A stretch of DNA of 20,000 nucleotides from an uncultured virus (IMG/VR IMGVR_UViG_3300028393_000050) (lineage: Duplodnaviria > Heunggongvirae > Uroviricota > Caudoviricetes), in the IMG/VR virus record IMGVR_UViG_3300028393_000050; one strand, written 5' to 3'. Each line of letters opens with the position of its first letter. Within the stretch, counting starts at the first letter, position 1. The translations under genes and the position numbers were made by a program. The notes below the pieces were generated by a model, which saw nothing but the letters and a program-made list of their open reading frames with translations, ran no database searches and was not told where the DNA came from. Shown here piece by piece: positions 1 through 20,000 of the stretch.

Positions 1-120
1 TGGAAGTTAGATGCATCTGCTGCATCTGCCGTAGTCAGTGCCTCAGAGGTTTACGCTCGCGGGCTAATCAAAGAGCACTCCTTTGAAGAGCTCGATGAAA
101 TCGCGGATTCTTTAATCTAG
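1..120 (+). CDS. 3' end of an upstream gene (WKLDASAASAVVSASEVYARGLIKEHSFEELDEIADSLI*), possibly a ssDNA-binding protein
   Basis: Frame 1 is open from the window edge to TAG at 118-120 with an acidic C-terminus. The SSB guess rests only on its position before the polymerase. Confidence 0.6.
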   Translation, partial: WKLDASAASAVVSASEVYARGLIKEHSFEELDEIADSLI

Positions 121-126
121 ATTCAG

Positions 127-171
127 TAGCAATAGGCGGGGACTTGACATCCCCGCCTATTACGCTATTGT
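127..171 (+). promoter_or_regulatory. 12-bp inverted repeat with a TTGACA -35 in its loop and a TATTGT -10 16 nt downstream
   Basis: AATAGGCGGGGA (131-142) pairs with TCCCCGCCTATT (150-161); loop CTTGACA with TTGACA at 144-149; TATTGT at 166-171; GGAG at 172-175 before ATG 181. Confidence 0.55.
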
Positions 172-180
172 GGAGATATT

Positions 181-2163
181 ATGAATATTATTACTACTGC
201 TGAACAACTTGCCGAGATGGTAGATTTTTACTTAACTCAAGATGCCTTTGCCTACGATGTTGAAACTGTTGGTCCACGCCGAGGCATGACTCCTGTAAAT
301 GAAGTCTTATGGATTACATTTGCAACTAACGGCCGATGTGACGTTATCCCTATGGGACATCCACACGGTGATTTTATTGAAGAAGTTTTTCCGCTTACTG
401 GTCAGGGCGAAGTGCGTAAGGAAAAAGGGCTTACCCTTAGACTTAGCGATTATAGCCGTGACTCAAAGAAAGCAACCAAAGTATTTGGGGCTGCTCCAGA
501 GCAGCTGTATCCAGCTGAAGTTTTTAAAATGCTAGAGCCGTTGATGTTTAACGAAAACATACTTACCATCGGACATAATTTAGTGTTTGACCTCACATCA
601 GTTGCAAAATACTACGGTGGACGTGTTCCTGCTGGACCTTACTTTGACACCATGATTGCGTCTTTTATTTCAGACAACCGTAATAAGAATAAGTGCGGTC
701 TTGCTGACTGCCTTAAGCGTGAGTTTGGGTATGAAATGGAAAAAGGTGTTGGTAAAGAAGTTGAGGTTTATGACTTTAATACCGTTGCTAAATACGCTTA
801 TCTAGACTCTAAGTACACTTTCTTATTGTGGAAATCTCTTGTACCTAAATTAGCCGCCGGTGACCTTAACCGCGTGTTTGCGCTAGAGATGGATGTCTTG
901 CGCGTTCTATGTGATATGAAACTAACTGGTGCACTTATTGACACCGTGTCTTTAGAGCAGTTAAAGATTGATTTAGAATCTAAGGTAGATGAAGCACGCG
1001 CTAGTATTTATAAAGCTGCCGGTCGTGAGTTTAACATCAACTCTAATCAAGAAAAGCAAGTTTTGCTTTACGGTGCTAAAGAAGACGGCGGTCGCGGGTT
1101 AAAGGCTAAGATACTTACTACTAAAGGTAGTCAAAAAGATAAAGAAGGCGGAGACTTGTCTCAGTCAGATTACTCAGTTTCTGCTGAGGCTTTAGAGCCT
1201 TATCGCGATAAAGACCCTCTAGTTACAGCCATGCTGGAATATGCTGACTATAATAAGCTTCTTTCTACTTATGTTATTCCGTATTTAGGTGGAGAGATTG
1301 AGCGCACAACTTCCGGCAAGACTCGTATAGAGACTAAAGAAACTTTACTAATCAATGGTAGACTTCACGGTGACTTTGTCCAACACGGAGCTGAGACAGG
1401 TCGTTTTTCAAGCCGTAATCCTAATCTACAGAACGTACCCGCACCACATACTGCGCATGGTAAAGCTATTCGTAACTTGTTTACGGCACCGCCAGGATAT
1501 AAATTAGTTGTTGCCGACTACTCACAGATTGAGCCAAGAGTAATTGCTTCATTCTCAGAAGACCCAATTATGATGGATAACTACTTAGAAGGCAAAGATA
1601 TCTATACAACCATTGGTGATACCATGGGCGTAGACCGTAAAGCAGGTAAAGTGCTGGTGCTTGCTATGGCATATGGTGTAGGTCCAGATAAGATTGCCGC
1701 ATCTATTGGGTGTACTAAAACTGAGGCTAAAGACTTGCTAGATCGATTTGCTAAAGAATTCCCTGCGATTTCTGCGTATCGTTCTAAAGTTATTTTAGCT
1801 ACTCGTGCAGGTAAACCAGTTCCTTATGTAAAAACATTAACTGGACGTCGTCGTTATTTACCTGAGATTATGTCTAGAGATAATGGGTTCCGCGCTGGGG
1901 CTGAACGTCAGGCATTTAATACCAAGATTCAAGGAAGTGCCGCAGACATAATTAAGATTGCCATGGTTCGCGCTTGGACAATGATACCAAAAGAAGCTAA
2001 GATAATACTTACTGTTCACGATGAATTGGTACTAACTACTCCAGCAGAGTTGGCAGAAGAAACCGCAGAGAAACTGCGTGAGGCTATGGAGGATATACAA
2101 GTGTTAAAAGTTCCGTTAATTGCAGACATTAAAATCGTAGATAAATGGGGAGAGGCAAAATAA
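181..2163 (+). CDS. polA: Family A DNA polymerase with 3'-5' exonuclease domain and no 5'-3' exonuclease domain
   Basis: ExoI YDVET, ExoII GHNLVFDL, ExoIII YAYLD; TGRFSSRNPNLQNVP; motif A ADYSQIEPR; motif B RKAGKVLVLAMAYG; RQAFNTKIQGSAADIIK; motif C VHDEL. Confidence 0.97.
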   Translation: MNIITTAEQLAEMVDFYLTQDAFAYDVETVGPRRGMTPVNEVLWITFATNGRCDVIPMGHPHGDFIEEVFPLTGQGEVRKEKGLTLRLSDYSRDSKKATKVFGAAPEQLYPAEVFKMLEPLMFNENILTIGHNLVFDLTSVAKYYGGRVPAGPYFDTMIASFISDNRNKNKCGLADCLKREFGYEMEKGVGKEVEVYDFNTVAKYAYLDSKYTFLLWKSLVPKLAAGDLNRVFALEMDVLRVLCDMKLTGALIDTVSLEQLKIDLESKVDEARASIYKAAGREFNINSNQEKQVLLYGAKEDGGRGLKAKILTTKGSQKDKEGGDLSQSDYSVSAEALEPYRDKDPLVTAMLEYADYNKLLSTYVIPYLGGEIERTTSGKTRIETKETLLINGRLHGDFVQHGAETGRFSSRNPNLQNVPAPHTAHGKAIRNLFTAPPGYKLVVADYSQIEPRVIASFSEDPIMMDNYLEGKDIYTTIGDTMGVDRKAGKVLVLAMAYGVGPDKIAASIGCTKTEAKDLLDRFAKEFPAISAYRSKVILATRAGKPVPYVKTLTGRRRYLPEIMSRDNGFRAGAERQAFNTKIQGSAADIIKIAMVRAWTMIPKEAKIILTVHDELVLTTPAELAEETAEKLREAMEDIQVLKVPLIADIKIVDKWGEAK

Positions 2164-2618
2164 TGACAGATTGGCCTATTGGACACGAAGATGATGACTT
2201 TGAAAAGATAAGTAAAATACCAGTTAGTACTTTATTTCGTTGGTTTTTATACGACATCAGTAGTGATGACGCTCATTTATATTCACATATCTTTGATTTA
2301 ACTCCAGTTAGTGAAGAAGGGGATATTAAAGAGCACGCTGATTCAGATGCTAGAGTTGAAAATATAGCGCAAATAACCCCTTTGCTAACTTTTTACGCTA
2401 CTGCGACCGCTGAATTTGCTTTTAATTTGCATAAACTTAAAATGACTAAATTAGACGGAATTACAGATGATATGATAGATGCCTCAGAAGAGCCATTTAA
2501 AGACTTTTATTATCATATGATTTTTGCGGGATTGCTGGGTTCTTTCTCAGCCTTGAAAGAACTAGATATAATTAAATTAAATAGCACTCATACCAGCATT
2601 GAAGAAGGAGAATTATGA
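2163..2618 (+). CDS. Hypothetical acidic protein; start probably ATG 2163
   Basis: TAATG stop/start overlap with the polymerase and ATGA overlap with the next gene. Confidence 0.75.
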   Translation: MTDWPIGHEDDDFEKISKIPVSTLFRWFLYDISSDDAHLYSHIFDLTPVSEEGDIKEHADSDARVENIAQITPLLTFYATATAEFAFNLHKLKMTKLDGITDDMIDASEEPFKDFYYHMIFAGLLGSFSALKELDIIKLNSTHTSIEEGEL

Positions 2619-3034
2619 GTAATTGGTGGGCAGATAAACTAGGTACACCTAGACAGCCACAGCAACTAAGATTACCCGAACAACAGGTTCCTGTAACTAA
2701 TCCAGGCGTAGCCCCGCAGTACCCGGGTTACACGCCTAATCAAGGTTATCCACCTGTTACTCAACAGCCTCCTTATAACCCTGAGCTAGCTGGTCGTACG
2801 CTTCCGGCTAGTGCGGTAAATGCCAGTCGCTGTCCTAACTGCTCTAGCGGTAATTACGGAAAGATGACTGTAGAAACAGCGGCTCGTTGCTATGACTGCG
2901 GCTATCCAATTCAGCAATCTGGTTCAGGTATGCCGGGAGTTAGAATTCCAAGTAGCGGTAATACTGAGGCCACTAAGCAAGTAAGCACCGCAAATAATTT
3001 CAACCCTAATACTATTATCGACAGGATTGGTTAA
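2615..3034 (+). CDS. Pro/Gln-rich protein with a CxxC...CxxC zinc ribbon
   Basis: RCPNCSSGNY...RCYDCGYP; AAGGAG RBS; coupled to both neighbours. Confidence 0.8.
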   Translation: MSNWWADKLGTPRQPQQLRLPEQQVPVTNPGVAPQYPGYTPNQGYPPVTQQPPYNPELAGRTLPASAVNASRCPNCSSGNYGKMTVETAARCYDCGYPIQQSGSGMPGVRIPSSGNTEATKQVSTANNFNPNTIIDRIG

Positions 3035-4047
3035 TGTCACTTCAAAAAGTTCTAGCGCAAATCAATAAAAAGTACGGCGAAAACACCGTTGTACTAGCGT
3101 CAGAAGTAGCTGCACCAACTCGTTTTACATCAGGTTCACTTTCGCTAGATATGATTTTGGGTGGTGGGTGGCCAACTAATCAGTGGCACGAAATTATTGG
3201 TGAAGCCAGTAATGGTAAAACCGCATTGGCACTTAAGACAATTGCATCTAATCAAAAGCGTGACCCTAACTTCACAACTATTTGGATTGCTGCCGAACAG
3301 TGGGTCCCAGAGTATGCAGAGATGTGTGGTGTAGATGCTACACGCGTTCACGTATTTACCAGCAACGTCATGGAAACCGCTTTGACAGCCGTTCTAGAGT
3401 TCATTGAGACTAAAGAAGTAGACTGCGTGGTTATTGACTCACTTCCAGCACTCGTGCCTTCAGCAGAAGACGAGAAAGAAATGGATGAGTTTACTGTAGG
3501 TCGTGGAGCTATGCTTATGGGCAAGTTCTTCCGCAAGATGGAAAAGGCAGGTAAGCGTGACCTACTAGGTGGCGAACGCCCATTCATCGGCCTAATCATT
3601 AACCAGTTTCGTATGAAGATTGGTGTTATGTATGGTGACCCTCGTACTACTCCAGGTGGTGAGGCTAAAAATTATTTCTTCTTTACTCGTATTGACGTTA
3701 AGCGCGATGAGTGGATTGAGATTGGCACAGGTCAGGAAAAGCGTAAGGTAGGTCAAACTATCAAGTTCCAAACCAGAAAGAACAAGTCAGCTCCTCCGGG
3801 ACAAACCGCATTTGTAGACTTTTACTTTGACGACGGCTCAGGTATTGATAAAGGCGAATATGACTTCGCTAAAGAAATTGTATCCCTAGCAATTATCAAT
3901 AAGATTGTTACGCGTGCCGGCGCTTATTACCGTTACTCGGAACGTCAGTGGCAGGGTGCAGATGCCTTGCTTAATTCAATTCGAGAAGAAGTTGATTTGC
4001 AAGACCAATTAACTAAAGATGTGATGGGTACTCTAAAGCTTGGCTAA
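3034..4047 (+). CDS. recA: RecA/UvsX-like recombinase
   Basis: SGSLSLDMILGGGWP; Walker A GEASNGKT; Walker B VVIDSLPAL; INQFRMKIGVMYGDPRTTPGGEA; KNKSAPP; GAYY. Confidence 0.95.
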   Translation: MSLQKVLAQINKKYGENTVVLASEVAAPTRFTSGSLSLDMILGGGWPTNQWHEIIGEASNGKTALALKTIASNQKRDPNFTTIWIAAEQWVPEYAEMCGVDATRVHVFTSNVMETALTAVLEFIETKEVDCVVIDSLPALVPSAEDEKEMDEFTVGRGAMLMGKFFRKMEKAGKRDLLGGERPFIGLIINQFRMKIGVMYGDPRTTPGGEAKNYFFFTRIDVKRDEWIEIGTGQEKRKVGQTIKFQTRKNKSAPPGQTAFVDFYFDDGSGIDKGEYDFAKEIVSLAIINKIVTRAGAYYRYSERQWQGADALLNSIREEVDLQDQLTKDVMGTLKLG

Positions 4048-4384
4048 ATCAGAAGGTCAGAAACAATCCCTTAAGCATGAGAAACGTCTTGCTAAAGCCG
4101 TCGGAGGACAACGTAATGTTGCCTCCGGCGCTTTTTGGTTTCGTAAAGGTGACGTACGGTCACAAGACTTGCTTATTGAGCATAAATGGACCGGTAAGAA
4201 GTCTTTTACCCTTAAGTCAGATATCCTAGAGAAGATAACTACAGAGGCCCTCCTAGACAGTCGTACGCCCGTTTTGGGCATAAGCTTAAATGAGGTTAAT
4301 TACGTGGTTATGGACGAAAATGACTTTTTGACAATGAGAGAATTTCTGTTACAATGTATAGAGGAGCACACGGAAGAGAAATAG
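4040..4384 (+). CDS. Small PD-(D/E)xK endonuclease, Hjc/Holliday-junction-resolvase-like (TTG start)
   Basis: HEKRLAK...SGA...KGDV...LIEHK gives the E...(P/G)D...ExK pattern. Confidence 0.75.
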   Translation: MAKSEGQKQSLKHEKRLAKAVGGQRNVASGAFWFRKGDVRSQDLLIEHKWTGKKSFTLKSDILEKITTEALLDSRTPVLGISLNEVNYVVMDENDFLTMREFLLQCIEEHTEEK

Positions 4385-4403
4385 CTCATTATTAGGAGAT
4401 TAC

Positions 4404-4778
4404 TTGTCTAACCCGTTTGTCAATTTATTTACAGAACCTGAACCTTGGGAATATCAAGCTAAATGCGGTACGCGTGTTTACAAAGAAGAAACTAAAGAAT
4501 ACGTAAATGTTTACGACCCCGATCTTTGGTTTCCGCCTAGAGATAAGGCTTTATACAAACCAATAGCTGATAAGGCTAAATCAATTTGTTTTGGGCGCGA
4601 TGGCCGACCAGAATGCCCAGTTAGACTTCAATGTTTAATGGCAGCAGATAAACGTGATGAAGTGCACGGCATCATGGGAGGTATGAGTCACCGTGAAAGA
4701 AACGCTTTAAAACGTAAAGCTGAAAAACAAGGAACTACTTTAGAAGAACTTGCTAAAAAATCTAGTAGACATTCCTAA
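4404..4778 (+). CDS. whiB: WhiB-family (Wbl) Fe-S transcription factor, atypical
   Basis: W..QAKC...DPDLWFP...AKSIC...CPVRLQCL...HGIMGGMSHRERNAL; AGGAG RBS before the TTG start. Confidence 0.88.
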   Translation: MSNPFVNLFTEPEPWEYQAKCGTRVYKEETKEYVNVYDPDLWFPPRDKALYKPIADKAKSICFGRDGRPECPVRLQCLMAADKRDEVHGIMGGMSHRERNALKRKAEKQGTTLEELAKKSSRHS

Positions 4779-4794
4779 GAAAGTGTGTTATGTT
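4766..4794 (+). promoter_or_regulatory. Putative sigma70/SigA-type promoter with extended -10
   Basis: TAGACA (4766-4771), 17-nt spacer, TATGTT (4789-4794) preceded by TGn; GGAGG at 4801-4805. Confidence 0.5.
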
Positions 4795-4814
4795 TCTCAT
4801 GGAGGAAATAAAAC

Positions 4815-5690
4815 ATGCCAGAGAAAAAACTAAAAAAAATACCAGCAGGTGCATTAAAAAGCTTTGTAGATGCCGGTAAATCAACCACAAGAGTGATTAG
4901 CAAAGTAGAACGCTTTGTACTATCGCAACCTATAGATAATTCCAGATCGTTTAACGGTCTGCACCCATCTGCCATGGTTAGCCCTTATTGGTGCCATCGT
5001 GCGTCTTACTTTCATTTAAAAGGTAATCATCCTACACCAGAAGCTCGCCAGTTTAAGCGCGAACTTATATTTGCGCAAGGTCACGGTATTCACGCTACTT
5101 GGCAAAATTGGTTTGGAGATATGGGCAAACTACATGGTGTTTGGGAATGTAAAAACTGCGGTGATAAACTTTGGGCAACCAGTCCAGAGGGTTGTAACGA
5201 ATGCAGTACACAAGGCAAAATGCGTTACAAAGAAGTGCCAGTAGAGCACGCACCATTAATGATTACCGGCCACTCAGATGGTTGGTTAAAAGGATTTGGC
5301 GATGACCTAATGCTAGAAATTAAGTCAGTAGGTGCCGGTACATTTATGTGGTACGACAGGTCTAACTGGTTTGCATCTAATCAGGATTTTGCTGAGGCAT
5401 GGAAAAACTTTAAATCACCTTTCGAAGCTCACGTAGCTCAAGTCCAGTTGTACATGAAAGTTTTAGAACTATCTGGACGTACGGATGTACCCCAAGAAGC
5501 CGTGCTTATTTATGAAGCAAAGCCTACACAGGATGTTAAAGAGTTTGTTGTTCGTAAAGATGATTGGGCAATTCAACCAATTATTGATGGGGCACAACTT
5601 GTGGTAGACTCACTAGGTAAGAACATCGCCCCAGACTGTAATGTCGGCGGAGCGCTAAAATGCAAACAATGCGGAGGGTTCAATGAGTAA
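4815..5690 (+). CDS. Cas4-like/RecB-family PD-(D/E)xK exonuclease with an inserted Zn ribbon
   Basis: HPS...WCHR, GHGIH, GHSDG...LEIKS, QVQLYM; C-terminal C...CKQC (1+3 Cys arrangement); internal CKNC...CNEC. Confidence 0.85.
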   Translation: MPEKKLKKIPAGALKSFVDAGKSTTRVISKVERFVLSQPIDNSRSFNGLHPSAMVSPYWCHRASYFHLKGNHPTPEARQFKRELIFAQGHGIHATWQNWFGDMGKLHGVWECKNCGDKLWATSPEGCNECSTQGKMRYKEVPVEHAPLMITGHSDGWLKGFGDDLMLEIKSVGAGTFMWYDRSNWFASNQDFAEAWKNFKSPFEAHVAQVQLYMKVLELSGRTDVPQEAVLIYEAKPTQDVKEFVVRKDDWAIQPIIDGAQLVVDSLGKNIAPDCNVGGALKCKQCGGFNE

Positions 5691-6186
5691 AACAACATTA
5701 ATTACAAACGACACTAGCAAGTACATCCTAGATATGTTGGATGAACAAGGTTTGATGGTAGACCGCGAAACATCTATGCCTAGACCACAGTTGCCTGCAG
5801 ACATCACAGAATTAGATGATGAAGACCTGATGCGTCTATATACGCATCTATCGGCCTATAGTGAATTTCTAAGTACGCAGTTAGCCTGTGCAATCATTGA
5901 TGAAAAAGATGCAGAGCGCAACAGAGACTATGCTGAGTCAGAGGCAATGCTGCGTCACCAAACAAACAACGCAAAAACCACAGTAACTATTATCAAGGCC
6001 TTGGTTGACGGCGACCCTACACTTGGAGAAGTGCGCCAAGAGGCCCTGGTAAAGTATTCGTATCGCAAAATGCTAGAGACCATGGTAAATAACTACGAAC
6101 GTAGCACCGCGGTCTGTAGCCGTGAGCTGACCCGTAGAACATCAAGCGATAACTTTAAGACCAGAAGTCGTAAGTTCACCGCATAA
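5683..6186 (+). CDS. Helical protein, possibly a UvsY-like recombination mediator
   Basis: All-helical/coiled-coil character ending in SRELTRR, located in the RecA/RuvC block. The family call is an inference. Confidence 0.45.
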   Translation: MSKTTLITNDTSKYILDMLDEQGLMVDRETSMPRPQLPADITELDDEDLMRLYTHLSAYSEFLSTQLACAIIDEKDAERNRDYAESEAMLRHQTNNAKTTVTIIKALVDGDPTLGEVRQEALVKYSYRKMLETMVNNYERSTAVCSRELTRRTSSDNFKTRSRKFTA

Positions 6187-6776
6187 TGGCAAAAGATAAA
6201 TTGCTTGGCAAACCCTTTCCTTGGGATTCTGACATAAAAAATATAGCCATTGGGATTGACCAGTCTTATTCTGGATTTGGAATAACCGTTATAAACGTAG
6301 ATAACGTTAGCAACTATTGGTCTATTACATTTAAAGCACAAGAAATGCACATTGACCGATTAGTTTGGGTTAAAGACAAATTAACTTATTTACTGACTGA
6401 AATGACAAAAGACAGAGATACAGTTACCGTGGCTATGGAAGGCTACGCATTCGGTACGACAATGGCGCATATGCTGGGTGAACTTGGTGCAATAGTAAAA
6501 CTAACCTGTTATGAAGTACTGGACAAGTTTGATGGCAAATACCCATACATTATTCCGCCAACAACCCTAAAAAAGTATGTAACCGGTAAAGGTACTGGAG
6601 TACAGAAAAACCAGATACTTCTAGCCGTATACAAAAAGTGGGGCGTAGAATTTACCGATGACAACATGGCGGATTCATATGCCTTAGCTATGCTAGCCGC
6701 AGGTAAGGGAGACCTTGCTTATGAACTAGAGATACTTCAAAAGATTAAAGGCCCAACGTTTAGAGAAAAACCTTAA
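6186..6776 (+). CDS. ruvC: RuvC-like Holliday junction resolvase
   Basis: IGIDQSYSGFG, AMEGYAF, LGELG, PPTTLKKYVTGKG, DDNMADSYALA. Confidence 0.88.
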   Translation: MAKDKLLGKPFPWDSDIKNIAIGIDQSYSGFGITVINVDNVSNYWSITFKAQEMHIDRLVWVKDKLTYLLTEMTKDRDTVTVAMEGYAFGTTMAHMLGELGAIVKLTCYEVLDKFDGKYPYIIPPTTLKKYVTGKGTGVQKNQILLAVYKKWGVEFTDDNMADSYALAMLAAGKGDLAYELEILQKIKGPTFREKP

Positions 6777-7045
6777 TGTTTATGGGCTTTGAAAATGCAA
6801 AAAAACGAACTGGATTTGCAGCTCGTATATTTGCCTATATTTTAGCTATGTACTCGTTAACAATAAAAAGACAAAATAAACAAATACATAATTTAAAAGG
6901 TCAACTTAAACCAATAGTTGACGAAAGAGAAAATATTGCTAAACTTTTAGAAGAAGGTATTTCACACCCTGCCACAGATTGTGATAACCTTTGTGAATCA
7001 CATTTACAAATTAGGTTTATTAGGCACTTAAACACAGAGGATTAA
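6776..7045 (+). CDS. Hypothetical protein
   Basis: TAATG coupling to ruvC; short hydrophobic stretch; C-terminal H...CxxxC..H. Confidence 0.65.
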   Translation: MFMGFENAKKRTGFAARIFAYILAMYSLTIKRQNKQIHNLKGQLKPIVDERENIAKLLEEGISHPATDCDNLCESHLQIRFIRHLNTED

Positions 7046-7046
7046 A

Positions 7047-7184
7047 ATGTTAGAAATAGTTGCATTAGTAGTGTTATTTGTATCCATTACTGTAGTTGTT
7101 ACTTTAGTATTGGCTGGAATAATGACACTAATTGGCGTTGTAAAAGGTATAGACTTAGAGCACCTTCACGACGATGAGGAATAA
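7047..7184 (+). CDS. 45-aa single-pass membrane protein (not in the ORF track)
   Basis: MLEIVALVVLFVSITVVVTLVLAGIMTLIGVVKGIDLEHLHDDEE*; GAGG RBS; starts 1 nt after the previous stop. Confidence 0.7.
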   Translation: MLEIVALVVLFVSITVVVTLVLAGIMTLIGVVKGIDLEHLHDDEE

Positions 7185-7335
7185 AAATTTACAAGGAACA
7201 GATTTAACTGGTTGGTGTATAACCGGCCACCACGATAACTGCCCAAAGACAGTTAAGCTATCAATGGGTACATTAACAGAAAAAATATGTGGCTGTGATT
7301 GTCACGAAAAACAAGGAGAAGAAAATGGCGTTTAA
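7174..7335 (+). CDS. 53-aa Cys/His-rich metal-binding protein (not in the ORF track)
   Basis: MRNKNLQGTDLTGWCITGHHDNCPKTVKLSMGTLTEKICGCDCHEKQGEENGV*; exactly fills the gap and overlaps both neighbours by 11 nt. Confidence 0.7.
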   Translation: MRNKNLQGTDLTGWCITGHHDNCPKTVKLSMGTLTEKICGCDCHEKQGEENGV

Positions 7336-7762
7336 ACCAGGAGACCCAGGAGATTTCAATGGCCTGTCAGAAGCAGCACGAGAATTTATCCGTAAATCCG
7401 GTCCTACTACAGAAGAGCTAAAAGCACAGGTACTTCAAGAAAACTTTGAAAATATGCTGGCTACAAAGTTCCTAGAGGCTGAAGAGCTGTTGGTTAAGAA
7501 GCATAAAGATTACGGACCAAAGAACATCAGCGAGAGCCCTGGCGGCCCCTTAAACGGCCTTAGAGTACGTATGCATGATAAGTTGGCTAGAATTAACCAC
7601 CTATACGACAGCGGTGCTACGCCTGAAAACGAAAGCCTACGGGACAGCTTCATTGACATGGCAAATTACTCAATTATTGCCCTTATGGTACTAGATGGTA
7701 ACTGGGATAACCGTGAAATTGGTGTAATGCCAGACATTAGAGAAAATTTGGATTGGACCTAG
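7325..7762 (+). CDS. DUF1599 / nucleotide-modification-associated domain 1 (MazG-like all-alpha) protein; start probably ATG 7325
   Basis: KKHKDYG...GLRVRMHDKLARI...ESLRDSFIDMANYSIIALM; AAGGAG RBS before 7325. Confidence 0.8.
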   Translation: MAFKPGDPGDFNGLSEAAREFIRKSGPTTEELKAQVLQENFENMLATKFLEAEELLVKKHKDYGPKNISESPGGPLNGLRVRMHDKLARINHLYDSGATPENESLRDSFIDMANYSIIALMVLDGNWDNREIGVMPDIRENLDWT

Positions 7763-7824
7763 ATTAGGCCTATTTTACCTTTATAGTAGTAATACGGGAG
7801 TAATAACTACAACCAGAGGTAATA

Positions 7825-8106
7825 ATGTCCGAATCACCAGATGATAATGTGTTGCGCGTAAGCGCATCCAGCAATCCGCAGTCCGTCGCATCCGCTATTG
7901 CTCATGCTATTTACGAAAAAGGTACTTGTAAAATTCGCGCCGTAGGCGCAGGTCCAGTAAACCAAGCCGTAAAAGCAATTGCAATTGCCAGTGGATACAC
8001 CGCCCCACGTGGAATAAGCCTAGTATGTGTACCAGGTTTCCAATCCATTGAGATCAACGGTGAAAACATCAGCGCAATTGTATTTAAAGTAAATTCAGTT
8101 AATTAA
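7825..8106 (+). CDS. spoVS: SpoVS-family (Alba-like fold) nucleic-acid-binding protein
   Basis: VLRVSASSNPQSVASAIA...IRAVGAGPVNQAVKAIAIASGYTAPRGISLVCVPGF closely follows the SpoVS signature (IQAIGAGALNQAVKAVAIARGFVAPSG). Confidence 0.9.
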   Translation: MSESPDDNVLRVSASSNPQSVASAIAHAIYEKGTCKIRAVGAGPVNQAVKAIAIASGYTAPRGISLVCVPGFQSIEINGENISAIVFKVNSVN

Positions 8107-8171
8107 GCATATTTGTTTAATTAACGGTATTGTTAAAGTATCAACCATCTTAGGCCAAAGAGGTAAAAATC

Positions 8172-8486
8172 ATGGAACAACCAAATAGCAAATTCCCAAC
8201 TATGGGTACTAGCGCAGCTAGCAATGTAAAGAACGCTTCTGGCAAGCCGCTTACCGGTAAGCTAATGAAGAAGGGCAACACTGCTGCAGGCGACCCATAT
8301 GCACAAGCAAAGCCTAGCCGCCCACAAAAGCAGGTGACTTCAGCCCGTACTTACGGCATTACTACAACCATGCCTTCCTACGTAGACCCACAAATTGGTC
8401 CTACACAGGGCAACGGTCGTTTGTTTAAAGCAGCAACTAACCGCACATCGGCCCAGTTTACAGACGGTATGTCTAACTATAATTAA
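8172..8486 (+). CDS. Basic low-complexity hypothetical protein
   Basis: GAGGT RBS; followed by a terminator. Confidence 0.7.
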   Translation: MEQPNSKFPTMGTSAASNVKNASGKPLTGKLMKKGNTAAGDPYAQAKPSRPQKQVTSARTYGITTTMPSYVDPQIGPTQGNGRLFKAATNRTSAQFTDGMSNYN

Positions 8487-8502
8487 CCCCGACAAGGTAT
8501 AG

Positions 8503-8531
8503 AAAAAGCCCCCAGCAATGGGGGCTTTTTT
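8503..8531. terminator. Intrinsic terminator, probably bidirectional
   Basis: AAAAAGCCCCCA-GCAA-TGGGGGCTTTTTT with a GNRA loop. Confidence 0.9.
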
Positions 8532-8537
8532 ATTGCC

Positions 8538-8566
8538 TTGACAAATCAAAAATTATCAGCGATAAT
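8538..8566 (+). promoter_or_regulatory. Near-consensus sigma70/SigA promoter
   Basis: TTGACA (8538-8543), 17-nt spacer, GATAAT (8561-8566), immediately after the terminator. Confidence 0.75.
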
Positions 8567-8621
8567 CAACGTACATCACATTCTTGTGTGATAATAATAT
8601 ATAGAGACCGGGAGAGGTTGT

Positions 8622-8864
8622 ATGTTAATAGATGAACTAAAAGTATTGGCTGCCAAATCAGATGGAATAGGCTGTGTAGTAAATGTCTGGGTTCAAGACC
8701 AAGATAAAGAATTTCAAGAAATATTTTCTGTGCTTAAAGGCAAAACCAATTTAAATATGTCAGAGGCCTTAAAGCTAATTAAAAAGTACCACCCTGATGC
8801 TCCGTTTAAACAGACATCATTTAATTATCATATGAAAGGAACATGCACTTGTCCGATAGTTTAG
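8622..8864 (+). CDS. Small protein with a C...HxxxxCxC putative metal site
   Basis: GGAGAGG RBS; GCVV...YHMKGTCTC; overlaps the phosphoesterase start. Confidence 0.7.
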   Translation: MLIDELKVLAAKSDGIGCVVNVWVQDQDKEFQEIFSVLKGKTNLNMSEALKLIKKYHPDAPFKQTSFNYHMKGTCTCPIV

Positions 8865-9859
8865 CTAAAGAATTAGCCGCCCTTCTAAGAGAAGACCCGC
8901 TAAAACCGTTTCCATTGATGCAAGCCCAAAAGATGACAATTAAGCCATCTACAATTATTAAGCCTAAAAAAGGCAAGAATGAATGGAAGTTAGCTGCCCT
9001 ATTGCCGGACACACAGATTGGTTACCGTGTCTATGAAGATGGAACAGTAATCGAGTTTCATTCTGAAAAAGCAATTGATATTGCAATGCAGATTTTAAAC
9101 TATGCGCATCAGCAGTTTGGCGTGGACACTGTGGTAAACCTAGGAGATACCCTAGACCTACCAGCACAGAGCCGTCACCATCAAGAGATTGCGTTTCAGA
9201 ACTCAACTAACTTGGCTATCCAACGTGGGTACGAGTACCTAGCCGCACAGCGTGCAACCGTGCCAGATGCAGAAATTGTATTCCTAGAAGGTAACCACGA
9301 CTGCCGTATATATAAGTATCTAGCGGAAAATGCCCCAGCCGTATCTAATATGCGTCAGGCAGGGACTACGCCAAGTGATTGGCCAGTAAACAGCCTTCCA
9401 CACCTATTGCGTATGGATGAACTAAACATCAAGTACGCCAGCGGATACCCAGCGGGCGAATACTGGCTGAACGAGAACCTACGCTGTATCCACGGTGATC
9501 GCGTTAACTCAAGCGGTAGCACAGCCATGAAATATATCAATTCAAATCACCATGTTTCCGTAATTTATGGGCACATTCACCGAATTGAAATGATGTACCA
9601 CACTAACCACACCAGTAATGGGCCAGCTCGTAATGCCGCGTTTAGCCCTGGATGTTTATGTCGTGTAGATGGTTCGGTACCTAGCGTCAAGGGTGGAATT
9701 ACTCCTAATGAAAAACCAGTTAAATACTGGGAGAACTGGCAACAGGGCGTTGGGTTTGCTTGGTATAAAGACACAGGCGAATTTACCTTGTTATCAGTGC
9801 CAATCCTAGATGACTGGGCAGTATTTATGGGACAAGAGTTTAGAACTAATTTAGCCTAA
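8843..9859 (+). CDS. Calcineurin-like metallophosphoesterase; start may be TTG 8849
   Basis: PDTQIG, LGDTLD, EGNHD, IHGD, YGHIHR motifs. Confidence 0.9.
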   Translation: MHLSDSLAKELAALLREDPLKPFPLMQAQKMTIKPSTIIKPKKGKNEWKLAALLPDTQIGYRVYEDGTVIEFHSEKAIDIAMQILNYAHQQFGVDTVVNLGDTLDLPAQSRHHQEIAFQNSTNLAIQRGYEYLAAQRATVPDAEIVFLEGNHDCRIYKYLAENAPAVSNMRQAGTTPSDWPVNSLPHLLRMDELNIKYASGYPAGEYWLNENLRCIHGDRVNSSGSTAMKYINSNHHVSVIYGHIHRIEMMYHTNHTSNGPARNAAFSPGCLCRVDGSVPSVKGGITPNEKPVKYWENWQQGVGFAWYKDTGEFTLLSVPILDDWAVFMGQEFRTNLA

Positions 9860-9879
9860 TTAATGTATAAACTTGTCAT

Positions 9880-10407
9880 ATGGCAAGTGCACACCAAAAT
9901 ACCCAAAGCTTAGGTGCTGGCGGTTTATACGGAACCTACACTAATTATGGTGGAGGCGGCGTTGCCGTTGCTCGTTCAGAGCTTGACTATTTACGCATGG
10001 GTGTGGGTCGCGAACCATCCGCAGAATATCCAGATGGTTATTTAGGAACAATTAGAACTCGCCGCGATGATCGTGGACGCCCTAATAGCGTATCTGAGCA
10101 GGTCCTTCACGGCCTAAAAGTACGCCAAACGCAACGTGGTTATCAGCGCGGCGTTCATCGCGGCGAGCGCATTGACCCAGGCGATTACTATTTAGCCCCA
10201 GAGTTTGCCGTAGATAGAGGCATTAAACGCCAAATGGCCGCTGCGCGCAAAGGCGTGCCCGCAAAGAAATTTACACCGGCTTTTTCATTAGCCCCAGCCC
10301 CTCACCTAGTAAATGATGGTAAGGCAAATACTCGTTCTAACGCGCCGTTAGAGATGAACAATAACCGTAAATCACAACTTCGTGGTTTAAGTCCGCAATG
10401 GAGTTAA
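9880..10407 (+). CDS. Gly/Arg-rich hypothetical protein, probably leaderless
   Basis: No RBS; TAAACT -10-like hexamer at 9868-9873, 6 nt before the ATG. Confidence 0.75.
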   Translation: MASAHQNTQSLGAGGLYGTYTNYGGGGVAVARSELDYLRMGVGREPSAEYPDGYLGTIRTRRDDRGRPNSVSEQVLHGLKVRQTQRGYQRGVHRGERIDPGDYYLAPEFAVDRGIKRQMAAARKGVPAKKFTPAFSLAPAPHLVNDGKANTRSNAPLEMNNNRKSQLRGLSPQWS

Positions 10408-10408
10408 C

Positions 10409-10714
10409 ATGGGAAAAGTAGGTAGTGCCCTCGCATGGGCTGCAGAAAAAGCAACTTCTGGGGATAAAACAGTTGATTTTTTTCCAACCGAGTCGCGTAA
10501 AAAATCATTTGCAAATGGCACAGGTCAATCATCTGAGATTGATGACGCTATTGAGGCGCATGATGCAGAGGTAGAACGCAAGCAAAAAATTGGTGAAAGA
10601 CGGGCTAAGCTTATTGATTCGGTAGATAACAATTTAGCTGTAGGCACAAGTATGGCCGAAAAAATAGATTACAAAACCCGTAGCGCACTTAAAGAAAATA
10701 AAGGAGTTTACTAA
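10409..10714 (+). CDS. Hypothetical protein
   Basis: Tightly packed in the operon. Confidence 0.7.
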   Translation: MGKVGSALAWAAEKATSGDKTVDFFPTESRKKSFANGTGQSSEIDDAIEAHDAEVERKQKIGERRAKLIDSVDNNLAVGTSMAEKIDYKTRSALKENKGVY

Positions 10715-10716
10715 AA

Positions 10717-11094
10717 ATGGCATTTTTAGCCCCGTTAATCCCAATTATTGGAGAAGCACTTGCTGGAGGAGCCGCAGTTGCTGGTGAAGCAGCCGCAGGT
10801 GGAGCTATTGCTGGAGAAGCCGCTGCAGGAGCTGCAGCCGCTGGCGAAGCTGCCGCTGCAGGAACTGGAGAAGCTGCCGCTGCAGGCGGGCGTTTTAGTC
10901 AATTTACTGATGCTGTAAAAACCGCATATGATTCGCCAACTGGAAAGACTGCTAGAGCTGGACATATGCTTAGCGGTGGAGATAATAATAGCGATCAATC
11001 AACCACTCAACCATACACGTTAGACCAAGCCAACGCTGCAGCTAATAGACAAGGCGAATTTTTATCAGGCGCGACACAAACTGGGGCTAATTAA
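10717..11094 (+). CDS. Ala/Gly-rich protein with five GEA(A/L)A repeats
   Basis: MAFLAPLIPII-GEALAGGAAVA-GEAAAGGAIA-GEAAAGAAAA-GEAAAAGT-GEAAAAGG. Confidence 0.75.
   Translation: MAFLAPLIPIIGEALAGGAAVAGEAAAGGAIAGEAAAGAAAAGEAAAAGTGEAAAAGGRFSQFTDAVKTAYDSPTGKTARAGHMLSGGDNNSDQSTTQPYTLDQANAAANRQGEFLSGATQTGAN
10750..10890 (+). repeat. Imperfect in-frame tandem repeat (24-33 bp units, GGNGAAGCN...GCAGG)
   Basis: For example, gaagctgccgctgcagg occurs twice exactly. Confidence 0.8.
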
Positions 11095-11450
11095 TGCCTA
11101 ATACCCCAGATGGTAGATATGGGTATAGGGCGTGGGATAAAGCCATAGGTGTACCAAAAGAGGCAGCGATGCCTCCGCAAGAGTATTTAGGCCCTTTTGC
11201 TAGTAATAATGAACGTATGCTAAGCCAGGCCCTTAAAGTTGGTAACTTAACCGCAGCTGAGATACAAGATTATGTACGCCCACCTTTGCCACAAATAAAC
11301 CTTTTTCCTAATAAATTTGGGTATGAGACTTCAGAATATGGCATTAAAGATATAGTAGAACTATCTGGTCGAATTCAACAGCGTGTTGATTTCTCAGGGG
11401 CGGCTACTACAACCGAATCTACAAGCAGGAACGCGTTAGGAAATACATAA
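11094..11450 (+). CDS. Hypothetical protein
   Basis: TAATG coupling to the previous gene. Confidence 0.7.
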   Translation: MPNTPDGRYGYRAWDKAIGVPKEAAMPPQEYLGPFASNNERMLSQALKVGNLTAAEIQDYVRPPLPQINLFPNKFGYETSEYGIKDIVELSGRIQQRVDFSGAATTTESTSRNALGNT

Positions 11451-11451
11451 T

Positions 11452-11655
11452 ATGGACCTTAGTTCTGTAGACCCGACCGGTGATGGAATGGCTCAAGTTA
11501 CCCCATATCCAGCGGGAATTCGCGTGTATAATGGTGATAAGCCTTGTACGTCATGCGGTTATATTTTAAATCCTGTTCAAGCATTAAACTCAGATATTTG
11601 TCCTGGATGCTCAAGACGTAAAGCGGCAAAACAACTCGCCAATAAGATGGCGTAA
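11452..11655 (+). CDS. Small zinc-ribbon protein
   Basis: CTSCG...CPGC; AGGA RBS. Confidence 0.7.
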   Translation: MDLSSVDPTGDGMAQVTPYPAGIRVYNGDKPCTSCGYILNPVQALNSDICPGCSRRKAAKQLANKMA

Positions 11656-11665
11656 GGAGATAACC

Positions 11666-11872
11666 ATGGCAGTAAATGAATCACGTTCATTGAGCGAAAG
11701 CCTAGAAAATGGCGCAACTGACGGTAAGTACCGTAAGCGTCGCCCTAACACCGAAGTAGCCCCTGGACAGGGTGACCAAACAGTTATAAAGAACCGTGCT
11801 GGTCTACATCCTTACATGAACTACGGTTTTATTAACAGCGAAGACCCTAATAAGGTAGTTCCAGGGAAGTAG
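11666..11872 (+). CDS. Small hypothetical protein
   Basis: AAGGAG RBS; basic KYRKRRP patch. Confidence 0.7.
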   Translation: MAVNESRSLSESLENGATDGKYRKRRPNTEVAPGQGDQTVIKNRAGLHPYMNYGFINSEDPNKVVPGK

Positions 11873-11874
11873 TC

Positions 11875-12258
11875 ATGGCAATATTTCATGATCGCAGAAG
11901 TGGCGAACTTGTTAATTTAGGTAGAGATAGCGAAGGCACTAACTCCAAAATGCGCCTTGATAGCCGCAATACTTTGCCTTATGATTTTTTTCCTACCAAA
12001 ACTAATCCAACGGAAGTTTCTATAAAACTTCCAGGCGCAGAAACTGAGCAAATATTTCCTTCGATGTCTGCACTAGCTAAGCACCCAAGAGTGCAAAAGC
12101 GCATGAAAGACGAGGGTCAAGGCATCATTACCCGTAAAATTATTGCACCATTAGTTGCAAAAGGTTATGACATGTCCGCCAAAGCTATGGATAAAAGTGC
12201 TCGTAAAAACAATAAACGCACCGGTAATAGGTTGCGTAAAGAAAATCAAGGACGTTAA
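11875..12258 (+). CDS. Basic hypothetical protein, paralog of 13024..13365
   Basis: MAIFHDRR...FPSMSALAKHP...MKDEGQG...RKIIAP. Confidence 0.75.
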   Translation: MAIFHDRRSGELVNLGRDSEGTNSKMRLDSRNTLPYDFFPTKTNPTEVSIKLPGAETEQIFPSMSALAKHPRVQKRMKDEGQGIITRKIIAPLVAKGYDMSAKAMDKSARKNNKRTGNRLRKENQGR

Positions 12259-12263
12259 TCACC

Positions 12264-13022
12264 ATGGCGACACCTAGAAAGAAACCAGGCAACAGATTAA
12301 CCGCATCTGAAAGAAAGCAAGTTACTAAAAGTAACAAAGCCATTAAAAGAAGACGCGATATTACTGCAGGCGCTAAACAAGGCGGTCTTTGGGCTGACAG
12401 CTCAGGACTTGGAGATTCATTACGCGACTTAGACAAAATAAATGCTAAAACAGGAATGTCAGCTGCTGAACAAGCAGATAAAGATGCCGAAGGTACACAA
12501 TATCAACGCGTAAAAACCAAAGAAGAAGTAGCAACTGGAGAGAGCAAAGGCCAACAATTTAGAGGTCATGGCGGTTCTGTATTTCGTGACGCAGAGAGTA
12601 GAAACAAACATAACAAGCGTTTTATTAATGATATGATGCGAGCTGGTGCACCAATTCCGGAGTCTATGCACAGGGAACTTGAGGCGCATCAACAAATGTT
12701 TGAGACAACCAAAGACCCAGCTAAGAGAGAAGATTCTAGAAAAAGAATTGGGCGTATGTTACAGGCAGGTGCAATTAACCCAAGTAAATTTCCTAATGGA
12801 ACTGCGTGCCAAACCCCAAATTGCCCAAATAGCACAAAAGACGACGTTGTTTGCTCAACGTGTCTAGGCGGCGCAAAAGGTAGCCGTACTGAAGGTATGA
12901 AAACTACAGGAACTAAAATGCAGACTGCTGATGTGGCAGGCGCAGGTTACAGAGATAAACCCCAACGAGCACCTAAAGACCTTACAAAAACAAAGAGTAC
13001 TAAACCAAGAAAGGCGGCATAA
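12264..13022 (+). CDS. Highly basic protein with a CxxxxC...CxxC site
   Basis: K/R-rich termini; CQTPNC...VCSTC. Confidence 0.75.
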   Translation: MATPRKKPGNRLTASERKQVTKSNKAIKRRRDITAGAKQGGLWADSSGLGDSLRDLDKINAKTGMSAAEQADKDAEGTQYQRVKTKEEVATGESKGQQFRGHGGSVFRDAESRNKHNKRFINDMMRAGAPIPESMHRELEAHQQMFETTKDPAKREDSRKRIGRMLQAGAINPSKFPNGTACQTPNCPNSTKDDVVCSTCLGGAKGSRTEGMKTTGTKMQTADVAGAGYRDKPQRAPKDLTKTKSTKPRKAA

Positions 13023-13023
13023 A

Positions 13024-13365
13024 ATGCCATTTGAATTTCACGACAGACGCACAAACACCTTACACCCACTAGCTACTCAAGCTAGTTTGCACAATAAAGA
13101 AACAGGTTCTGTTCACGCTTTTGATTCACTTCACGCTTTAGTTACAAGTCCAGAAGGACAAGCAGGAATGAAAGCAGCTGGTAAGGGCAGATTTGCTCGT
13201 AAAGTTATTGCACCAATAACTGCTAGATTAGGCGATGCTGCTGCTAAGCTGGCAGATAGATTAGAGCCAAAAGCAGATAAAATTGCAAGAGCAAAAGCGG
13301 CAGAAAAAGCTAAAAACACTTACACGGATGTTTCTGGCCGTGAGCAAAAGTGGTCAGACTTTTAA
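13024..13365 (+). CDS. Basic hypothetical protein, paralog of 11875..12258; true start ATG 13024
   Basis: MPFEFHDRR...FDSLHALVTSP...MKAAGKG...RKVIAP; starts 1 nt after the previous stop. Confidence 0.75.
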   Translation: MPFEFHDRRTNTLHPLATQASLHNKETGSVHAFDSLHALVTSPEGQAGMKAAGKGRFARKVIAPITARLGDAAAKLADRLEPKADKIARAKAAEKAKNTYTDVSGREQKWSDF

Positions 13366-13382
13366 AAATAATATGATAGGCT
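13355..13382 (+). promoter_or_regulatory. Putative promoter with extended -10 for the downstream operon
   Basis: CAGACT (13355-13360), 16-nt spacer, TAGGCT (13377-13382) preceded by TGn; AGGAG RBS downstream. Confidence 0.45.
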
Positions 13383-13408
13383 AACCACCTATCTAACAGG
13401 AGCACTAT

Positions 13409-13906
13409 ATGTCTAATAAAGAAGAGCAAGAACCGTATTTTCGTTTACTGGTCTGTAAAAACTGTCGTACCATTGACGAACTGCCTTCCGCTGAGGAAGA
13501 CCCAGGCAACACCCTTTTAAACATTACAGTAGAGCGCCATGGTGATTTGCATTATGGCCGTCTATGGAATGTGCCTAAAGCCGTTTGGTCTACCCCAGCC
13601 CTTAAAGAAGATGTAATTAAGCAGTTATCTGGTGGCGAAGGCGAAGGTCTAGGACTACCTTTCTACAATACTCGTATGCAGTTTGCAGAAGACGCTATGA
13701 CCTGTTATAGTATCCATAACCGCCCAAGTGGACAATGCCCTGACTATAAATCAGACAAAAAGAAACTTTCAGCGGGTACTGAGCAAATGCGTAAAGCAGA
13801 AAACTTAGACAAATACGCAGGCCCAACCATTTATCTGTGCGATTTTTGCCCAGTTAAGTCGTTTAACATGGTAAAAACACACGACAAAATCAAAGCATTT
13901 GACTAA
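13409..13906 (+). CDS. Cys/His-rich putative zinc-binding protein
   Basis: CKNC...H; CYSIH...C...CDFC. Confidence 0.75.
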   Translation: MSNKEEQEPYFRLLVCKNCRTIDELPSAEEDPGNTLLNITVERHGDLHYGRLWNVPKAVWSTPALKEDVIKQLSGGEGEGLGLPFYNTRMQFAEDAMTCYSIHNRPSGQCPDYKSDKKKLSAGTEQMRKAENLDKYAGPTIYLCDFCPVKSFNMVKTHDKIKAFD

Positions 13907-13919
13907 AAGGAGTCACAAA

Positions 13920-14222
13920 ATGGCAAACGGAACACCAACCTCACCAATTGAAACTGAAATTGAAACTGAAAAAATCCCTAAGTTTGAAACCGGATTTATT
14001 GTCCTTAAGGGAGAAAGCGGTGCTTGGCACGTACTGACAGACATCACGGCTAAAATAGAACTTGAGCGTGAAGTTGCCGTTAATGAGGTAAGGGCCGCTA
14101 CTACTGAAATTACCTATTCTATTGGTCAACAACAGTTAGCTGCCCTTGTTTTGTCAGCACTTTCACCACAACCTTCAGATGTCAACCTAGAAGACCCAAC
14201 TGAGGGTACAATAAAAGAGTAA
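13920..14222 (+). CDS. Hypothetical acidic protein; start probably ATG 13920
   Basis: AAAAGGAG RBS at 13905-13912. Confidence 0.7.
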   Translation: MANGTPTSPIETEIETEKIPKFETGFIVLKGESGAWHVLTDITAKIELEREVAVNEVRAATTEITYSIGQQQLAALVLSALSPQPSDVNLEDPTEGTIKE

Positions 14223-14244
14223 GCACATTCGTTAGGAGCCCATC

Positions 14245-14469
14245 ATGTTTGCGGAAATGTCCTGTAAGTGCGGTTCAACCTTGCAACTTGATGGGTTTAA
14301 CGAAAGTTTAACTGAGTTCACAGTAATACGGTTTTTAGAGGCTCACACGGGTTGTGGTTTTGTAACCCCCGTAAAAAATGAATTCCCAGAAAAAACAACT
14401 CGTAGAGAATTTGAAATAAAACAACCTAACTGGACTATAGTTTCTGTTGATGACGATGAAGAGGATTAA
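14245..14469 (+). CDS. Small CxC...HxxC protein with an acidic tail
   Basis: SCKCG...AHTGC; AGGAG RBS; abuts the NTase start. Confidence 0.7.
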   Translation: MFAEMSCKCGSTLQLDGFNESLTEFTVIRFLEAHTGCGFVTPVKNEFPEKTTRREFEIKQPNWTIVSVDDDEED

Positions 14470-15363
14470 GTGTTAGAACCAACAGAGACATCATATTTTA
14501 GCAAACCTTCTGTCGGACTAGACCCTAGGTTATTTAGGGATGGAAACCTACACGGTTTAGTTCGTTCAGCCATTTTACAATTGTTATTTAATCATTTAAA
14601 CAGTAAATATACTGGCGGAGAATCTTGGTCTCATGTGTGGCTTGCCGGATCGGGAGTTTCGTATCAGTGGGCTGCTCACCGTGACCCAGGTGATTTAGAT
14701 TGCTTAATTGGAATTGATTACGTTAGATTTAGACAATCAAATACTAAATTTATGGGGTTAAGTAACCAAGAGGTTGCCTCAATGCTTAACGAAGGTTTCC
14801 GAGAAGAACTTCATCCAATCACTGATAGATTCTTAGACTCGTTTGAGTTAACTTTTTATGTAAATGTGCGTAGTAACATCGCTGATATCAAGCCCTACGC
14901 CGCGTATTCTTTGACAGACGATAATTGGACTGTCACACCTAGTATGGACACTGTTCAAGCTAACCCAGCTTGGTTAAATGCAATAGAAAATGACAGACTA
15001 CTAGCAATTGATATATTGTCAAAATATGTAGCCGCTAAAAACAAATACGAGCAAGCAAGCAACGATGCTATTAAAGCAAATGCTCGTTCAGAAATGCGTA
15101 TGTCTATGTCACAAGGTTCCTCGTTGTATAGTAGTATCCATAATGAACGTTCTACCGCCTTTAGCCCATCGGGCGAAGGGTATTCAGATTTTGCTAATTA
15201 TCGTTGGCAATCAGGTAAACAATCAGGAGTAATTCAGTCACTTCGTACTTTGAAGGCTGAGATGGATGCCGAAGATGAAGCACTAAACAAGTCAAAATAC
15301 GGAGTAGATTTGCCAGACGCGAATACTTTAATTCGCCGTGCCGCAACTCGTCACCAATACTAG
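14470..15363 (+). CDS. DNA polymerase-beta-superfamily nucleotidyltransferase with a helical C-terminal domain
   Basis: hG[GS]...DhD signature: WLAGSGVSYQWAAHRDPGDLDCLIG; likely third carboxylate in FELTFYV; GAGG RBS, GTG start. Confidence 0.8.
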   Translation: MLEPTETSYFSKPSVGLDPRLFRDGNLHGLVRSAILQLLFNHLNSKYTGGESWSHVWLAGSGVSYQWAAHRDPGDLDCLIGIDYVRFRQSNTKFMGLSNQEVASMLNEGFREELHPITDRFLDSFELTFYVNVRSNIADIKPYAAYSLTDDNWTVTPSMDTVQANPAWLNAIENDRLLAIDILSKYVAAKNKYEQASNDAIKANARSEMRMSMSQGSSLYSSIHNERSTAFSPSGEGYSDFANYRWQSGKQSGVIQSLRTLKAEMDAEDEALNKSKYGVDLPDANTLIRRAATRHQY

Positions 15364-15375
15364 AAAGATTTAATC

Positions 15376-15831
15376 GTGGCAATTGTCATGTTCCTTGACG
15401 GCGTATTGCGTTCTGAAAATAAGACACCAATATTTGAAGGCGTTTCTCTATATAAAGCCCTAAATGTTAATGGGCTCGTTAGCCTTGCTTGTGATGACCA
15501 AGAAGAAGCTAATCGTTGGTGCAAAGAGCATAAACTAGTAGACATCGATGGGTTTATTTCTAATAAAACAGTTGGTGAATACGAGGATAGGGACTTTCGC
15601 AAAATACAGCACCAACAGGCCTCTGCGCCCATTCATATGGTTATTACAGCAGACATGGACTTAGCCGTTAAATGCCTTGAGAACGGCATTAAAACCCTTC
15701 TTTGGCTACATCCTGTCTATCTGAGTGCTAAGTTTAGACCAGACGGTAGAGAAGGTCGCAAAAGTTGGGATGCTGTCGTTGGTGAACTAGACAGACAGGT
15801 ACAACTTATGCTTGAGGATGACCGTCTATGA
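15376..15831 (+). CDS. HAD-fold protein (capless, PNKP-phosphatase-like) with degenerate catalytic motifs
   Basis: N-terminal IVMFLDGVLR resembles hhhDhDGvL with the first Asp replaced by Phe; motif IV region MVITAD; C-terminal GIKTLLW strand. Confidence 0.55.
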   Translation: MAIVMFLDGVLRSENKTPIFEGVSLYKALNVNGLVSLACDDQEEANRWCKEHKLVDIDGFISNKTVGEYEDRDFRKIQHQQASAPIHMVITADMDLAVKCLENGIKTLLWLHPVYLSAKFRPDGREGRKSWDAVVGELDRQVQLMLEDDRL

Positions 15832-17270
15832 AAATAATTTATTTAGGTGCGGAAGTACCAAGCAATAGGTCCATTTTAGACCACGCTAACGCTAAAAAGG
15901 TTGGTGTTAGTTATTGGGGCCTTGTAAAGCGTGGCTTACCAAAAACTAAGAAATACCTATTAGAGAATTACTTTAAAGACGAAGTAGAGGTATATGTATA
16001 TCCAGGCATCCCAGCTACATCCAACTTAACAGATGAAGAATTAGATGACTTTTGTGCCGATTATGAAGAGTTTATTTCAGATAACCTGAATAGAATTACC
16101 CTTTTTACCGAAATAACCCACCCAAGCCTGTCACAAGAGTTTATTATCCAGCAGCGAGCTACTGCGTGGCATGAAGTAGATGACACTAAGTTTGGCGTTG
16201 TTTATACCGAGGGTAGCTTAGAAAGCCTTGCTACTAGATATTTAAATGTTTTTATTCCGGGAGATGTGGCGGAAACACTTGAGCCAATGTGTCGCAAATT
16301 TTCTTCACAGCACGGTACTAAGTTTCATATCTTAGGGTCTATTAAGCCTGATAAGTTTCACAACTCGCCGTTTGAGACTACTAGCACGCTTGCATGGTTA
16401 TCCCCTATGATGAGGGGCGAAACTATTGTATGGTTTGGTAATCAATTGCACCGTTACCCTAAGCGTATGAAAGACCAAGCCAGGTCTAGATACAAGGCTG
16501 CGTATGAAGAAGCTAACTTAGATTTTGATAAAATACTGGCAGATGACGCAGTAGAAATATCTAAATTAGCGGTGTGGTCGTACACACAATTAGAGAATTG
16601 GGCATTAAAAACTAGTTTAGGGCTAGTAACTAGCGCCAGTGCTTTGCCACCCACCGATTTATCGGAAACACCCCCCTCTACTGTTACTGGTGAGGGGTCT
16701 GAAGTGCGGAAACTTGAGACAAGAAATCCTGCCGAAATGCGTACTTTACCTGTGCTTGGCGTTGATGTTTCACGAGTAATTGAGACAGACCAAGATGGTC
16801 GCGATGTTATCAAAGATGTCCCTGTTCTTCGTTCAAATAGCACTAGCCTACGCCAGTGTAATACTTGTTTTGTAAAAGATAATTGCCCTGCTTTTAAGGT
16901 AGATAACCCTTGTGCATTTAACTTACCCGTTGAAGTTAAAACTAAAGAACAACTTAAGGGTCTAATTAACTCACTCCTTGAAATACAAGGGCAACGAGTG
17001 GCATTTGCCAAGTTTGCCGAGGATTTAAACGGCGGATACCCTGACCCAAATACAGGTTTAGAAATGGATAGATTCTTTAAAATGCTTAAGACTATTAAAG
17101 AGTTAGACGAGTCAAAAGAGATGATGCGAGTTACCCTGGAACGCGGAAATTCGGCTGGAGTTTTGTCTAGTTTATTCGGTGATAGGGCTCAAAAATTAAG
17201 TGAATTACCTAATAATGGGCTTAATGAAAATCAGACAAATGAGGTAATTAAAAAGATAACTGACATTTAG
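15828..17270 (+). CDS. Two-domain protein: degenerate TGT/DpdA-like barrel plus C-terminal Cys4/helical domain
   Basis: MKIIYLG, VGVSY, YEEFI, KFHILG, PFETTSTLAW...RG follow the order of phage TGT-like motifs (HGFG...PFxSVDSxSW); S/T/P linker; CNTC-x5-C-x8-C; C-terminal GVLSSLFG. Confidence 0.55.
   Translation: MKIIYLGAEVPSNRSILDHANAKKVGVSYWGLVKRGLPKTKKYLLENYFKDEVEVYVYPGIPATSNLTDEELDDFCADYEEFISDNLNRITLFTEITHPSLSQEFIIQQRATAWHEVDDTKFGVVYTEGSLESLATRYLNVFIPGDVAETLEPMCRKFSSQHGTKFHILGSIKPDKFHNSPFETTSTLAWLSPMMRGETIVWFGNQLHRYPKRMKDQARSRYKAAYEEANLDFDKILADDAVEISKLAVWSYTQLENWALKTSLGLVTSASALPPTDLSETPPSTVTGEGSEVRKLETRNPAEMRTLPVLGVDVSRVIETDQDGRDVIKDVPVLRSNSTSLRQCNTCFVKDNCPAFKVDNPCAFNLPVEVKTKEQLKGLINSLLEIQGQRVAFAKFAEDLNGGYPDPNTGLEMDRFFKMLKTIKELDESKEMMRVTLERGNSAGVLSSLFGDRAQKLSELPNNGLNENQTNEVIKKITDI
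16616..16634. repeat. Copy 1 of the 19-bp palindromic repeat TTTAGGGCTAGTWACTAGC
   Basis: TTTAGGGCTAGTAACTAGC; 18/19 identical to 17266-17284. Confidence 0.8.
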
Positions 17271-17286
17271 GGCTAGTTACTAGCCC
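17266..17286. repeat. Copy 2 of the 19-bp repeat, containing the 8-1-8 palindrome GGGCTAGT-T-ACTAGCCC
   Basis: Overlaps the TAG stop of the 480-aa gene and ends 8 nt upstream of TTGACA (17295). Confidence 0.8.
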
Positions 17287-17294
17287 ACCCTATT

Positions 17295-17322
17295 TTGACA
17301 CAAATTGATATAGTATTAATTT
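17295..17322 (+). promoter_or_regulatory. Putative promoter of nrdJ
   Basis: TTGACA (17295-17300), 16-nt spacer, TAATTT (17317-17322, a TANNNT match). Confidence 0.45.
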
Positions 17323-17424
17323 CACGCAAAATAACACACCCACCACTCGCTTCCGGATCATCTTCTAGCAGGGATGAACTATACTAGAACACTACCCCAA
17401 ACAAATAAAAGAATAGGAAATGCT

Positions 17425-19458
17425 ATGTCATTATCATTTAAATTAACAATCGACTTCGTAGAAAACTACAAGAATAAAGTAGTACCTTGGGGGTTTAAAG
17501 ATGTTGCTGGTAACTCTGTTGGAGAGATTACCTTTCTTCGTACTTACTCTCGCCTAAAGGCTGATGGTACTAAAGAAACTTGGACTGATGTATGTGAGCG
17601 TGTCATCAACGGTATGTATTCGCTTCAGAAAGACCACGCTAAAACTAACCGTTTGCCTTGGAACGACGCTAAGGCACAGGCTTCCGCTAAAGAAGCGTTT
17701 GACCGCCTGTTTAATCTTAAGTGGACTCCGCCTGGCCGAGGTCTTTGGGTAATGGGTACCCCGTTGGTAAATGAGCAAAAGAATAGTGCTGCTTTGCAGA
17801 ATTGCGCATTTGTTTCTACTAATGAAATGTCTAAAAACAACCCTGCTAAGCCGTTTGCGTTCTTGATGGAAGCCTCGATGCTGGGTGTGGGTGTGGGCTT
17901 TGATGACAAAGGTGCCGATAAAGGCTTTGACATCTATGAGCCAAAAGGCGAACAAGTGTTCGATATCTCTGACACGCGAGAGGGTTGGGTAGATAGTACT
18001 GTTGCTTTAATAAATGCTTATTTAAAGCCAGACCAGCCTACTTGGGTATTTAATTACGACAGCATTAGACCATTTGGCGCACCTATCGCTACCTTCGGCG
18101 GAACTGCTGCGGGACACGAACCGCTTCTAAAATTGCACACGCACATTAGAAAACTCTTTGCTGGTAGGGCTGGAAATAAGATAACCCGAATTGATATTGC
18201 GGATATAGGCAATATGATTGGTGTTTGCGTAGTTTCAGGTAACGTTCGCCGTTCTGCTGAGCTGTTGCTTGGGCGTATAGATGACGATAACTTCTTAAAT
18301 CTCAAAAACGCTGAGCGTTTCCCAGAACGTAACTCTTATGACCCAGAAAATCCAGGTTGGGCTTGGATGTCTAATAACTCTGTAGAAACCGCTGTGGGTA
18401 CAGACCTCTCACCTATCGTGGATGGTATTGCTCTCAACGGTGAACCTGGAGTTATCTGGATGGATGTAACTCGTAAGTATGGTCGTTTGGCTGACCAACC
18501 CAACAATAAAGACTGGCGTGCTGCGGGCTATAACCCATGTGCCGAGCAATCTCTCGAATCGTTTGAGTGCTGTACTCTGGTAGAAACTTATCTAAATAGA
18601 CACGATAGCCTAGAGGATTACAAGCGTACTCTCAAGTTTGCTTATCTCTATGCTAAGACTGTTACACTCTTGCCTACTCACTGGGAAGAAACCAACGCTA
18701 TCATGCAAAGGAACCGTCGCATTGGAACTTCTATGTCTGGTGTGGCTAACTTCGCTGACATCAACGGGCTTCCAGTGCTTCGTGAGTGGATGGATGAAGG
18801 CTACAAGACTATCGTTAATTACGATAAAAGCTATTCTGAGTGGCTTGGAATACGAGAAAGCATTAAAACAACTACAATAAAGCCTTCTGGTACTGTATCT
18901 ATTCTCTCTGGTGAAAGTCCAGGCGTACATTGGACTCCAGGCGGCGAATACTTTTTGCGTGCCATCCGCTTTGGTAATGATGACCCTATGCTCTCTCTCT
19001 TTAAAATGGCTAATTACCGAGTAGAACCTGCTAGTGAAAACCCTACTAAGACTTCTGTGGTGTTCTTCCCTATTAAATCTCTTGCTAAGCGTTCTGAAAA
19101 AGATGTATCTATCTACGAAAAGGTTGCTCTCGCTGCGACTGCTCAACGCTGGTGGTCAGATAACTCTGTGTCTGTGACTATCTCTTTTGACGCTGAAAAA
19201 GAAATTAAAGATGTAGGTACAGTTCTCCACATGTACGACGGTCAGTTAAAAACGATCTCTTTCTTGCCTATGGGTAACCATGTCTATCCTCAAATGCCTT
19301 ACTCTCAAATCTCTCAAGCGGAATACGACCAGTATGCTATGGAACTATTCCCTATTGACTTTGCTGGAGTGTATCAGGGCTTAGGCATTGACGCTATTGG
19401 TGAGGCTTATTGTACAACTGACGCTTGTGAAATAAAACTAATTAAAGACAACCAGTAA
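17425..19458 (+). CDS. nrdJ: Class II adenosylcobalamin-dependent ribonucleotide reductase, monomeric RTPR type; start probably ATG 17425
   Basis: RTYSR, PPGRGLW, ALQNCAF, LGVGVGFD, VVSGNVRRSA, NPCAEQ, TTIKPSGT, DNSVSVT and C-terminal CTTDAC redox pair; AGGA RBS at 17415-17418. Confidence 0.95.
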   Translation: MSLSFKLTIDFVENYKNKVVPWGFKDVAGNSVGEITFLRTYSRLKADGTKETWTDVCERVINGMYSLQKDHAKTNRLPWNDAKAQASAKEAFDRLFNLKWTPPGRGLWVMGTPLVNEQKNSAALQNCAFVSTNEMSKNNPAKPFAFLMEASMLGVGVGFDDKGADKGFDIYEPKGEQVFDISDTREGWVDSTVALINAYLKPDQPTWVFNYDSIRPFGAPIATFGGTAAGHEPLLKLHTHIRKLFAGRAGNKITRIDIADIGNMIGVCVVSGNVRRSAELLLGRIDDDNFLNLKNAERFPERNSYDPENPGWAWMSNNSVETAVGTDLSPIVDGIALNGEPGVIWMDVTRKYGRLADQPNNKDWRAAGYNPCAEQSLESFECCTLVETYLNRHDSLEDYKRTLKFAYLYAKTVTLLPTHWEETNAIMQRNRRIGTSMSGVANFADINGLPVLREWMDEGYKTIVNYDKSYSEWLGIRESIKTTTIKPSGTVSILSGESPGVHWTPGGEYFLRAIRFGNDDPMLSLFKMANYRVEPASENPTKTSVVFFPIKSLAKRSEKDVSIYEKVALAATAQRWWSDNSVSVTISFDAEKEIKDVGTVLHMYDGQLKTISFLPMGNHVYPQMPYSQISQAEYDQYAMELFPIDFAGVYQGLGIDAIGEAYCTTDACEIKLIKDNQ

Positions 19459-19459
19459 T

Positions 19460-19483
19460 TCTCTCTCTCTCTCTCTCTCTCTC
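19460..19483. repeat. (TC)12 microsatellite
   Basis: Perfect tract starting 1 nt after the nrdJ stop; further CT-rich sequence at 19532-19563. Confidence 0.95.
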
Positions 19484-19486
19484 ATT

Positions 19487-19521
19487 AAAACCCATAGCCA
19501 AATACGGTTATGGGCTTTTTT
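19487..19521 (+). terminator. Intrinsic terminator of nrdJ
   Basis: CCCATAGCC-AAATAC-GGTTATGGG followed by CTTTTTT. Confidence 0.8.
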
Positions 19522-19600
19522 GCTATTTAAATCTCTCTCTCTTTTACCTCTCCTACATCTCTCCCGCCCTGAGCTGAGCTGGTCCCAGGAACTTTGGGCA

Positions 19601-19628
19601 ATAAAAAAGCCCTCATTTCTGAGGGCTT
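19601..19628 (-). terminator. Intrinsic terminator of the minus-strand unit
   Basis: On the minus strand AAGCCCTCA-GAAA-TGAGGGCTTTTTTAT. Confidence 0.88.
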
Positions 19629-19645
19629 AATTATTTAATTGCTAT

Positions 19646-20000
19646 TTAATTCATGGCTACTGCCATTAGGAATCCGAAGGCTATAAAGACTACTGGTGAT
19701 AATCTCATGTCTTTTGCGTTAGAGAGCATTACTACAAAGAACCCTATTACAAGTGATAAAACTGCTGTTACTGGTAAGAATACAAGGGCTACTCCCCATG
19801 AAAACCATGCCAAAATCATAGACAAGGTTGCTAATAGTTTTACATCACCCATACCTAATAGGTCATACTTAATGTTTATGAAGAAACCAAACAGGATAGT
19901 TCCTATAAAGAATAGGATAGAGATACCGAACTTTAGCCACTCGCCCTGCCAGATTGCTAAGGTCAGCCAACACAACAAGGTCAGAACCATTAAAGGCACA
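19646..20000 (-). CDS. Prepilin peptidase-like (A24 / GxGD aspartic) polytopic membrane protein, probably 5'-truncated by the window edge
   Basis: Several hydrophobic segments; LGMGDVKLL signature; C-terminal RLSPVVF resembles the PFGP/LAP motif. The first catalytic Asp is not inside the window. Confidence 0.75.
   Translation of the reverse strand, partial: VPLMVLTLLCWLTLAIWQGEWLKFGISILFFIGTILFGFFINIKYDLLGMGDVKLLATLSMILAWFSWGVALVFLPVTAVLSLVIGFFVVMLSNAKDMRLSPVVFIAFGFLMAVAMN

Follow-up and report, generated by a model that had tools for sequence, protein, structure and literature searches.

Described systems closest to the module

DpdA has been proposed as the signature protein of 7-deazaguanine DNA modification in phages (PMC10516641). 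The Salmonella enzyme depends on Asp95 as its general acid/base and on Asp256 as its nucleophile, and its base is bound by Asp130 and His181 (PMC10164549). The forms that keep the nucleophile at the position equivalent to residue 186 of our protein, namely the long-form DpdA gp21 of Bacillus phage BCD7 (phrog_887) and those of the metagenomic loci L105 and L107, sit among FolE, QueC, QueD and QueE. Streptomyces phage BRock was listed as carrying a singleton DpdA with no other pathway gene (Supplementary Data 1, Hutinet et al. 2019, PMC6884629), and the same study noted that singleton DpdAs may have diverged. Within the portions of its text and files that were searched, the lost nucleophile and the partner genes of BRock are not reported.

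In type IV CBASS, Cap10 and CdnD form a 2:2 complex, in which the tail of the nucleotidyltransferase (NTase) CdnD is held inside the pocket of the TGT-family protein (bioRxiv 10.1101/2025.04.06.647259). According to the same source, the eukaryotic TGT protein QTRT2 is a non-catalytic subunit aiding substrate binding. The first-pass annotation of the locus studied here had claimed that no characterised system shares its make-up. None was found in the literature searched, but the pairing of a TGT-family protein with a pol-beta-type NTase has a described precedent in type IV CBASS.

Gene layout and co-occurrence of the module

The window is the whole stretch of DNA that was analysed, 20,000 nucleotides from an uncultured virus of the Caudoviricetes. 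Its source is a lake-type phage and, as had been assumed, an actinophage: a WhiB-like gene is present, and the relatives are Streptomyces phages. Replication genes and a ribonucleotide reductase (RNR) neighbour the module in the window. The features are as follows.

13409..13906, plus strand: gene of a Cys/His-rich protein, 165 aa, a conserved partner
13899..14222, plus strand: clade-specific filler gene, 107 aa, with no family match
14245..14469, plus strand: 74-aa gene, an open reading frame with a CxC..C motif, found only in close relatives of the window
14470..15363, plus strand: NTase gene, 297 aa, with a GTG start immediately 3' of a TAA stop
15376..15831, plus strand: gene of a small Rossmann-like protein, 151 aa
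15828..17270, plus strand: DpdA-like gene, 480 aa, sharing an ATGA overlap with the 151-aa gene
15828..16625, plus strand: TGT/DpdA-type TIM barrel, residues 1–266 of the 480-aa protein
16626..16727, plus strand: low-confidence linker, residues 267–300 of the 480-aa protein
16728..17270, plus strand: C-terminal Cys4 domain and helices of the 480-aa protein
17270..17286, plus strand: terminator-like hairpin at the module end, from a consensus scan only

Re-deriving the open reading frames recovered the four-gene arrangement described before, with gaps of 0, 12 and −4 nt and all genes on the plus strand. An AGGAG lies 7 nt 5' of the ATG of the 74-aa gene. At the other end, the hairpin found by the consensus scan (GGGCTAG-TTA-CTAGCCC, 7 pairs, with a T-rich tail) begins at the last base of the DpdA-like stop codon. 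The range given by the first-pass annotation, 14245 to 17270, holds its four genes but fits the module imperfectly: a partner gene at 13409–13906 lies outside, and the 74-aa gene belongs to close relatives only.

The Cys/His-rich protein encoded at 13409–13906 is a further conserved partner. Its homologs were detected by BLASTP in 94 of the 108 sources, BRock gp42 among them, and its gene is located 1.3–5.2 kb upstream of the DpdA-like gene across sources. Residues C16, H44, D95, A96, C99, R128, C144, C147 and P148 are invariant in 21 sequences, and the protein has no match in Pfam, PHROG, PADLOC or PDB sequences. Homologs of the 107-aa gene occur in 39/108 sources, all close relatives of the window, and those of the 74-aa gene also in 39/108, with no distant ones.

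By comparing neighbourhoods, we found that the coupling of the genes holds across very distant phages, as the first reading had expected. The Rossmann-like gene immediately precedes the DpdA-like gene in 98/98 nucleophile-less loci with upstream DNA, and the NTase is present in 89/97; because many of the loci are closely related, they cannot be taken as independent observations. Gene order and strand do not change between lake phages of 42% GC and Streptomyces phages. Eight loci with plenty of upstream DNA lack the NTase but keep the other partners, so the NTase is not a required member of the module and might not be its catalytic core. BRock has the same partner genes as the window in the same order, except that a further gene of 388 aa separates its Rossmann-like and DpdA-like genes.

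The 480-aa protein is a DpdA homolog without the catalytic aspartates

The 480-aa protein is genuinely homologous to DpdA/TGT and consists of a TIM barrel and a C-terminal Cys4 domain. In the predicted structure, residues 1–266 form the barrel with pLDDT mostly >90, followed by a linker (residues 267–296) with pLDDT <50. The barrel model matches bacterial DpdA (7UI4), ArcTGT (1IQ8) and TGT entries with Z scores of 16.6–15.9, the superposition on 7UI4 giving Z 16.6 and rmsd 3.4 over 253 aligned residues, and all 50 rows shown in the structure search belong to the TGT/DpdA family. At the profile level, the protein matches phage 9g DpdA with a probability of 97% (E 3.6e-11), and the 99-sequence family profile matches BCD7 gp21 in hhalign at 99.8% (E 3.5e-30). 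These matches confirm the TGT/DpdA-like barrel recognised earlier. The match to phrog_887 (E 1.6e-36) places residues 159–474 on profile positions 180–498 and includes the C-terminal Cys4 region, of which the four cysteines (C344, C347, C353-P354, C362) are invariant in 99/99 sequences. In Bacteroides phage BS162P1 and at loci L105 and L106, the Cys4 domain is a gene of its own.

Aligning the profiles revealed that Y58, T97 and S186 of the window protein correspond to the DSG Asp, the base-binding Asp and the nucleophile Asp of 9g DpdA, so the barrel lacks the catalytic aspartates at all three canonical positions, in keeping with the first-pass annotation. Of Asp95, Asp130, His181 and Asp256 of DpdA, only the His is kept, and the window protein adds the Cys4 domain that 9g DpdA does not have. 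Residue H167 aligns with the base-contacting His of 9g and BCD7 and is present in 121/121 close relatives; E9, R35, E95, W190 and G197-E198-T199 are also retained in the window barrel. In the general acid/base column, Tyr58 (VYPG) stands against an Asp in 9g, BCD7, L105–L107 and BRock. Ser186 occupies the column of the nucleophile within the 'CDSSSW' motif of 9g DpdA. BCD7 gp21 has the same barrel and C-terminal Cys4 region and shares E9, the His and the G-E motif, but it keeps DSG, the base-binding Asp and a 'GDSTTW' nucleophile, where Y, T and S stand in the window protein. BRock DpdA falls within the nucleophile-less branch of the window protein (31% identity, 99% query coverage) and, unlike it, keeps the DSG and EFD aspartates.

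The nucleophile Asp is lost across the whole branch, occurring in 1/99 family representatives, where S (48), A (15), G (14) and T (10) are the common residues; none of the 121 relatives with ≥51% identity to the window has it. The sub-branch of the window has in addition lost the Asp residues for general acid/base catalysis and for base binding. At position 58, Asp is found in 0/121 of the same relatives, and at position 97 in 34/121. The clade-wide loss of aspartates that alignment was to check stands for the nucleophile; the DSG Asp persists in 59/99 and the base-binding Asp in 77/99 representatives. The tree of the 99 representatives requires no fewer than 17 changes of the Asp state at position 58 and 16 at position 97, which argues that the old catalytic site is no longer maintained. 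The branch comprises 712 representatives at 50% clustering. The genomes carrying it are actinophages of roughly 85–115 kb, and databases label the protein 'queuine tRNA-ribosyltransferase' or 'dpdA-like transglycosylase'.

The NTase retains its active-site motif and a conserved tail

The 297-aa protein is a pol-beta-superfamily nucleotidyltransferase with a C-terminal helical bundle. Its earlier description as an intact NTase is upheld: G60-S61-G62, D75-L76-D77 and E126 are invariant across 48 aligned homologs. A database search found 1320 homologs. The model has a pLDDT of 87. Comparison of its core with solved structures gave modest scores, with Z 6.5 for residues 32–148 against the minimal NTase (MNT) 1ylq (rmsd 3.3, 89 aligned) and Z 6.0 for residues 19–150 against HI0073 (1no5); the GS..DxD..E core is what they share. 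Foldseek hits to ANT(9), AadA and CD-NTases were weak (E 0.01–0.1), and ANT(9)/AadA (E 0.01–0.04) resemble our protein in their layout of an N-terminal NTase and a C-terminal helical domain. No profile or sequence match to solved NTases and none to Pfam was obtained.

Two conserved segments are particular to this family, in comparison with MNT and KNTase/ANT-type enzymes. The 22-residue N-terminal tail, which reads MLEPTETSYFS, is modelled without regular secondary structure, and its F10, S11, P13, L17, D18, P19 and F22 are invariant down to 32% identity. The other is the block H224..R227..G235xG237..D240..N243..W246 Q247..K250, invariant in the alignment.

The small Rossmann-like protein

The 151-aa protein had been called a catalytically dead HAD. 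It begins with MFLDGVL, so that F stands at the position of the HAD motif I nucleophile (F-L-D, not DxD). Among 98 homologs, the nucleophile position is Asp in 1/97 readable rows and otherwise F, V, I, A, T, N or other residues, whereas W48, P113, Y115, R121-P122-D123, W131, D148 and R150 are conserved. The absence of the nucleophile is thus clade-wide, but the HAD assignment itself is not supported: the protein has no HAD match in Pfam, NCBIfam or PDB sequences, and hhalign against E. coli HAD GmhB gave a probability of 0.3%. The sole pointer to HADs is a protein-language-model neighbour score of 0.87. The best match of the protein, a weak one, is E. coli YaiI/DUF188 (hhalign 43%, E 2.6e-4, over 37 columns only), and PF02639 (DUF188) gave sub-threshold matches in 8/21 members of the family (best E 0.004). 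Likeness to QueC in profile comparison was 0.07–0.2% only.

The module is under purifying selection and lacks a deazaguanine pathway

Every part of the module is under strong purifying selection. The dN/dS values are 0.04–0.08 for the Cys/His-rich protein, 0.03–0.07 for the NTase, 0.08–0.15 for the Rossmann-like protein, 0.06–0.11 for the barrel and 0.06–0.07 for the Cys4 domain, against 0.07–0.09 for the neighbouring RNR. The 74-aa gene gives 0.07–0.12 and the 107-aa gene 0.16–0.41. For the linker, the value is 0.4–2.3, meaning that it is unconstrained.

We found no deazaguanine synthesis genes in the window, in agreement with the first inspection, and QueC and FolE are each present in 0/5 related complete or near-complete phage genomes, of which four are 97–100% complete. 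BCD7 gp21 stands beside FolE, QueC, QueE and QueD; the window has none of these but has three partner genes. Conversely, the nucleophile-keeping forms (BCD7, L105, L107) have no module partner genes in the surrounding region examined. Since the nucleophile is lost, the preQ0 pathway is missing from the window and, by QueC and FolE, from the related genomes, and selection is strong, the module is neither a 7-deazaguanine DNA modification system nor a decaying one, and its job must differ from the known modification.

Comparison with Cap10-CdnD and QTRT2

As described in the preprint, Cap10-CdnD resembles the module in a TGT-family barrel remodelled away from nucleic acid and paired with a pol-beta-type NTase, in a conserved N-terminal NTase tail and in a small Rossmann-like accessory protein. 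By the same description, Cap10 keeps catalytic Asp residues that the window barrel lacks, Cap9 is a true QueC homolog whereas the small partner here is not QueC-like, the CdnD tail carries M(G/S)G(G/S)GG whereas ours reads as given above, and the system serves bacterial defence whereas ours is a phage module. We considered membership in type IV CBASS and rejected it: PADLOC gave no match among 18 module proteins, and the QueC-like Cap9, the Asp-bearing barrel and the tail motif are all missing. The QueC profile comparison and PADLOC revealed no sequence-level link between the two systems. QTRT2, on the other hand, pairs with an active TGT paralog, and the window has no such paralog.

Possible functions of the module

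We tentatively propose that the presumably non-catalytic DpdA-like barrel and its Rossmann-like partner direct or regulate the NTase on nucleic acid, for phage protection or anti-defence. The DpdA-like protein would act as a non-catalytic binding subunit, in which the Cys4 domain, common to DNA-modifying forms, may grip nucleic acid. Positioning or regulation of the NTase, the sole component with an intact known active site, would fall to the reshaped barrel together with the small Rossmann-like protein. Early in infection, the NTase may nucleotidylate a hydroxyl group on DNA, on a protein or on a small molecule, the outcome most likely being protection of phage DNA or blunting of host defence. 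Support comes from the homology to DpdA, the lost catalytic residues, the absent substrate pathway, the conserved partnership, the selective constraint, the intact NTase site, the Cap10-CdnD precedent and anti-restriction neighbours (HsdM/HsdS, ArdA-like) in a few relatives only, the window itself having replication genes and RNR there. HsdM/HsdS lie directly downstream of the module in one relative (L078), and an ArdA-like gene lies near it in GiJojo.

The barrel may deserve the term 'non-catalytic' for the old site only, as the invariant E95, H167, E198 and R35, with E9 and E183 mostly present, could form a new active site. The DpdA-like protein would then still be an enzyme, with a relocated or new site (Glu/Asp183 with E9, E95, H167 and E198) that exchanges or excises a DNA base other than guanine or 7-deazaguanine, while the partners make or activate the incoming group. 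We regard this as a lesser, somewhat doubtful possibility. The clade of the window keeps E95 in 119/121, H167 and E198 in 121/121 and E183 in 81/121; the barrel dN/dS of 0.06–0.11 also fits an enzyme, and E9 and the G-E/D motif recur in canonical BCD7 gp21. Position 183, three residues before the old nucleophile position, is D or E in 42/99 representatives but non-acidic in 57/99, with no fewer than 24 state changes on the tree. Moreover, close relatives show unrestricted variation at positions 58 and 97, unlike what a defined base pocket would show, and the module has no recognisable synthesis genes for any base. A Cap10-like arrangement, in which the barrel pocket holds the NTase tail to keep the enzyme off or on and the target is not nucleic acid, seems unlikely. 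The high conservation of the unstructured 22-residue tail, the CD-NTases among the weak Foldseek matches and the published complex with an NTase tail in a TGT-family pocket speak for it, but Cap10, according to the preprint, retains its Asp residues and needs the QueC-like Cap9 and the tail motif, none of which the module has. The lack of a CBASS match in PADLOC, the strong constraint on the Cys4 domain shared with DNA-modifying forms and the eight loci without the NTase also argue against it.

TGT relatives act on tRNA, and the first-pass annotation had offered tRNA/RNA repair. In such a repair or modification role, the barrel would bind tRNA, the NTase would add nucleotides and the HAD-like protein would handle 3'-phosphates. 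Phages of the BRock type carry about 29 tRNA genes (PMC7453282; PMC11465772), which would suit such a role. We consider it very improbable: the nearest relatives with activity are DpdA forms that modify DNA and are encoded next to preQ0 genes, the NTase has no CCA-adding-enzyme signature except weak Foldseek rows, and the argument that HADs heal 3'-phosphates finds no support in a protein with neither the nucleophile nor a HAD match. Least credible of all is a functionless, decaying relic of a 7-deazaguanine DNA-modification system, another earlier suggestion. The loss of catalytic residues and synthesis genes would agree with decay, but every module part has a dN/dS of 0.03–0.15, similar to that of the neighbouring RNR, and only the linker drifts. 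In addition, the family has 712 representatives, and synteny is kept between hosts as distant as lake actinobacteria and Streptomyces.

A bolder reading, which we think improbable as a whole, is a phage counterpart of the Cap10–CD-NTase pair, in which a barrel no longer exchanging bases would clamp the conserved tail of a new kind of NTase and, with the metal-binding protein and the Rossmann-like adaptor, would use its Cys4 domain to tether this NTase to DNA. If so, a nucleotidyl-based mark on DNA or protein would protect the phage, and a DNA-modification lineage would have turned into a pseudoenzyme-guided transferase.

Because the branch lacks both the nucleophile and the base pathway, finding 'DpdA' in these phages is no evidence that their DNA is modified. 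The tight conservation of the DpdA-like protein with three partner genes indicates that a selectable activity awaits discovery, and it is directly testable, as Streptomyces phages that can be cultured (BRock, GiJojo) belong to the branch. The module would be the second case, after Cap10, of a TGT fold repurposed beside an NTase.

Gene organization of the module

The window has a GC content of approximately 42%, and nearly all of its genes lie on the plus strand. It encodes a family A DNA polymerase, a UvsX/RecA-like recombinase, resolvases, a Cas4-like exonuclease, a WhiB-like regulator and a class II ribonucleotide reductase (RNR). The nearest isolated relatives are the Streptomyces phages BRock, GiJojo, pSt2308, Alone3 and LuckySocke; this kinship and the WhiB-like gene identify the window phage as an actinophage. 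In metagenomes, it is closest to viral contigs of 80–90 kb. The segments 4404–4778 and 7825–8106 hold the WhiB-like regulator (phrog_472, E 2.7e-14) and a small protein homologous to a 'sporulation protein' (phrog_35646, E 3e-23), and the annotation 'sporulation protein' also occurs in BRock (gp51) and BCD7 (gp31).

An ORF check placed the four ORFs of the first-pass annotation where it had reported them. A further partner, the Cys/His-rich protein, had been missed. The features are as follows.

13409–13906, +: Cys/His-rich protein, 165 aa
14245–14469, +: 74-aa ORF, AGGAG upstream of the start
14470–15363, +: nucleotidyltransferase (NTase), 297 aa, GTG start abutting the preceding stop
15376–15831, +: Rossmann-like protein, 151 aa, beginning 12 nt after the NTase ORF
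15828–17270, +: DpdA-like protein, 480 aa, ATGA overlap with the 151-aa ORF
17270–17286, +: terminator-like hairpin after the last stop of the module

A promoter scan gave 12 sites in the window and 10.5 in shuffled sequence, which is no excess. The 74-aa gene and a 107-aa gene are limited to close kin of the window. We notice that consecutive ORFs in the region 9880–13365 are low in complexity, basic or rich in Ala/Gly and have no family match; two of them (11875–12258 and 12931–13365) look like paralogs with the common motif ..FHDRR..L........ARK(I/V)IAP... The sole sizeable minus-strand ORF (19646–19999) encodes a hydrophobic protein of 117 aa with no PHROG match.

Fold and kinship of the 480-aa protein

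Pfam holds no family for the 480-aa protein, and PHROG assigns it to phrog_887, 'queuine tRNA-ribosyltransferase' (E 1.6e-36). An AlphaFold2 model built with 99 diverse homologs (mean pLDDT 82) displays a confident barrel (residues 1–266), a disordered linker (residues 267–296) and a C-terminal domain of hairpins, four Cys and helices. In a Foldseek search of the PDB, the first 27 matches are all TGT entries (E ~1e-4), with other TIM barrels close behind. The best VIA-align matches are DpdA 7UI4, ArcTGT 1IQ8 and TGT (Z 16.6–15.9, ~255 residues aligned). With 782 of 1000 chains at Z 8 or above, such fold scores alone do not prove kinship. The family profile matches phage 9g DpdA with a probability of 97% (E 3.6e-11) and Bacillus phage BCD7 gp21, motif by motif, with 99.8% (E 3.5e-30). 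This profile comparison is the decisive evidence for the kinship with DpdA.

The Cys4 domain is common to DNA-modifying forms and in some loci is a separate gene. Bacteroides phage BS162P1 (3851–5483) and the loci L105 and L106 encode the two parts of the long-form DpdA, barrel and Cys4 domain, in distinct genes, adjacent or nearby. A small terminase was considered for the C-terminal domain and dropped, as the sole hint, a language-model score of 0.76 against the small terminase of T5, is at chance level by the tool's figures.

Loss of the canonical active site, and purifying selection on the module

In Salmonella DpdA, Asp95 is the acid/base and Asp256 the nucleophile, both essential, and the base is bound by Asp130 and His181 (PMC10164549). 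DpdA homologs that keep the nucleophile Asp are referred to as canonical, and those without it as the derived branch. We compared the window protein with canonical forms from 9g, BCD7, L105, L106, BS162P1 and L107, a viral locus with two paralogs.

Catalytic sites of canonical DpdA and of the window barrel
Acid/base: canonical xDSG; window VYPG (Tyr58)
Base-binding Asp: canonical E/N-x-D; window E-I-T (Thr97)
His: canonical His; window His167
Nucleophile: canonical x-D-S-x-x-W; window T-S-T-L-A-W (Ser186)

Of the 99 family representatives, one has Asp in the nucleophile column (S 48, A 15, G 14, T 10), 59 have it in the DSG column and 77 in the base-binding column. None of the 121 sequences that share 51% or more identity with the window has Asp at position 58 or 186; at position 97 these relatives carry D, T, Q, N, S or V. 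A FastTree tree of the 99 sequences requires at least 17 changes of the Asp state at position 58 and at least 16 at position 97. These repeated changes, together with the variation at the three positions, show that the ancestral site has ceased to be maintained.

The barrel had been called catalytically dead. The evidence for this covers the known reaction, whose canonical Asp residues are gone, and not catalysis in general, as the catalytic face keeps E9 (93/99), R35, E95, H167, W190 and G197-[E/D]198-T199. The barrel may still be an enzyme with a shifted acid, E183, a residue present in 81 of the 121 close relatives. The suggestion that the module is a relic of a DNA modification system did not survive the dN/dS comparison of the window with three relatives of unsaturated dS: the parts of the module lie at 0.03–0.15, comparable to RNR.

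dN/dS of the window against three relatives
NTase: 0.03–0.07
Rossmann-like protein: 0.08–0.15
Barrel: 0.06–0.11
Linker: 0.4–2.3
C-terminal domain: 0.06–0.07
Cys/His protein: 0.04–0.08
RNR (comparison): 0.07–0.09

The derived branch lacks QueC and FolE

BCD7 gp21 adjoins FolE, QueC, QueE and QueD. In the metagenomic loci L105 and L107, which keep the nucleophile, the barrel lies among FolE, QueC, QueD and a radical-SAM QueE-like gene. The partner genes of the window are found at none of these three loci within the locus DNA examined. Conversely, the reported lack of deazaguanine-synthesis genes extends beyond the window: QueC and FolE, the two genes searched for genome-wide, are absent from five derived-branch genomes, of which two are 100% complete with terminal repeats, two are 97% complete and the fifth is BRock. 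Supplementary Data 1 of Hutinet et al., 2019 (PMC6884629) lists BRock as having DpdA without any other pathway gene and BCD7 as having the full set; a passage of its main text states that singleton DpdAs may have diverged. Full-text searches of literature other than subscription journals yielded no description of the lost nucleophile or of partner genes for this DpdA branch.

The two DpdA-barrel paralogs of L107 (9977–15195), both with the nucleophile, lie on one viral contig; one of them shares 4 nt with QueC and immediately precedes the large terminase gene. The interval from QueC to the barrel in L105 (6369–9648) contains a cytidylyltransferase-like gene, a PfkB-type kinase fragment, a family 9 glycosyltransferase and a deaminase-like gene, which together might further decorate a 7-deazaguanine.

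Conservation of the partner genes

We surveyed synteny in the window and 107 loci, retrieved with the single 480-aa protein and an 18-sequence sub-alignment. The proposed gene coupling is borne out: in each of the 98 nucleophile-less loci with upstream DNA, the Rossmann-like gene is the immediate upstream neighbor of the barrel gene, and the NTase is present at 89 nucleophile-less loci and missing from eight whose upstream DNA exceeds 8 kb, although the loci are often near-identical and such counts overstate independent support. Gene order and strand are constant. Stronger support than the counts comes from the span of the module, from lake phages of 42% GC to Streptomyces phages at ~30% protein identity.

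Of 108 sources, 94 have a homolog of the 165-aa protein (gp42 in BRock), located 1.3–5.2 kb upstream of the DpdA-like gene. Its invariant residues are C16, H44, D95, C99, R128, C144 and C147-P148, and Pfam, PHROG, PADLOC and PDB-sequence searches gave no known family. PADLOC matched none of 18 module proteins, and PDB sequence searches, whether plain or profile-based, returned nothing usable for the four module proteins.

In BRock-type phages, the NTase is instead preceded by an endolysin and the barrel by an additional uncharacterized gene. In the viral locus L078 (11526–14547), the DpdA-like gene is followed directly by genes for a type I methyltransferase (HsdM) and a specificity subunit (HsdS); the stretch scanned contains no restriction subunit. 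In GiJojo, the anti-restriction gene ArdA is near the module. Only a few relatives carry such anti-restriction neighbors.

Compared with the viral locus L004, RNR (17374–19458) is 99% identical at the protein level (dS 0.09), but the NTase and Rossmann-like genes (14470–15831), 2 kb upstream, are 72–74% identical with saturated dS. This implies that recombination took place recently between the module and RNR, and the genome is mosaic.

The NTase and the Rossmann-like protein

As first described, the NTase is intact: G60-S61-G62, D75-x-D77 and E126 are invariant in 48 homologs down to 32% identity. The model (pLDDT 87) reveals a minimal NTase core (residues 32–148; 1ylq Z 6.5, HI0073 Z 6.0) and a C-terminal helical bundle. 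Pfam has no family for it, and its Foldseek matches, to ANT(9), AadA and CD-NTases, are all weak (E 0.01–0.1). Whole-model searches mostly return generic three-helix bundles (Not5, syntaxin, BAG) and are uninformative on function. Two features are its own, namely an invariant unstructured N-terminal tail, ..T-S-Y-F-S-x-P-x3-L-D-P-R-L-F.., and an invariant block, H224..R227..G235-x-G237..D240..N243..W246-Q247..K250. The BCD7 gp15 'nucleotidyltransferase' is unrelated (hhalign 0.06%).

The 151-aa protein had been read as a dead HAD. The nucleophile loss is clade-wide, with F, V, I, A, T, N and others at the position and Asp in one of 97 readable rows, but the HAD fold finds no match in Pfam, NCBIfam or PDB sequences. 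Against the capless HAD GmhB, hhalign gives 0.3%. A recurrent sub-threshold signal to YaiI/DUF188 (PIN-like) appears in 8 of 21 members (family hhalign 43%, E 2.6e-4, over 37 columns). The language-model neighbors are HADs at 0.87, a lead-level score by the tool's rating, and by eye, the stretch that follows strand 1, G-V-L-R-x5-P-I-x-x-G-x-x-L-Y, resembles a HAD squiggle and flap. The truly conserved residues are W48, P113-x-Y115, R121-P122-D123, W131 and D148-x-R150, a pattern better suited to a binding surface than to a HAD or YaiI active site. A degenerate QueC, prompted by the QueC/DpdA overlap in L107, was rejected (hhalign 0.07% and 0.2% against two phage QueC).

A possible working mode of the module

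Type IV CBASS is a real precedent by analogy, in what seems to be working mode and not membership. As described in a preprint (bioRxiv 10.1101/2025.04.06.647259), the TGT-like Cap10 and the CD-NTase CdnD form a 2:2 complex, the CdnD N-terminal tail enters the Cap10 TGT pocket, and the Rossmann-like Cap9 is the third player. By the same source, Cap10 keeps its Asp residues, whereas the window barrel is without them; Cap9 is a true QueC, whereas the small partner in the window is not QueC-like (hhalign 0.07%, 0.2%); and the CdnD tail motif differs from the NTase tail. Neither hhalign against phage QueC nor PADLOC with the 18 proteins revealed a sequence link between the two systems.

This DpdA lineage can no longer perform covalent base exchange and, by the QueC and FolE search, has no base supply; it has acquired fixed partners and is under strong selection. 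We propose that the barrel now acts as a binding module, and that the chemistry would be supplied by the NTase, the sole part with an intact known site. Since the Cys4 domain is common to DNA-modifying forms and separable as a gene, we favor the idea that the module is a nucleic-acid-associated complex.
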